From Vulcanimicrobiota bacterium (GTDB lineage: Bacteria; Vulcanimicrobiota; Vulcanimicrobiia; Eremiobacterales; Eremiobacteraceae), in assembly GCA_963805945.1 (NCBI GenBank), contig CAWDVP010000003.1, forward strand, positions 64,001 through 128,000: 64,000 bases of DNA, read 5' to 3'. This document shows, piece after piece, positions 1-64,000 of the stretch. Position 1 is the stretch's first letter; the number at the start of each line of letters is the position of its first letter. The notes under the pieces were generated by a model. That model had not been told where the DNA came from, made no database searches, and saw nothing but the letters and a program-made list of their open reading frames with translations. The translations under genes were made by a program, and so were the position numbers.

Positions 1-63
1 CGACGCGACGACCACCGCCACCACGAAAAAGATGAGGATGGCGATCCAGGGGGAGTCCGGCAC
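1..63 (-). CDS. N-terminus of a membrane protein running off the window (possibly NuoA-like)
   Basis: GTG at 63 after AAGGAAG; reads MPDSPWIAILIFFVVAVVVAS, a hydrophobic helix; only 21 codons visible. Confidence 0.35.
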   Translation of the reverse strand, partial: MPDSPWIAILIFFVVAVVVAS

Positions 64-123
64 GATGGCTTCCTTATAGTAGTGGGAATCGCGAAGTTTG
101 TGAAATTATTCCCAAACTCCCCC

Positions 124-1125
124 CTAGAGGAACTCGAGCCCCCGTGCGTGCGGGGTCAGCTCGTTCTCGGCGAGCCACGCCGCGTTGTAGAGCCGGGACA
201 TCGAACGCTGACCGCCGTCACACAGGATGGTGACGACGGAACTGCCGGCAGGGAGGCCCTGCGCGACCCTCGCGGCGGCGGTCACATTGAGCGCGGCTGA
301 GCCGCCGAGCAACAGGCCTTCATGGCGCAGCAGATAGTGCGCCATCTCGACCATATCGCGATCGTCCACGCGCAGCGCGTCGTCGGCGGGCGCGCCGCGG
401 AAATTGTCGGTGATGCGTTTGATGCCGATGCCCTCGGCGATGGAGTCGCCCTCGACGTCGAGCGAACCGTGCTTGACGTATGCGTACAGCGCCGAGCCCA
501 TCGGATCGGCGAGCACCGTGCGGATGCCCGACCGCTGCTCTTTGAGAAAACCGCTCACGCCGGCGAACGTGCCGCCCGTGCCCGCCGCGGCGACGAACGC
601 ATCGATCGCGCCGCCGCTTTGCCGCCAGATCTCCGGGCCGGTGGTCTCGTAGTGGGCGCGGCGGTTGGCCGGGTTGTTGAATTGGTCGGCCCAGATGGCG
701 CCCGGCGTCTCTTGCGCGATGCGCCGCGCGACGTGATAGTAGTTGCCCTGGTCGGCGAAGGGCACAGTGGGCACGATGCGCAGATCCGCGCCGAAAAGGC
801 GCAGCAGATCGAACTTCTCCGACGACTGGTCGTCGGGCACCACGATGATGGAGCGATAGCCGCGCGCATCGCCGAGCAGCGCGAGCGCGATGCCGGTGTT
901 GCCAGCGGTGCCTTCGACGATGGTCCCGCCTGCTTTGAGCTTGCCGGATGCCTCCGCATCCTCGATGATGTACTTGGCCGCTCTGTCCTTGACCGAGCCG
1001 CCGGGGTTGAGGAATTCGGCTTTGCCGAGGATGGTCCGGCCGAGCGCCGCCGAGAGATTGGGGATCCGCAGCAGCGGCGTGTCGCCGACCGCCGCGAACA
1101 GATCCGCTTTGATGGAGCCGCTCAT
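124..1125 (-). CDS. cysK: cysteine synthase (PLP-dependent, CysK/CysM family)
   Basis: KAEFLNPGGSVKDR PLP-lysine motif, EGTAGNTG, GTGGT. Confidence 0.9.
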   Translation of the reverse strand: MSGSIKADLFAAVGDTPLLRIPNLSAALGRTILGKAEFLNPGGSVKDRAAKYIIEDAEASGKLKAGGTIVEGTAGNTGIALALLGDARGYRSIIVVPDDQSSEKFDLLRLFGADLRIVPTVPFADQGNYYHVARRIAQETPGAIWADQFNNPANRRAHYETTGPEIWRQSGGAIDAFVAAAGTGGTFAGVSGFLKEQRSGIRTVLADPMGSALYAYVKHGSLDVEGDSIAEGIGIKRITDNFRGAPADDALRVDDRDMVEMAHYLLRHEGLLLGGSAALNVTAAARVAQGLPAGSSVVTILCDGGQRSMSRLYNAAWLAENELTPHARGLEFL

Positions 1126-1175
1126 GTCGGCAAAAGGCTACCCATCGCTCGCGCGGAATACCTGCGCACAACACG

Positions 1176-2138
1176 ATGCAGCAACACCGGATCATCATCA
1201 TCGGCTCGGGTCCCGCGGGACTCACGGCTGCGGTCTATGCGGCGCGCGCCGATCTCGCCCCGCTGCTCTTCGCCGGCGGTCTGTACGGCGGCCAGCTCAT
1301 GCTGACCAGCGACGTCGAGAACTATCCCGGCTTTCCCGAAGGCGTGCTCGGCCCCGATCTCATGGAGAAGTTCCGCGCGCAGGCGGAGCGCTTCGGCGCG
1401 GTGATCCGCAACGAGGACGTGACGCGCGTCGATTTCAGCTCGCAGCCGCTGCGCGTGTGGGTGGACGAAGAAGAGCATCACGCGCACGTCGTCATCGTCG
1501 CGACCGGTGCGTCCGCGAAATGGCTCGGATTGCCCAACGAGACGCGTCTGCGCGGCCGAGGCGTGTCGAGCTGCGCCACGTGCGACGGCGCGTTCTTCAA
1601 GGGCAAAGAGATCATCGTGGTCGGCGGCGGCGACACCGCGCTCGAGGACGGTCTGTTCCTCACGCGTTTCGGCCGCCGCGTCACCGTCGTCCACCGGCGC
1701 GACGCGCTGCGCGCGTCGAAGATCATGCAGCAGCGAGCGCTGGCCCATCCCAAGATGCAGTTCATCTGGAACAGCGCGATCCACGACATCGAAGGCGAGC
1801 GCGCCGTCACCGCCGTGAAACTGCGCAACCTCGAGACCGATGCGATCACGTCGATGGACGCGGACGCGGTGTTCGTCGCCATCGGCCACGAACCGAACAC
1901 CGCGATCTTTGCGGGACAATTGGCTTTGGACGAACGGGGCTACGTCGTATCGCCCGACGGCGTGCGCACAAACGTCCCCGGCGTCTTCGTCGCAGGCGAC
2001 GTCCAGGACACGCGTTACCGCCAGGCGGTGACCGCAGCCGGGATGGGCTGCCGGGCGGCGCTCGAAGCAGAAAAGTATCTCGAGGAGCACGAAGCACGAG
2101 TGACCGTCGGCCACGGGGGCGCCACCCTTAAGTCCTGA
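1176..2138 (+). CDS. trxB: thioredoxin-disulfide reductase
   Basis: GSGPAG, GGQL, CATCDG redox motif, VGGGDTA, FVAIGHEPN. Confidence 0.95.
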   Translation: MQQHRIIIIGSGPAGLTAAVYAARADLAPLLFAGGLYGGQLMLTSDVENYPGFPEGVLGPDLMEKFRAQAERFGAVIRNEDVTRVDFSSQPLRVWVDEEEHHAHVVIVATGASAKWLGLPNETRLRGRGVSSCATCDGAFFKGKEIIVVGGGDTALEDGLFLTRFGRRVTVVHRRDALRASKIMQQRALAHPKMQFIWNSAIHDIEGERAVTAVKLRNLETDAITSMDADAVFVAIGHEPNTAIFAGQLALDERGYVVSPDGVRTNVPGVFVAGDVQDTRYRQAVTAAGMGCRAALEAEKYLEEHEARVTVGHGGATLKS

Positions 2139-2242
2139 GGGCGGAACGGCCGATACTTTAATGTAGAAGAAATCACCGCCAACCGCCGCAGGTCAAGCTG
2201 CGCGGGACACGGTCATCGCTTCATCGGAGCCATATCGAACGC

Positions 2243-4609
2243 ATGAGTGAGCAACAGTCCGTTCCGGCCGCAGCGCTCGAGCAGGCGCGCGCGGAGATGA
2301 GCAACGGCAATTCGGCGGCAGCGGTCACGCTGGTGCGCCAGGTCGTCGGCCGCCCCGACACGACCCCGGATCAGCTCGCCGCGGCAGCGCGGCTGGGCGT
2401 CAATCTCGGCCTCGAAGAGTCGTTCGGTTGGACGATGCGCGCCGGGCGCCGTCAGATGGAAGCTGGCAGTCTCGAAGACGCGCGGGAGACGTTCACCGCG
2501 GCGCGCGCGCTCGATGAGAAGAACTACGAACCGATCTTCGAGCTTGGCCGCGTCGAGATCGCCGCCGGCAATAAGGCCGAAGGTCTGGGCCGCTTCGCCG
2601 AAGTGCTGCGCAAGTCGAACTACACGTTCGTGCCGGCGCTCTTCGAAGCCGGCTGCGTGTACGAAGCGGACGATCAGGTCGATCAGGCGATCCTCACCTT
2701 CAAGCGCATCGTCGAGCGCGACAAGAGCCATGCGTATGCGTTGGACCATCTCGGCAAGCTGTACAAATCGAAGCAGATGGCGCCGGAAGCGACGGCGTAC
2801 TTCCTGCAGTCGGCCGAAGCCGCGCGCAAGATCATGGACTACGCCTTGGCGCTGCGGTGCGCGCGCGACATCATCGAATTCGATCCGGGCAACGCGCGAG
2901 CGCTCGGGCTCGAAGCGGAGATGCTGCGGATCCTGCCCGAACCGCGCGCGAAAGAAAAAGCGAGCGCCGAACCGGCGCCTGCGCCGGCGCCCAAACCCGC
3001 GCCGCCGCCGCCGCCCGTGCAGCAAGTCGCGGCAGGCGTCGTGCCCCACGACTTCCGGCTCATCGAACAGCAATCCAAGGCCACGCTGGAGCTCGCCCAG
3101 GTCACCGCGGGCGTCGCCGAGGCGTACAAGCAGCGGCTCGCGATCGAGGAGCAGATCAAGGCCGCGCAGGCCACGCTCGAGTCCGTCACGGCGGCGGGCC
3201 AGGGCGCCGATCAAGAGCTCACCGCGATCAAGGCGCAGCTCTACACGGTCGGACAGGCGCGCGTCGCGGAAGAGGCTGCGATGGCAGCGCTCTCCGCGAA
3301 GCTCGACCAGGCGCGCCAAGGCCTGGTGGCCCTCGAGACGCTGCATGAGAGCATCAAGCAGGCGGACGAGCAGCGACAGGGCATCCTCAAGACGATCGAA
3401 CAGCTGAAGACCGAAGCCGCCGCGGTGCAAACGGCAGCGGGCAAAGCGAAGACCGATGCATCATCGGTCGAGAAGGCGCTGACAGAGGTCACCGGCGGTT
3501 TCGGCGCGCTGCGCAAAGAGGCGGAGACCGCGAAGGCGGTGCTCGACGATGCCAAGACGCAAGCGGAGAAGGCGAAGGCCGACGCCGCCGCGGCAGAGGC
3601 TGCCGTCGTCAAGGCGCGCGAGAAGTTCGAGGCGTCTCGGACCGCGGTCGACGCGGCCGAGCAGCGCATCATCGAGGCCGCTGCGCACGCCAACGCGGTC
3701 GGCAGCGACGCGGCCGTGACCATCGCCGGCATCGCAGACGTGGAGACCTCGGTCGGCGCCGCGCTGGCGGCGCAGAAGACGATAGAAGATGCGATCGGTC
3801 AGCTGCGCGCGCTCGCGGTGGCGCTCACAGAGCGGCGCAAGCAGACAGAGGCGGCGCTGACCCAGATCGCCGGCATCGGGGAAACGCAAGCGACCGGACT
3901 CAACGAAGCCGACATCGCCAAGCTGGAAGCCGGTCTCGCCGCAGCGATCGAAAAAGCAGCGGTCGCCGCCCACAAGCCGCCGCAGCCGGCCGCACCCGCC
4001 GCGCCGGCAGCCGCAACCCCCGCGCCGCCGCCCGTCGCTGCCGCTGCGGCAAAACCGAACGGCGTGTCGCAAGCACCCGCGCCGCCGCCCGCACCGGCGA
4101 AGGCGAAGGCGGATGCCGGCAAGCCGCCCGAAAAAGCTGCGGAAAAGCCTGCCGACAAGGCTGTCGTGCCCGAGCGCAGCTCGGGTTCCCCCAAAGCCGA
4201 CGACAATTCGCCCGGCGGCGTCTTCGCCCGCGGTTCAGCCGCGCTCGAAGCGAAGAAGCCGCAAGAAGCGCTCAAGATCTTCGAAGCGCTGGCCTCGAAT
4301 CCGGAGTTCGCGGTGCTCGCGCAGACCGCCATCGGCCGCTGCTACGCGCAGATGGGCCAGTTCGACGAGGCCATCGCGCGCTATTCGAAGGCGCTCGAGA
4401 CGCCAGGGCATCCGGAAGAGCAGTATCACGAAGCGCTCTACTACATGTCCGCCGCGCACGAGAGCCGTGACGACGCGGAATCGCGCGAGCTTGCGGTGTG
4501 GGCGCTCGAGGAGATCGTCGCGGCCAACCCGCGCTATCGCGACGTCGCCGCGCGTATGGAAGCGCTCAAGTCGAAAGCGGGCAAGGCCGCCGCCGGCGGA
4601 GCGGCATAA
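2243..4609 (+). CDS. TPR protein with long central coiled coil, Pro/Ala linker and C-terminal TPRs
   Basis: TPR-like helices at both ends, Ala/Glu/Lys heptad-rich middle, no signal peptide. Confidence 0.75.
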   Translation: MSEQQSVPAAALEQARAEMSNGNSAAAVTLVRQVVGRPDTTPDQLAAAARLGVNLGLEESFGWTMRAGRRQMEAGSLEDARETFTAARALDEKNYEPIFELGRVEIAAGNKAEGLGRFAEVLRKSNYTFVPALFEAGCVYEADDQVDQAILTFKRIVERDKSHAYALDHLGKLYKSKQMAPEATAYFLQSAEAARKIMDYALALRCARDIIEFDPGNARALGLEAEMLRILPEPRAKEKASAEPAPAPAPKPAPPPPPVQQVAAGVVPHDFRLIEQQSKATLELAQVTAGVAEAYKQRLAIEEQIKAAQATLESVTAAGQGADQELTAIKAQLYTVGQARVAEEAAMAALSAKLDQARQGLVALETLHESIKQADEQRQGILKTIEQLKTEAAAVQTAAGKAKTDASSVEKALTEVTGGFGALRKEAETAKAVLDDAKTQAEKAKADAAAAEAAVVKAREKFEASRTAVDAAEQRIIEAAAHANAVGSDAAVTIAGIADVETSVGAALAAQKTIEDAIGQLRALAVALTERRKQTEAALTQIAGIGETQATGLNEADIAKLEAGLAAAIEKAAVAAHKPPQPAAPAAPAAATPAPPPVAAAAAKPNGVSQAPAPPPAPAKAKADAGKPPEKAAEKPADKAVVPERSSGSPKADDNSPGGVFARGSAALEAKKPQEALKIFEALASNPEFAVLAQTAIGRCYAQMGQFDEAIARYSKALETPGHPEEQYHEALYYMSAAHESRDDAESRELAVWALEEIVAANPRYRDVAARMEALKSKAGKAAAGGAA

Positions 4610-4612
4610 CGC

Positions 4613-6289
4613 GTGACGAACGCCAATCGCAAGCGTCAGCTCGCCGTCGAGACGGCGGCCAAGGAAGGCCTGCGGGCCTCCGTGCCGCTGTACATCGCCG
4701 CGGCGGAGGCGTTCGCACAAGAGGATCGTCCTGCGCAAGGTGTCGAGCTGCTCGGCGAGCTGCTCAACGCCAAAGAGCGCCGACGCGGGCTGTTCGGCCG
4801 CGCAGAGAAGAACCCGCTCGGCACCGAGCGGCTGCGCGTCGCCACCAAGTACGCCGAACTCGCGCGGACCACATCGCCGACCGAAGATTCGCTCGAGATG
4901 CTCGAGGATCTCTCCATCGAGTTCTCCGAGAGCCCGGCCATCCGGCGCGCCAACGCCGACGGACTGCGCAACGCCGGCTATGCCGCCGACGCCATCGAAG
5001 AATATCAATACTGCGCGAGGCTCGAGCCCGAGGACGGCGACATCGAGGTGCGCATGAGCGAGCTGTTCGCCGCGCTCGGCCGCACGGACGAAGCGATCGA
5101 CAGCTTGCGCAAGGGCATCGCGCAACACGCGGCGAGCGGCGAGTACGAACAAGTCGCCGACCGGGCGATGCGTTTCATCGATCTCAACCCCGATGACCTC
5201 GAGGACGTCTACATGTCGCTCGAGCTGCTGCCGGGCGAAGTGCTCAAACGCCACGTGCCCTCGCTCGATCACATCGGCATCCTCGTGCGCCGCGATCCGA
5301 GCAAGGGAGACGAGTGGCGCGCCCGCATGGAGCAGCGCCTCGTCGATCTGTACACGCTCGTGCTCGAGATCGACGGCCGCAACGCGGCGGCGCGCCGCGG
5401 CATCAACGTGCTCGGCCAGCAGTATATGGCGGACGTCGAAGTGCGCCTCAAAGCCGCCGCGCAGAAGGCGCAAGCGGCGGCGACGCCCGCTCCCGCACCT
5501 GCGACGCCCACCCCCGAGACGCCAGCGCCGAAGCCGGCCGTCGCGTCGGCTCCAGCGACGCCCGCGCCCGCAGCAGCGACGGTCGCGCCCGCATCTGCGA
5601 CACCCGCACCCGCACCTGCGACACCTGCGCCCGCGACGCCCGCGCCGACGCCTCCAGCCACGCCGGCCGCAGCCGCAGCGCCGCCGCCCGCAGCGACTCC
5701 ATACAAACCCGCGCCGGCTGCCGCATCACCCGAGCTGCGCTCGGGCACTACGGCGCCGCCGCCACCCGCCCCGCCGCCACCGGCCGCGCCCGCGCGAGCC
5801 GAAGCCGCAGAGGTCCACGCGCCCGAGCTGGTCGAGAAGTCTCCAGGAGAGCTGGTCGCTGAAGAGACGCCCGTCGTCGCCGCGGCCGTACCGGTCGCCG
5901 CGGCCGGAGACGCAGGGGCTCAAACGCCGGCAGCCGCGCCCGCTTCGGGCAAAGGTCTGTACGCCTTCGCCTTGCGCAAAGCGCAAGAGCAATTCGACGC
6001 CGGGAGCTACGACGCGGCCGCGCAGGCGTGCGATCGTATCCTCAAGCGCGGCGACATCCCCGAAGTGCTGCAGCTGCTCATGGCCTGCTACGTCAAGCTC
6101 GAGCGCAAACCGGACGCGGTCGCGGCCGGCTTGCGTTACGCCGAGTCGCTGGCCGCTGAGAGTCCCGCCAAGGCGCTTGAAGCGCTCACCGAGATGATCA
6201 AGACGCTGCCCGATGCCGCGCTCGTGCTACGCCGCTCGCAGCTGCTCACGAACATGCGCCAAGTGGAGTTCGCTGGAAAAAAAGGCTGA
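4613..6289 (+). CDS. TPR protein with Pro/Ala/Thr-rich linker
   Basis: TPR-like N- and C-terminal regions; PAPAT repeats at about 5480-5810; starts 3 nt after the previous stop. Confidence 0.7.
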   Translation: MTNANRKRQLAVETAAKEGLRASVPLYIAAAEAFAQEDRPAQGVELLGELLNAKERRRGLFGRAEKNPLGTERLRVATKYAELARTTSPTEDSLEMLEDLSIEFSESPAIRRANADGLRNAGYAADAIEEYQYCARLEPEDGDIEVRMSELFAALGRTDEAIDSLRKGIAQHAASGEYEQVADRAMRFIDLNPDDLEDVYMSLELLPGEVLKRHVPSLDHIGILVRRDPSKGDEWRARMEQRLVDLYTLVLEIDGRNAAARRGINVLGQQYMADVEVRLKAAAQKAQAAATPAPAPATPTPETPAPKPAVASAPATPAPAAATVAPASATPAPAPATPAPATPAPTPPATPAAAAAPPPAATPYKPAPAAASPELRSGTTAPPPPAPPPPAAPARAEAAEVHAPELVEKSPGELVAEETPVVAAAVPVAAAGDAGAQTPAAAPASGKGLYAFALRKAQEQFDAGSYDAAAQACDRILKRGDIPEVLQLLMACYVKLERKPDAVAAGLRYAESLAAESPAKALEALTEMIKTLPDAALVLRRSQLLTNMRQVEFAGKKG

Positions 6290-6297
6290 GCGAAGAG

Positions 6298-7098
6298 CTA
6301 CGGCGCGAAGGCGTAGATGACCCGATACGTCTCCGTCGCCGGCTTGCCGTCGATCTTCGGCGGTAGGAACGTGCTGTGCGAAGCAGCCGCCAGCGCGGCC
6401 TGGTCCAGCGACGGGTGTCCGGCAGATTTCTCCAAGCGCTGCGAGATCACGTTGCCCTTCGGCCCCACCGTGACGAGCACGACCGCGGTGCCCTCTGCGT
6501 TCTGCGCGCGCGCGATCTCCGGATAGTCCGGCTGGACGCGGTTGGCGAAACGCGCGTCGACGACGACCTGCGGCGCGTAGACCTCGGCCGCCGGCGTCGG
6601 CGTCGCGGGAGCCGGTGTCGGCGTCGCGGGTGCAGGCGTCGTCACGGTGGTCGTCGGCACTGCGGGCGTCGGCGGACTGAAGAACGATGGTCCAAAAGCG
6701 ACGTTCCTCTTGGGTGCCGGCGTCTTGGCCGGCTTGGGCGTCGGCCGCGGCGAGCTGGAGGGGCTCGGCGTCGGCGCCGGTGATTGCGTCGGCTTCGGCG
6801 TCGGAGAAGCCGCCGGCGTCGGCGAGGCCGGGAACAAGGCGATCTTAGGCACCTTGAACGGTACCGTGTGCATCGAGACGCTCGCCTTCGGCGGCGTCGC
6901 CTTCGGCTTCTGCCACCCGCTGAGCACCGCGCTGATGCCGGCCTGCGAATAGAGCGCGAAGCCGATGCCGGCCAGCACGACCAACGCCACAAGCCCGCCG
7001 ATGATCTTGACGCGGCTGCTTACCTGCTTGCGCCGACGCCGATCGTCGCGGTCTTCTTTGAAGCTGCGTCGTAGCGGAGCGCCCGGAGTGAAACTCAC
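6298..7098 (-). CDS. TonB family protein
   Basis: single TM helix, Pro-rich spacer, C-terminal PDYPEIAR...GTAVVLVTVGPKGNV...LDQAAL. Confidence 0.85.
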   Translation of the reverse strand: MSFTPGAPLRRSFKEDRDDRRRRKQVSSRVKIIGGLVALVVLAGIGFALYSQAGISAVLSGWQKPKATPPKASVSMHTVPFKVPKIALFPASPTPAASPTPKPTQSPAPTPSPSSSPRPTPKPAKTPAPKRNVAFGPSFFSPPTPAVPTTTVTTPAPATPTPAPATPTPAAEVYAPQVVVDARFANRVQPDYPEIARAQNAEGTAVVLVTVGPKGNVISQRLEKSAGHPSLDQAALAAASHSTFLPPKIDGKPATETYRVIYAFAP

Positions 7099-7210
7099 GC
7101 GAGAGGGACCTCCCCAAAAGTCCTGAGCGAGCGGTGCTCGCCCTTCTCTATATTAGGTATCGTCCTGGAAATACCTTAGTTTATGGCGCCGCCGGGACAC
7201 CCGGGTGTTC

Positions 7211-8374
7211 TCAAAGCCGTGAGGGCAACTCGTGCGCCAGCGCACGCAATGCGCGCACGCCGGCGGGGAGAGCGGCTTCGTCGAGCCGGAACTCGGGCGA
7301 ATGCGTGGCCGGATTGTCCACATCCTTAAAGCCCGTGCCCAGCCGCAGATAGCAGCCCGGCGCGGCCTGGGCGAAGTAAGCGAAGTCCTCCGCCCCCATG
7401 CTCGGCACCGGCAGATCGACGACGGTCTCGCCGGCGGCGCGCATGATCGCGAGAACCTCATCGACCAGCGCCGGCGCGTTGTAGACCGGCGGATAGCCGA
7501 ATTCGATCTCGAACTCGTAGGTGGCGCCATGCGCGTGGCAGATGCCCTTGACGATCCGCTCGAGCCGCTCCGGCACCACAGCGCGCACTTCCTCATCGAG
7601 GCAGCGGATCGTCCCCTCGAGCACCGTCTCATCCGCGATGATGTTGCGCCGGTAGCCGCCGCGCACCACGCCGATGGTCAGCACCACCGATCGTAACGGA
7701 TCCACCTCGCGGCTCGCGATGGTCTGCAGCGCGGTCACGATCTCGGCGGCGATCGGGATGGTGTCGACGCTCTTGTGCGGATACGCCGCATGTCCGCCGC
7801 GGCCGCGCACGGTGATGGAGAAGTCGTCGCACGAGGCCGACATGGCGCCGTGGCGCGTGCCGAAGACGCCGCTCGGCAGCAGCGGGGAGACGTGCAGCAT
7901 CGCGACGGCGTCGACGGCCGGCGAACGCATGACGCCCGCGTCGATCATCGGCTTCGCGCCGCCCGGACCTTCCTCGGCGGGTTGGAAGAAGAACTTGATC
8001 GTGCCCGCGAGCCGCTCGCGCTCAGCCGCGAGCGAGACGGCGGCGCCGAGCAGCATCGCGGTATGCGCGTCGTGGCCGCAGGCGTGCATGACGCCGGGCA
8101 CCTTGGACGAGAACGGCTCGCCGCTGCGTTCTTGCAGCGGCAGCGCGTCCATATCGGCGCGCAGCGCGATGGTCTTGCCCGGGCGCCCGCCGCGCAGCGT
8201 GCCGACGATGCCGGTCGTGGCGACGCGCCGCACGTCGACGCCTGCGGCGCGCAGCGTCGTCTCGACGAGCGCACTGGTGCGTTCCTCGAGGAATCCGACC
8301 TCGGGATGCTCGTGGATCTGCCGCCGCCAGCGGATGACATCGTCGAAGACGCGCTGGAGCGCGGCTTCGCTCAT
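7211..8374 (-). CDS. M20D amidohydrolase
   Basis: RRQIHEHPE, LRADMDALP, MHACGHDAH, FQPAEEG, GAEDF. Confidence 0.92.
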   Translation of the reverse strand: MSEAALQRVFDDVIRWRRQIHEHPEVGFLEERTSALVETTLRAAGVDVRRVATTGIVGTLRGGRPGKTIALRADMDALPLQERSGEPFSSKVPGVMHACGHDAHTAMLLGAAVSLAAERERLAGTIKFFFQPAEEGPGGAKPMIDAGVMRSPAVDAVAMLHVSPLLPSGVFGTRHGAMSASCDDFSITVRGRGGHAAYPHKSVDTIPIAAEIVTALQTIASREVDPLRSVVLTIGVVRGGYRRNIIADETVLEGTIRCLDEEVRAVVPERLERIVKGICHAHGATYEFEIEFGYPPVYNAPALVDEVLAIMRAAGETVVDLPVPSMGAEDFAYFAQAAPGCYLRLGTGFKDVDNPATHSPEFRLDEAALPAGVRALRALAHELPSRL

Positions 8375-9696
8375 GCGAAGAGCGGGACTTTGGACTCGCG
8401 TCCTGCGGCGATGGTGCGCTCGATCTCGGCGGCGTCCTTGGGCAGGCCGTCGCCGAGGATCTCGTGATCGCGTTCGGTGATGAGCACGTCGTCTTCGATG
8501 CGCACGCAGATGCCGGCGAAGCGCTTGTCCGCCCCGACGTCCTCGGGCACGTAGAGTCCCGGCTCGACGGTCACGACCATGCCGGCTTTCATCGGCCGCC
8601 AGTCGCCGTTCGCGCGTGTGCGGCCGACGTCGTGCACGTCGATGCCCAAGAAATGTCCGGCGCGATGCGGCAAGAACGGCTTGTGCGCCCCGCTGTCCAC
8701 CACCGCGTCGTGCGTGCCTTTCACCAGACCGAGCTCGAGCAGGCCGTCGACGAGCACGCGCTGTGACGCGCCGTCCACGTCGGTGGCGAACTTGGCGCCG
8801 GGCTTGCAGGCCGCGATCGCGGCGCGCTGGGCAGCGAGGACGATATCGTAGACCGCCCGCTGCTCGGGCGTGAACGTGCCGGAGATCGGAAACGTCCGGG
8901 TGATGTCGCCGCAGAAGTAATCGACCTCTGCGCCCGCGTCGATGAGCACGAGCGCTTTATCGGGCACCCGGTCTCGGTTGGCCGTGTAGTGCAGGCACAC
9001 CGCGTTCGCGCCGCCCGCGACGATGCTCGGATAGGCGAGCTGCGCGCCGCGGCTGATGAAGGCGTATTCGACGATCGCCTGGATCTCGTATTCGTGCATG
9101 CCCGGCCGCGCGTGCTGCATCGCCGCGAGATGGCCGGCAGCCGAGACCTCGACCGCGCGCCGCATGCCGACCACGTCGGCGGGAGACTTGATCGCGCGCA
9201 TCTCGTGCAGGATGTCGGATGGATCGAGCAGGTTGCTCGCGCCGCGGTCCACGCGCCGACGAGCCACGCGTGCGCGCAGCACGTGATCGCGGATGCGGCG
9301 CTGGAAGTCCTCGCCGCCGTTGAAGCCGTAGTAGAGATGATCCGCCGTGTCGAGCAGCTTCGGCAGGCGTTCGTCGAGCTCGGCGATCGGGTATGCCGCA
9401 TCCACGCCGAGCGCGGCGGCGGCGGCTTCGACGCCGAGGCGGCGGCCGGTCCAGATCTCGCGGTCGCGGTCGCGCGGCTGTACGAAGATGACCGTCTTCG
9501 TGTCCGGATGCGAGGGCGCGATGACGAGCACGCTGTGCGGCTCGGTGAAGCCGGTCAGATAGTAGAAGTCGGCGTCTTGCCGATACGGGTACTCCGAATC
9601 ATTGGACCGGACCGCAGGGGGTGCGCTCGGGAAGACCGCGACGGCATCCCCGATGCTCTTGGCAAATGTCGCGCGCCGGCGTTCGAATTCGGTCAT
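8371..9696 (-). CDS. pepP: Xaa-Pro aminopeptidase (aminopeptidase P)
   Basis: start reassigned to MTEFERRR; YRQDADFYYLTGF, GDITRTFP, GHFLGIDVHD, TVEPGLY, RIEDD. Confidence 0.92.
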   Translation of the reverse strand: MTEFERRRATFAKSIGDAVAVFPSAPPAVRSNDSEYPYRQDADFYYLTGFTEPHSVLVIAPSHPDTKTVIFVQPRDRDREIWTGRRLGVEAAAAALGVDAAYPIAELDERLPKLLDTADHLYYGFNGGEDFQRRIRDHVLRARVARRRVDRGASNLLDPSDILHEMRAIKSPADVVGMRRAVEVSAAGHLAAMQHARPGMHEYEIQAIVEYAFISRGAQLAYPSIVAGGANAVCLHYTANRDRVPDKALVLIDAGAEVDYFCGDITRTFPISGTFTPEQRAVYDIVLAAQRAAIAACKPGAKFATDVDGASQRVLVDGLLELGLVKGTHDAVVDSGAHKPFLPHRAGHFLGIDVHDVGRTRANGDWRPMKAGMVVTVEPGLYVPEDVGADKRFAGICVRIEDDVLITERDHEILGDGLPKDAAEIERTIAAGRESKVPLFA

Positions 9697-9706
9697 GCGT
9701 GCTTCC

Positions 9707-10546
9707 TTATAACCCGCGCGCTTGGCGCAAGTACTCGACGGTGTGTCGGATGGTGTCGCCGTCGCCCGCGTCGGGCAGCCGGCGCAGGTAGGTCTCGAGG
9801 TCCTCGATCGCGCGGTCGTAGCGGTGCAGGCGCGCGAACAGGATGCCACGATCGCGCATCTCGGTCGGATCGTCAGGATCGAGCGCGAGCTGCAGCTCGA
9901 TGGCGGCGAGCGCGGCGACGTAGTTCTTCGATTGGCTGAGGCTGTTCTTGAGGTTGAGCAGCACGCGCTTGACGATGGTGCGGTTCGGCACCGGATCGAG
10001 GAACGAATCGCGCCAGGTGATGCGCCCGCGGTAGAGCTTGTCGACGAGCGCGACGCATTCGGCCACGCCGAGGACCGCACCGCCTTGGAAGGGGTCGATG
10101 AACAGCCGGCTCGTCGGGTCGGGGAAGCGCACGACGAAGTGCCCGGGCAGGCCGACGCCTTGCAGCGTCAACCCGACGCGGCGCGCGGTCTCCATGACGA
10201 CGATCGAGAGCGAGATCGGGATGCCGATGCGGCGATCGAGGACGCTCGAGAGCAGGCTATTGCCGGGCTCGTGATACGCGCCGTGATTGGGGCGAAAGCC
10301 GCCTTCGCCGAACAGCGTGCGCACGACGCCGTCGATGAGCAGATAGGGGTCCTGCGAGCCGCCGGCGGCCATCGCCGCGCGCGCCGCGAGCGCCTCGAGC
10401 TTGCGCGTGTAGCGGTCGGGTTCGACGCCGGAATCGAACACCGCCGCGGCCAGCAGACATGCGCGGTCGAGCGGCAACTCCTCGCCCGTCTCATCGCACG
10501 CAGCGATGAGGTTGGCGAATTGCCGGGCCGGCATGAGCGGTCTCAT
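9707..10546 (-). CDS. SirB1-family transglutaminase-like/TPR protein
   Basis: VLDRRIGIPISLS, GLPGHF, IDPF, RDRG. Confidence 0.85.
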   Translation of the reverse strand: MRPLMPARQFANLIAACDETGEELPLDRACLLAAAVFDSGVEPDRYTRKLEALAARAAMAAGGSQDPYLLIDGVVRTLFGEGGFRPNHGAYHEPGNSLLSSVLDRRIGIPISLSIVVMETARRVGLTLQGVGLPGHFVVRFPDPTSRLFIDPFQGGAVLGVAECVALVDKLYRGRITWRDSFLDPVPNRTIVKRVLLNLKNSLSQSKNYVAALAAIELQLALDPDDPTEMRDRGILFARLHRYDRAIEDLETYLRRLPDAGDGDTIRHTVEYLRQARGL

Positions 10547-10621
10547 AGGACGGCCTCCCTTCTCGGCGCTCCTCTTTCGCCCCTAGCGGAAGGCGGCCGC
10601 ATCACCAAGAAAAGCCGTCAC

Positions 10622-11779
10622 ATGCGTATCGATGCGGACCCGATGCTCGCGCGCAGAGCCGAATTTCCCATCCTCTCCACCTGCACGTATCTCATCAGCA
10701 ACTCGCTCGGCGCGATGCCCGCGCGCACCGCGGACCGGCTCGCCGAATACGCCGCGACCTGGGCGACGCGCGGCGCGGTCGCCTGGGATGAGTGGATGGG
10801 TTTGGCGGGGCGCGTCGCCGATCTGGCGGGCGGGCTCATCGGCGCAGCGCCCGGCGAGACGACGATGATGCAGAACGTATCGCAGTGCGAATCCGTGCTC
10901 ATCTCATGCTTGGATTTCTCCGGGCCGCGCAACAAGGTCGTCTACACCGAGCTCGAGTTCCCGACCGTCCACTACGATTGGCAGGCGCAGACGCGGCGCG
11001 GCGCGCGCATCGAGGTGGTGCCCAGCGCCGACGGCATCTCGGTCGACCCGCAGGCGATCTGCGACGCCATCGACGAGCGCACCATCGCCGTGCCGATCTC
11101 GCACGTGCTCTTCCGTTCGAGCGCGCTGTGCGACATCGCGCCGATCGTCGAGAAGGCGCATCGCGTCGGCGCGTACGTCTTCCTCGACGTGTTCCAATCG
11201 GTCGGCAGCGTGCCGATCGATGTGAGGGCGCTCGGCGTGGACGCGTGCGTCGGCGGTTGCCTCAAGTGGCTGTGCGGGGGGCCGGGCGCCGCGTTTCTCT
11301 GGGTGCGCCCCGACCTGTATGCGACCCTCGTGCCGACGATGGTCGGCTGGTTCGGCCACAAGCGACCGTTCGATTTCGACATGGCGGCTTTCGAGCCGGC
11401 CGACGATGCGTGGCGCTTCGCCGGCGGCACGTCGAACATCCCCGCGCTGTACGCCGCGCGCAGCGGGCTCGAGATCATCGGCGAGGTCGGCGTGGAGAAC
11501 ATCCGCGCGCGCAGCGTCGAGCTGACGTCCTTCGCGATCGAGCGCGCGCTGGCGGCGGGGTTCTCCGTGCGCACGCCGTTGCCGGCGAGCGAGCGCGGTG
11601 GACACGTGACGGTCGACCTGCCTGATGCCCGCCGCGCCTGCGACGAACTGATCCGGCGCGGCTTCATCGTCGACTATCGTCCGCTCGCCGGCATCCGCAT
11701 CGCACCGCACTTCTACAACAGCCGCGATGAGGTGGCGGCGGTCTTCGACGAATTGGCGGCGATCCGCGATGGCCGTTGA
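10622..11779 (+). CDS. kynureninase-like class V PLP aminotransferase
   Basis: YLISNSLGAMP, EFPT, DVFQSVG, KWLCGGPG; start reassigned to MRIDADP. Confidence 0.8.
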   Translation: MRIDADPMLARRAEFPILSTCTYLISNSLGAMPARTADRLAEYAATWATRGAVAWDEWMGLAGRVADLAGGLIGAAPGETTMMQNVSQCESVLISCLDFSGPRNKVVYTELEFPTVHYDWQAQTRRGARIEVVPSADGISVDPQAICDAIDERTIAVPISHVLFRSSALCDIAPIVEKAHRVGAYVFLDVFQSVGSVPIDVRALGVDACVGGCLKWLCGGPGAAFLWVRPDLYATLVPTMVGWFGHKRPFDFDMAAFEPADDAWRFAGGTSNIPALYAARSGLEIIGEVGVENIRARSVELTSFAIERALAAGFSVRTPLPASERGGHVTVDLPDARRACDELIRRGFIVDYRPLAGIRIAPHFYNSRDEVAAVFDELAAIRDGR

Positions 11780-13028
11780 CGTCGTCGTCGTCGGCGCCGG
11801 GCCGGGCGGCTCGGCCGCCGCGCATTGGCTCGCGCGAGCGGGCGCGAAGGTCGCGCTGCTCGAGCGCGCACGCTTTCCGCGCGACAAGAGCTGCGGCGAC
11901 GGCATCACCGCGCACGCGGTCGACATCCTCGCCGACATGGGCGTCGGCTTCGAGTCCTTCGGCGGCAAAGGCGCGCGCACGTTCGGCGGTTTGATCGGCG
12001 GTCCCGGCGGCGGTTCGTTCGCTGCTGCGCCGCCGCCCGATGCGAACGGCGCGCGTGTGGAGTGCTGGGTCGTGCCGCGCACGCTGTTGGACGAGACGCT
12101 CGCACGCGCGGCCGTTGCGGCTGGCGCATCGCTGCGCGAGGAGACGGTCTTCACCGGCCTCGTGCGGCGCGACGGCGCGGTATGCGGCGTCGAGTATGCG
12201 GATAGTCGCGGCGGCGGGCGGATCGACTGCGCGCTGGTCATCGGCGCCGACGGCGCGCACTCCGCGGTCGCGCACGCGCTTGGGCTGGCGGAGAACCGGC
12301 CCGCGCATCTCGGCTACGCGCTGCGCGGTTACTACGCCGGGGTCGAAGGCCTCAGCGACACACTCGAGATCTACTACCACGACCGGCACAACTTGCCTGG
12401 CTACGGGTGGATCTTCCCCGCCGGCGACGGCCTCGCCAACATCGGCATCGGCATCTTCTCCGGCGAGCTGCGCCGATCGAAGAAGAAGATGCGCGGATTG
12501 CTCGAGGACTTTCTCGTCGCGACGCCGGCCATCGCGCAGCGCTGCCGCGCCGCCACGCCGGTCGGCCGCGCCATCGGCTGGCCGCTGCCGATGGCGAGCT
12601 CGCATCGGCCGACGGTCTTCGACGGCGTGCTGCTGGTCGGGGATGCCGCCTCGCTCGTCGACCCGCTCACCGGCGAGGGGATCTACACCGCGCTCGTGTC
12701 CGGCCGCAGCGCCGCGCGGGCGGCGCTCCACGCGCTCGCTGTCGGCAGCACGACGCGCGATGCGCTGCGCTCGCACGAACGCGAGTGGCGCGCGGAAGCG
12801 GGAGGCTATCTCTCGTCGGGGCGGCTGCTCAAGAACTTGGCCAAGAGCGCGACGCTGCTCGACCTCGTCGTGCGCCGCGCAGGGGAGAGCGAATACTACG
12901 CGAGCAGGGCCATCGGCTATGGCTTGGGCACGCTGGACCGCCGGCGGGCGCTGCGCTCGATCGTGTTGAAGGCGCTCTTACAGCCCTCATTCTTCAGCCT
13001 GAAACCTTTGCGTCAATCGCCGATATAG
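11769..13028 (+). CDS. geranylgeranyl reductase family FAD oxidoreductase
   Basis: VGAGPGG, FPRDKSCGDG, GYGWIFP, GDAASLVDPLTGEGI. Confidence 0.88.
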   Translation: MAVDVVVVGAGPGGSAAAHWLARAGAKVALLERARFPRDKSCGDGITAHAVDILADMGVGFESFGGKGARTFGGLIGGPGGGSFAAAPPPDANGARVECWVVPRTLLDETLARAAVAAGASLREETVFTGLVRRDGAVCGVEYADSRGGGRIDCALVIGADGAHSAVAHALGLAENRPAHLGYALRGYYAGVEGLSDTLEIYYHDRHNLPGYGWIFPAGDGLANIGIGIFSGELRRSKKKMRGLLEDFLVATPAIAQRCRAATPVGRAIGWPLPMASSHRPTVFDGVLLVGDAASLVDPLTGEGIYTALVSGRSAARAALHALAVGSTTRDALRSHEREWRAEAGGYLSSGRLLKNLAKSATLLDLVVRRAGESEYYASRAIGYGLGTLDRRRALRSIVLKALLQPSFFSLKPLRQSPI

Positions 13029-13037
13029 AGAGATGCC

Positions 13038-13475
13038 ATGAACGACGAGCCGCAGCCCTCACTGCCCCCCGTTGAGCCCGCGCCCTCTGCCGCGCCTGCG
13101 CCGGCGGCCGTCGAACGTCCGCCGGTAGATGCGAGCGTCGCGGAAGCCCGCACGTGGGCGATGCTCACGCATCTGTCAGCGCTCACCGGCTTCATCGGCG
13201 TGCCGTTCGGCCACGTCATCGGCCCGCTCATCATGTGGGCGATCAAGAAAGACAAATTCCCGTTCGTCGACGATCAAGGGAAAGAGGCGCTCAACTTCCA
13301 GATCTCGATGACCATCTACGGCGCGGTCGCGGGCGTGCTGTGCTTCGTGGTCATCGGCATCCCATTGCTCATCGCGCTCGTGATCACCGACGTCATCCTG
13401 ACCGTCATCGCGGCGATCGCCGCGAACGAGGGCAAGACGTACCGCTACCCGATCACCATCCGCCTCGTCACCTAG
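13038..13475 (+). CDS. DUF4870 family membrane protein
   Basis: WAMLTHLS, FVDDQGKEALNFQIS, YRYP. Confidence 0.85.
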   Translation: MNDEPQPSLPPVEPAPSAAPAPAAVERPPVDASVAEARTWAMLTHLSALTGFIGVPFGHVIGPLIMWAIKKDKFPFVDDQGKEALNFQISMTIYGAVAGVLCFVVIGIPLLIALVITDVILTVIAAIAANEGKTYRYPITIRLVT

Positions 13476-14127
13476 TCCTCTTCGGCTTCGCCGCCTTCAG
13501 GAAACGCTTCGCGCTCGGGCACAGGTCCACGAGCACGCATGTGGCGCACGCCGGCATGCGCGCGTGGCACACGCGGCGGCCGTGATGGATGAGCCAGTGG
13601 TGCGCATCCGACCACTCGGCTTGCGGCACGATCTTCATCAACTGCTGTTCGGTCTGCGCGGGCGTCTTCGCGCGCGCGAGGCCGGTGCGGTTGGCGACGC
13701 GAAAGACATGCGTGTCCACCGCGATCGCGTCGCGGTCGAAGCCGACCGAGAGCACGACGTTCGCGGTCTTGCGTCCGACGCCCGGCAGCGCCAGCAAGTC
13801 GTCCATCGTGTTGGGCACCGCGCCGCCGAAGCGCTCCACGATCATGCGGCTCGCAGCGACGATGTTCTTGGCCTTGGTGGTGAAGAGCCCACACGTCCGG
13901 ATGAACGGTTCGAGATCGTGCGGCTCGAGCGCGGCCATCGCCTCGGCGGTCGGGAAACGCGCGAACAGCGCAGGCGTCACCATGTTGACGCGCGCGTCGG
14001 TGCACTGCGCGGACAGCATCACCGCGACGAGCAGCTGGAACGTGTCGCCGAAATGCAGCGCGGTCTCCGCGCCGGCGTACTCTCTGCGCAGCCGGTCGAG
14101 GATCGCCTGCGTCCGCTGCGGACTTGG
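13468..14127 (-). CDS. nth: endonuclease III (start uncertain)
   Basis: LSAQCTD, LPGVGRKTANVV HhH, AVDTHVFR, 4Fe-4S Cys cluster; homology (TALHFGDTFQLLVAV) extends upstream of the called start at 14022. Confidence 0.88.
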   Translation of the reverse strand, partial: PSPQRTQAILDRLRREYAGAETALHFGDTFQLLVAVMLSAQCTDARVNMVTPALFARFPTAEAMAALEPHDLEPFIRTCGLFTTKAKNIVAASRMIVERFGGAVPNTMDDLLALPGVGRKTANVVLSVGFDRDAIAVDTHVFRVANRTGLARAKTPAQTEQQLMKIVPQAEWSDAHHWLIHHGRRVCHARMPACATCVLVDLCPSAKRFLKAAKPKRTR

Positions 14128-15024
14128 TCAGGGCAGGCGGACGCGCGCCTTGTTCCGGTCGAAGACGACGAGTCCGTCGCGTTCGAGATCGTCGAGCAGT
14201 TGGGCGAGCCACGCGATGTCGGTTTTGCCAAAGTCGGCCTTCACCTGCGGCCCCAGCCGCAGCAGGCTCATGCTCGGGCGCCGCGTGAGCGCCCGGATCG
14301 CCGCGCCGCGGTGCTGCCGTCGCGAACCGCGATACGCGCGCTGACGCGGTCGTCGCGCGACGCGCGCTCGTCGCTGGCGCTGCGCGTCGGACAGGGCCAC
14401 CCAGGCGCATGCGCGCTGCGCTGGGCACCCGCCGCACAGCGGCGTCGCACGGCAGAAGAGCGCGCCGATATCCATGAGCGCGTGGTTCCACGCAGCCGCG
14501 TCGCGCGGCAGCGCCGCGTGCGCCAGCCCCCACGCCTTGCGATCGCCGGCGTCGTCGACCGCGAGCAGCGCGCGCGACAGCACACGCCGGATGTTCACGT
14601 CGACGGCCGCCTCTGCGGCGCCGAAGGCGAAGCTCGCGACCGCGGCCGCGGTGTAGCGGCCGACGCCGGGCAGTCCGCGCAGCGCGGCGACGTCGCGCGG
14701 CACGCGGCCGCTGTGCTCGCGCATGATGGCGCGCGCGCATTCCCACAAGCGCCGCGCGCGCGAGTTATAGCCGAGCCCCGACCACGCGTGGAGCACGTCG
14801 CGCAGCGGGGCGGCGGCGAGCCGCGCGATGGTCGGGAAACGCGCGAGGAACTCGCGGTACTTGGGGATGACGCGCGCGACCTGCGTCTGCTGCAGCATGA
14901 ACTCGGAGACGAGGATGGCGTATGGGTCGCGGGTGCGCCGCCATGGCAGGTCACGCCCGTGGCGGGCGTACCAGCCGAGGATCGACTTGTGTAGGGGCCG
15001 ATCTTTAGATCGGCCCGGAGCCAA
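14128..15024 (-). CDS. mutY: A/G-specific adenine glycosylase, short form without MutT-like domain
   Basis: WYARHGRDLPWR, SEFMLQQTQV, GLGYNSRARRL, LPGVGRYTA, Cys cluster; nearest plausible start is TTG at 15024. Confidence 0.88.
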   Translation of the reverse strand: MAPGRSKDRPLHKSILGWYARHGRDLPWRRTRDPYAILVSEFMLQQTQVARVIPKYREFLARFPTIARLAAAPLRDVLHAWSGLGYNSRARRLWECARAIMREHSGRVPRDVAALRGLPGVGRYTAAAVASFAFGAAEAAVDVNIRRVLSRALLAVDDAGDRKAWGLAHAALPRDAAAWNHALMDIGALFCRATPLCGGCPAQRACAWVALSDAQRQRRARVARRPRQRAYRGSRRQHRGAAIRALTRRPSMSLLRLGPQVKADFGKTDIAWLAQLLDDLERDGLVVFDRNKARVRLP

Positions 15025-15060
15025 CGCAGACGAGGGTCGATCTAAAGATCGACCCGCTAC
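14991..15060. repeat. inverted REP doublet (REPIN-like), family A
   Basis: GTAGGGGCCGATCTTTAGATCGGCCC at 14991-15016 and the reverse complement of GTAGCGGGTCGATCTTTAGATCGACCC at 15034-15060. Confidence 0.9.
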
Positions 15061-15070
15061 ATGGGTGTTC

Positions 15071-15853
15071 CTAGATGGTGATCGAGCCTTCAAGGTACAG
15101 CGCCGCGCGCCCGCCGATCGCCACTCGGTCGCCGAGATCCTCGCAGAACACCTCGCCGCCGCGCGGCGAGAGCTGGAGCCCACGTAACGGGTTGCGATCG
15201 AGCCGCTTGGACCAGTACGGGATGAGCGTGCAGTGCGCGGAGCCGGTGACCGGATCCTCGGGGATGCCCTGGCGCGGCGCGAAGAAGCGGGAGACGAAAT
15301 CCGCGTCGGAGCCGGGCGCGGTGCAGATGAGCGCGCGCACGTTGTCGATGCCTGCGAGCAGCGCCATGTCCGGTTTGAGCGCGCGGATGTCCGCTTCGGT
15401 CTCGTACACCGCCATATAATCGGCGGCGATCAGCACAGACGTGGGCTTGACGTTGAGCGCTTGAAGCAGCGCCGCGGGCGGCTCGCACGGCTTCGGAGGG
15501 CGCGCCGGGAAGTTCATCATCAGCGTCAGGTCCTGCGCCTTCACCTCAAGCGCTCCGCTCTTGGAGGTGAACGTCACCGAGGTGCGGCCGGGCTCGAGCC
15601 GGTTGAAGACCGCGAACGCGCTCGCCAGCGTCGCGTGGCCGCAGAGTTCGACCTCGACGGCTGGCGTGAACCAGCGGATCCCGTATTGCGTTCCTTCCTG
15701 CACGAGAAACGCCGTTTCGGAGAGGTTGTTCTCGAGTGCGATCGACTGCAACACCGCGTCGGGCAGCCACGCGGGCAGCGGCACCACCGCCGCGGGATTG
15801 CCGCCGAAGACGCGGCCGCTGAAGGCATCGATTTGGTAGAGCGGAAGTTTCAT
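15071..15853 (-). CDS. PhzF family isomerase
   Basis: QIDAF, GNPAAV, NLSETAF, RWFTP, LCGHATLA, EDPVTGSAH. Confidence 0.92.
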   Translation of the reverse strand: MKLPLYQIDAFSGRVFGGNPAAVVPLPAWLPDAVLQSIALENNLSETAFLVQEGTQYGIRWFTPAVEVELCGHATLASAFAVFNRLEPGRTSVTFTSKSGALEVKAQDLTLMMNFPARPPKPCEPPAALLQALNVKPTSVLIAADYMAVYETEADIRALKPDMALLAGIDNVRALICTAPGSDADFVSRFFAPRQGIPEDPVTGSAHCTLIPYWSKRLDRNPLRGLQLSPRGGEVFCEDLGDRVAIGGRAALYLEGSITI

Positions 15854-15888
15854 TTGGGTTTCGACTTCGCTCCGGCGCGACGGGAATC

Positions 15889-15929
15889 CCCGAGCTTCGC
15901 TCGGACGGTCGAATAAATTCGACCGCTAC
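15889..15929 (-). repeat. composite hairpins: family C (CCCGAGCTTCGCTCGGAC) abutting family B REP (GTAGCGGTCGAATTTATTCGACCG)
   Basis: family C 18-mer recurs reverse-complemented at 58895-58912; family B recurs at 25317, 29708, 37630 and 46574. Confidence 0.75.
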
Positions 15930-15973
15930 AACCGTACTAAGCTTTGACCGTTCCCGACGGACGAATGGAGACA

Positions 15974-16786
15974 ATGAGCGCACGCATCTGGCTCGGCGCG
16001 ATGGGCTGGCAAGAGAAAGACTGGGTCGGTCCGTTCTATCCGGACGGCGCGGCCGGCAAGAACATGCTCGCGCACTACGGCCGCGCGCTGAAGACCGTCG
16101 AGATCGATTCGTCGTTTTACGGCCGGCCGCGCGCGTCGAGCATCGAAGAATGGGGCGCGGCCGTGCCGGACAGTTTCCGCTTCGCGCTCAAAGTGCCGTC
16201 CGAGGTCACGCACAAACGCCGTTTCAAGGATGCCGGCGAGCCGTTCCGTTTCTTCGTCGAGCGCGTGCGCGGCCTCGGGACGAAGCTCGGCGCGATCCTG
16301 CTGCAATGCCCGCCGGACTTCGCGCCGAGCGCCGGCAACCGCAGCAAGCTCTTCGAGTTCCTCGAGACGCAGCTGCCCGACGATGTCAACGTCGCGCTCG
16401 AGCTACGCGACGCGGGCTGGTTCGACGACGCGCTGTTCGGGCTCGCGCGCGATAAGCGTTTTGCGATAGCGGCCACCGAGAGCGAGCGTTTCGACGTCGC
16501 ATTGGCGGCCGACATCCTCGAGCGCCAGCGCGGCGGCGCGCCGTTCGCGTATCTGCGTTGGATGAGTGACGAGCAGTTCGAGCACTTCGATCGCATCCGC
16601 ATCGATCGCACGGCATCGCTCGACGCGTGGACGGCGCTCATCGAGCGCATCCGCGGCGAACTGACGGATATCTACGGATACGTCAGCGATGATTACGCGG
16701 GGCACGCGCCGGCGACGATCCGCGACCTGCTCGCCCGGCTCGGCGAAGCCGCGCCGACCGACATCACCACCCCGCGGCTCTTCTAA
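15974..16786 (+). CDS. DUF72 family protein
   Basis: WVGPFYP, TVEIDSSFY, FRFALKVP, LLQCPP, ELRD, YLRW. Confidence 0.88.
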   Translation: MSARIWLGAMGWQEKDWVGPFYPDGAAGKNMLAHYGRALKTVEIDSSFYGRPRASSIEEWGAAVPDSFRFALKVPSEVTHKRRFKDAGEPFRFFVERVRGLGTKLGAILLQCPPDFAPSAGNRSKLFEFLETQLPDDVNVALELRDAGWFDDALFGLARDKRFAIAATESERFDVALAADILERQRGGAPFAYLRWMSDEQFEHFDRIRIDRTASLDAWTALIERIRGELTDIYGYVSDDYAGHAPATIRDLLARLGEAAPTDITTPRLF

Positions 16787-16859
16787 CGCAGGCACAGCGC
16801 CGCGACTGTTGGAATGACACAGGATAGCCGATAGAGTCGACAAAGGCAGATATCTGAAG

Positions 16860-18647
16860 TTGATAGTGAATGAGATCGAGGTGCTCTTCGGCGGCCAAGC
16901 CGGAGACGGCAGCCTCACCACCGGCGATCTGATCGCCACCGTCTTCAAGCGCATGGGCCTGGACGTGTACACGTTCAAGGACTTCCCTTCGCGCATCCGC
17001 GGCGGCCACACCAACTACGTCATCCGCGCCGGGCGAACATCCGCACTACGGCCTCGCCGACTTCGTCGACGCGCTGGTCGCGTTCGACCTCGAGTGCGTG
17101 CAGAAGCACATCGAGGAGATGCGCCCCGGCGGCTTCGTCATCTTCGACAACACCGACGAACAGCTCACCGATGCGGTGAAGCGCGACGACGTGCACTTCT
17201 ACGAAGTGCCGCTCGCCAAGATCGCGAAAGAAGATCTCGGGCTCGAACTCGTGCGCAACACCATCTCGCTCGGCGTGCTGAGCCAGCTCATCGGCATGGA
17301 TCCGGCGATCGTGCGGACGACGTCATCACGCGCCAGTACGAGCGCAAAGGCGAGAAGGTCGTCGACGCAGAACATCGCGCGCGATCGAGGCCGGCGAGCA
17401 GTACGTCAAAGACCATTTCCCGCGGCCGAGCGGCTACGGCTTGTCGGCACGCCCCGACGTCGATCGCCTCATCATGATGGGCAACGACGCGATCGCGCTA
17501 CGGCGCGCTCGTCGGCCGGCTGCCGCTTCATGGCCGGCTATCCGATCACGCCCGCGACCGACATCCTCGAATGGATGGCCAAGCACGCGCCCAAGTTCGG
17601 CGGCGTGGTGATGCAGGCCGAAGACGAGCTCGCCGCCATCAACATGATCATCGGCGCGGCGTTTGCGGGCACGCGCGCGATGACCTCGACCTCGGGCCCC
17701 GGCCAAGCGCTCATGACCGAAGGCATCGGCCTGGCCGGCGTGACTGGAGATCGCCGATCGTCATCGTCGAATGCGCGCGCGCCGGTCCGTCGACCGGCAT
17801 GCCGACGAAGACCGAGCAGAGCAATCTCAACCATCTCATCTTCTCCGGACACGGCGAGATCCCGAAAGTCGTGCTCGCGCCGGGCACCGTCGAAGAATCG
17901 TTCTATCTCACCGTCACGGCGTTCAACCTCGCCGAGAAGTACCAGCTGCCGGTGTTCATCATCAGCGAGCAGGCGCTGTGCCAGAGCAAGGAGACGCTGC
18001 CGAAGATCGACATCAGCGCGGTGACCGGTCGATCGCGGCAAGCTGCATCGCAACGGCCCGCTCACCTTCGGCGAATACAAGCGCTTCGAGTTCACCGCCG
18101 ACGGCGTCTCGCCGCGCGCCATCCCGGGCACCGAAGGCGGCATGCACCTCGTGCCGGGCTCCGAGCACAACGATGCCGGCGTCATCACCGAGGATGCGCG
18201 CAACCGCGTCAAGATCATGGACAAGCGGATGCGCAAGCTCGAGACGATGCGCGCCGACCTGCCCAAGGCGAACGTGCTCGGCGACACGCGCGCCAAGGTC
18301 GCGTTCATCGGCTACGGCAGCAACCGCGGGCCGATCTCCGAAGCGCAGGACCGGCTCGCCGCGGCGGGTACGCCGACGCGCTTCCTGCAGCTGCGCACGC
18401 TGTGGCCGTTCCCCGAGCAGACAGGTGCGCGACTTCGTCGCCGGCGCCGAGCACGTCTTCGTCGTCGAGAACAACTATCACGGGGCAGCTCGAGCGGCTG
18501 GTCCGCTACGTCGTCGGGCCGCTGCCGCACATGCACCGCGTGCTCAAGTACAACGGCCGGCCGTTCCGGCCGATCGAGATCATCGAGCCGGTCCAGGGCG
18601 TCATGCCGCATCGAACGGCCCCACGTCCGCGCGCACCACATCTGTAG
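16860..18647 (+). CDS. korA: 2-oxoacid:ferredoxin oxidoreductase alpha subunit (multiple frameshifts, probably sequence errors)
   Basis: GGQAGDG, SRIRGGH, GYPITPAT, QAEDELAA, TSGPG, GPSTGMPTKTEQS and LWPFP are spread over several frames. Confidence 0.85.
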
Positions 18648-18684
18648 CGGCGACGTTAGTCCGACTAGTGGCAGGACGACGTAA

Positions 18685-19556
18685 GTGGCCACGCGATCAC
18701 CCCCAAAGATTTCGCCACCGCGACGCCGTCGTGGTGGTGCGCCGGCTGCGGCGACTTCGGCGTGCTCTCCGCGCTCAAGCAGGCGTGGCGGACCTCGGCC
18801 TGCAGCCCAAGGACGTCGCCTTCATCTCCGGCATCGGCTGCTCGGGCAAGATCAGCGGCTACCTGCACTCGTACGCGTTCCACGGCGTGCACGGCCGCGC
18901 GCTGCCGGCCGCGACCGCGGTGAAGCTCGCGAATCGCGACCTGACGCGTCATCGTCGCCGGCGGCGACGGCGACGGCTACGCGATCGGCGCCGGCCACTT
19001 CTTGCACGCGGTGCGCCGCAACCCGAACATGACCTACATCGTCATGGACAATCAGACGTACGGGCTCACCAAGGGCCAGTCGTCGCCGACCAGCGCGACT
19101 CGGCTAGTCTTTCGGGCACGAGCCCGGCCGGCAATCCCGACGCGCCGCTCAACGGCCTCGCCGTCGCGCTCGCGGCCGGCGGCACGTTCCTCGCACGCGG
19201 CTTCTCCTCAGAGCCCAAGGCGATGGTCGAGCTGATCAAAGAGGCGGTCGAACCATCCGGGCTTCGCCATCGTCGAAGTGATGTCGCCCTGCGTGACGTT
19301 CAACAAAATGAACACGTACAAGTGGTTCAAAGAGAACGTCTACCACCTCACCGACATCGAAGGCTATGACGCGGCGAACAAGGCCAAGGCATTCGAGGTG
19401 CTCACGCAGCCGGGTAAGATCCCGCTCGGCGTGTTCTACCGCGAGATCCGCCCGACGCTCGACGAGCTGATGCTCAAAGGGCTGAAGCCGCTCGCGACGC
19501 TCGACATCGAAACGATCGATCCGGGACTCGCCAAATTGCAAGAGGCGTATGCCTAG
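18685..19556 (+). CDS. korB: 2-oxoacid:ferredoxin oxidoreductase beta subunit (frameshifted)
   Basis: [45 protein letters not shown] and SPCVTFN across frames. Confidence 0.85.
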
Positions 19557-19585
19557 GCTGCAATGATCCGCGGAAGGCCTAAAGC

Positions 19586-19620
19586 AAAGCCGGCGTCTAG
19601 CGACGCCAGCTTTATTTTAT
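19586..19620. terminator. likely bidirectional intrinsic terminator
   Basis: AAAGCCGGCGTC-TAGC-GACGCCAGCTTT followed by a T-rich tail, between convergent genes. Confidence 0.65.
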
Positions 19621-19647
19621 GCCTCGACTTGGATGCGCGGCCGATGA

Positions 19648-20574
19648 TTACGGAGCGAAGACCAATCCGCCTGGGAACGTGCCGCTCGAAAAGGTGAACG
19701 ACGGTATCGATGCCCCGCTGAACGGCGGCAGGAACACCCCGACCTTGTTGATGTTGTCGTAGGCGACGTACAAGTTGCCCGACGAATCGAACTGCATGCC
19801 CGACGCGCTTCCGCCCGGCGGTGGAGCGATGGCGAACGCTTGCACGTTGCCCGTCGCGAACGGCGGCTTGAAGACTCGTACCGTGCCGTCGCTCACGCAG
19901 GAGATGAACAGCCAATCGGCCGCGTTCATCTGGGTCTGCAATGGTCGGGCACACGTCGCCAGCACGGCGGCGGCGGTCGGTGTGGCGCTGAAGGGCGGCC
20001 GGAACACATACACCGCCGCAGCGTTGAACTGCGGCACGAGCATTTCACCCGCTCGGTCGAACGAGATCTTCTCCGGATCTGCGAAGGCCGGCGTCGACGA
20101 GGTGATGGTGAAGGCCGGCGCCACGCCGCCGAATGGGGGAGTGAACTCGTACAGCTGCCCGAGGATCTGATCCGCGACCCACATATTGCCGGACGCATCG
20201 AACGTGACCCAGGTGGCTTGGGCGCCAAGCGGAGGGTTGATCGGGCCGGTGGTGGTCAGCGGAGTGCTCGATGCGGTGATCGGCGTGGTGAACTCCAGGA
20301 CCTCGCCAAGATTCTGCACCGACACGAACAGATGACCGTTCGCGGTCGTCGCCACCCCGAACGGCGAGCTCGTGAACGGCATGGTGAGCGTGACGGACGG
20401 GGTCGTGGAAGGACCAGTCGGTTGCGCGTAGCCGGTCACCGAGTTATCACCAAGATTGGCGACGTACAGATGCGGCGGCGGTCCCGGCGGAATCGCGATG
20501 GTCGGGTTCTTATAGCATCCGGCGAGCGACGCCACCGAGAGCGCGGCAAACGCAATGAATGCGAAACGCTTCAC
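19648..20574 (-). CDS. beta-propeller (NHL-like) lipoprotein, paralogue 1
   Basis: GTG after GGAGGG; lipobox LAGC then YKNPTIAIPP; repeated FDxxGNxxV and FxPPF blades. Confidence 0.8.
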   Translation of the reverse strand: MKRFAFIAFAALSVASLAGCYKNPTIAIPPGPPPHLYVANLGDNSVTGYAQPTGPSTTPSVTLTMPFTSSPFGVATTANGHLFVSVQNLGEVLEFTTPITASSTPLTTTGPINPPLGAQATWVTFDASGNMWVADQILGQLYEFTPPFGGVAPAFTITSSTPAFADPEKISFDRAGEMLVPQFNAAAVYVFRPPFSATPTAAAVLATCARPLQTQMNAADWLFISCVSDGTVRVFKPPFATGNVQAFAIAPPPGGSASGMQFDSSGNLYVAYDNINKVGVFLPPFSGASIPSFTFSSGTFPGGLVFAP

Positions 20575-20829
20575 AAGACCCTCCAAATGAATGCAGAAAC
20601 CAGTGTCGGACAAGCCGCAGGTTTCGCCGAGCCGTCGCGCCGCGCCTTGGGTGGCAAGGCGCACCAGTAAAGGGTACGGAAGCCCGGTCCAAAGGGCATC
20701 TTCGAGCCTATCGGGACAAGAGGCGGCGCCTTGGCTAGGACCGAAAGCCAGGCCTGTGAGCGGCGGTCCACACTGCCCGCCGGCCTCTGTTATTGGCTGT
20801 TCGGCCGCATGATGAGGAGATCCGATACC

Positions 20830-21781
20830 GTGCCTAAACTGACGATGCGTTTGCTCTTGGCCGCCCTGTCCGTGAGCGGCGCTCGCGGGTTGCTATAAGA
20901 ACCCGACCATCGCCTTGCCACCGCCGGCCCCGGCGCGGTTCTTCGTGGCGGATCTCAACAACGGTTTGGTGGTGTTCACGCAGCCGATCACCTCGTCGTC
21001 GACGCCGAGTTTGACGATTCCCGGCGCGGGCACCGCTGGAGTCGCGTTTGATTCCATGCAGAATGTCTACGTCGTCAAACGCTTTCTCGAACACGATAGC
21101 GGTCTACAAATCTCCCGTGAGCGCGTCAAGCACGCCGTTCCTGACCATCGGGCCGATCACAGGCGCGGCTGACATCGAAGGCTTGGCGTTCGACTCGACC
21201 GGCGCGTTGTGGATCGCAGATGAAAGGAGACGAGTTCGGTGTACCAACTCGCCCCGCCGTTCGCTGCGGGCGCTCAGCTGCCGACCAAGGCGCTCACCGG
21301 CTTCCCCTTCGGCCCCGTCGGCGTTGTCTTCGACCGCGCGGGGGAGATGCTGGCGCCTTCGTTCGGCTTCGCACACCGTCACCGTGCTCCGAGCCGCCGT
21401 TCAACAACGGTGCGATCACGCCGGCAGCGACCATGACGATGCCATTGTCGGCCGGCGGCATCGGTATCGACACTGAAGGACGATCTCGTGGTCGGACAGC
21501 AGAACGGCAGTCTGGCTGTCGTGAAACCTCCCTTCGCGACCGGCGTCACGCCGTCGTTCATCATCGCACCGACGACCATCAACGCTGCTCAGGCGACGGA
21601 GGCGTTGAACTCGACTTTCGATTCCGCCGGCAACCTGTGGACGACCTACGGCGGCGATGACGGCTTCCCCGGACAAGCGGGCGTCGCGGAGTACGCGCAG
21701 CCGTTCAGCTGCTGGGAGCCTGGCGCAGCTCGGAATCTTCGCGGGCTTGGGCTTCCCGTTCTCGTGGCAGTCGGCCCATAA
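20830..21781 (+). CDS. beta-propeller lipoprotein, paralogue 2 (several frameshifts; sequence error or pseudogene)
   Basis: MPKLTMRLLL...LAGCYKNPTIALPPPAP; colinear with 21920..22858 across frames. Confidence 0.75.
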
Positions 21782-21919
21782 AGTTGCCGAGAGCCCAGTA
21801 TAAAGCGGCCGAGATAAAGTAGGAGTGAAAGGAAGGGATAGAGTGGAAAGAACGGCCGTGATCTTCTACGGCCGCACTAATTTATTACCGGCCCGACCGT
21901 ATGATGAGGAGACAACCAC

Positions 21920-22858
21920 GTGCCTAAGCTGACAATGCGTTTGCTCTTGGTTGCGCTGTCCGTGGCCGCGCTCGCGGGGTGCTATAAGAACCCGACCATC
22001 GCGCTCCCGCCGCCTGCGCCGGCACGGCTCTACGTGGCAGATTTCTTCAACGGCTTGTTGGTCTACACGCAGCCCATCACTTCGACGTCGATGCCAAGCA
22101 TCACGATTCCCGGAGCGAGCACCGGCGTCGCATTTGATGCCGCCCAGAATCTCTACGTCGCCGATTACAACCTGAACACGATCGCGGTCTACAAGTCGCC
22201 TATCACGGCGTCGAGCACGCCGTTCATGACGATCGGACCGATCACCGGCGCCTCCCACCTCGAGGGGTTGACGTTCGACAAGAGCGGCGGCTTATACATC
22301 GCCGATGAGACCGGCGACGAGGTCTTGTATCTCGCGCCGCCTTTCGCCCCGGGCGCGCAGCTACCGACAAAGACGATCACCGGCATGCCGTTCGGCCCCA
22401 CCGTGGTCGTGTTCGACTCGGCCGGCAACATGCTGACGCCGTCGTACGGCGCCGCCAAGGTCACCATCTTCAGGCCGCCCTTCGTCAATGGCGCGAACAC
22501 GCCGGTCGGATCCATGAAGATGCCGTTCAACTGCAGCGGTATCGGCATCGATCTGAAGGACGACCTCGTGGTCGGCCAAGACAATGGCAGTCTCGAGGTC
22601 GTCAAACCGCCTTTCGCCACCGGCGTCCTGCCGTCGTTCAGCATCGCGCCGACGTTCATCAACGGCACGCAGGCGACTGAAGGGATCAGCTCGACCTTCG
22701 ATTCCGCGGGCAATCTGTGGCAGACCTTCGGCGGCCATGGCGCGCCTGCGAACACCGGCGTGGCGGAGTTCGCGCAGCCATTCAGCGGCAGTACGCTGGC
22801 ACTTCTCGGGTTCAGAGGGGGCATGGGCTTCCCGTTCGGGATCGCATTCGGCCCCTAG
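21920..22858 (+). CDS. beta-propeller lipoprotein, paralogue 3
   Basis: LAGCYKNPTIALPPPAP; blade repeats; ends FGIAFGP. Confidence 0.82.
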   Translation: MPKLTMRLLLVALSVAALAGCYKNPTIALPPPAPARLYVADFFNGLLVYTQPITSTSMPSITIPGASTGVAFDAAQNLYVADYNLNTIAVYKSPITASSTPFMTIGPITGASHLEGLTFDKSGGLYIADETGDEVLYLAPPFAPGAQLPTKTITGMPFGPTVVVFDSAGNMLTPSYGAAKVTIFRPPFVNGANTPVGSMKMPFNCSGIGIDLKDDLVVGQDNGSLEVVKPPFATGVLPSFSIAPTFINGTQATEGISSTFDSAGNLWQTFGGHGAPANTGVAEFAQPFSGSTLALLGFRGGMGFPFGIAFGP

Positions 22859-22877
22859 GCTGACGACGGCCCAGCAG

Positions 22878-22910
22878 AAGCGGCCGCGGTTTTCGCGGCC
22901 GTTTTTCTTC
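22878..22910 (+). terminator. intrinsic terminator
   Basis: GCGGCCGCG-GTTTT-CGCGGCCGT followed by a T-run. Confidence 0.75.
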
Positions 22911-22999
22911 TGAACAGGGGGTCGGCCCGCCCGGCCGCGAACGCCAAACACCGCAAACTAGACTGTTCCTCGCTCGGCCGCATGATGAGGAGTCAACAC

Positions 23000-23941
23000 G
23001 TGCCTAAGCTGACACTGCGTTTGCTCTTGGTCGCCCTCTCCGTCACCGCGCTCGCGGGATGCTACAAGAACCCGACCATCGCATTGCCGCCACCGGCGCC
23101 GCCACGGCTCTATATCGCGGACTTCAACAAGGGCCTCGTGTCGTTCAATCAGCCTGCCGGGCCGACGAGTTCACCGCTTTTCACGCTCGTGTCAGGCTTA
23201 AACGATTCCGGCCTCGCCGTGGACGCGACCGGTAGGTTGTTCGTGTCGCATTATAATAGTTCGACGATCGACGTCTACACGCAACCGATCAGCGCGACGA
23301 GCGTGCCGAGCTTCACGATCGGACCAGTCGCGATCGGCAATATCTCCGGGATAAGCATCGATAAGGCCGGCAACCTGTGGGGCGCTTCTGAGGTTTCCCA
23401 CGAGCTGTTCCAGATCTCGCCGCCGTTCGCCGCCGGCCCGATCACGCCCGCATACTTCACGAGCGCGTCCTTTGCCGGACCGGTGGATGTCGCGTTCGAC
23501 AGCGCTGGCGATCTTCTCGTACCGCAATTCAACGGCTCCAATCTCCTGGTCTTCCGGCCGCCGTTCGCCTTCCCAGGTCCCAGTGTGCCTGCCGCGATCA
23601 TCACGCTTCCGACGAACGCCGCTGGGCTTGGCATCGACGTCAAGGACCATCTCATCGTGGGCCTCGTCGACGGCCGGCTAGCAATACTGAACCCCCCATT
23701 CGCCACAGGCAACGTGCCCGCTGGGTACATCGCGCCACCCACGATCAACGGCGGTCCTTCCGGTGAGCCATTACACTCGGCGTTTGACGCAAGCCTGAAC
23801 CTGTACGTTCCCTATGGCCAGTTTGGCGGTCCGAACGCCGGCCTGGCGGTATTCGCACCTCCATTCACGTCGGCTAGCCTCCCATTGTTCGTCTTGACCA
23901 ACGGGCTTAGCTGGCCGTTCGGAGTGGCCTTCGCCCAATAA
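23000..23941 (+). CDS. beta-propeller lipoprotein, paralogue 4
   Basis: MPKLTLRLLLVALSVTALAGCYKNPTIALPPPAP; blade repeats; ends FGVAFAQ. Confidence 0.82.
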   Translation: MPKLTLRLLLVALSVTALAGCYKNPTIALPPPAPPRLYIADFNKGLVSFNQPAGPTSSPLFTLVSGLNDSGLAVDATGRLFVSHYNSSTIDVYTQPISATSVPSFTIGPVAIGNISGISIDKAGNLWGASEVSHELFQISPPFAAGPITPAYFTSASFAGPVDVAFDSAGDLLVPQFNGSNLLVFRPPFAFPGPSVPAAIITLPTNAAGLGIDVKDHLIVGLVDGRLAILNPPFATGNVPAGYIAPPTINGGPSGEPLHSAFDASLNLYVPYGQFGGPNAGLAVFAPPFTSASLPLFVLTNGLSWPFGVAFAQ

Positions 23942-23961
23942 TCTCCAAGGTTCAGGGATTC

Positions 23962-23993
23962 GAGCCGCCGTGAGGTCACGGCGGCTTTTCTTT
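23962..23993 (+). terminator. intrinsic terminator
   Basis: GAGCCGCCGTGA-GG-TCACGGCGGCTT followed by TTCTTT. Confidence 0.75.
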
Positions 23994-24059
23994 CGTCGCG
24001 GGCCCTGGCCGACGGCGCGCGAGCGGGGTGGCGGGTCGCTGTGAGCGAAGCGCGGACCG

Positions 24060-24614
24060 GTGGAGCGGTTCGAAGTCGCGATCGTCGGCGGCGGCGTCGC
24101 AGGGTTATCGGCAGCTCTCTTTCTCGCGCGCGCCGGCGTTTCGGTCGCGGTCTTCGATCAGCATGAATCGAGTCTGTACCGCGTTTCGCGCGTGAACAAC
24201 TACCTCGGTTTTCCTGACGGCATACCAGGCGCCGAGCTGATCGAGCTGGGACGGCGCAACGCCGCCCGTTTCGGCGCCGTGCTGATCGACGAAGACGTCA
24301 GCGCGATCTCGAGCGCAGACGCGGGCTTCTCCATCCAAACGGTTCCACATTCATACGAGGCCGGCCATGCGCTCCTCGCGTCGAACAAGCGGACCGATAT
24401 CGCGCGATCGCTCGGTCTCGAGCTCGGCGGCCACGGCGCGAAATTCGTGAGCGTGGACGAACAAGGCCGGACCGCCGTCGATCGCTGCTATGCGGCCGGG
24501 CGCATCACGGGACTGCCCAGCCAGGCGATCGTGTCGGCCGGCGACGGCGCCCGCGTCGCGATCTCCATCATCCAGACCATCCGCGGCGGCTACTATGTCG
24601 ATCACGACACGTAG
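24060..24614 (+). CDS. short thioredoxin-reductase-like FAD oxidoreductase
   Basis: IVGGGVAGLSAA, NYLGFPDGI, YAAG, QAIVSAGDGA; lacks the NADPH domain. Confidence 0.8.
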   Translation: MERFEVAIVGGGVAGLSAALFLARAGVSVAVFDQHESSLYRVSRVNNYLGFPDGIPGAELIELGRRNAARFGAVLIDEDVSAISSADAGFSIQTVPHSYEAGHALLASNKRTDIARSLGLELGGHGAKFVSVDEQGRTAVDRCYAAGRITGLPSQAIVSAGDGARVAISIIQTIRGGYYVDHDT

Positions 24615-26964
24615 CAATCGCGCCGCCGTGGTGCGCACGATCCTCGCCGTGCTCTTCGGCATCGTGCTCGTCGTGCTGCTCGTCGCGGCTTGGTTCGTGC
24701 GCTCGTCGCTTCCCAAATTGGACGGCAAGTTCTCCGTCGCCGGCCTATCCGCGCCGGTCTATATCCGGCGTGACGAGCGCGGCACGCCGCATATCGAAGC
24801 GCAGACCATCGACGACGCGTTCTTCGCCGAGGGATTCGCGTGCGGGCAAGACCGGCTGTGGCAGATGGACACGGTGCGCCGGCGCGCGGAAGGCCGCGTG
24901 TCGGAGATCGTCGGACCCGCGACGCTCAAGAAGGACGAATACATCCGGACGCTCGGGCTGCCGGAAGCGGCCGAAGCCGACGTGCGCCTCCTCGACGCAC
25001 GCACGCGCGTCGCTCTGGAGGCGTATGCCGCCGGAGTGAATGCGGCCGCGGCGGCGCGACCATTGCCGCTCGAGTTCAGGCTGCTCGGCTACGGCTGGCA
25101 GCCCTGGACGGTCAAAGACTCGGTGGCCATCGGCAAGTTGATGTCGCAGACGCTGGACGACGACTGGTATTATCCCCAGCTGCGTGCGGCGTTCGTCCTC
25201 AAGTTCGGCCCGGCGGCGGCGGCCGCGCTCACGGACATGCAGATCCCGCACCTCGAGCGCTACATCCCGGGCTACGCTCCGAAACCCCTGAACCACACGC
25301 CCATCGCCGCCGTCGTTGAGCGGTCGAATCTATTCGACCGTCCAGTGGATCTCGCACAGCACGAGCCAGACACCGGTTCGAACAATTGGATCGTCGCAGG
25401 ACGCCGCACGTCGACCGGACGGCCGGTGCTCTCCAACGACACGCACCTCGGCACGACGCTTCCCAGCACCTGGTGGACCGCCGACGTCCATGGGGGCGCG
25501 TACCACGTCGCAGGCTTCACCTTGCCGGGGATCGCCGGCGTCGTGATCGGCCACAACGACCACATAGCGTGGGGCATCACCAGCGCGACCGAGGCCGTGC
25601 AAGACCTCTACATCGAGCGCTTCCGCAGCGCTACCTCCGACGAGTATCTCGCGAACGGCAGCTGGCGTAGAGCGCAGCATCGCACGGAGCGCATCGGCGT
25701 GCTCGGGCATCCTGACGTCATCCTCGACGTCCTCGTCACCCGGCACGGACCGATCGTCAAGCGCGAGGGCGCGCGCGGACTTGCGCTCGCATGGACCGCT
25801 TTGCGCGGGGGCAGATCTTCTAGGGCGCTGTTGGGCATCCAAACGGCGGCGGACTATCAGCAGTTCCGCGCTGCGCTCGCGGATTGGCTCAGCCCCGTCT
25901 CCAATTTCGGCTACGCGGATACCGCGGGGCACATCGGCTATCAGGATGCCGGCGCCGTGCCGCTGCGCGCGGACGGCGACGGCTCGCTGCCGGTGGAAGG
26001 CCAAGACGACCGCTTCGCATGGAAGGGCGATGTGCCGTACGACACGCTGCCGCACGCGCTCGATCCGCCGGGCGGCGTCCTCGCGACCGCCAACAACGCG
26101 CTCGTGCCGCCGTCGTTCCGGCCGAGTCTCTCACCGTATTTCGAGCCGCCATTCCGCGTCCATCGCATCTACGATCGCCTGCGCGCCATGCGCGGTGCGA
26201 CGCCGGAGGCGATCGGCTCGGTGCAAGGCGACATCTACGACTATCCGCATCAGCAGCTCGCTCGGGCGACGGAGCGCGCGCTCGCCACGTCGAGCGACCC
26301 GGCCATGCAGCGCATCGCGCGGCAGCTGCACGGGTGGGATGGCATGATGGACAGACGCTCTGGGATCCCTACGTTCATGATGGCAGAAGAAGCGGCGCTG
26401 GTGCGCGATCTGTACGAGCCGCGCATGGGGACCGCCGTCTTCGAGAGCTATGGGGCGAACTATTGGCCGATCGTGCCGATCCTGCGCGCGCTCGAGGGCG
26501 ACGACCGGCTGCGGTCGATCGGGCTGTCGCGCGGCTCGCTCACGAGCGCGATCGCTCGTGCCGCGGGCGAAGCAGCGACGGCCGTCAGCGCCACCGGGCC
26601 GCGCGGCCTCGATGGAGCGCGGGCGTGGGGGGTGGTCAACGCCGCGCTCTACCAGCATCCGCTGTCGGTGAAATGGCCGCTCGGCATATTGAGCGTGCCG
26701 CCCGTGCCGCAGCCGGGCAGCGGCTTCGCGGTCTACGCGGGCAAGCCGGAGCACGGCCCGTCGGAGCGGCTCGTCGTCGACATGTCGGATTTCGACAACA
26801 CCTCGATGCTGCTCACCCTCGGCGAGTCAGGCCAGTACAGCGATCCGAATTATGACGACGAGCTCGAGGATTTCGCGCACGTGCGCTGGTCGCCGATGCC
26901 GTTCTCGCAACAGGCCGTGCTAGCGGCGGCGAAGCACACGCTCGTGCTCGAGCCAGGGCCCTAG
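24595..26964 (+). CDS. penicillin acylase family Ntn-hydrolase (peptidase S45)
   Basis: N-terminal TM, RDERGTPHI, QDRLWQMD, GSNNW nucleophile, NDTHL, GESGQ. Confidence 0.9.
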   Translation: MSITTRSNRAAVVRTILAVLFGIVLVVLLVAAWFVRSSLPKLDGKFSVAGLSAPVYIRRDERGTPHIEAQTIDDAFFAEGFACGQDRLWQMDTVRRRAEGRVSEIVGPATLKKDEYIRTLGLPEAAEADVRLLDARTRVALEAYAAGVNAAAAARPLPLEFRLLGYGWQPWTVKDSVAIGKLMSQTLDDDWYYPQLRAAFVLKFGPAAAAALTDMQIPHLERYIPGYAPKPLNHTPIAAVVERSNLFDRPVDLAQHEPDTGSNNWIVAGRRTSTGRPVLSNDTHLGTTLPSTWWTADVHGGAYHVAGFTLPGIAGVVIGHNDHIAWGITSATEAVQDLYIERFRSATSDEYLANGSWRRAQHRTERIGVLGHPDVILDVLVTRHGPIVKREGARGLALAWTALRGGRSSRALLGIQTAADYQQFRAALADWLSPVSNFGYADTAGHIGYQDAGAVPLRADGDGSLPVEGQDDRFAWKGDVPYDTLPHALDPPGGVLATANNALVPPSFRPSLSPYFEPPFRVHRIYDRLRAMRGATPEAIGSVQGDIYDYPHQQLARATERALATSSDPAMQRIARQLHGWDGMMDRRSGIPTFMMAEEAALVRDLYEPRMGTAVFESYGANYWPIVPILRALEGDDRLRSIGLSRGSLTSAIARAAGEAATAVSATGPRGLDGARAWGVVNAALYQHPLSVKWPLGILSVPPVPQPGSGFAVYAGKPEHGPSERLVVDMSDFDNTSMLLTLGESGQYSDPNYDDELEDFAHVRWSPMPFSQQAVLAAAKHTLVLEPGP
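25317..25340 (+). repeat. family B REP-like hairpin inside the acylase CDS
   Basis: TGAGCGGTCGAATCTATTCGACCG, translated as part of ERSNLFDR. Confidence 0.75.
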
Positions 26965-26969
26965 GTGGG

Positions 26970-27419
26970 TCACACGAGTTTGACCAAATCCACCATGAGC
27001 AGCGGGCGGCCGGCCACGACGTCGGGCTCCTCGTTGTCGAGCTCGTACCCGAGCGACGTGAAGAAGGACTGCGCCTCCGAGTGTTTTTCGACCTGGACGA
27101 ACACGCCGGCTGCGCCGGCACCGCGAGCGCCGGCTTCGACGGCGTTGACGAGCGCGCGGCCCGCGCCCCGTCCGCGCGCGGTCGCGACGACCGCGATGCG
27201 AAAGAGCCAGAGAACAGCGCCTTGCGATTTGAACATGGCGGTGCCGCGATCGCCCTGTCCGTCAGCCACGATGAACGCACCCGCGTCTTCGGATACCAAG
27301 AAAGCGCGCACGTCTTCGAGCGTCGCTTCGACGGGCGCGAGCGTCCCTTCGCCGCCGACTTGTGCGAGGATGTCGTGGATCGTCTGAGCGTCGTCGACGC
27401 CCGCGCGGCGCAAGCGCAT
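26970..27419 (-). CDS. GNAT family N-acetyltransferase
   Basis: AVVATARGRGAGRAL acetyl-CoA motif, FFTSLGY. Confidence 0.8.
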   Translation of the reverse strand: MRLRRAGVDDAQTIHDILAQVGGEGTLAPVEATLEDVRAFLVSEDAGAFIVADGQGDRGTAMFKSQGAVLWLFRIAVVATARGRGAGRALVNAVEAGARGAGAAGVFVQVEKHSEAQSFFTSLGYELDNEEPDVVAGRPLLMVDLVKLV

Positions 27420-27436
27420 GCCGGAGGAGTACGCCG

Positions 27437-27790
27437 GTGATGCGGCTGCGCCTGCGCGTCATGGTCGCCGCGTTCAATCATGTCGTCGCGGACTACACGC
27501 TCGCTCGCCTCGAGATCACGTCCGCGCACCCGCGCATGACGGTGCCGCCGGTGATCGACCGGCTCGGGCTGCACGCTCGGCCCGACGATGCGGGGCACGT
27601 ATGGCGCGTCGCGATCCGCCAGCTGCGCGTCGCGGAGCGCTACGTCAAGACCGGCGCGAGCGCCGTCGCCCGCCGCCACGAGGCGTGGTCGGCGCTCACC
27701 GCCGCCTTCGATCAATTGATGCGCTACGCGTCGGGCATCGAGACGCTGCGCACGACGGCGGCGCGCGCGCGGCGCAGACCGCGCTCGTGA
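27437..27790 (+). CDS. hypothetical protein
   Basis: GGAGGAG RBS; stop overlaps the next GTG (GTGA). Confidence 0.5.
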   Translation: MMRLRLRVMVAAFNHVVADYTLARLEITSAHPRMTVPPVIDRLGLHARPDDAGHVWRVAIRQLRVAERYVKTGASAVARRHEAWSALTAAFDQLMRYASGIETLRTTAARARRRPRS

Positions 27791-28647
27791 TCGAGCGCGT
27801 CGCGGTCATCGGCGCCGGCACGATGGGCAACGGCATCGCCCATAGTCTGGCGCTTGGCGACTATTCCGTCACGCTGATCGACGCGGCTCGGGTCGGACTC
27901 GAACGCGGGCTGGCGACGATCGACGCCAACCTGCGAGGCGGGGTCGAGCGCGGCAAGCTCACCGCGCAGGCTGCGGCGGAGGCGCGCGCCCGCATCGCCT
28001 CGTCCGATGATCTGGCGAGCGCTGCGAGCGCGCAATTGGTGATCGAAGCGGTGCCCGAGGATCTCGGGCTCAAGCACACGGTGTTCCAGGAGCTCGAACA
28101 GGCCTGTCCGCCCGACACGATCTTCGCCACCAACACCTCCGCGCTGTCGATCACCGAGATCGCCTCCGGCCTCAAAGATCCTTCGCGCGTGATCGGCATG
28201 CATTACTTCAACCCGGCGCACATCATGAAGCTCGTGGAGATCGTGCGCGGTTTGGAGACCTCCAAGCGCGCGGTCGAGGTCGCGACCGAGGTCGCGGTGC
28301 GCAGCGGCAAAGAGACGGTGCTCATCGACGAGGCGCCGGGCTTCGCGACGAGCCGCATCAACGCGCTCATAGGCAACGAGGCCTTCTACATGCTGCAGGA
28401 GGGCGTCGCGTCGGCGCGCGACATCGACAAGGCCCTCAAACTTGGGCTCAACCATCCGATGGGGCCGTTCGAGATGATCGATCTCGTCGGCCTCGACACG
28501 CGACTCCAAGTGCTGGAATACCTGCATAAGATGCTGGGCGAGAAGTACCGGCCATGCCCGCTGCTGGTGAAGTACGTCAAGGCCGGCCGCCTCGGGCGCA
28601 AGGTCGGCCGCGGCGTCTACGAGTACCCAGATATGAAACCTCTGTAG
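27787..28647 (+). CDS. 3-hydroxyacyl-CoA dehydrogenase (PaaH/Hbd-like)
   Basis: VIGAGTMGNGIA, IEAVPE, TNTS, GMHYFNP, HPMGPF, GRLGRKVGRGVY. Confidence 0.92.
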   Translation: MIERVAVIGAGTMGNGIAHSLALGDYSVTLIDAARVGLERGLATIDANLRGGVERGKLTAQAAAEARARIASSDDLASAASAQLVIEAVPEDLGLKHTVFQELEQACPPDTIFATNTSALSITEIASGLKDPSRVIGMHYFNPAHIMKLVEIVRGLETSKRAVEVATEVAVRSGKETVLIDEAPGFATSRINALIGNEAFYMLQEGVASARDIDKALKLGLNHPMGPFEMIDLVGLDTRLQVLEYLHKMLGEKYRPCPLLVKYVKAGRLGRKVGRGVYEYPDMKPL

Positions 28648-28702
28648 GGGTCGACTTTAGGTCGACCCAACGAGAAGGTCCGACCTAAAGGTCGGACCCT
28701 AC
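28644..28702. repeat. inverted REP doublet, family A
   Basis: GTAGGGGTCGACTTTAGGTCGACCC at 28644-28668 and the reverse complement of GTAGGGTCCGACCTTTAGGTCGGACC at 28677-28702. Confidence 0.9.
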
Positions 28703-29697
28703 ATGTGCTTGTAGCGCTTGATCCCGTCGGCAGAGTCGACGGTGATCTCGCCCCGCAGACGCAAGTACTCCAAGTGCGCCACGATCTCGACCAGCGCGAA
28801 GCGCACCTCGTGCGTCGAGAGCTTGTCGCCCCAGAAGTGCTGCACGATGTCAAAACCGGTCGCGCCGCCGCCGCCGGCGGCGACGACGCGCCCCGTGACG
28901 CCTTCCAACCGCTGTTGGTGATGCGCGCGGAACTGGCCCACGCGCGCAGGCAGCGTCGCGTAGGCCTCGCCGTGCCCGGGCAGTACGGTGTATCCCGCTT
29001 CCTTGTCGACACGCCCGAGCGACCACAGGAAATCCTCGAGCGGATTGGGGCGGCATTCAGGATACAGGCCGATGTTGGGCGTGATGTTCGGCAGCAGTTG
29101 ATCGCCGCAGAAGATCACCTTCGCGTCGTCGTCGATCAAGATGTAATGGAAATCGCTGTGGCCGGGCGTCCAAAGGGCGCGCAGCCGGCGCAGCCCGGCC
29201 TGGACGACGTCGCCATCGGCGATCGGCTCGAAGCGCTCCGGCAACGACACGACGCTGCGCAGCATGCCGACCGCCTTGACGATGCCCTCGGCGACTTCGC
29301 CGCTCGCGCCGTGCTCGCGCGCGTACGAGCTCCAATCGCTGAGCGGCTCGGCGCCCCATATGTAGCGCGCGCGCCGCTCCTCGTCCGGCATCAAAAAGAT
29401 GCGCGAGCCCGCGCGCGCGCGGCGGCCGGACATGCCGATGTGGTCGGGGTGCATATGGGTGACGTAGACGCGTTCGATGTCTTTTTCGGCGATGCCGATC
29501 GCCGTGAGCGCTGCATCGAAGGCGGCGCGACCGTCGGGCGTGTCGATGCCGGCGTCGATGAGCGTGTAGCCATCCGAATTGCGCAGCAGATAGAGATTGA
29601 CCTCGCGCAGGCGGAACGGCAACGGGATGCGGATGCGCCAGAGATCGTCGGCGAGCTTTTCGGGCGGTCGAGGCTTGGACGCGGGGTCTTGCGTCAT
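28699..29697 (-). CDS. MBL-fold metallo-hydrolase
   Basis: THMHPDHIG, TPGHS, GDQLL, PGHG; start MTQDP overlaps the paaX stop. Confidence 0.88.
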   Translation of the reverse strand: MTQDPASKPRPPEKLADDLWRIRIPLPFRLREVNLYLLRNSDGYTLIDAGIDTPDGRAAFDAALTAIGIAEKDIERVYVTHMHPDHIGMSGRRARAGSRIFLMPDEERRARYIWGAEPLSDWSSYAREHGASGEVAEGIVKAVGMLRSVVSLPERFEPIADGDVVQAGLRRLRALWTPGHSDFHYILIDDDAKVIFCGDQLLPNITPNIGLYPECRPNPLEDFLWSLGRVDKEAGYTVLPGHGEAYATLPARVGQFRAHHQQRLEGVTGRVVAAGGGGATGFDIVQHFWGDKLSTHEVRFALVEIVAHLEYLRLRGEITVDSADGIKRYKHM

Positions 29698-30593
29698 CGC
29701 GTCGACCCGGTCGAATGAATTCGACCGCTCCATGCGCTCTGCAGGGCGGACGCGCTGAAGAAACGCAACGCCCCATCGGTGAGCAAGCCGTGATAGTCGT
29801 CGAAGAGCGCGCGGGTTCGCGCGCCGATCCAATCGCGCGGCAGCAGCTCAGCGGGCAGATCAGGATCGACGAAAGGCAGACGGCGGAAGTCGTGCGTGAG
29901 GGCGAAGCGGTGCACGAAGGCCGCCGCGTCGGGCAGCGCGCGCTTGCGCCGGCGCAATGTGTCCCTGCGATAGAGCGGCGCGTAGTTCTTGATGAAAGAG
30001 AGATGCTGGCGTGCGATGCCCGGCATATCCCAACAGCGGCGCGCCATCTCCTGCGGCGTCACCGGGCCGTCGAAACGCGCGGTGAAGACGCGCGCGAAGT
30101 CGGCGACCCCATGGTCGGCGACGAGCGCCTTCGCTTCGGCCGCGACATCGCGCGGGCTCACATACGTGCCGCCGCCCAGCGGACCGAAGCCGAGCCACGC
30201 CAACTGCTTGCGCAGGCGATCGCGGTGCGCGCGCTTGACTTCCGGAATGGTGTAGGTCAGGACGCACCACGCGCCGTTCCAGCGCTGCGTGCGCGGTTCG
30301 TAGATGCGCCGCGTCCCCGCCTGGATGAGCGAACGGCCGCGCTGCGTGAGCGCGTAGAACGAGCGGTTGCTCTGGCGGCGTGCGGCGATCCAGCCGTCCC
30401 GCGCCAGCCGAGCCACCGCGGATCGCACCGCGCCTTCCGAGATGCCGAGGCGCGCGCCGAGCAGCACGAGGCTGCCCAACCACAGATCGACGCCGCGCGG
30501 ATACGCGTAGTCGCCGTAGAGCGTGAAGAGCATCGAGCGCGGCCGCAACGGGAACAGTCCCGGAAACGGTTCGCGGGGGGTCATCGCCGGCAT
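29694..30593 (-). CDS. paaX: PaaX family transcriptional regulator
   Basis: RSMLFTLYGDY, AVRSAVARL, WNGAW, WLGFG, DPDLPAELLPRDW. Confidence 0.9.
   Translation of the reverse strand: MPAMTPREPFPGLFPLRPRSMLFTLYGDYAYPRGVDLWLGSLVLLGARLGISEGAVRSAVARLARDGWIAARRQSNRSFYALTQRGRSLIQAGTRRIYEPRTQRWNGAWCVLTYTIPEVKRAHRDRLRKQLAWLGFGPLGGGTYVSPRDVAAEAKALVADHGVADFARVFTARFDGPVTPQEMARRCWDMPGIARQHLSFIKNYAPLYRRDTLRRRKRALPDAAAFVHRFALTHDFRRLPFVDPDLPAELLPRDWIGARTRALFDDYHGLLTDGALRFFSASALQSAWSGRIHSTGSTR
29708..29731 (-). repeat. family B REP-like hairpin in the paaX 3' end
   Basis: GGAGCGGTCGAATTCATTCGACCG on the minus strand. Confidence 0.75.
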
Positions 30594-30604
30594 CGCGTGG
30601 AACC

Positions 30605-30663
30605 TGCTAGCACTGTCAGTGTGGCAAATTTTGCCCGACCGTGCGGATTATAGCACAGAATCC
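30605..30663. promoter_or_regulatory. divergent promoter region with short inverted repeats (candidate PaaX operator)
   Basis: CACTG-T-CAGTG, GGCAAA-T-TTTGCC and GGATT-N9-AATCC between paaX and the boxB-like gene. Confidence 0.3.
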
Positions 30664-30677
30664 AAGGGAAGCGAAGA

Positions 30678-31790
30678 ATGGCACGTATCAAGACCTTCGA
30701 GGATTGGGTGGAAGTCTTCAAGATCTGGCAAAAAGACCTCGACGTCGATCCGGCGCAGATCGACCGTATCCTCGGCGGCTACACGCTCGAGGCCAAGTAC
30801 GCCGAGCCGAGCAGCGACGAGATCGAGTTCGGCGAGTTCGCCGGCCAGCGGAAGTGGGAGAAGGTCTTGGAGATCCCAGACCAGCGCATGCGCGACGCCG
30901 TGCTCACCATGATCATCTATCAGGGAGACACCGAGTTCGCGTCCAACGAGCAGCAGCGCAAACTGCTGGCGACCGCGCCGTCGGAGTACGACTTGTATTC
31001 GATCGCGCGCGTGTTCATCGAGGAGACGCGCCACGGCTATCAGATGTGCCATCTGCTCGTCAACCATTTCGGCAACGACGGGCGCATCGAGGCCGAGAAG
31101 ATGCTCGAGCGGCGCGCCGACCAGGGCACGCGCCTACTCAACGCCTTCAACACCCCGGTCAAGCACTGGCTCGATCTCTTCGCCTACCAGAACTACATGG
31201 ATCGCGACGGCAAGTTCCAGCTGCAGATGCTCTCGCACTCCGGCTTCCGGCCGCTCTCGATGAGCATGGGGCCGATGCTGCGCGAGGAGTCGTTCCATCT
31301 GGGCACCGGGCTCACCGGGCTCAAGCGCGTCGCCAAGGCCGGCGTCGTGCCGGTGAAGATCCAGCAGAAGTACCACAACAAGTGGCTGTCCGGGTCGCTC
31401 GACCTGTTCGGCAACGATCACTCCTCGAGCGCGGTGTGGGCCTACATCTGGGGCATCAAGGGCCGGCCCGAGGAAGACAAAGAGACCGACGACGCGGACA
31501 AGGATCGCCTCAACGACTACGCGCGCCGCGCGTACTACGCGGAGTGCTCCAAACTCGTCGACCAGGTCAACGCGATCATCCCCGGCGAGGAGAAGCTGTA
31601 CGTGGCCGACATCCGCTTCAACCGCCACATCGGCGAATTCGCGGGCAAGCCGTATTCGGTGGACGGGCGCCTGCTCGACCGGGACCAATACGAAGACTAT
31701 CTCAAAGAAGTGCTGCCGAACGACGATGACGAAAAGGTGCTCGAGGAATTGTTCAAGCGCGAGGATTGGGTAGCCCCCAAAGCCGCCTGA
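30678..31790 (+). CDS. boxB: BoxB-like diiron aromatic-CoA epoxidase, short form
   Basis: QGDTEFASNEQQ, APSEYD, EETRH, DRDGKFQL and EESFH match BoxB diiron motifs as I recall them. Confidence 0.75.
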   Translation: MARIKTFEDWVEVFKIWQKDLDVDPAQIDRILGGYTLEAKYAEPSSDEIEFGEFAGQRKWEKVLEIPDQRMRDAVLTMIIYQGDTEFASNEQQRKLLATAPSEYDLYSIARVFIEETRHGYQMCHLLVNHFGNDGRIEAEKMLERRADQGTRLLNAFNTPVKHWLDLFAYQNYMDRDGKFQLQMLSHSGFRPLSMSMGPMLREESFHLGTGLTGLKRVAKAGVVPVKIQQKYHNKWLSGSLDLFGNDHSSSAVWAYIWGIKGRPEEDKETDDADKDRLNDYARRAYYAECSKLVDQVNAIIPGEEKLYVADIRFNRHIGEFAGKPYSVDGRLLDRDQYEDYLKEVLPNDDDEKVLEELFKREDWVAPKAA

Positions 31791-31791
31791 T

Positions 31792-31817
31792 GTAGGGGCC
31801 GATCTTCAGATCGGCCC
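31792..31817 (+). repeat. family A REP
   Basis: GTAGGGGCCGATCTTCAGATCGGCCC. Confidence 0.9.
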
Positions 31818-31831
31818 AAGAAGGAGACCCC

Positions 31832-32662
31832 ATGGCCACGACAATCGATACCGAGACGAAGGTGGACGGCAAGACGCTCGTCAGCTACCGTAAGGAAGGC
31901 GAGCATATCGCCGTCGTGACGCTGGACGATCCGCCGGCGAACACCTACACGCACGAGATGATGAAGCAGCTCGACGACGCGATCCTGCAGGCGCGCTTCG
32001 ACAACGACGTGCAGGTCATCGTGCTCACCGGCGCGGGCGAGAAGTTCTTCTGCGCAGGCGCGAACATCGCGATGCTGCAGAAAGTCGACCCGACGTTCAA
32101 GTACTATTTCTGCCTGCACGCCAACGAGACGCTGACGCGGCTCGAGCAGACGCCGAAGCTGGTGATCGCGGCGCTCAACGGGCACACCGTCGGCGGCGGC
32201 CTCGAGATCGCGATGGCGGCGGACATCCGGCTCGCGCGCAAGAACGCGGGCAAGATCGGCCTGCCCGAAGTGGCGCTGGGCGTCCTGCCGGGCACCGGCG
32301 GCACGCAGCGGCTCACGCGGCTGCTCGGCCGCGCGAAAGCGCTCGAACTCATGATCACGGGCCGCACGTTCTCGTTCGAAGAGGCGCAAGAGCTCGGACT
32401 CGTCACCGAACTGTATGAGGGCGACGGCGCGTCGTTCATGAAGGACGTCTTCACCTACGCCGCACAGTTCACCACGCCGAACAAAGCGGCCAAGGCGGTC
32501 GGCAACATCAAGCGGGCGGTCGTGTCGGGCGGCGAAGTGCCGTTCTCCGAGTCGCTCGCGATCGAGCGCGAACTGCAGCAGCTGCTGTTCCAGAGCGGCG
32601 ACGCGAAGGAAGGCCTCAACGCGTACGTCGAGAAGCGGATGGCCAAATTCAAGGCTACGTGA
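31832..32662 (+). CDS. enoyl-CoA hydratase/isomerase (candidate single-domain BoxC-like ring-opening enzyme)
   Basis: FFCAGANI, GGGLE, GLPEVALGVLPGTGGTQRL. Confidence 0.85.
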   Translation: MATTIDTETKVDGKTLVSYRKEGEHIAVVTLDDPPANTYTHEMMKQLDDAILQARFDNDVQVIVLTGAGEKFFCAGANIAMLQKVDPTFKYYFCLHANETLTRLEQTPKLVIAALNGHTVGGGLEIAMAADIRLARKNAGKIGLPEVALGVLPGTGGTQRLTRLLGRAKALELMITGRTFSFEEAQELGLVTELYEGDGASFMKDVFTYAAQFTTPNKAAKAVGNIKRAVVSGGEVPFSESLAIERELQQLLFQSGDAKEGLNAYVEKRMAKFKAT

Positions 32663-32682
32663 GAGCAAACGTCACCACGTCT

Positions 32683-32708
32683 GTAGGGGCCGACCTTTAG
32701 GTCGGCCC
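32683..32708 (+). repeat. family A REP
   Basis: GTAGGGGCCGACCTTTAGGTCGGCCC. Confidence 0.9.
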
Positions 32709-32725
32709 ACGTCTATGCGGGCAGC

Positions 32726-33646
32726 ATGAGATCACGATTGATGACCATGCGCGACGCGATCGCGCAGCACGTGCCGGACGGCTCCTCGGTCGCGCTCGGC
32801 CTCGCGCTCGAGGCGCTCATCCCGTTCGCCGCCGGCCACGAGCTGATCCGCCAACAGCGGCGCGATCTCACGCTCATCGGCCCGATCTCCGACATCCTGT
32901 TCGACCAGCTCATCGGCGCGGGCTGCGTCAAGACGGTGATTGCCGCCTGGGCGGGCAACGTCAGCGCGGGGCTCGGCTACAACTACCGCCGCGCCGCCGA
33001 GGACGGCGTACCGCACAAGATCCGCATCGAGGACAACTCGAATTTCACCATCGCACTCGGGTTGCTCGCCGGCGCGCTCGGCGCGCCGTTCATCCCCGCG
33101 CACACGCTGCTCGGCTCCGACATCCTCAAGACCAATCCCAATCTGCGTCCGGCGGCCTCGCCGCTCGACCAAGAACAGGTGCTGCTCGTGCCGGCCCTCG
33201 TCCCCGACGTGACCATCCTGCACGTGCAGCGCGCCGACGAGACGGGCGGCTGCCATTGCTGGGGCAATCTCGGCGTCAGCGAAGAGGGCGGTTTGGCCGG
33301 CAAGAAGGTCATCGTCGTCGCTGAGGAGATCGTCGCGTCGTCCGTGATCAAGAGCGATCCGAATCGCGTGCTCGTGCCTCCAGAGCGCGTGACGGCAGTC
33401 GTGCACGAGCCGGGCGGCGCCCACCCGTCGCCCGTGCAGGGCATGTACGGCCGCGACACCGAGTTCTACCACGAATACCACGTGCAGACGAAGACGGCCG
33501 AGGCGTTCGCGCAATGGCGGCGGCGCTGGGTGGACGGCATCGGCTCGCGCAACGTCTATCTCAAGCTGCTCGGCGGCGAGCGCTGGGGCGCGCTCCAGAT
33601 CAAACACCAGAAGCTGGCCGCGCCCGTGAACTACAGCGCCTCATGA
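32726..33646 (+). CDS. CoA-transferase alpha subunit (GctA/PcaI-like)
   Basis: PFAAGHELIRQ, PDVTILHVQRAD, GAHPSP. Confidence 0.88.
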   Translation: MRSRLMTMRDAIAQHVPDGSSVALGLALEALIPFAAGHELIRQQRRDLTLIGPISDILFDQLIGAGCVKTVIAAWAGNVSAGLGYNYRRAAEDGVPHKIRIEDNSNFTIALGLLAGALGAPFIPAHTLLGSDILKTNPNLRPAASPLDQEQVLLVPALVPDVTILHVQRADETGGCHCWGNLGVSEEGGLAGKKVIVVAEEIVASSVIKSDPNRVLVPPERVTAVVHEPGGAHPSPVQGMYGRDTEFYHEYHVQTKTAEAFAQWRRRWVDGIGSRNVYLKLLGGERWGALQIKHQKLAAPVNYSAS

Positions 33647-34407
33647 AGGCCGCCTACACGCCTTCGGAACTCATGGTGGTGGCCGCCGCGCGCGAGATCA
33701 AAGACGGCGAGGTGGTGTTCGTGGGCATGCGCCTGCCGCTCATCGCGTTCGCCGTGGCCAAACGGCTGCACGCGCCCGACGCGGTCGGCTTTTTCGAGAA
33801 CGGCGTCATCCGCGACACGCCGTCAGCCGAACTGCTCTACACAATGGGCGATCCGCCTAACATCGAGGGCGCGCTCATGTGCTGCCGCATGACGACGGTG
33901 ATGGGGCTCATGCAGAAGGGCGAGGTGGATCTCGGTTTCCTCGGCGGCGCGGAAGTGGATAAGTTCGGCAACCTCAACACCTCGTACATCGGCGATCCAT
34001 ACGCGCCCGAGGTGAAACTGCCTGGCAGCGGCGGCGCGGGCGACATCGCCTCGCTCGCCAAGCGCTTCGTCACCATCATCGAGCACAACCCGCGCAGGCT
34101 GGTGGAGCGCGTCGGTTACATCACCTCGCCCGGCAACGGCGACGGCGCGCACTGGCGCACGAGCGAGGGCCTGCCGCGCGGCGGGCCGGCGGCGATCATC
34201 ACCACGATGGGCGTGCTGCGCTTCGGCTTCGAGTCCGGAGAGGCGTATCTGGACACCATCCATCCGGGCATGGCGCTCGACGAGGTGAAGAAGAACACCG
34301 GCTGGCCGCTTCAGGTGACGCCGGTGCTCAGGACGACGGACGAACCGACGGACGAAGAGCTGCGCATCATCCGTGAGATCGACCCGCAGCGCTTCTGGAC
34401 CTCATAG
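33643..34407 (+). CDS. CoA-transferase beta subunit (GctB/PcaJ-like)
   Basis: VFVGM, FENG, GFLGGAEVDKFGNLN, LPGSGGA. Confidence 0.88.
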   Translation: MKAAYTPSELMVVAAAREIKDGEVVFVGMRLPLIAFAVAKRLHAPDAVGFFENGVIRDTPSAELLYTMGDPPNIEGALMCCRMTTVMGLMQKGEVDLGFLGGAEVDKFGNLNTSYIGDPYAPEVKLPGSGGAGDIASLAKRFVTIIEHNPRRLVERVGYITSPGNGDGAHWRTSEGLPRGGPAAIITTMGVLRFGFESGEAYLDTIHPGMALDEVKKNTGWPLQVTPVLRTTDEPTDEELRIIREIDPQRFWTS

Positions 34408-34426
34408 CTAGGTCGAGGCGAAAAGC

Positions 34427-34458
34427 AAAGAGGCGCGCCGTAGCCGGCGCGCCCTTTT
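34427..34458. terminator. bidirectional terminator
   Basis: AAAGAGGCGCGCCG-TAGC-CGGCGCGCCCTTTT between convergent genes. Confidence 0.75.
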
Positions 34459-34483
34459 GCGTGAGACTGTCGCGTATCGGGTT

Positions 34484-35422
34484 CTACGGTCCGAACGCGA
34501 TGCCGTAGGCGTTGGCCACGGTGAAGACGAGGGTCGCAGTGCTCGTGGCCGAGATGGGCGCCGGAATCTCGTAGACGCCGCCTGTGCTGGATACGGCCCA
34601 GAGGTTGCCTGCGGCATCGAAAGCCGTGCCTTGGACGTAGGTCGCCGCCGTCACGAGCAGACCGAATGCACGCGTGCCGGTGCCCGAGACGAACGGCTGG
34701 TTGAATACGTCGATCGTGCCGTCCACCGTGGCGTTCGCCACGAAGACGCGATTGCTCGCGTCCACCAGCAGCCCGTAGTTGTCCTGGTTCGGCAGGACGA
34801 CCGCCGTGGGCACGCTCGCCGCGCTGAACGGCGGCACGAACTTGAGCGTCGAGGTCGTGCTCGAGACGTAGAGGTTGCCCGACGAGTCGAAGCCCATGCC
34901 GTACGGATAGCCGAGACCGTTCACAACCGCGTTGGCGGTGATCTCGTAACTGTCGGTGGCGGCCGCGGTGACCGGTCCGTTGAAAACGTCGATGCAGCAC
35001 GTAGCGCTGTTGAGGACGCCGACGTAGATCGTGCCCGTCGAATCTTCGGTCACCGACTCTGTGTCGGTATGGGCCGTCGTCAGCGCGAACGCCGGCGTGC
35101 TCGCCGCCGAGATCGGCGGTGTGTACACATCCACGGTCGGCACTGAGTTGAGCGGTACGAAAAGCCGGCCGGCCTTATCGACGAAGATCTCTGCGGGATC
35201 GTTGAGACCCGAGATCGTGCCGGTCGGGGTGCTTGTTCCCGAAAGCGGTAGAGAATAGATCTGCACTCCGCCGGCCACGGCGAAGATCGACAGATACATG
35301 TGCTTGAACGAGGGCGTCGGCGTTGGGCCTGGGCTATTCGTGGTCGACGTATTGCAGCCCGCGCCCAGCGATACGATGGCCGCGCCGATAATGCACAGCC
35401 CGAATAATTGAAGACGCTTCAT
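34484..35422 (-). CDS. beta-propeller lipoprotein, paralogue 5 (divergent)
   Basis: lipobox-like GAGC, PTPTP linker, FDSSGNLYV/FVPPF blades, ends YGIAFGP. Confidence 0.78.
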   Translation of the reverse strand: MKRLQLFGLCIIGAAIVSLGAGCNTSTTNSPGPTPTPSFKHMYLSIFAVAGGVQIYSLPLSGTSTPTGTISGLNDPAEIFVDKAGRLFVPLNSVPTVDVYTPPISAASTPAFALTTAHTDTESVTEDSTGTIYVGVLNSATCCIDVFNGPVTAAATDSYEITANAVVNGLGYPYGMGFDSSGNLYVSSTTSTLKFVPPFSAASVPTAVVLPNQDNYGLLVDASNRVFVANATVDGTIDVFNQPFVSGTGTRAFGLLVTAATYVQGTAFDAAGNLWAVSSTGGVYEIPAPISATSTATLVFTVANAYGIAFGP

Positions 35423-35524
35423 CAAGAGAATATCTCCTCATCATATAGGGTGGTATGCACAGGAGGTTGCCGTCCCCGAAAGGGGTATCCTCCATTCCCA
35501 GGCCATTCTCATGAGAGGTGCCTC

Positions 35525-36712
35525 GTGAAGAGAATGTTCGCGTTTTTGTTCGCTTTCATCGCGCTGCAGACGCCAGCCCTCGCCTCAAGCGACGACGCGC
35601 GTCTTAGCGCATCGCTGCATAACGTGCTCGGCGACTACCTCGCCAGCAGAGAGAAGATCGAACACATCTCAGCGGCTTCATTGAGCGTGAGCTTCCGTGC
35701 TGATGCGAAGAACCTCGACGTCGCGGCCGGCACGACCAGTTACGCCGGCACGGTCCCGATCACGCCGGCGACGCTCTTCCAGATCGGCAGCAACACCAAA
35801 GCGTTCACCGCGGCGACGCTGCTTCAGTTGGAAGCCGAGGGCAAGCTCAGCATCGACGATACGGTCGGGCTGTGGCTGCCGCAATATCCGGCGTGGAAGG
35901 CGGTGACCATCCGGCACCTGCTCGACATGACGAGCCCGATCCCCACGTATGACAACACGCCCGCGATGCAGCGCGGAGAATCATCCATCCATCGCCGCTG
36001 GACCGCAGCGCAGCTTGTCGCGTTCGTGGATCCGGTCTACGGGCACGCGCCACCGCCGACGAAAGGCTGGTCATACTCCAACACCAACTACCTGCTCGCG
36101 CAGATGATCATCGAGCGCGCGACGGGCGCGAGCTATGCGAGCGAACTCAGCCGGCGTTTCTTCGGGCCGCTCGGTCTGACGAGCACGTACTACAGCCCCG
36201 ACACCTATCTGGCGTCCGTCACGGACCGCATGGCGTCAGGGTATTTCTGGAGCTCCGACCCCGACAACGCATCGCTGTCGCAACTCTATGGCCTCGACAT
36301 GCGGCTCGCCGACATGTCGTGGGCGCAAGGCGCCGGCGGCATCGTCTCGACGCCCGACGATCTCACGCATTGGGTGCGCGCGCTCTATCAAGGGGACGTG
36401 CTGGCCGCCGCGCAGCGCAAGGAGCTGCAGCGCGTCGTGTCCGACAGCGCGGGTCTGCCGATAGGCAGCGCCACGGCCAAACAGCCGAAGGGGTTCGGCC
36501 TCGGCGTCGGTCAGCTCTATAAGCCTGGCCTCGGCACGTTCTGGTACTATGAAGGCGAGACGATGGGATATCGCATGCTCTACGCATATTTTCCCATGAG
36601 CGACCTGGTCATAGCAGTAGGGCTCAACAGCCAGCCCAACGCCAAGGAAGATCACATCGGCGAGCTCATGTTCATGGTGTATGAGACATTACACAAGGCC
36701 GGACGTGTGTGA
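35525..36712 (+). CDS. secreted serine hydrolase, beta-lactamase/D-Ala-D-Ala carboxypeptidase family
   Basis: signal peptide, SNTK (SxxK), YSNTNY, GAGGIVS. Confidence 0.88.
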   Translation: MKRMFAFLFAFIALQTPALASSDDARLSASLHNVLGDYLASREKIEHISAASLSVSFRADAKNLDVAAGTTSYAGTVPITPATLFQIGSNTKAFTAATLLQLEAEGKLSIDDTVGLWLPQYPAWKAVTIRHLLDMTSPIPTYDNTPAMQRGESSIHRRWTAAQLVAFVDPVYGHAPPPTKGWSYSNTNYLLAQMIIERATGASYASELSRRFFGPLGLTSTYYSPDTYLASVTDRMASGYFWSSDPDNASLSQLYGLDMRLADMSWAQGAGGIVSTPDDLTHWVRALYQGDVLAAAQRKELQRVVSDSAGLPIGSATAKQPKGFGLGVGQLYKPGLGTFWYYEGETMGYRMLYAYFPMSDLVIAVGLNSQPNAKEDHIGELMFMVYETLHKAGRV

Positions 36713-36772
36713 CGGCTCTCCATGGGACCTTCCGGGGAGGGGAGGCCGCGGAAGGTGCATAAAGGGTCGGGC

Positions 36773-37621
36773 ATGATACGCAAAACAGGCGTCTTAGACG
36801 CGCTCAAACCCTTGTGCTACGGCCTCGCGCTCGTGGTCGCGCTGGCGTGCTCCGCGCAGTCCGCGCTCGCGCAGGACACCGATGCGACGCTCGCGCCGCT
36901 GACCGTCGCCGCGGCGCCGCCGCCCAGCACCAGCAAGGATTCATGGCAGTACACCGTCACGCCGTACATCTGGTTCACGGGTCTTGCCGGTTCCGCAAGC
37001 GTCGGCCCATTCGGAGCGAACTTCAACGTGCCGACCTCCACGATCCTGAGCCATCTCACCGGTGTCGCCCTGATCGAGGGCGAGGCGCATCACGATCGGC
37101 TCGGCGTGCTGGCCGACGTGTTCTACGCGAATCTCAAAGACACCAAGACGAGCCAGCTCGGGCTCATGCAGAACCCGGGCAGCGCCTCGTTCACCAACGC
37201 CATGCTCGTCGTCAATCCCGACGTCACGTACAAGATCATCGACCGCGACGACTACTCGGCTGAGATCCTTGCGGGGGTGCGCTATTGGGATGTGAGCGGC
37301 CGGCTGCAGTTCACGCCGAACACTCTTAACCTCGGCCCGTATACGGGCAACTCGACCTGGGTAGACCCGCTCATCGGCGCGCGCATCAAGGTGCCGTTCG
37401 GCGACAAATGGGGAGCGTACTACTGGGGCGATATCGCCGTCGGCGGCGGTTCGGCCCGCGACTGGCAGACCATCGGCGCCGCGACCTATAAGGGCAGCGT
37501 CGCGACGACGTATAGCCTCGGCTATCGGTACCTGTACGATCTCAAGACAAACGGCGGCAACGTCGCGGTCAACATGAGCATCAAGGGCCCGTTCGTCGGG
37601 TTCACCTTCAAACTGAAGTAA
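36773..37621 (+). CDS. putative outer-membrane beta-barrel protein
   Basis: signal peptide, WQYTVTPYIW, WVDPLIGAR, LGYRYL, terminal GPFVGFTF amphipathic strand. Confidence 0.7.
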   Translation: MIRKTGVLDALKPLCYGLALVVALACSAQSALAQDTDATLAPLTVAAAPPPSTSKDSWQYTVTPYIWFTGLAGSASVGPFGANFNVPTSTILSHLTGVALIEGEAHHDRLGVLADVFYANLKDTKTSQLGLMQNPGSASFTNAMLVVNPDVTYKIIDRDDYSAEILAGVRYWDVSGRLQFTPNTLNLGPYTGNSTWVDPLIGARIKVPFGDKWGAYYWGDIAVGGGSARDWQTIGAATYKGSVATTYSLGYRYLYDLKTNGGNVAVNMSIKGPFVGFTFKLK

Positions 37622-37629
37622 GCCACCGA

Positions 37630-37653
37630 CGGTCGAATACATTCGACCGCTCC
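37630..37653 (-). repeat. family B REP-like hairpin
   Basis: GGAGCGGTCGAATGTATTCGACCG between convergent genes. Confidence 0.78.
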
Positions 37654-37675
37654 ATACGATACGAAACGATACGAG

Positions 37676-38317
37676 TCAAGACGCCGCGTGTGAGAACAGC
37701 GGCGTCTTCGCTAATCCGTTGATGATGAACTGGATGGCCAGCGCGGACAAGATGATGCCGAGCAGGCGGGTGAGCACGCCGACGCCGGTCTTGCCGATCC
37801 AGCGCAGCACGAACGCGGAACCGCGCATGCACAGCCAGGTCGCGAACAGCGCCAGCGCGTAGGCCGCGTAGACGATGGTGAGCTTCACCTTGTCGCCGTG
37901 GCTCAGGCTCACCAGGAGCAGCACGGTCGCGATCGTGCCCGGGCCGGCGATCATCGGGATCGCCAGCGGGAAGATCGCCGCGTTCTCGCGCTCGATCGCC
38001 TCTCGCTCCTCTTCCGGTTTGGCGCGCGCGCCCGAGGGCCTCGCGAAGAGCATGTCGATCGAGATGAGCAGCAACAGCAGGCCGCCCGCGATCTCGAACG
38101 CCGGCAGGGTGATGTTCAGGTAGATGAGCACGTAGTGTCCGAGCAGCGCCATGAACAAGATCACCGCTGCGGCGATGATCACCGCGCGGTCGATCATGCG
38201 CCTGCGGGCGTCGGGCGGCGCGGATGCGGTCACCGCGAGCGACAGCGGCACCATGCCGACCGGATCGATGATCGTCAGCGCGGTCGCGAACGCGGTGATG
38301 GCGAAGTTGAGTTCCAC
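37676..38317 (-). CDS. MarC family membrane protein
   Basis: IIDPVG, AFEIAGGLLL, PLAIPMIAGPG, RLLGIIL. Confidence 0.9.
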   Translation of the reverse strand: MELNFAITAFATALTIIDPVGMVPLSLAVTASAPPDARRRMIDRAVIIAAAVILFMALLGHYVLIYLNITLPAFEIAGGLLLLLISIDMLFARPSGARAKPEEEREAIERENAAIFPLAIPMIAGPGTIATVLLLVSLSHGDKVKLTIVYAAYALALFATWLCMRGSAFVLRWIGKTGVGVLTRLLGIILSALAIQFIINGLAKTPLFSHAAS

Positions 38318-38339
38318 GAGCCGCTACTTCGCGGCGGGG

Positions 38340-41027
38340 CTAGCGGCCTCCACCCGATTCCACCAGACCCACGAACTTCTCGACCAGTTCGGGATCGAAC
38401 TGCGTGCCGGCGCGGCTGCGCAGCTCGCGCACGGCCTGGTCGTACTCGATGCGTTTGTGGTACGGCCGGTCGATGACCATGGCGGAATAGGCGTCGATGA
38501 GCGAGACGATGCGCGCGAGGAACGGGATGTCCTGGCCGGCGAGCCCCTCGGGATAGCCCTTGCCGTCATAGCGCTCGTGGTGGTAGCGCACCGCTTTGGA
38601 GGCGTCGGCGAAACCCGGGATGCTCTCGATGAGCATGGCGCCGATCGTGACGTGGCGCTTCATCAATTCGTATTCCTCGGGTGCGAGGCGGCCGGGCTTG
38701 GCGAGCAGGTGCGCGGGCAGCGCGATCTTGCCGACGTCGTGCAGCACCGAGGCGCGCAGCAGCGAGTCCATGTCTTCCTTGTTGAGCGCCAGCACGTTGG
38801 AGAATTCTCGCGCCACCCGGTTGACGTGCTCGAGGTGGCTGCGCGTCGAACGGTCACGCGCCAGCAGCGCGGCGAGCAGCTCCGAGACCAGCCCGAAGTC
38901 GCCCTCGAGCCGCAGCTGCGTCGTGCCGATGCGCTGCAGCCGCGTGGCCGGCCGGCCCATGCGCTTGCTCTGGTAGAGCGCCGCGTCAGCTTTGGCGATG
39001 AGATCCGCGGGCGTCTCCGCGTCTTGCGGGAACAGCGCGTAGCCGATCGAGCACTTCACCGGGATGGCGGCGCCGTCCGCGAGACGAAGATCGCGCTCTT
39101 CGAGCTCCGCGGTGACGCGGTTGATGATGTTCTCGGTCTGCTCGCGCGTCGTGTCCGGCAAGACCACCATGAACTCATCGCCGCCATAGCGGCCGACGAC
39201 GTCGCTGGAGCGCACCGCCGACAGCAGCACCGAGGTCACCATCTTCAGCGCGTCGTCGCCGACGAGGTGGCCATACGTGTCGTTGACGTTCTTGAAGTTG
39301 TCGAGGTCCATCATGACCGCCGCGACGGTCTGGCCGCTCGTGCGCGAGCGCCGCAGCTCTTCCTCGAGCCGCGTCTTGAGGTAGCGGTGGTGATAGACGC
39401 CGGTCAACGGGTCTTGATCGGCGCGCGATTCGGCCTGGTCGTAGAGCTGCGCGTTCTGCACCGCGACCGCGAGCTGCTCGGCGATGGCGGTGAGCAGGCG
39501 CACGCTGGAATCGTCGTACGCGCCCTCGCGATAGGCCTGCGCCGACATCACGCCGATGCACTTGTTGCCGAGGCGCAAGGGCGCCATGGCCATCGAGCGG
39601 ACCTTGGTCTCTTTATCCGTGCCGACGACGCCGTGCGGCTGGTTGTTGATCTCTTCGAGCGTCTGGAAGACGAGCGTGCGGTTCGAGGTGATGACGCGTT
39701 CGGCGATCGAGCTCTTGACGGGCTGGTCGCCCGGCTCGATCACGTTGTTGCCCTCGGAGAAATACTCCATGTGGAGCGCGTTGCCGTCCTCGGTGCGCAG
39801 GGCCACGAAGAAGCCAGGCGCCTCGATGACGCGGCGCACCTCTTCGCACACCGTCTGGTAGAGCGTGCCGAGCGACAGCTGCGCGGCAAGCGCGCGCGAG
39901 ACCTCGGAGAGCAGCTTCAGCTCGCGGGCGCGTTGGTCGGCCTGCACGACCGCCTGCGAGTTCTCGACGGCGATCGCGGCCTGCTCGGCGACGGCGACGA
40001 CGAGGTCGCGATCGCGTTCGCTGTACGCGTGCGCGCGCGAGCTCTGGACCGAGATGACGCCGATGGTGCGCGCGCCGATGCTCATGGGGACGACGAGCGC
40101 GGAGACGACGTCTTCGCTGTTCGCGTCGCCGTGCATGATGACCGGATACGGTTTCCAATCCTCCGGCGTGCGCATCAGCAGCGGCACGCCCTCGCGGAAC
40201 ACCTGGCCGCACAGCGAGCCTTGCAGCGGCATCGGCTCGACGACGTCGAGCACGCGATAGTGGTCGACGCAGTAGGGGATGGTCATCAGACCCTGTTCCC
40301 AAGAACCGAGCGCCACCCAGAACGTGGATGCGTCGAGCACGCCGCCGAGCAGGCGATGCAGGCGGTGGAACAGCCGTCGCAGATCGCGCTCCGACGCGAG
40401 CGCGCGGGCGGTCTCGAGCATGAGCCGCAGCTCTTGGCTGCGCGCGCGCGCCTCTTCGGCCGCGTTCTTGTTGCGGACGACGAGCGCGGCGACGTCAGCG
40501 GCGGCGGCGACGAACTCGAGCTCTTTCTCGCCGAACACGCTGTCGCGCGGATTGCGCACAGCGAGGTAGCCGAGGTTGCGGCCGTCGTGGCGCACCGGTG
40601 CGATGATCACCGAGCCGATATTGCTCGGGATGCCGCGGCTGGCGAGCGTCGCGGCGTTGGCCGGGCGCCCGAATTGGAGCGCGCGTCCGGCGCGCATCGC
40701 CTGTGCGACGAAGCCGCGTTCGATGACGGGCAGCGAGTTGCGATCGTCGAGGTTGCGCTGATAGCGGATGCGGAAACCATCGCGCGCCGTCGGATCGGCG
40801 GTCGCCGCGACGAGGATCGGCGTGTCGATGTACGAGCGCAGCGCGGTGTGGACGTGGCTGAAGAACTGCTCCTCGGGATGTCCGGCGGCGAGCGAGAGCA
40901 GCTGCGCGTAGAAGGATGAGTCCCACGTCAGCGACGGGGATGATTCGGTTCGCAGCAGCGGGTTGAAGCCGGGCGACGCCGGCTTGCCTGCGCCCGCTGC
41001 CGGAAGGCCTCTTCCGAACTGGGGCAC
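38340..41027 (-). CDS. GAF x3 - GGDEF - HD-GYP c-di-GMP signalling protein
   Basis: three GAF-like repeats, RSSDVVGRYGGDEF, LHDVGK, HHERYDGKGYP. Confidence 0.9.
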   Translation of the reverse strand: MPQFGRGLPAAGAGKPASPGFNPLLRTESSPSLTWDSSFYAQLLSLAAGHPEEQFFSHVHTALRSYIDTPILVAATADPTARDGFRIRYQRNLDDRNSLPVIERGFVAQAMRAGRALQFGRPANAATLASRGIPSNIGSVIIAPVRHDGRNLGYLAVRNPRDSVFGEKELEFVAAAADVAALVVRNKNAAEEARARSQELRLMLETARALASERDLRRLFHRLHRLLGGVLDASTFWVALGSWEQGLMTIPYCVDHYRVLDVVEPMPLQGSLCGQVFREGVPLLMRTPEDWKPYPVIMHGDANSEDVVSALVVPMSIGARTIGVISVQSSRAHAYSERDRDLVVAVAEQAAIAVENSQAVVQADQRARELKLLSEVSRALAAQLSLGTLYQTVCEEVRRVIEAPGFFVALRTEDGNALHMEYFSEGNNVIEPGDQPVKSSIAERVITSNRTLVFQTLEEINNQPHGVVGTDKETKVRSMAMAPLRLGNKCIGVMSAQAYREGAYDDSSVRLLTAIAEQLAVAVQNAQLYDQAESRADQDPLTGVYHHRYLKTRLEEELRRSRTSGQTVAAVMMDLDNFKNVNDTYGHLVGDDALKMVTSVLLSAVRSSDVVGRYGGDEFMVVLPDTTREQTENIINRVTAELEERDLRLADGAAIPVKCSIGYALFPQDAETPADLIAKADAALYQSKRMGRPATRLQRIGTTQLRLEGDFGLVSELLAALLARDRSTRSHLEHVNRVAREFSNVLALNKEDMDSLLRASVLHDVGKIALPAHLLAKPGRLAPEEYELMKRHVTIGAMLIESIPGFADASKAVRYHHERYDGKGYPEGLAGQDIPFLARIVSLIDAYSAMVIDRPYHKRIEYDQAVRELRSRAGTQFDPELVEKFVGLVESGGGR

Positions 41028-41163
41028 GTTCTTAATCGCTCACGTCCTCTTCCGGATAGGGTGGTGCAGATGTGACCTCCGGCACCGGGCATATGTGACA
41101 CCCGATACCGCCGAGCAAGCCAGCCCAAGGGGGCCCGGGGCGGCTGCCCGAAGCCCGAGGGCC

Positions 41164-41496
41164 GTGCGACGCTCTATTGGACTTATCGTCATTCTCTTGG
41201 CCTTCGCGACCGGGTGTAACGTCCCGCCGCCCGACACGGTGAAGCCGGGCACGCTCACCGGCGTGGTGACCGGGCCGAACGGCCCGGTGGTGGCCGCCAA
41301 CGTGAGCGTCACCCCGTCGGATAATTCCTATCATGTGGGACAGACGGACTCCCAAGGCTATTATATCATCACAGGCATTCCGCCGGGGTCGGTGGTGGTG
41401 TCGATCTCCGCTCCAGGCTATCAGACCTACAACGCTAGCGTGATGATCCCGGCCAACGGCACCGTCACCCAGAATGCGAGCCTCAGCCAGTCGTAG
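41164..41496 (+). CDS. small lipoprotein with carboxypeptidase-regulatory-like beta-sandwich
   Basis: lipobox ATGC; GTLTGVV, TDSQGYY, ISAPGY. Confidence 0.7.
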   Translation: MRRSIGLIVILLAFATGCNVPPPDTVKPGTLTGVVTGPNGPVVAANVSVTPSDNSYHVGQTDSQGYYIITGIPPGSVVVSISAPGYQTYNASVMIPANGTVTQNASLSQS

Positions 41497-42814
41497 CCGG
41501 CTGCAGGCCGGGTTCGGCGGCCCGCGCTGCGTACGCCTCGTCGAGGACCTCCACCAAGTGTTTCACCCGCGTCGACAAGCCGCGCTCGATCATGCCGGCT
41601 TGGATCTGCATGTGACAGCCGGGGTTGCCCGTCACCAGATAGTCGGCGCGCGCCGCCGCGATGGCGTCGAGCTTCTCGGCGAGGATGGTCGCCGACATCT
41701 CGGGCTGCGTGAGGTTGTAGACGCCTGCCGCGCCGCAACAGCGGTCCGCGTATTCGAGCTCGACGTAGTCAAGTCCGGGGATGCGCGCGAGCAGTTCGCG
41801 CGGTTGCCGGCGGATGCGCTGGCCATGCGCGAGGTGGCATGCATCCTGGTACGTGACGCGTTTCTTCACTTCGCCGAAATCATCGCGCACGCCGAGGTCG
41901 TACAAGAACTCGCTGATGTCCTTGACCTTGTGCGAGAACTCGCTCGCGCGGTCCGCGTAGAGCGCGTCGTGGCGCAGGAGCTCGCCGTATTCCTTCATCG
42001 CCGCGCCGCAGCCGGCTGAGTCGAGCAGCACCGCGTCGACCTTCGCTTCCTCGAAGACGTCGATGTTGCGTTGCGCCATCGCGATCGCATGCTCTCGTTC
42101 GCCGGCATGCAGGTTGAGCGCGCCGCAGCACCACTGCCCGCGCACGACGACGACCTCGCACCCGTTGTGTCGAAGCACGCGCGCCATGGCCTCGTGCACG
42201 TGGGCGAACAGCGAACCCATGACGCAGCCGACGAACAGGCCGACGCGCGCGCGTCGCTCTCCCTCGGCCGGTATCACCTCGGGCAGCGCGCCGCTGGGTG
42301 CAGCTGCAGCACGCGGGATCATGCGCACGAGCCTGCGCGCGCGCGCCGGCAGCACGGAGGCGGCGAACGAAGCGAGCGCCGGCCAGCGCTGCAGCAGTTG
42401 CGCCGGCGCCATGAAGAGCTTGAAGAGGCGTTCGTCCGGCAGCAGCCGATCGAACGCCAGATGACGGAAGCGCCGCCAGCCGCGCCGCTGGGGCGTCAAC
42501 TCGCCGCGCTCCTCGATCTGGAAGCGCGCGTACTCGAGCAGCCGGCCATACGGGACGCCGGACGGACAGGCGGTCTCGCACGCGCGACAGCCCAGGCACA
42601 TATAAAGATGCTCGGCGAGGTGCGCATCGATATCCGCCCCCCCGTCGGCGACTTGCTTCATTAGGAAGACGCGTCCGCGGGGCGAGTCCGATTCGAGGTG
42701 CAGCTCGCGATAGGTGGGGCAGGCCTGCTCGCACAGGCCGCAGCGCGTGCAGCGGCCGAGGTCCTCGTCGGCCGGACGCTCCGGCCCGGCATAGCCTTTC
42801 GGCTCGAGTTTCAC
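41483..42814 (-). CDS. glcF: glycolate oxidase Fe-S subunit
   Basis: CTRCGLCEQACPTY, SPRGR, CLGCRACETACPSGV, two CCG domains. Confidence 0.88.
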   Translation of the reverse strand: MKLEPKGYAGPERPADEDLGRCTRCGLCEQACPTYRELHLESDSPRGRVFLMKQVADGGADIDAHLAEHLYMCLGCRACETACPSGVPYGRLLEYARFQIEERGELTPQRRGWRRFRHLAFDRLLPDERLFKLFMAPAQLLQRWPALASFAASVLPARARRLVRMIPRAAAAPSGALPEVIPAEGERRARVGLFVGCVMGSLFAHVHEAMARVLRHNGCEVVVVRGQWCCGALNLHAGEREHAIAMAQRNIDVFEEAKVDAVLLDSAGCGAAMKEYGELLRHDALYADRASEFSHKVKDISEFLYDLGVRDDFGEVKKRVTYQDACHLAHGQRIRRQPRELLARIPGLDYVELEYADRCCGAAGVYNLTQPEMSATILAEKLDAIAAARADYLVTGNPGCHMQIQAGMIERGLSTRVKHLVEVLDEAYAARAAEPGLQPATTG

Positions 42815-44134
42815 CTAGATGCCTCCACGCATGCGTCCTGGATCGAAGGTGCCGGTCGGGTCGAACGCCGCCTTGAGACGGCGCTGCAGCTTCACCGGAC
42901 TGGCGGCAGGCAGCGGCGCGAGGAATTCGTCCGCTCGCTCCGGTGGCACGGCCAGGTATGTGGCGCTCCAGCCGCTGTGCTCCAGCTGCTGCCAAAACGC
43001 CGCGCCAGGTTCGCGCCACGCCTCGACCGGCACGTGCGCGAACAGCACGCCTACGCTCGGATGGGCGCTGATCTCGACCTCGGGCCACGCGTCGCGCACG
43101 GCCTTCGCCAGCCCGAACGTCTGCGAGGGCAGCGCAACGAATTTCGCCACGACATAGCGGTCGTGCGGATATTGAGCGCCGCCGGCGAGCTCAACGAGAT
43201 CCGACCAGGTCGCCGCGACGAGCTCCGCGTCGAGATCGCGCAATTGAAGCGCGCCTGCGGCCCGACACTCGGCGGCCGAGCCTTCGAACTGCGCTCCGGT
43301 GGCCGAGCGCGAGCCGCCGCAGCGCACGACGAGCGTCCACGCGCCTGCGCCGCCGCGCAACGCGGTCGTGCGCGCCGCCGCGCGAGCGTCGTGAAGCGTC
43401 GTCGCGAGCACGAAAAGCGGCGAGCGCGCGATCGCTGTCGCCGCGGCGCATGCCGCCGCGCCGTCGTCGAACACGGCGACGAGCAGCCGCCCCGTCGCGG
43501 GCAGCGGCGCGACCTTGAGCGTGATCTCCCCGATGAGGCCGAGCGTGCCGTACGATCCGATGAACGCCTTGTGCGAGTCGTACCCGGCGACGCTCTTCAC
43601 GACTTTCGCGCCGCTGAAAGCGACGACGCCGTCGGACAGCGCGACGCGCATGCCGAGCACGTTGTCGCGCAGGGCGCCGTAGCGCTGGCGCAGGGCGCCG
43701 GTCGCGTTGGCCGCCAGCGTGCCGCCGATGGTGGCGCGCGCGGCGAACGGCGGGTCGCACGGGAAGAACTGGCCGTGCGCGTGTAGCGCCGCCTGGAGCT
43801 CGTGCAGCGGCGTTCCGGCGGCGACCGTCGCGGTGAGATCGCCGGGCGTATGCGCGAGCACGCCGCTCAGTTCGGATGTGTCGACCACCGCGTCGATCTC
43901 GCGCAGCGCCGGCGGCCTCTCGGATTTCGTGCCCGCGCCTCGGATGATGCAGGTGGCGCGCTCGGCGGCGATGATCGCGACCGCGCGCGCGCCTTCCTCG
44001 ACGGTGCGTGGCGAGAGGACGAGTTTCGGCGTGACGCCGGCCACGCGGAAGCGCTCGACTTCTTGCGGGTGCACGCGAAAGCGCGCGCCGAGCACTTCCT
44101 TGAGCGCGACGGTGAAGGGCGTCGAAGCGAGCAT
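42815..44134 (-). CDS. glcE: glycolate oxidase FAD subunit
   Basis: ATIGG, KVVKSVAGYD, GSYGTLG, LKAAFDP. Confidence 0.82.
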   Translation of the reverse strand: MLASTPFTVALKEVLGARFRVHPQEVERFRVAGVTPKLVLSPRTVEEGARAVAIIAAERATCIIRGAGTKSERPPALREIDAVVDTSELSGVLAHTPGDLTATVAAGTPLHELQAALHAHGQFFPCDPPFAARATIGGTLAANATGALRQRYGALRDNVLGMRVALSDGVVAFSGAKVVKSVAGYDSHKAFIGSYGTLGLIGEITLKVAPLPATGRLLVAVFDDGAAACAAATAIARSPLFVLATTLHDARAAARTTALRGGAGAWTLVVRCGGSRSATGAQFEGSAAECRAAGALQLRDLDAELVAATWSDLVELAGGAQYPHDRYVVAKFVALPSQTFGLAKAVRDAWPEVEISAHPSVGVLFAHVPVEAWREPGAAFWQQLEHSGWSATYLAVPPERADEFLAPLPAASPVKLQRRLKAAFDPTGTFDPGRMRGGI

Positions 44135-44146
44135 TGCGGGCGGCGC

Positions 44147-45599
44147 CTAGAAGGCAGGCCCGGCTGCCGCGGCGACCGCAGCAGGCAGGCTCTGCAGTCG
44201 CCGTGCCGCTTCGCCGCAGCGCCGCGAGGTGGGGAAGACTTTGCGCGGGTTGCTCAAGCCTCTGTCGCCGAACGCCGTCTTGACGCGCGCCATGAGGTCG
44301 AGATCGCCGGGCGAGAACTGCAGCGCCATGCAATCGCGCTTTTCGGTGCCGATGCCATGCTCGCCAGAGATGCTGCCGCCTCGCTCGACGCACGCGCGCA
44401 GGATCGCTTCGCCCGCGACGATGGCCAGCTCGACGTCGCCCGGCTTCTTCTCGTCGAACAGGATGAGCGGATGGAGGTTGCCGTCGCCCGCATGGAAGAC
44501 GTTGGCGATGCGCAGCCCGAACTTCGCGCTGATCGCGGCGATCTCGTCGAGCATCTCAGGCAGCATGCTGCGCGGGATCACGCCGTCTTGGACGTAGAAG
44601 CTCGGGCTGATGCGACCCATCGCGCCGAAGGCGCCTTTGCGGCCCTTCCAGATGCGTTCGCGCTCGTCGGCGCTGGTGGCGAAACGCACCTCGCGCGCGC
44701 TGTCGCGCCGGCACACGTCGCGCACCGCCGCAGCCGCTTCGTCGACTGCGGCGCTCACGTCGTCCACCTCGACGATGAGGATCGCCTCGGCGTCGGTCGG
44801 GAAACCTGCGTGCGCGAACTCCTCGATCGCCTGCGTCGACAGCCGGTCCATCATCTCGAGCGCGCCGGGGATGATGCCCGCGGCGATGATATGCGACACG
44901 GCGTTCGAAGCGTCGTGCACCGAGTCGAACACCGCGAGCAGCGTGCGCGAGGCCTGCTGGATCGGCGTGAGCTTGACGACGACCTTGGTGGCGATCCCGA
45001 GCGTGCCTTCAGAGCCGACGAACAGCCCGAGCAGGTCGTAGCCCGGGGCGTCCACGGTCGCTGCCGCCCAGCCACGTGAGCTCGCCGTCGGGCGTGACGA
45101 TCTCGACCCCGAGCGTGTGGTTGGTGGTGACGCCGTAGGCCAGGCAGTGCAGGCCGCCGGAGTTCTCGGCGATGTTGCCGCCGATCGTGCATGCCGCCTG
45201 GCTTGACGGATCGGGGATATAGCACAGGCCGAAGCGCTTGACCGCCGCGCTGATGTCCGCGTTGATGACGCCGGGTTCGACGATCGCGAGCCGATTCTCG
45301 ACGTCGATCTCGAGGATGTGGTTGAGCCGGGCGGTGGCGATCACCACGCCGCCCATCTCGGGCACGGCCCCGCCGGAAAGTCCCGTGCCGGCGCCGCGCG
45401 CTACGTACGGGTAGCCGCGCTCGTTGCAGGCGGCCACCACGGCCGCGATCTCCTCCGCGCTGCCGGGCAGCACGACGACCTCGGGCAAAGCCTGGTCCAC
45501 CGAGCCGTCGTACTGGTAGTTGCGCAGGTCTCCGCCGGCAGAAAGCGTGTGTGACGCGCCGACCAGGCCGGCCAAGCGTTTGACGAATCTCGCATCCAT
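44147..45599 (-). CDS. glcD: glycolate oxidase subunit D (1-nt frameshift near 45060)
   Basis: RGAGTGLSGG, PDPSSQ and TIGGN in one frame; GSEGTLG, HAGDGNLH and GEHGIG in another. Confidence 0.88.
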
Positions 45600-45682
45600 G
45601 AGCAACGCAGACTGTTCGTGCTGGCGGGCGCCCACGACCTTCGCAGGGCAGGGAGCGGGAGAGGCGAACGCTATGCCCGCTC

Positions 45683-46006
45683 ATGCAGATAGAACGAGTC
45701 GAATGCACGCCGCAGCGCGAGGTCTACAACCCCGGTGACGTGCTCGACATCGCCGTCCGCTTCCGCGACGGTTTCGTCGGCCAGTGCGAGGCAGGTCTCG
45801 TCCGGCGCAACGGCGCGCCGCCGGCCGATTTCGCGCGGAACGTCCTGGCGCGCAGCAACGATAGGCTCTACGAGGGACAAGTGCAGGTGCGCGAGGACCT
45901 GGTCGGCTCGTGCGTCCTGCTGGTCCGGCTCACCCCGGTCAAAGGCCTGCCGCAGACGCTGCCTGAGGGCGAGCGGATTTTCGAGGTCCGCCCGATCAGG
46001 CCGTGA
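45683..46006 (+). CDS. hypothetical beta-rich protein
   Basis: GGAGAGG RBS; protein-like composition. Confidence 0.55.
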   Translation: MQIERVECTPQREVYNPGDVLDIAVRFRDGFVGQCEAGLVRRNGAPPADFARNVLARSNDRLYEGQVQVREDLVGSCVLLVRLTPVKGLPQTLPEGERIFEVRPIRP

Positions 46007-46124
46007 CCGCCGCCCGCTCGGCAGGAGACGGCCGCGTGGTCCACAAACGCGCGCAACGATTCGGACAGTCTGCACATCTGAACATCATCACTGAAGCACC
46101 ACCGCTGCCTTGGAGGACGAGACG

Positions 46125-46498
46125 ATGAGGCGCAAAGCAAAGGGCGCGGCCAAGAAGAAGGCCGCGACGAGAAAAGTCAAACGCACCGTCAAGAAGGCGA
46201 AGCGCACGGTCAAGCGCGCCGTGAAAAAGGCGACGCGCAAGAAGGCCAGGACGGTGAAAAAGACCGTCAGAGAAAGCGAAGAGGACCGTCGAAGAAAGCG
46301 GTGAGGAAGGCGGCGCCTAAGGTCAAAGCCGCGGTCGCCGCACGCGCAGCGGCCAAACACGAGCCGCTCATCCCGGCGCTCGACGACGCCGAGGGCGGCG
46401 TGCTGGTCATCGAGGAATTCGAAGAGGAAGAATTCGAGGAAGAGCCATTCGCAGAGGAAGAGGAAGATCTGCATCCGGAGCATCCGGAAGAGTATTAG
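46125..46498 (+). CDS. histone H1-like basic protein with acidic tail (split by apparent indels)
   Basis: GGAGG RBS; KKAKRTVK repeats; C-terminal EEFEEEEFEEE. Confidence 0.65.
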
Positions 46499-46510
46499 CC
46501 CTCACGCGGC

Positions 46511-46590
46511 GTAGGGGCCGACCTTAGGTCGGCCCTTTCTTTTTCATGTAGGGGCCGATCTTCAGATCGGCCCTCGAATTTATTCGACCG
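46511..46590 (+). repeat. tandem family A REPs plus a truncated family B hairpin
   Basis: REPs at 46511-46535 and 46548-46573; TCGAATTTATTCGACCG at 46574-46590. Confidence 0.88.
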
Positions 46591-47479
46591 ACGCGACGGT
46601 CGACGGCCCACCCGCATACGCCTCGCGCGTGTCGGGCAGTTGCGCGAACGCCCCGCGCCGCTGCAGCGCGTACAACACGGCGATTCCGATGGCCAGCACG
46701 GCGATACCGTACAAGCCTGCTTCGGGCCCGAACGAGCCGCCGGTGAGCAGATCCGGACCGCTCACGGTCTGCGTCAGCACCGACTGCGTGCCGATCCCGC
46801 TGACCTGCGCGCCCAGCACCGGTCCTTCAAAAAGATTCCAGCCGAAATGCGTGCCTAGTGCGAGCCACATCGATTTCGTCCATACGATCGAGAGGCATGC
46901 CCATAGGCCGAAGCCCGCGATATCGGCCGCTGCGATCCACGGATGGGCGCCGATGTTCGGGTTGCCGAAATGCAGCACCGCGAACAGCGCGGACGACACG
47001 AGCGCGGCGGGCCAGAAACCCATCTCCTCCCACAAGTTCTGCAAGACGTAGCCTCGGAATTGCATCTCCTCAGAGATCGCCGCGGCGGCGAACAGCACGA
47101 CCAACGCGGGCAGGAAGCGCAGATCGGCCGCGAGCGGCGACACGCCCGTCACCTTGAGCTCGCCGAACGCCGCTTCGCATGCGAACAGCAGCAGCTGCAT
47201 GCCGGTGCCCAACAAGAGCCCGATGGTGAGCAGGCGCCCCCAACGCGTGCGCAGCGGCATACCCAACGAGTCGATGCTGCGACGATCGAGGAACCTGCGC
47301 AGCCCAAAGCTGATGCCGACGACGAGGATCGCCGAGACGACCTCGAAGAGCGCGATGCCGCCGCCGGCGCGCACGATGCCGGACAAAAGATACTGCGCGA
47401 TGACCACGAGCATGGCGTAGATCACGACCCGAAAGACAGGCCGCAACCGGTCGTCCTTGAGGAAAAGACGCCGAAGCAT
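46580..47479 (-). CDS. CPBP (CAAX protease/Abi) family intramembrane metalloprotease
   Basis: EEMQFRG, FAVLH, HFGWN, GSFGPEAG. Confidence 0.88.
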   Translation of the reverse strand: MLRRLFLKDDRLRPVFRVVIYAMLVVIAQYLLSGIVRAGGGIALFEVVSAILVVGISFGLRRFLDRRSIDSLGMPLRTRWGRLLTIGLLLGTGMQLLLFACEAAFGELKVTGVSPLAADLRFLPALVVLFAAAAISEEMQFRGYVLQNLWEEMGFWPAALVSSALFAVLHFGNPNIGAHPWIAAADIAGFGLWACLSIVWTKSMWLALGTHFGWNLFEGPVLGAQVSGIGTQSVLTQTVSGPDLLTGGSFGPEAGLYGIAVLAIGIAVLYALQRRGAFAQLPDTREAYAGGPSTVASVE

Positions 47480-47537
47480 CGGGGGCTTTTTGGCGGGTTC
47501 AAAGGGCCGACCTGCCCGGTCTTGAACTCAAGCACGT

Positions 47538-48746
47538 ATGCAGACCGACGTGTCGAAAACAGAACTGAATCTCTGGCTCGCCTTCACCGATGAAGCCAAG
47601 ACACATCGCCTCTACAGCGCCTACGCGCTCCAAGCGATGAGCGAAGGACATCCGGAAGCCGCAGAGGCGTTCATGGAAGCGGCAGGCGATGAGATCGTGC
47701 ACGCGCTCCTCCATCTACGGGCGCTGGGCGCAGTGAAGAGCACGCGCGAGAATCTCCAGCAAGTCGTCGAGCACGAGGCTGCAGAGACCCAGCTCGTCTA
47801 TCCCCGCTACATCGCCGAGGCGAAGGCCGAGGGGCGCGCCGATGCGCTGGCGGGCTTCGAGCTCGCGATGGCGCGCGAGCAGCAACACGTCAAGCTGTTC
47901 GAAGACGCGCTGTCCGCGCTCGATCGCACGTCGGGAGACGGCGTCGCGCCGTCGTTCCTGCGCGCCGAGCCTCGCGTCGCGGCGGCGCACACACGTACCG
48001 CCGCCGGGGTCGAGAAGATGACCGGCCCGGCCGAGGTGACGGAAGAGCGCGAGCGCATCGCCTCGCGCACGCGCATCGGCGCCTTCGTCTTCGGCGCGCA
48101 AGATGGACTGCTCACCACGGTGAGCGTCGTCTCAGCGTTCTTCGGCGCCCAGGAATCGAACGCCAACATCCTGCTCGCGGGTTTCGCCACGGGCGTCGCG
48201 GGCATGGTCGCGATGACCGCCGGGCAGTTCCTGTCTTCCAAAGCGCAATCCGAGGTGCATCGTTCCGAGATCGAGCGCGAGCTGCAAGAGATCGCCGAAC
48301 ATCCGGCGGAGGAGCTGGCGGAACTGGTCGAGATCTACCGTCTCCAGGGCATGGCGCCGGAGCAGGCGCGCGATGCCGCGCTGGCCGTCTCGAAGGATCC
48401 GAAGAAGATGCTCGAGGTGATGGCGCGCGGCGAGCTCGGCATCGACACCGAGCCCTCCGTGAGCCCGCTCAAAGACGCCGCGGTCATGGCGCCGTCGTTC
48501 ATGCTCGGCGCGATCGTGCCGATCCTGCCTTACGTGTTCTCCACGCAGACGCCGGCGTTCGTCACTTCGATACTGCTGGCGTGCCTCGCGCTGTTCGCGA
48601 TCGGCGTCGTGAAGTCGCGCGTCGCCGGCGGCAGTCCATGGCGCTCCGGTCTGGAGCAGTTCGTCATCGGCGCCGGCGCGGGCGTCATCGGCTACATCGT
48701 CGGCACACTCGTGCCGCGCTTCTTCGGGGTGCGCTTCGTCGGCTGA
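47538..48746 (+). CDS. rubrerythrin-domain / VIT1-CCC1 iron transporter fusion
   Basis: N-terminal DEIVHA and EQQH diiron motifs; C-terminal FGAQDGL, AMTAGQFLS, GAIVPILPY. Confidence 0.85.
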   Translation: MQTDVSKTELNLWLAFTDEAKTHRLYSAYALQAMSEGHPEAAEAFMEAAGDEIVHALLHLRALGAVKSTRENLQQVVEHEAAETQLVYPRYIAEAKAEGRADALAGFELAMAREQQHVKLFEDALSALDRTSGDGVAPSFLRAEPRVAAAHTRTAAGVEKMTGPAEVTEERERIASRTRIGAFVFGAQDGLLTTVSVVSAFFGAQESNANILLAGFATGVAGMVAMTAGQFLSSKAQSEVHRSEIERELQEIAEHPAEELAELVEIYRLQGMAPEQARDAALAVSKDPKKMLEVMARGELGIDTEPSVSPLKDAAVMAPSFMLGAIVPILPYVFSTQTPAFVTSILLACLALFAIGVVKSRVAGGSPWRSGLEQFVIGAGAGVIGYIVGTLVPRFFGVRFVG

Positions 48747-48751
48747 TCCGA

Positions 48752-48777
48752 GGGCCGATCTAAAGATCGGCCCCTAC
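48752..48777 (-). repeat. family A REP
   Basis: reverse complement of GTAGGGGCCGATCTTTAGATCGGCCC. Confidence 0.9.
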
Positions 48778-48793
48778 ATGGCTGGCGAGCGCG

Positions 48794-49216
48794 TTACGGC
48801 CGGTCGTCTACCCAGACCGCTCCCTCGGGCGTGTGCTCTTTTTTCCAGATCGGCGCGATCCGCTTGAGTCGATCGATCGCGAAGCGGCAGCAGTCGAACG
48901 CCGCCGCGCGATGCGGCGCTGACACGGCGATGACGACGCTCACGTCGCCGACCTCGAGCGACCCGACGCGGTGATGGATGGCGATGTCGGTGATGGGGAA
49001 CTGCTTGCGCGCCTCCGCCGCGATGTCGGCGAAGACCCGTTCCACCATCTCCGGGTACGCCTCGTACTCGAGCAGGGTCACCTTGTGGCCGCGCGCTTCG
49101 TCGCGGACGCGTCCGACGAACGTGACCACGCCGCCCGCGCCGTCCTGCGAGATGATCTGCGCGGCGAGGTGCTCGTCGAGCGGTTCCGCGGTGAGGACGA
49201 AATGGCGGCTCGTCAT
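48794..49216 (-). CDS. moaE: molybdopterin synthase catalytic subunit
   Basis: FVGRVR, LEYEAY, HRVG, HRAAAF, PIWKKE. Confidence 0.93.
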   Translation of the reverse strand: MTSRHFVLTAEPLDEHLAAQIISQDGAGGVVTFVGRVRDEARGHKVTLLEYEAYPEMVERVFADIAAEARKQFPITDIAIHHRVGSLEVGDVSVVIAVSAPHRAAAFDCCRFAIDRLKRIAPIWKKEHTPEGAVWVDDRP

Positions 49217-49458
49217 CCGCCGGCCACCGGGGGCAGGAGCGCGAGTTCGTCGCCCTCGTGCAGCAGCGTCTCGGGCGCGGCGAGTTCGCGATTGACGGCA
49301 AAGGCGATCGAACCGGCGGGCGCGGCGAGCTGCGGGTGCGCCGCCGTGATGCTCACGAATGCAGCGGCCGCGGTCGCGCCGTCCGGTACTTCGATGTCAA
49401 GCGCTCCGCGGCCCAGCGTCTCACGCTGAGAGGCGAAAAGCCGCACGCTGATACGCAT
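49213..49458 (-). CDS. moaD: molybdopterin synthase sulfur carrier
   Basis: VRLFA, AVN, LLPPVAGG C-terminus. Confidence 0.9.
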   Translation of the reverse strand: MRISVRLFASQRETLGRGALDIEVPDGATAAAAFVSITAAHPQLAAPAGSIAFAVNRELAAPETLLHEGDELALLPPVAGG

Positions 49459-49577
49459 ACAGTCCCGGACACTACGGCGCGCGCCTGCCTTCCTCCCTGG
49501 CACGTTGATGGCGCTAGGAGTTGGGGCACGGAAGTACAAGTCGTCCCTCCCCCTTCGACTAGCGAGGAATAAACGCC

Positions 49578-50189
49578 ATGCCGTTCACCGTGCCCGCTCT
49601 TGACTACGCCTATGACGCGCTCGAGCCGACCATCGACAAAGAGACGATGACGCTGCACCACGACAAGCACCATGCCGCCTATGTCAACAACCTCAATGCG
49701 GCCATCGAGAAGCACCCGGAATTGGCGAACAAATCGGCAGAAGAGCTCATCAAGGATCTCGCCGCCGTGCCCGATGACATCCGCGGCGCCGTGCGCAACA
49801 ATGGCGGCGGCCACGTCAATCACTCGATGTTCTGGACGATCATGGGTCCCGGCGGCGGCGGCGACCCCAAAGGTGCGCTCGGCGACGCCATCAAGAGCAC
49901 CTTCGGCGACTTCGAGACGTTCAAGACGCAGTTCAACGACGCCGGCGTCAAGCAGTTCGGCAGCGGCTGGGCCTGGCTCGTCCTCGCCGGCGGCAAACTG
50001 CTCATCACGAGCACGGCCAATCAAGACAACCCGATGTCGGCCGGCCAGGTCCCGATCATGGGCAATGACGTGTGGGAGCACGCGTACTACCTCAAGTACC
50101 AGAACCGCCGCCCCGACTACCTCAAGGCCTGGTGGAACGTCGTCAATTGGGACGCGATCGGCAAGCGCTTTGACGCCGCGAAGAAGTAG
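49578..50189 (+). CDS. sodA: Mn/Fe superoxide dismutase
   Basis: [31 protein letters not shown]. Confidence 0.95.
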
Positions 50190-50195
50190 GCGCCG

Positions 50196-50966
50196 ATGAG
50201 CGGACTGCTCGCGGGTAAGACCGCGTTGGTGATGGGCGTCGCGAACCGCTGGAGCATCGCGACCGCCATCGCCAAGGCGCTCCACGCCCATGGCGCGCGC
50301 CTCGCGCTTACCTACGAGGGCGAGCGCACCAAAGACGAGGTCGAGAAGCTCGTCGGCGAGCTGGGCGGCGGGCTCGCGCTGCTGTGCGACGTCGCCAAAG
50401 ACGAGAGCCTCGCGGAGCTGCGGACGACGCTCGAGTCGAAGTACAAGACGCTCGACATCGTCGTGCATAGCATCGCATTCGCGCGCAAGGAAGAGCTGGC
50501 CGGCAAGTACTACGCGACCTCGCGCTCGGGCTTCGGCGTAGCGCTCGACGTGAGCGCGTTCTCGCTCGTCGCGCTGTGCCGCGAGCTCGCGCCGATCATC
50601 GCCGAAAACGGATCGGTGATGACGATGACCTACCTCGGCTCGGTGCGCGCGGTCCAGAACTACAACGTCATGGGCGTCGCCAAGGCGGCGCTCGAAGCAT
50701 CCGTCCGCTATCTCGCGGTGGATATGGGCGAGCGCGGCATCCGCGTCAACGGCATCTCCGCCGGCCCTATCAAGACGGCATCGGCGCGCGCGGTGAGCGG
50801 TTTCACCGCCATCCTCGGCGAGGTCGGCCAGCGCGCGCCGCTGCGGCGCAACGCGACCGCGGATGACGTCGCCAATATGGCGGTCTTCCTGGGAAGCGAT
50901 CTGTCGTCGGCGGTCACAGGCCAGGTCATCTACGTCGACGCCGGCTACAATATCGTCGGAATCTAG
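50196..50966 (+). CDS. fabI: enoyl-ACP reductase
   Basis: GVANRWSIA, HSIAFA, YNVMGVAKAALE, ISAGPIKT. Confidence 0.93.
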   Translation: MSGLLAGKTALVMGVANRWSIATAIAKALHAHGARLALTYEGERTKDEVEKLVGELGGGLALLCDVAKDESLAELRTTLESKYKTLDIVVHSIAFARKEELAGKYYATSRSGFGVALDVSAFSLVALCRELAPIIAENGSVMTMTYLGSVRAVQNYNVMGVAKAALEASVRYLAVDMGERGIRVNGISAGPIKTASARAVSGFTAILGEVGQRAPLRRNATADDVANMAVFLGSDLSSAVTGQVIYVDAGYNIVGI

Positions 50967-51036
50967 CCGCGACGAGAGGTCAGCAGAGCGCGGATGGACA
51001 ACGTTGGGGTCCGCTGCGGCACAAGGGGGATACGTG

Positions 51037-51246
51037 ATGGGCCTAACATGGAAAGATGTCGAAGACATCGGGTTCGAATTAGCACAGGCTCATCCGGATG
51101 AGGATCCCGGCCAGGTGCCGTTGCCCGAACTTCTGCAAATGGTGACCGACCTTGACGATTTCGAGGACGACCCGGAGCGGGTGGACGAAAGCACGCTGCA
51201 GCGTATCGCCGCCGCTTGGCACGTGGAGTTCGCCGAAAAGGCGTAA
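51037..51246 (+). CDS. iscX: Fe-S assembly protein IscX
   Basis: MGLTWKDVEDIG...L.DFEDDP...L..I.AAW pattern; acidic, 69 aa. Confidence 0.8.
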   Translation: MGLTWKDVEDIGFELAQAHPDEDPGQVPLPELLQMVTDLDDFEDDPERVDESTLQRIAAAWHVEFAEKA

Positions 51247-51252
51247 CCTCGG

Positions 51253-51927
51253 ATGAGCCGGCTCGGCCTGTTCCCGCTGCGCAGCGTGCTGCTGCCGGGC
51301 GCCGCGCTCCGGCTCCACATCTTCGAAGACCGCTATAAAGAGATGATCGGCGCCTGTCTTGAATCGGGCGACCCCTTCGGTGTCCTGCTCGATCGCGCTG
51401 ACAAAGAGGTGGGGGACGACCTGGACCCGGTGCAGGTCGGGACGGCTGCGCAGATCGCCGAGGTCACCCACCTGCCGCACGGCCGGCTCTTCATCGTCAC
51501 CCGTGGCACGAGGCGCTTCCGCACCGAGCGCATCCTCCAGAAGAAACCTTTTTGGGCCGCCGAGGTAACCTATCTGGGCGAACCGGTCGGCTCCGGTGAG
51601 GCGGCCACCCTCCAAGCCATCGCAGCCGAGCGGTTCACCGATTATCTGCAGGCGCTGCTGGCGCTCTTCAAGCGCGAACTGGACAGCGTCCAGATGCCGG
51701 ATGACGCGAACGAGTTCTCCTATCTGATCGCGGATGCGCTGCAAGTGGAGATGCCGGTCAAGCAGAAGCTGCTCGAGGCGCCGAGCGCGGCTGCGCGCCT
51801 GCGTGATGAAGTGGCAATCCTCGAGGGCGAGACGACGCGGCTGCGTGAACTCGCCGCCGCGGGGGTGCAGGCCGCCGACGCCGATCGAGAGCAGACGCCC
51901 TTCAACGTTCGCTTCTCCGTCAACTAG
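51253..51927 (+). CDS. stand-alone LON peptidase N-terminal (substrate-binding) domain protein
   Basis: LFPL, LHIFEDRY, GTRRF, KQKLLE. Confidence 0.85.
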   Translation: MSRLGLFPLRSVLLPGAALRLHIFEDRYKEMIGACLESGDPFGVLLDRADKEVGDDLDPVQVGTAAQIAEVTHLPHGRLFIVTRGTRRFRTERILQKKPFWAAEVTYLGEPVGSGEAATLQAIAAERFTDYLQALLALFKRELDSVQMPDDANEFSYLIADALQVEMPVKQKLLEAPSAAARLRDEVAILEGETTRLRELAAAGVQAADADREQTPFNVRFSVN

Positions 51928-51935
51928 GCCGCCTG

Positions 51936-52520
51936 ATGACTCATCCGGGCGTCGGATTGCTTCGCCAGCGGCTCGCGGCGCGCGCGCCGCGCCGGCTGCA
52001 CGAGCCTGACGCCCGCCGGGCGGCGGTGCTGGTGCCGCTGGTCGGCGAGGACGCCGAGCTGCAGCTGATCTGCTTCGAGCGCACGCATGAGGTCCTGGAG
52101 CACAAAGGTGAGATATGCTTTCCCGGCGGCTCGATCGAGCCGCACGACGCCGATGAGGCGGATGCCGCGTTGCGCGAAGCCCACGAGGAGCTCGGGCTGC
52201 CGCGCGAGGCGATCGAGATCATCGGTAGCCTCGACGACGTGCACACCGTCGCCAGCAGCTACGTCATCACCCCGATCGTGGGGCATCTGAAGACCATGCC
52301 GCAACTCGTGCTCGATCCGATCGAGGTCGCGCGGCCGGTCGTCGTCTCGCTGGAGCAACTGCGGGCACCGGGCGCGGAGGGCATGGAGTGGCGCGAATGG
52401 CGCGGCACGCAGCGCCAGATCTTCCATTACCCGGTATCGGGCGGGCGCATCTGGGGCGCGACCGGCCGGATCCTGCACGACCTGCTCACGGTGTGGGCGG
52501 GCAACGCGGTGCGCTCATGA
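51936..52520 (+). CDS. Nudix CoA pyrophosphatase
   Basis: [32 protein letters not shown]. Confidence 0.9.
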
Positions 52521-54508
52521 GCGCGGTGAAGGCCTGCGAGCGTTGCGGCAAGCGCCCAGCGGCAGGCGTGCTGCCTGGATTCAAAGACGGCCGATTCACC
52601 AATGTGAGTATGTGCGACCAGTGCATGGAAGCGCAGAGCAAGAGCAATCTCGCGTTCGCGGGCGGCGCGGCGCTTGCCGCGCTCGCGCTCGGCGTCGGCG
52701 CGGTCGTGCTCGGCGAGCGCATCAGCCGACCCAATCGTGACGACGCGCCGCCTGCGGGGCCGATCCCGCCGCGCAGTCCGGTGTTCTCCGGCGCCGGCCG
52801 CACGCCGACGCTCAACTCGTTCTCGCGCGACCTCAGCCGCCAGGCGGCTGAGGGCAGGTTGGATCCGGTCGTCGGCCGCGACGTCGAGATCGAACGGGTC
52901 GTGCGCATCTTGGCGCGCCGCACCAAGAACAACCCGGTGCTCATCGGCGACGCCGGCGTGGGCAAGACCGCGATCGTCGAAGGCCTCGCGCAGCGCATCG
53001 CGCGCGGCGAGGTGCCCCGCACGCTCGCCGGCAAGCGCATCGTCGCCCTCGCGCTCGGCGGCGTGGTGGCGGGCACGAAGTACCGCGGCGAGTTCGAGGC
53101 GCGCCTGCAGCGCGTGATCGAGGAGCTGTCGCGCGCCAGCGACGTCATCGTCTTCATCGACGAATTGCACACCATCGTCGGCGCCGGCAGCGCCGAAGGC
53201 TCGACCGTCGACGCCGCCAACATGCTCAAACCCGCGTTGGCGCGCGGCGAGATCCGCTGCATCGGCGCGACCACGTTCGACGAGTACCGGCGCCACATCG
53301 AGAGCGACGAGGCGCTGGAGCGGCGTTTCGCGCCGATCGTCATCGAAGAGCCCTCGCCCGAGGCCGCGCTCGAGATGCTGCGCGCCAGCCGCGACCGCTA
53401 CGCGCGCCATCACGACGTGCGCATCGGTGACGCGGCGCTGCGCGCGGCCGTCCAGCTGTCCGCTCGGTATATCACCGATCGCTACATGCCCGACAAAGCC
53501 TTCGACGTGCTCGACGAGGCGGGAGCGCTGGTGGCGATGCGCGGCGGCGGCGAGGTCGGACCCGAGGACGTCGCGCGCGTCGTCTCGAGCTGGACCGGCG
53601 TGCCCATCGAAACGGTGGCCGCCGCGGAGGCGGAGCGCCTGCTCTCCTTTGAGACATTGCTGCGCAAGCGCATCGTCGGCCAAGACGATGCGGTCCGCGC
53701 CGTGGCCGAGTGCGTCCGCCGCGCCCGCGCCGGCATGAAGGAGCATCGCGGCCCGATGGGCGCGCTGCTCTTCGTCGGACCCACCGGCGTCGGCAAGACG
53801 GAGCTCGCGCGCGCCACCGCGGCCGCGCTGTTCGGCAGCGACGACGCCCTGCTGCGCTTCGACATGTCCGAATTCTCGCAGCCGCACTCGGCGGCGCGGC
53901 TCGTCGGCGCGCCGCCCGGCTACGCGGGGCACGAACGCGCAGGGGAGCTCACCGAAGCTGTCCGCCGGCGCCCGTATAGCGTCGTGCTGTTCGACGAGAT
54001 CGATCGCGCGCATCCGGAAGTTCTCGCGCTGCTGCTGCAACTGCTCGACGACGGGCGTCTCACCGACGCGCAATCGCGCGCCGTCGATTTCCGCAACGCG
54101 CTCGTCATCCTCACCGCGAACGCGCCCGCCGGCACCGATTTCGCGCAGCTCGGCGCGCAGTTCTCGCACGAGCTCATAAACCGGCTCGATGACGTCGCCG
54201 TCTTCCACCAGCTCGGGCGGGAAGATATCCGAGCGGTGGTCGCGCACGGGGTGAAGATGCTGGCGGCGGCAGCGGCCGAACAGGGTATCGCGCTGCGCGT
54301 GACGGATGCCGCGCTGGACGCGCTCGCCGCCGAGGCGGACGACCACCATCAGGGCGCGCGCCTCGTGCGGCGCGTGCTCGAGCGGCGCTTGAGCGCACCG
54401 CTGGCCAAAGCAGTGCTCGCGGGGACGTTCGTCCGCGGGCAAACCGTCAAGGCCGACGTGCGGCCGCAAGGAAAGATCGGGTTTGAAACATGCGATTCGT
54501 CGTCTTGA
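52517..54508 (+). CDS. ATP-dependent Clp ATPase (two AAA+ modules) with Zn-finger plus hydrophobic N-terminus
   Basis: CERC...[37 protein letters not shown]. Confidence 0.88.
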
Positions 54509-54759
54509 TCGACTACACGGACATGGACGCGCGCAATCGCGCGCTCGAAGCGCACCGGGCGCATCTCGCCGCCGGCCGCGAGGCCGGAAAGGTGGTGGAG
54601 TCGGGCGCCTTCGCAGACGGCAAGGGCGGCATGTACGTGTTGGAGCTGCCCGACGAGGCTGCAGCGCGGGTTTTCGTGGACGCCGATCCATACCGGACGC
54701 AGGCGAAGCTTGCGATGACGATACGTCAGTGGAACAGCACGAAGGGCACGACGCCGTAA
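54490..54759 (+). CDS. YciI family protein
   Basis: R...EAHRAHL, SGAF, ADPY. Confidence 0.8.
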   Translation: MRFVVLIDYTDMDARNRALEAHRAHLAAGREAGKVVESGAFADGKGGMYVLELPDEAAARVFVDADPYRTQAKLAMTIRQWNSTKGTTP

Positions 54760-54761
54760 CG

Positions 54762-55531
54762 ATGGCCGCTCAGTTCGACGCCGTCAAAGAAGCGACCGAC
54801 GCGTTCTCGTTGCTGTTCAAGGGGCGCAACTGGCTCTTGGGTGCGCCGACCGTCGCCGGGCTCTTCATCGTCATGGTCATCGTCGGCGTCGTGCTGGTGT
54901 TGGCGATCGGGCCGGATATCTTCCGCCAGATCCTGGGCGGCTCGCAGACGCCCGAGATCTCGCCGGGCGGATCATCGTGTTCGTCGTGTCGATAACGCTC
55001 GGCGTCCTGCTCGCCACCGCCGTGAGCATCTTCACCTACGCGTGGACGCTGGTGGCCGCGGAGCCTGTATGGCTCGGGCAAGAACCGGCCTGGGACCGGG
55101 GCTTCAATCGGGCGGCGAAAAAACTGCTCAGCCTGGCGGTTTACGTGATCCTCGTCGGCCTCATGTCGATCGTGTCCATCATCACCATCGTCGGTCCGAT
55201 CATCATCGCGTTCTTCACGATGTACGCGCCCGCACGCATCCTGTTCGCTGACAGGACGGCGACGGACGCGATCGGCGATTCGTTCAAGATGGCGAGCGAG
55301 AACATCACGCCGACGATGATCCTCGTGCTGGCGTTCATCGTCGTCTACATCATCGGGTTCGTCGTCGTCATGGCCTTGGGGTGGATCCCGCTCGTCGGCA
55401 TCGTCGTCCAGTTGGGGTTCCAATGGCTGTTCAGCGCGTATATCGCGCTCGCCATCGTGCGCTTCTACGACATCCTCAACACGTCAAGCGGCGCGCCGCC
55501 GTTCTCGATCATCCCCGAGACGAACGTCTAG
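54762..55531 (+). CDS. multi-TM membrane protein (frameshift near 54970), paralogue of 58914..59684
   Basis: MAAQFDAVKEATDAFSLLF...NW matches the paralogue; continues in ORF 54977..55531. Confidence 0.7.
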
Positions 55532-55549
55532 GGGCCTCATCGGTCCGAT

Positions 55550-56180
55550 GTAAGGGCCGATCTTTAGATCGGCCCTAAGCCTGTCCATGTAGGGGCCGAT
55601 CTTTAGATCGGCCCTCTCTAGACGAGCTCCCGCGACGCCTTGATAAAGAGCGAGTCACCCAGCGCCCGCCTCGCCTCAAGGCGTTTGACTATCACGCAGC
55701 TCGTTCATACTTCGTCACGTGGTGCGTGCGCGAACGAAGGCCTGTATTCCGGGATGCTTTGCCGGTTAACATCGCACAGGATACGATTCTCGACTTTAGA
55801 CAACGAGCTTGGTACGCTCTCTATGCTTACTGTGTGATGCCTGACCACATACATGTTGTCATGAAGTCACTGGGCGGTGAGAGACCTCTGTCGCGCATCG
55901 TGGCCACGCTCAAGGCGAGCATCGCGCATCGTTGCCGTTTGGCGGGAGTTTCTCTTGAGTGGCAGCACGGCTACTATGATCGAATCGTGCGAGAGTACGA
56001 ACGGTCGGACGAGTTCGTCAAGTACGTCCTGCTCAATCCCGTGCGAGCAGGGCTCGTCGTGCGCTTCGAAGACTATCCATATGCCGGCCTGGTCGATGCG
56101 TGGCACTAGGAGCCGACCTAAAGGTCGGCCCCTACACACGGCGTGCAAAAAAAGGGGCCGATCTAAAGATCGGCCCCTAC
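55550..56180 (+). mobile_element. REPtron: RAYT flanked by REPs at 55550-55575 and 55589-55614 (+), 56110-56135 and 56155-56180 (-)
   Basis: four GTAG/GTAA-hairpin REPs symmetrically flanking an HUH Y1 transposase. Confidence 0.88.
55621..56109 (+). CDS. rayT: REP-associated tyrosine transposase (TnpA-REP, IS200/IS605 Y1 family); start uncertain
   Basis: in-frame RLKAFDY...YFVTWC upstream of GTG 55726; MPDHIH (HUH), WQHGYYDRIVR, YVLLNPVRAGLV. Confidence 0.88.
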   Translation, partial: DELPRRLDKERVTQRPPRLKAFDYHAARSYFVTWCVRERRPVFRDALPVNIAQDTILDFRQRAWYALYAYCVMPDHIHVVMKSLGGERPLSRIVATLKASIAHRCRLAGVSLEWQHGYYDRIVREYERSDEFVKYVLLNPVRAGLVVRFEDYPYAGLVDAWH

Positions 56181-56195
56181 AGACGTCGGCTGGTG

Positions 56196-57101
56196 CTAGG
56201 CGGAGTGCTCCTTCAACATCTGGTGGATGCGGCCCGTGATGGCAAGCGAATCATCCCACTTGCGCTGCCAGAGGTTGCGCCCGAAGATCAGGCCGGTGAC
56301 GCCTGCCTCCATCGCCACACGCGCCTTGCGCAGCAGATCGTCGTCGCCCATCTTGCTGCCGCCCGAGAGCAGCACCAGCGTGCGCCCCGCCGACTTGACG
56401 ACCTTCGCGATCGCCTCTTCCTCGGTGACCTTCAAGGTGTTGTAGGGCTTGGGCTGTTTGTCGAGATCGCCGCTGACCTTGGGCTCGTTGAGCTTCACGA
56501 TATCCGCGCCCATCTCGCACGCCATGCGCGCGGCATAGTCGACCGCGTAGAGCGAATCCTGGCCGCCCTTCTCCTTGATGGCGGAACCGCGTGGATACGA
56601 CCACACGACGAGCGGCATGCCGTAGCGATCGCAATCTCGGCGCACCGCATCGAGCTGCGCGATGTCCTCGGCCTGGCGCGGGCTGCCTACGTAGAGCGTG
56701 TAGCCGACCGCATCGGCGCCGATGCGCACCGCGTCCTCGACGCCTGACGTCATCGGGGAGAAAGGGGCGTCGTCGCTGGGCACGTTGGTCTTGCCGTTGA
56801 CCTTGAGCAGCAGCGGTATCTTGCCGGCGTACGGACCGAAGTATTTCTTCGCCAGCCCTATATGGCAGGCGACCCCCGAATAGTTGCCGTCGATCGCCAA
56901 GCGGAAGATGTAGTCCATGTCGATGCTCTCGGGGTTGTCGAAGAAGTCGACCGGACCATGTTCGATGCCCTGGTCGATCGGCAGCATGAGCAGCGTGCCG
57001 TTGGCGGGCCCGTATTCGTACAGCATCCGATGAAGCCGGGCGTGTTTGCCGGGCGGGAGCCGTAGATCGGAGAGCGTGGGCCGGCGCACCTTCGTCAACA
57101 T
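56196..57101 (-). CDS. fbaB: class I fructose-bisphosphate aldolase (DhnA type)
   Basis: LPIDQGIEHGP, AVGYTLYVGS, WSYPRG, GADIVK, SGGSK, FGRN. Confidence 0.88.
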   Translation of the reverse strand: MLTKVRRPTLSDLRLPPGKHARLHRMLYEYGPANGTLLMLPIDQGIEHGPVDFFDNPESIDMDYIFRLAIDGNYSGVACHIGLAKKYFGPYAGKIPLLLKVNGKTNVPSDDAPFSPMTSGVEDAVRIGADAVGYTLYVGSPRQAEDIAQLDAVRRDCDRYGMPLVVWSYPRGSAIKEKGGQDSLYAVDYAARMACEMGADIVKLNEPKVSGDLDKQPKPYNTLKVTEEEAIAKVVKSAGRTLVLLSGGSKMGDDDLLRKARVAMEAGVTGLIFGRNLWQRKWDDSLAITGRIHQMLKEHSA

Positions 57102-57219
57102 GAAAGACCTCCAGCAGTGAGGCGGAAGTCCGGGGCTTCTCCGCGCCGCCGCCGGGCACCTAGGGTCGCGGTCGCCGCGTGCAGAGAAGAAAGCGCGGCC
57201 GCGCGTCAAATGAGAGGGC

Positions 57220-58233
57220 GTGGACGTATACGACATCACCGTCATCGGCGGCGGACCAAGCGGCTTGTTCGCGCTGTTCTACGCCGGCATGCGCGGCGCG
57301 AAGGCCAAAGTGATCGACGCGCTGCCGGAACTGGGCGGCCAGCTCTACGCGCTGTACCCGGAGAAGTACATCTACGACATGCCGGGCATCCCGGCGATCA
57401 CCGGTCAGGCGCTGGTGAACGATTGCGTCGAGCAAGCGTTCCAGTGGCCGCACGCCAAGTGCCTCGAAGAGCGGGTCGTGCACATCGAAAAGCTCGCGGA
57501 CGGCACGATCAAGATCCTCACCGACAAAGCCGAGCATCACAGCCGCACGGTCATCCTCGCATCGGGCATCGGCGCGTTCACGCCGCGCAAGCTCGCCGCG
57601 CCATCGGCGGCCGCCTTCGAGGGCAAAGGCGTGCACTACTACGCGCGCAACTTCGACGTCTTCGCCGGCCAGCGCGTCATCGTGGTGGGCGGCGGCGACT
57701 CCGCCGTCGACTACGCGCTCGCGATCGAGAAGAAAGCCAAAACGGTGGCTGTCGTGCACCGCTCGCAGTTCCGCGCGCATCCGCATACCGTCGAACAGCT
57801 GCGAAGTTCGCCGGTCAAGATCTATCAGCCCGATCACGAGATCAAAGAGGTCCATGGCGACGGCTTGGTCGAGGCGGTCACGGTTCTCCAGACCAAGACG
57901 AAAGAAGAAGAGCGGATCGAATGCGAGGCGGTGCTGTGCGCGCTCGGCTTCGTGTCCGATCTCGGGGAAGTGAAGAAGTGGGGCATCGAGCTCGACGGCA
58001 ACGGCATCAAGGTGGACACCGCCACCCAGGAGACGAGCGTCAAGGGCATCTACGCAGCAGGCGACGTCATCTCGCACGCGGGCAAGCTCAAGCTCATCGC
58101 CTGCGGAACGTCTGAGGCGGCGATCGCCGTTAACCAGGCGATGAACTACATGGACCCGAGCCAAAAAGTGCAACCGGTGCACTCGAGCAATCTCACCCTG
58201 CCGATCTCCGCGAAGGTCGGCGCGCAGCCGTGA
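57220..58233 (+). CDS. ferredoxin-NADP+ reductase (TrxR-like YumC type)
   Basis: GGQLYALYPEKYIYD, GGGDSAVD, GKLKLIA, HSS; no CxxC. Confidence 0.88.
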   Translation: MDVYDITVIGGGPSGLFALFYAGMRGAKAKVIDALPELGGQLYALYPEKYIYDMPGIPAITGQALVNDCVEQAFQWPHAKCLEERVVHIEKLADGTIKILTDKAEHHSRTVILASGIGAFTPRKLAAPSAAAFEGKGVHYYARNFDVFAGQRVIVVGGGDSAVDYALAIEKKAKTVAVVHRSQFRAHPHTVEQLRSSPVKIYQPDHEIKEVHGDGLVEAVTVLQTKTKEEERIECEAVLCALGFVSDLGEVKKWGIELDGNGIKVDTATQETSVKGIYAAGDVISHAGKLKLIACGTSEAAIAVNQAMNYMDPSQKVQPVHSSNLTLPISAKVGAQP

Positions 58234-58850
58234 TCGCCGCGATCGCCGTCGCGGCGGCGATGAGCCAGGCCGTGACGCATTCGCCGGCCGAAACGGTGCT
58301 GCACAACATGGCCGCGGTCAACGCGTCGGTGAAATCGTATGAGGTGCGCTGCCATTTCGACGCCTCGGTGCGCACGTTCATCACCCTGCCACTCGCGCTC
58401 GACGCGACCTATTACTTCAAGCAGCCCGATCATGCACAGCTCGTCTTCGACACCGTGCCGACGTACGCGAAGAGATTCCAAGACTTCTACGCGTCGTCCG
58501 GTACGCCGGCGACGTGGCCCAAGAGCTATCGCGTGAGCCTGCAGCTGCCGGCGGCCAGCAACCCGGCCGGCATGCTCGTGCTGCGGCTGGATCCGAAAAA
58601 GCAGAGCAATCTCGACTACGTGCTCATGACGGTCGACCCTGCCAACTACGGCATCGTCGCCCAGCAATGGATGTACAAAGACGGCTCGAGCATCAACGTG
58701 ACGCAGAGCAATGAGATCGGCGCATCGTACGTGCTGCCGAAGCAGGAGACCGCCGACTTCAACTTCCCGCGCTACAAGGCGCACGTGGTGGCCGCGTTCG
58801 GCGACTATCAGATCAACGCGCCGGTCGACGACTCCATCTTCACGAAATAA
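58230..58850 (+). CDS. LolA-like periplasmic/outer-membrane lipoprotein-sorting protein
   Basis: YYFKQPD, YQINAPVDDSIF C-terminus, hydrophobic N-terminus. Confidence 0.6.
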   Translation: MIAAIAVAAAMSQAVTHSPAETVLHNMAAVNASVKSYEVRCHFDASVRTFITLPLALDATYYFKQPDHAQLVFDTVPTYAKRFQDFYASSGTPATWPKSYRVSLQLPAASNPAGMLVLRLDPKKQSNLDYVLMTVDPANYGIVAQQWMYKDGSSINVTQSNEIGASYVLPKQETADFNFPRYKAHVVAAFGDYQINAPVDDSIFTK

Positions 58851-58877
58851 AAAGGGACCGGCAGTGCCGGTCCCCCT
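58848..58877. terminator. terminator hairpin between convergent genes
   Basis: AAAAAGGGACCGGCA-G-TGCCGGTCCC. Confidence 0.7.
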
Positions 58878-58894
58878 CGTTCGTCCTCTATAGT

Positions 58895-58912
58895 GTCCGA
58901 GCGAAGCTCGGG
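58895..58912 (+). repeat. family C hairpin
   Basis: GTCCGAGCGAAGCTCGGG, exact reverse complement of 15889-15906. Confidence 0.65.
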
Positions 58913-58913
58913 T

Positions 58914-59684
58914 TTACGCGGTCGGTGCCGCGGGAGCCGCCGTCGCGCTGCCCGTGAGCAGGCTGTAGAAGCGCATGCTGGCGAGCGTGGCGTACGCGCC
59001 GACGAGCGCACCCACAGCCAGGCCGATGATGTTGCCGAGCAGCGGTATCATGCCGAGCACGGCGTTGATGATGCCCGAGGCGACGCCGACCACGATGAAT
59101 CCTAAGAAGAGCATCGCGGTCGGGCCGAAGTTCTCGCGCGAGAGCTTGATGGACGCGCTGATCGCGCCGGTGCCGCTCTCGTTCCCCATCATGATGTAGG
59201 GCAGGCAATACAGGCAGAACAGTCCGATCAGGATCGGCACGATCACCGTCCAACCCAAGAGGCAGATCACGAGCGCAGCGATGATGCCGAAGACCAGCAG
59301 CGGTCCCAGCTTCGCCATCGCCTTGTTGAAGCCGCCGCTGATATCTGGATCGCCGCCGCCCCACATGGGCGCTGCGGCCGCGTACGCCCAGCCGTAGGTG
59401 AACATGCCGATGCCGAAGGCGACGAGCACGCCGACCAAGACGAGCAATCCGCCGAAGCCCAAGAGCGCAGGCAGGATCGCGGCGGGCGACATGTGGCCGG
59501 AGGCGCCGCCGTACATCGCAGCGGCGATGGACGGACCGAGCGCCAGGACGAAGGTGAGGCCGACCACGGCCACGGCCACGAGCGTGCCGATCAGCAACGG
59601 CACGGCCAGCATCCAGTTCTTCTTCTGGAAGAGCAATGAAAACGTTTTCGTGAGCTCAGCGACGGCATCGAATGAAGCGGTCAT
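58914..59684 (-). CDS. multi-TM membrane protein, paralogue of 54762..55531
   Basis: [28 protein letters not shown]...NW; several TM helices. Confidence 0.72.
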
Positions 59685-59863
59685 CGTCATCTCCTCGACG
59701 GACGGGAAAATTGGCCGCGCCTCAGATGTCTGTGCGACGTCGGCGGCTGGATGGGCCGTTCGCGCGGCAGGAGGTTTCCCCTTTGTCACACCCCGGGCCG
59801 GGAATCGCTCCGGTATCCCGCAGAATGGAAACAATCCCAAACATAGATGTGCGGAGCAACACT

Positions 59864-60646
59864 GTGACCGACGAACTGGTCGTGGCCGGACGCGCCTTCC
59901 AATCGCGTCTCATCGTAGGCACCGGAAAATTCTCGAGCCCCGAAGTCATGGCAGACGCGCTCGCCGCGGCGCAGACGCAGCTCGTCACGGTCGCGCTGCG
60001 GCGCGTCGATCTCGACGCGCCGGCGAATCCCATCACCGATTTCATCGACCGCGATCGCTATCTCATCATGCCGAACACCTCGGGCGCCGCTGACGCGGCC
60101 GAAGCGGTCCGGCTCGCGCGCTTGGCGCGCTCCGCCGGATTGCCGACGTGGATCAAGGTCGAGGTGATCCCCGATCCGCGCTACCTCATGCCGGACCCGA
60201 TCGAGACGCTCAAGGCGTGCGAGCAGCTCGTCGCCGATGGCTTCACCGTCTTGCCGTACATCCAGGCGGATCCGGTGCTTGCCAAGCGGCTTGAAGAGGT
60301 CGGCGTCGCCGCCGTCATGCCGCTCGCCGCGCCGATCGGCTCCGGCCGGGGTATGAAGATGGAGACGGCGATCGCGATCATCATCGAGCAGGCGACCGTG
60401 CCCGTGGTCGTGGACGCCGGACTCGGCGTGCCGTCGCACGCAGCGGCCGCCATGGAGATGGGTGCGGATGCGGTGCTCGTGAACACCGCCATCGCCGCCG
60501 CCGCGAATCCCGCGAAGATGGCGCGCGCCTTCGCTCTCGGCGTCGAAGCCGGGCGCAGCGCGTGGCTCGCGGGAAGATCCCCCGAATTGTCGACCTCATC
60601 GGCGTCGAGCCCGCTCACCGGGTTTCTCGGCTCGCCGCAGCGCTGA
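59864..60646 (+). CDS. thiG: thiazole synthase
   Basis: [43 protein letters not shown]. Confidence 0.95.
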
Positions 60647-60651
60647 ACGCC

Positions 60652-61786
60652 ATGGGGTTCTCCAGCGAATACGATCCGGCCGTCGTCGCCGAACTGCTCG
60701 TGCGCAACAATCGCGCCTCGACAGGACGCGGTGCTCGCCGCGGCGCGCGGCGGTGCGCCGACCCCCGAGCGCGCAGCCGCGTTGCTGTCGCCCGCTTCCG
60801 ACGATGTGCTGGAGGAGCTCGCCGCGCTCGCGCACGCGTCGACCGCGGCGCGCTTCGGCAAGACGATCGGGCTCTACGCGCCGCTCTACCTCTCGAACGA
60901 ATGCGTCTGCACGTGCACGTACTGCGGCTTCTCGATGGGCCTGCCCATCAAACGCCGCACCCTGCGCATCGACGAGGTCGTGCGCGAGGCGCGCACGCTC
61001 GCGCAGCGCGGCATCCGCAACATCCTGCTCGTCTCGGCCGAACATCCCAAGCACGTCGGCGTCGAATACGTGGCGCAGACGGTGCGCGAGACGAAGCTGA
61101 TCGCCCCCTATGTCGCGCTGGAGATCGCCGCGGCAGATGAAGATGATTACCGCCGCTATGTCGCCGCCGGCTGCGACGGCATCGTGCTGTACCAAGAGAC
61201 CTACGATCCGGTCGCGTACGCCGCCCACCATCTCGGCGGCCCGAAGAAGCGCTTCGCGTGGCGCCTGGACGCTCCCGAGCGGGCGTCGCGCGCCGGCGTG
61301 CGCCACCTCGGCATCGGCGCGCTGCTCGGCTTGTCGGACTGGCGGCACGAGGCGCTCGCGCTCGTGATGCACGCGCGTTGGCTCGAGCGGCACTGCTGGC
61401 GCTCGCAGATCAACGTGTCGCTGCCGCGGATCAATCATGCGGAGGGCGGCTACGTGCCAAAGCACGCGGTCGATGACCGCGATTTCGTGCATTTCCTCAT
61501 CTTCTTGCGTTTGGCGCTGCCGACGGCGGGCATCTCGCTCTCGACGCGCGAGACCCCCGAGATGCGCGAGCGTCTGGTGCCGCTGGGCGTGACCTTGATG
61601 AGCGCCGGGTCGAGCACCGAGCCGGGCGGCTACGGCGAGCCCGGTGCGGCAGGTGAGCAATTCGAGCTCGAGGATCTGCGCTCGCCCGCGGAAGTCGCCG
61701 CGCGGCTGCGCGCGCTCGGCTACGATCCCGTCTACAAGGATTGGGAGATCATGGCGCCGGCGGTGCACGAGGCGGCGGCTGGATGA
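60652..61786 (+). CDS. thiH: 2-iminoacetate synthase (radical SAM); apparent 1-nt frameshift near 60720
   Basis: YAPLYLSNECVCTCTYCGF, YQETYD, LSTRE, SAGSSTEPGGY. Confidence 0.9.
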
Positions 61787-61992
61787 GCGCGGTGACGTTC
61801 TCCGCCAACGGCAAACGGCGCAGCGCGGATGCGGGCACGACCGTCGCGGAGCTGTTGGCCGCGGCAAAGCTCGAGCCGATGCAGGTGTTCGTGGAGTACA
61901 ACGGCGAGCCGCTTGAACGCGACCGCTTCGGCACGACGACGCTCGCCGAAGGCGACGCGATCGAGATCGCGCAGATGGTCGGAGGTGGATAG
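61783..61992 (+). CDS. thiS: thiamine sulfur carrier
   Basis: NG...VEYNGE...GDAIEI..MVGGG. Confidence 0.9.
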   Translation: MSAVTFSANGKRRSADAGTTVAELLAAAKLEPMQVFVEYNGEPLERDRFGTTTLAEGDAIEIAQMVGGG

Positions 61993-61993
61993 C

Positions 61994-62659
61994 GTGGCGA
62001 CGGTCTCGCGGCGCCTCGACGCCATCGCGCTCTATCTCGTCATGGGGCCGCCGCGCGCGCCGGTGCGCGATCTTCTAGCGGCCGCCATCGATGGCGGCGT
62101 CGGCATGGTGCAACTGCGCGACAAGGCGCTTGCGGACCGCGACCTCGTCGCGCTCGCCGCCGCCTGTGCGACGTTCTGCCGCGAGCGCGGCGTGCCGTTC
62201 ATCGTCAACGATCGCGCGGACATCGCGCTCGCCGCGGGCGCCGACGGCGTGCACGTGGGGCAAGACGACCTGCCGGTGGAAACGGCCCGCGCGCTGCTCG
62301 GACCGCAGCGCATCATCGGCGTCTCCACGCACACGCCGCAGCAGATCGATGCCGCGCGGGCGACGAGCGCCGACTACATCGGCGTCGGCCCGATCCACGA
62401 AACGCCCACGAAGCCCGGCGTGGCTGCGGTGGGCACCGATCTCGTCCGCTACGCCGCCGCGCACGCGGGCCAGCCGTTCTTCGCGATCGGCGGCCTCGAC
62501 CCGGCCAACGTGGCCGAGACCATCGCCGCGGGTGCCTCGCAAGTGTGCGTGCTGCGCTGGGTCACGCAGGCGGCTGATCCACGCCGCGCGGCGCGCGAGA
62601 TGCGCGACGCGATGCAGGCGGCGACGCGCTCCATGCCGGACGCCGCGTCGGCCCGCTAG
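61994..62659 (+). CDS. thiE: thiamine-phosphate synthase
   Basis: VQLRDK, IVNDRAD, GVHVGQDD, GVSTH, TPTK, AIGG. Confidence 0.93.
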   Translation: MATVSRRLDAIALYLVMGPPRAPVRDLLAAAIDGGVGMVQLRDKALADRDLVALAAACATFCRERGVPFIVNDRADIALAAGADGVHVGQDDLPVETARALLGPQRIIGVSTHTPQQIDAARATSADYIGVGPIHETPTKPGVAAVGTDLVRYAAAHAGQPFFAIGGLDPANVAETIAAGASQVCVLRWVTQAADPRRAAREMRDAMQAATRSMPDAASAR

Positions 62660-62670
62660 CACTTGACGCC

Positions 62671-63249
62671 ATGAAGAAGATCGACGAAGCGCTCGCCAAG
62701 CGGCTGCCGCCCGGACAGTACGCCGTACGAGATTTTCCGGTGCTGCACGTCGGCGCGGTGCCGGCCTTCGATCCGAAGACCTGGCGCTTTCGCGTCTTTG
62801 GATCCGTCGACAACCCGTTTGAATTGGATTGGGAACGATTCACCGCGCTGCCCACGAAGACGGTGCGCACCGACATCCACTGCGTGACGCGCTGGACGAA
62901 GTTCGACACGACCTGGACGGGCGTGCCGTTCTCGGAGATCGCGAGACTCGCCCGCGTGCGATCCTCGGCGAAGTTCGCGGTCACGCTCGGCGCCAACGAG
63001 TACAGCGCGAATCTGCCGCTCGAGGTCGCCCTCGGCGACGACGTGTTGTTCGCGTATCTCTATGAAGGCAAACCGCTCGAGCCGATCCATGGCGGTCCGA
63101 TGCGCATGTTCGTGCCGGCCCGTTATTTCTGGAAGAGCACCAAGTGGTGCGATGGGGTGGAGTTCAGCGACGAGGACAAGCCCGGCTTCTGGGAGCAACG
63201 CGGCTACCACAACGACGGGGATCCGTGGCGGGAAGAGCGCTACTGGTAG
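62671..63249 (+). CDS. sulfite-oxidase-like molybdopterin oxidoreductase
   Basis: RLPPGQ, DIHCVTRW, HGGPMR, YFWKSTKW, GFWE..GYH. Confidence 0.88.
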   Translation: MKKIDEALAKRLPPGQYAVRDFPVLHVGAVPAFDPKTWRFRVFGSVDNPFELDWERFTALPTKTVRTDIHCVTRWTKFDTTWTGVPFSEIARLARVRSSAKFAVTLGANEYSANLPLEVALGDDVLFAYLYEGKPLEPIHGGPMRMFVPARYFWKSTKWCDGVEFSDEDKPGFWEQRGYHNDGDPWREERYW

Positions 63250-63456
63250 TTACGGAGCGGTCGTACCGGACTCGAATTCGGGCGGCCGGTTGGGGCTCGC
63301 CGGTTCGCGCTCGGCGACGGTGAATCCGGCCTCGAGCGCAGTGCGCTCGCAGGTCTCGCAGACCTTGACCGTATCGACGCGGCGCGGCTCGTGCCGGTGG
63401 GCGAATGAGTGGAGGCCGAGGTTCTTCTGGCTCCCACAGAAGGCGCATCGTGACAT
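63250..63456 (-). CDS. small putative Zn-ribbon protein
   Basis: MSRCAFC...CETC, 68 aa. Confidence 0.55.
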   Translation of the reverse strand: MSRCAFCGSQKNLGLHSFAHRHEPRRVDTVKVCETCERTALEAGFTVAEREPASPNRPPEFESGTTAP

Positions 63457-63505
63457 TTCGCCTATATGACCGGATTTTCGCCCGGACGTTACAAAGAGAG
63501 CGGGC

Positions 63506-64000
63506 ATGCGAGCCGGCACTCCTACCCTAGTCGCAGCCATCGTCTGCGCAGCAGCGGCGACGTTCTTCGTGCTCCGGCCGTTCCAGGCAGCACTGCACGG
63601 CTGGCAGTTCGCGGTCGCCGCGGCGCTTGTCGGCGCGGTGCTGCTCCTGCAGGGCATCGCGGGCCTGCGCCCGCTCACCGACGAGGAACGTTTCGCGGCG
63701 CTCGGCGCGTTGGGCGGCGCTCTGCTGTGCGCGGCGATGGTCGCCGCAGCGTTCGCAGTCGGGCCGCCGCACGAGATCGCCGGTGCGCCCGGCCAAGCGA
63801 CCTCGGTGATGCCCGGGGCCAGCGTCTTCGTGGACTACCCGGCCGCGGCGGACGCGATGTTCGTACCGGGAGCCGCGCTCGTTCCCGTCGCCGTCGTCGC
63901 GGGCAACACGCGCAGCGAGTTGAACGACGGCGACCAGATGAAGGTGGGCCAGTACGTGCTGCGCGCCGAAGCTGGGCCGATGGCAAAGGTCCGCGCGACG
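63506..64000 (+). CDS. membrane protein, truncated by the window end
   Basis: open frame from ATG 63506 (MRAGTPTLVAAIVCAAAATFFV...) with about 3 hydrophobic segments. Confidence 0.6.
   Translation, partial: MRAGTPTLVAAIVCAAAATFFVLRPFQAALHGWQFAVAAALVGAVLLLQGIAGLRPLTDEERFAALGALGGALLCAAMVAAAFAVGPPHEIAGAPGQATSVMPGASVFVDYPAAADAMFVPGAALVPVAVVAGNTRSELNDGDQMKVGQYVLRAEAGPMAKVRAT

Follow-up and report, generated by a model that had tools for sequence, protein, structure and literature searches.

A small gene in the genome of an uncultured Vulcanimicrobiota bacterium is flanked on both sides by hairpin repeats, and the same hairpins recur elsewhere in the stretch of DNA analyzed here (64,000 nucleotides, hereafter the window). 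The locus raises the question of whether these parts form a REPtron, in which a REP-associated tyrosine transposase (RAYT) is bracketed by the REPs that it acts upon. We consider this very probable: a single-copy RAYT bracketed by cognate REPs would, by a mechanism modeled on that of Escherichia coli, have yielded the ~176 copies of the repeat in this genome, and the whole unit would have been inserted on the branch leading to it. The genome under study (G000; other G-numbers denote the relatives compared) is assembled into 8 contigs totaling 2.31 Mb, with 66% G+C and 82% completeness. The parts of the locus, whose repeats are termed family A REPs, are as follows.

55528..55531, no strand: left junction CTAG, in which TAG ends the upstream membrane-protein gene (54977-55531), from comparison with G001 and G002
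55548..55575, + strand: REP 1 (family A), head ATGTAA, from sequence search and profile (26-mer from 55550)
55587..55614, + strand: REP 2 (family A), head ATGTAG, an exact copy of the genome's commonest variant (26-mer from 55589)
55621..56109, + strand: reading frame of the RAYT (TnpAREP-like HUH/Y1 nuclease), 162 residues, open from 55579, from domain, structure and alignment matches
55640..55642, + strand: candidate true start codon TTG in the +1 frame, reading MIKSESP, proposed from the N-termini of relatives
55846..55854, + strand: HUH motif His-Ile-His, residues 76-78 of the 162-residue frame, with H76 and H78 invariant in a 17-sequence alignment
56023..56040, + strand: tyrosine motif YVLLNP, with Y135 aligned with residue 115 of chain 4ER8_A
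56110..56137, - strand: REP 3 (family A), inverted, immediately 3' of the RAYT stop codon (26-mer 56110-56135)
56155..56182, - strand: REP 4 (family A), inverted (26-mer 56155-56180)
56196..56199, no strand: right junction CTAG, whose CTA is the stop codon of an aldolase gene on the - strand (stop 56196-56198), from locus comparison

The reading frame has no internal stop codons and matched both the Pfam Y1_Tnp model (33.2 bits; cut-off, 23) and the NCBIfam equivalog model NF047646, REP_Tyr_transpos (99.8 bits; cut-off, 80), while the IS200 model NF033573 stayed below its cut-off (22.9 versus 55 bits). Among solved structures, its top sequence match was E. coli TnpAREP (4ER8; E value, 1.4e-8; 22% identity), followed by the ISDra2 transposase (E value, ~1e-3). 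An AlphaFold model built from an alignment of the G000 sequence with 16 database relatives, which share at most 60% identity and several of which are named RayT by their source, had a pLDDT of 87.9 and a pTM of 0.82. The top fold match of this model was again 4er8_A (E value, 1.4e-9; TM score, 0.70), compared with TM scores of ~0.55 for IS200/IS605 transposases. Y135 aligns with residue 115 of 4ER8, which we take to be the catalytic tyrosine. The invariant columns of the 17-sequence alignment include H76, H78, Y135, N139, P140, V141, R142, A143, and G144; W114, Q115, and D120 are nearly invariant, and R124 is conserved.

As described in the available part of Quentin et al. (PMC6006769), class 2 (TnpAREP) proteins carry the signature Y---NP and IS200 proteins the signature Y---Q; the same text names W94, Q95, E100/D, H101/R, and R104 as the positions contacting GTAG. 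Their counterparts in the present protein are W114, Q115, D120, R121, and R124, and the change from E100/H101 of E. coli to D/R is one that this source reports for subclasses 2.5 and 2.7. The nearest named RAYT record (L001), with 52% identity, comes from a metagenome-assembled genome labeled "Proteobacteria bacterium." A single RAYT was found in G000, and a search with 27 RAYT queries at an E value of ≤0.01 detected no remnants of others, both in a genome that is 82% complete. Judged by sequence and predicted fold, then, the gene between the REPs is a RAYT. The initial annotation had drawn the same distinction from an ordinary IS200 TnpA, and the subthreshold NF033573 score, the Y---NP rather than Y---Q motif, and the single copy all bear it out.

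Two + strand REPs stand head-first upstream of the RAYT and two - strand REPs stand inverted downstream, and the inner left copy (REP 2) is complementary to the outer right copy (REP 4) at 27 of 27 positions. The description of the locus as a complete REPtron thus holds for its architecture, with 2+2 inverted REPs and arms matching at up to 27/27 positions, but not for the assembled RAYT frame, which has no start codon. Across the window, the 22-mer core of the repeat gave 17 strand matches at 10 places when up to 3 mismatches were allowed and none in 100 shuffles. A profile built from the genome's copies retrieved precisely the 13 window copies that had been listed initially, and no others; three of them (15034, 28644, and 46511) carry a 1-base insertion or deletion each. 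The GTAG head attributed to these repeats is present, but the conserved head is longer, ATGTAG. A search of the window against Rfam gave nothing at the gathering score. The copies away from the RAYT, all located by profile, are as follows.

14989..15061, no strand: family A dimer with heads outside (14991, +; 15034, -), absent in G005 and replaced by a family B copy in G002
28642..28704, no strand: family A dimer with heads outside (28644, +; 28677, -)
31790..31817, + strand: family A singleton immediately 3' of a stop codon, site empty in G002 and G005
32681..32708, + strand: family A singleton
46511..46573, + strand: direct pair of family A copies (46511 and 46548)
48752..48779, - strand: family A singleton between convergent genes, site empty in G002 and G005

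We then counted the repeat genome-wide. The degenerate 26-mer, with up to 2 mismatches, occurred 138 times in G000, and the reversed pattern did not occur. Allowing up to 5 substitutions gave 172 loci (none in the reversed genome), and an nhmmer profile at an E value of ≤0.1 gave 176 copies (best E value in the reversed genome, 3.1). Family A is present on all 8 contigs, at densities of 2.4 to 16.8 copies per 100 kb, and is therefore not confined to the region of the window; the dispersal that had been proposed from 13 local copies extends to the genome. The conserved unit is AT-GTAG-GGGCCGAYC-TTYA-GRTCGGCCC-(T), with no conservation beyond it; GTAG is found in 149 of 172 copies, and 66 of 172 match the degenerate consensus exactly. 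The 176 copies fall into 142 loci, comprising 109 singletons, 23 dimers with heads outside, none with heads inside, 9 direct pairs, and 1 trimer. Family A in G000 is thus mostly singletons (109/142 loci, against 23 heads-outside doublets) and not, as a REPIN population would be, mostly inverted doublets.

Pairing within the stem is strongly preserved. Stem positions are paired in 1523 of 1548 cells (98%), compared with 1397 on average and at most 1414 when the 3' letters were shuffled (1000 trials), and 155 of 172 copies have a perfect 9-bp stem. Pair 11-18 is CG in 75 copies, TA in 73, AT in 13, and GC in 5, and pair 7-22 is CG in 126, TA in 34, GC in 3, and AT in 2; nearly every combination of the variable pairs with the T or C of the loop is present. 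All four stem variants that had been named from the window were recovered, in 46, 35, 17, and 1 copies, and the compensatory changes reported there hold across the genome, pairing being maintained through changes on both arms (1523/1548 versus a shuffled maximum of 1414). The further description of the system as structure selected is one reading among several. Intact pairing fits selection on structure, descent from hairpin-bearing founders, or arm-to-arm correction alike, and the same counts would arise from either of the latter two.

By analogy with the E. coli system, the RAYT protein would bind the folded hairpin together with its 5' GTAG on single-stranded DNA, cleave C^T sites in the vicinity by way of a 5'-phosphotyrosine linkage, and then rejoin the strands. 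REP units might thereby be copied or moved in trans to new extragenic sites, and such action would be the source of the ~176 family A copies, which were found only in G000 among the genomes searched (with a related form in G021).

Comparison with relatives addresses how the unit arrived. The 664 bases between the two CTAG junctions (55532-56195) hold only the four REPs and the RAYT, and the membrane-protein and aldolase genes on either side are convergent. In G001 and G002, a single CTAG holds the stop codons of both convergent genes; in G003, G004, and G011, the two genes lie 36 to 44 bases apart; and in G005 and G006, the membrane-protein gene is absent and the aldolase end is bare. The reciprocal arrangement is found for G011, in which the RAYT and its hairpins form an insert of ~690 bases between convergent genes that overlap in CTAG in G000 (C1:444346-444349). 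In a single-gene FNR tree, G011 adjoins the genus from outside, G000 is the first branch of the genus (support, 96/95), and the six other members group together (90/81). Given this placement, one gain at the site on the G000 branch is more parsimonious than two clean losses. Judged from these comparisons, the 664-base unit is an insertion gained on G000's own branch. Its source may have been a different locus of G000 or a different cell. Both junctions, read as C^TAG, would fit the C^T cutting of E. coli TnpAREP. We considered a target-site duplication, since CTAG stands on both sides, and rejected it: no consistent duplication was seen at the G011 insert and four singleton or dimer sites.

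We aligned the window with syntenic regions of 66 to 68 kb in G002 and G005 and compared the presence or absence of REPs at orthologous sites. Two copies, at 31792 and 48752, were cleanly inserted as segments of ~30 to 50 bases beside stop codons, and both sites are empty in both relatives. At 46511-46573, the two copies occupy a spacer at a gene end, and the corresponding sequence in G002 and G005 is shorter and unrelated. G005 lacks the dimer at 14991-15059, and a family B copy (see below) occupies that site in G002.

Among 40 relatives, a RAYT was found in 13 of 24 genomes of the same family, in none of the six of the same genus, and in none of the 16 other members of the class. Of 301 genomes sampled from the phylum, 18 scored above the RAYT cut-off, and 14 of these, G000 included, belong to the same family. 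With up to 2 mismatches, the family A REP matched 138 times in G000, 28 times in G021 (a related form with the head GTAGC), and once in G008; the other 38 genomes, among them all six of the genus, had none. The hairpin type flanking the G011 RAYT has 235 copies in G011, 1 in G013, and 0 in 23 others, including G000, and that of G021 has 28 matches in G021. We scanned 11 RAYT loci for hairpins, those of 10 relatives and of G000. In nine of the 10 relatives, the RAYT has its own hairpins on both sides, upstream head-first and downstream inverted; the tenth (L061 of G017) has hairpins downstream only. Stems and heads vary by genome, the heads being GTAG, GAAG, GGGA, or AGGA. In the RAYT tree, the G000 protein groups with that of G011 with moderate support (86/81). 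Four genomes are unpublished (G010, G013, G016, and G252); they are counted in the tallies, G016 is included in the RAYT tree, and G010, G013, and G016 are included in the FNR tree, and no conclusion rests on them alone.

The RAYT has a G+C content of 0.56, compared with 0.65 in its flanks, which we considered as a sign of recent transfer and rejected. The same drop, 0.51 to 0.58 compared with 0.61 to 0.65, occurs at all 11 RAYT loci of the family, so that the low value here is no sign of recent import.

In the RAYT frame there is no ATG, GTG, or TTG upstream of the GTG at 55726, and by inspection no CTG or ATH either. A start at this GTG would lose the first beta strand (model residues 29-36), and the RAYTs of relatives start 4 to 9 residues ahead of a conserved PPRL. 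The TTG at 55640, in the +1 frame, would give the N-terminus MIKSESP, which resembles the VIRTSRPPRL of one relative, and one added base before ~55670, for example in a C run, would fuse this TTG to the RAYT frame. We suspect a 1-base indel near the start of the gene, due either to an assembly error or to a real frameshift. No slippery heptamer for programmed frameshifting was seen by eye. Because the assembled gene has no start codon, the enzyme may or may not be active today, and we counted this against the REPtron reading, since the frame could be that of a pseudogene or contain an indel introduced in assembly. Four public soil-metagenome contig sets contained 5 to 11% of the words of the sequence, and none covered the RAYT body (55637-56105); no RNA data set was listed as containing the sequence. 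Metagenome joints that skip 483 to 540 bases were considered as excision products and rejected; they have other letters between both REPs, and we read them as REP dimers elsewhere in related genomes.

A real frameshift would make the system a fossil, with the RAYT killed by a single base near its start and the family A hairpins persisting because they are young or kept by the host. Besides the missing in-frame start and the MIKSESP reading in the +1 frame, an in-frame TAG in a RAYT of the same family in G020 speaks for such a loss. There is also a precedent in Neisseria gonorrhoeae, for which the available text of 10.1101/2021.07.10.451892 describes RAYT frameshifts followed by REPIN decay. 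Against it, the remainder of the G000 frame is open, with all catalytic and conserved residues present, and family A is without decay, at 155 of 172 perfect stems and 66 of 172 exact consensus matches. A missing base in a run of C or A is, moreover, a common assembly error. We regard this fossil reading as possible but unlikely.

The intactness of the hairpins has to be read alongside two other families. The commonest 16-mers of G000 fall into three hairpin families, A, B, and C. Family B has the form G[G/T]AG-CGGTCGAA-TTYA-TTCGACCG and resembles the hairpin flanking RAYTs in another genus of the bacterial family. With up to 2 mismatches it has 111 copies in G000, 81 in G002, 137 in G005, 123 in G006, 2 each in G001 and G003, and 0 in G004, and it was not found in 34 other relatives. 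Family C, of the form GTAGTG-CCCGAGC..., has 54 copies in G000, 13 in G002, and 0 in 23 others. No RAYT for family B or C was found in G000, which has the single RAYT at 82% completeness, and the six congeners had no match to NF047646 and none to Pfam Y1_Tnp at an E value of ≤0.1. Perfect stems nevertheless make up 145 of 179 family B copies in G000, compared with 155 of 172 for family A. Since family B is abundant (81 to 137 copies) in three congeners without a Y1 transposase match, numerous intact hairpins do not prove a working resident RAYT. We counted this too against the REPtron reading: family B is about as intact as family A and thrives where no Y1 transposase was detected. Across the genus, certain family B and C copies sit at common sites in different species, and the rest do not. 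Of the window's four family B copies, two are common to G000 and G005 in place and two are not shared, and one further family B site is common to G002 and G005 and absent in G000.

These observations, together with the reciprocal empty junctions of the G000 and G011 inserts (660 to 690 bases), would fit a fuller version of the REPtron reading. Here, the REPtron of this bacterial family, instead of being a fixed and domesticated gene, would be a small mobile element that changes place, or passes between genomes, in one piece, and the family B and C hairpins would be selected by the host or moved by an agent other than a RAYT. We offer this version tentatively, as a possibility that we think doubtful.

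Relative to the genes predicted by a crude caller (2244 genes; 84% coding), 118 family A copies lie wholly outside and 42 mostly outside called genes (160 of 176), in a genome whose noncoding DNA amounts to 15.6%. Convergent gene ends are favored, accounting for 66 of 160 family A contexts compared with 176 of 1276 of all intergenic spaces. Between codirectional genes, 55 of 65 singletons run in the direction of the upstream gene (binomial P, ~1e-8, on the same crude gene calls), a bias that also holds on the locally minor strand (15/16), and these sense singletons sit within ~25 bases of the stop codon. REP strand showed no relation to local GC skew (44/51 versus 39/42). The sense orientation fits selection for RNA 3' hairpins as well as it fits transposition, and we counted it against the REPtron reading.

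On this basis, the hairpins could belong chiefly to the host, for example as RNA stem-loops at 3' ends or structures resembling terminators, kept or spread without the RAYT, which would only be colocated with them. The sense bias close to stop codons, the enrichment at convergent gene ends, the success of families B and C without a Y1 transposase, and the one site occupied by family A in G000 but by family B in G002 would all be explained. However, family A occurs only where its RAYT does, with G011 and G021 likewise having types of their own, and nine of 10 RAYTs in relatives are flanked on both sides by the genome-populating type or by their own hairpins. The layout of head and hairpin is also that required by the E. 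coli enzyme for binding and cutting, as described in the accessible part of PMC3333891, and Rfam has no match in the window. We consider this explanation improbable.

An ordinary IS200/IS605-type insertion sequence with REP-like ends by chance would explain the clean insertion of 664 bases relative to seven relatives, the location of the sister RAYT of G011 elsewhere, at a site unoccupied in G000, and the fold common to IS200/IS605 transposases, but it is highly implausible given the NF033573 score of 22.9 bits against a cut-off of 55, the class 2 signature Y---NP instead of Y---Q (per the available part of PMC6006769), the single-copy gene, a length of 664 bases that is too small for tnpB, and "ends" that occur ~170 times alone.

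The locus and its repeats are a genuine REP/RAYT system whose central features fit published descriptions, and it departs from the published picture in three ways: most loci are singletons, the empty sites are reciprocal, and the orphan families thrive. REP/RAYT systems being well described, what the locus contributes is one more member, from an uncultured lineage, rather than a new principle. The initial statement that they are best characterized in Proteobacteria is true but needs a qualification, as GTAG REPs have already been described in more than 80 species of 8 phyla, with REPtrons in most hosts, in the available text of Di Nocera et al. 2013 (PMC3733652).

Two of the departures bear on published claims, as these appear in the accessible parts of the papers concerned. 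RAYTs are described as single copy, passed on vertically, and retained in one and the same extragenic space (Bertels et al., PMC5581495; Bertels and Rainey, 10.1101/2021.07.10.451892), and REPtrons seem not to move as a unit (PMC3333891). The clean reciprocal empty sites found here suggest movement of the whole unit, contrary to the usual view of the RAYT as immobile and inherited vertically. Decay of REPINs once the RAYT is lost has also been reported (PMC5581495; 10.1101/2021.07.10.451892), a claim on which families B and C, intact without a Y1 transposase, bear. In addition, the several RAYT-hairpin pairs of this family, with their differing stems and heads (GTAG, GAAG, and GGGA/AGGA), are natural material on hairpin recognition by RAYTs.

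The closest relative among characterized systems is the REPtron of E. coli K-12 (TnpAREP, RAYT group 2/subclass 2.2, with REP/BIME repeats), for which the available text of Ton-Hoang et al. (PMC3333891) defines the REPtron and shows GTAG-dependent binding and C^T cutting, for example at GGCC^TACA. It provides the top sequence and fold match, and the two share the HUH, WQ, and Y---NP tyrosine motifs, a single-copy gene, inverted REP brackets, a 5' GTAG at the foot of the hairpin, and dispersal of the same REPs through extragenic DNA. They differ in that E100 and H101 of E. coli are D120 and R121 here; in that the E. coli enzyme needs a bulge in the hairpin, whereas the stem here is a short, near-perfect 9 bp without one; in the BIME pairs of E. 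coli, in place of which singletons dominate here (109/142 loci); and in the reported immobility of the E. coli unit, compared with an insertion here that has empty sites in relatives.

The short-REP RAYTs of Pseudomonas, Xanthomonas, and Stenotrophomonas (Bertels group 3/Quentin subclass 2.5) are, by description, similar in their length of ~150 residues, their DH-h-H, WQ, and Y---NP motifs, their short REPs with the head at or 1 to 2 bases from the stem, and the covariation of REP and RAYT types between genomes. They have YI[VI]ANP, according to the accessible part of PMC6006769, where the present protein has YVLLNP, and REPIN doublets are a minority here (23 heads-outside dimers).

The 24 families of the GTAG-tagged REP superfamily, as far as the available text of PMC3733652 describes them, share with family A the GTAG head, a stem of 6 to 13 bp, and a short loop, for which TY is a possible reading. 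That text also reports that heads-outside dimers are favored, as they are here (23 versus 0 heads-inside), and that the repeats lie downstream of coding regions, between tandem and convergent genes, again as here. Elements of the IS200/IS605 type (IS608 and ISDra2) are alike in their HUH/Y1 fold and in having subterminal hairpins on both sides of the transposase, with a short, guide-like head at the foot of the hairpin. They differ from the present system, which scores below the cut-off of their model, carries Y---NP and not Y---Q, and has one copy of a gene far outnumbered by its hairpins.

We identified two further hairpin families in the window and across its source genome (G000), in addition to the GTAG-headed family A REPs that match the RAYT of this genome. 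The first, family B, has the form G[G/T]AG-CGGTCGAA-TTYA-TTCGACCG, and the second, family C, has the form GTAGTG-CCCGAGC-GMAG-GCTCGGG. The copies in the window are as follows.

4163-4186, family C hairpin
5728-5751, family C hairpin
15905-15929, family B hairpin
25317-25341, family B hairpin
29707-29731, family B hairpin
37629-37653, family B hairpin
58890-58913, family C hairpin

Family B is present in 111 copies in the source genome and in 81 to 137 copies in three same-genus genomes (G002, G005, and G006), in none of which was a Y1 transposase detected at an E value of ≤0.1. Two of the window copies occur at the same place in G005, while the remaining two have no counterpart there. The strands of family B are strongly uneven in two near-complete congeners, with 108 forward and 29 reverse copies in G005 and the opposite bias in G002 (17 forward versus 64 reverse); family A strands are even in the source genome (62 versus 76).

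One gene-end spacer was found in three states: it holds a family A dimer in the source genome (window 14989-15061), is occupied by one family B hairpin in G002 (contig C1, near 962614-962638), and is empty in G005. A separate spacer is occupied by family C in G002 versus family B in G005. Such gene-end spacers look like landing sites common to several hairpin families.

Soil-metagenome contigs that are 90 to 95% alike span the ends of both genes flanking the REPtron together with the adjoining outer REP (window 55291-55575 and 56151-56373) and end there, and a 256-base soil-metagenome contig is identical to window 56130-56385. Because these contigs join the flanking-gene ends to the outer REPs, close strains also have REPs at both gene ends. 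The membrane-protein gene 5' of the REPtron (54977-55531; locus L065, 7448-7921) has paralogues nearby; the congener G004 carries an additional tandem copy (L068/L072), whereas at the REPtron site the gene is absent from G005 and G006.

Among relatives, long regular arrays of their own hairpin flank some RAYTs of this family (L058 in G014, L062 in G023, L063 in G009, and L064 in G008). L058 has up to 4 hairpins upstream and 6 downstream at a spacing of 35 to 36 bases, and L062 has 8 upstream. Two other RAYTs appear damaged.

G020, contig C191, 3600-3983, RAYT L059 with an in-frame TAG
G017, contig C4, 15063-15350, RAYT L100, match split into two pieces and scoring below the cutoff

Family C is present in 54 copies in the source genome, whose assembly yielded no RAYT for it, and in 13 copies in G002. 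Its head, GTAGTG, is identical to that of the REP of G011, a relative.
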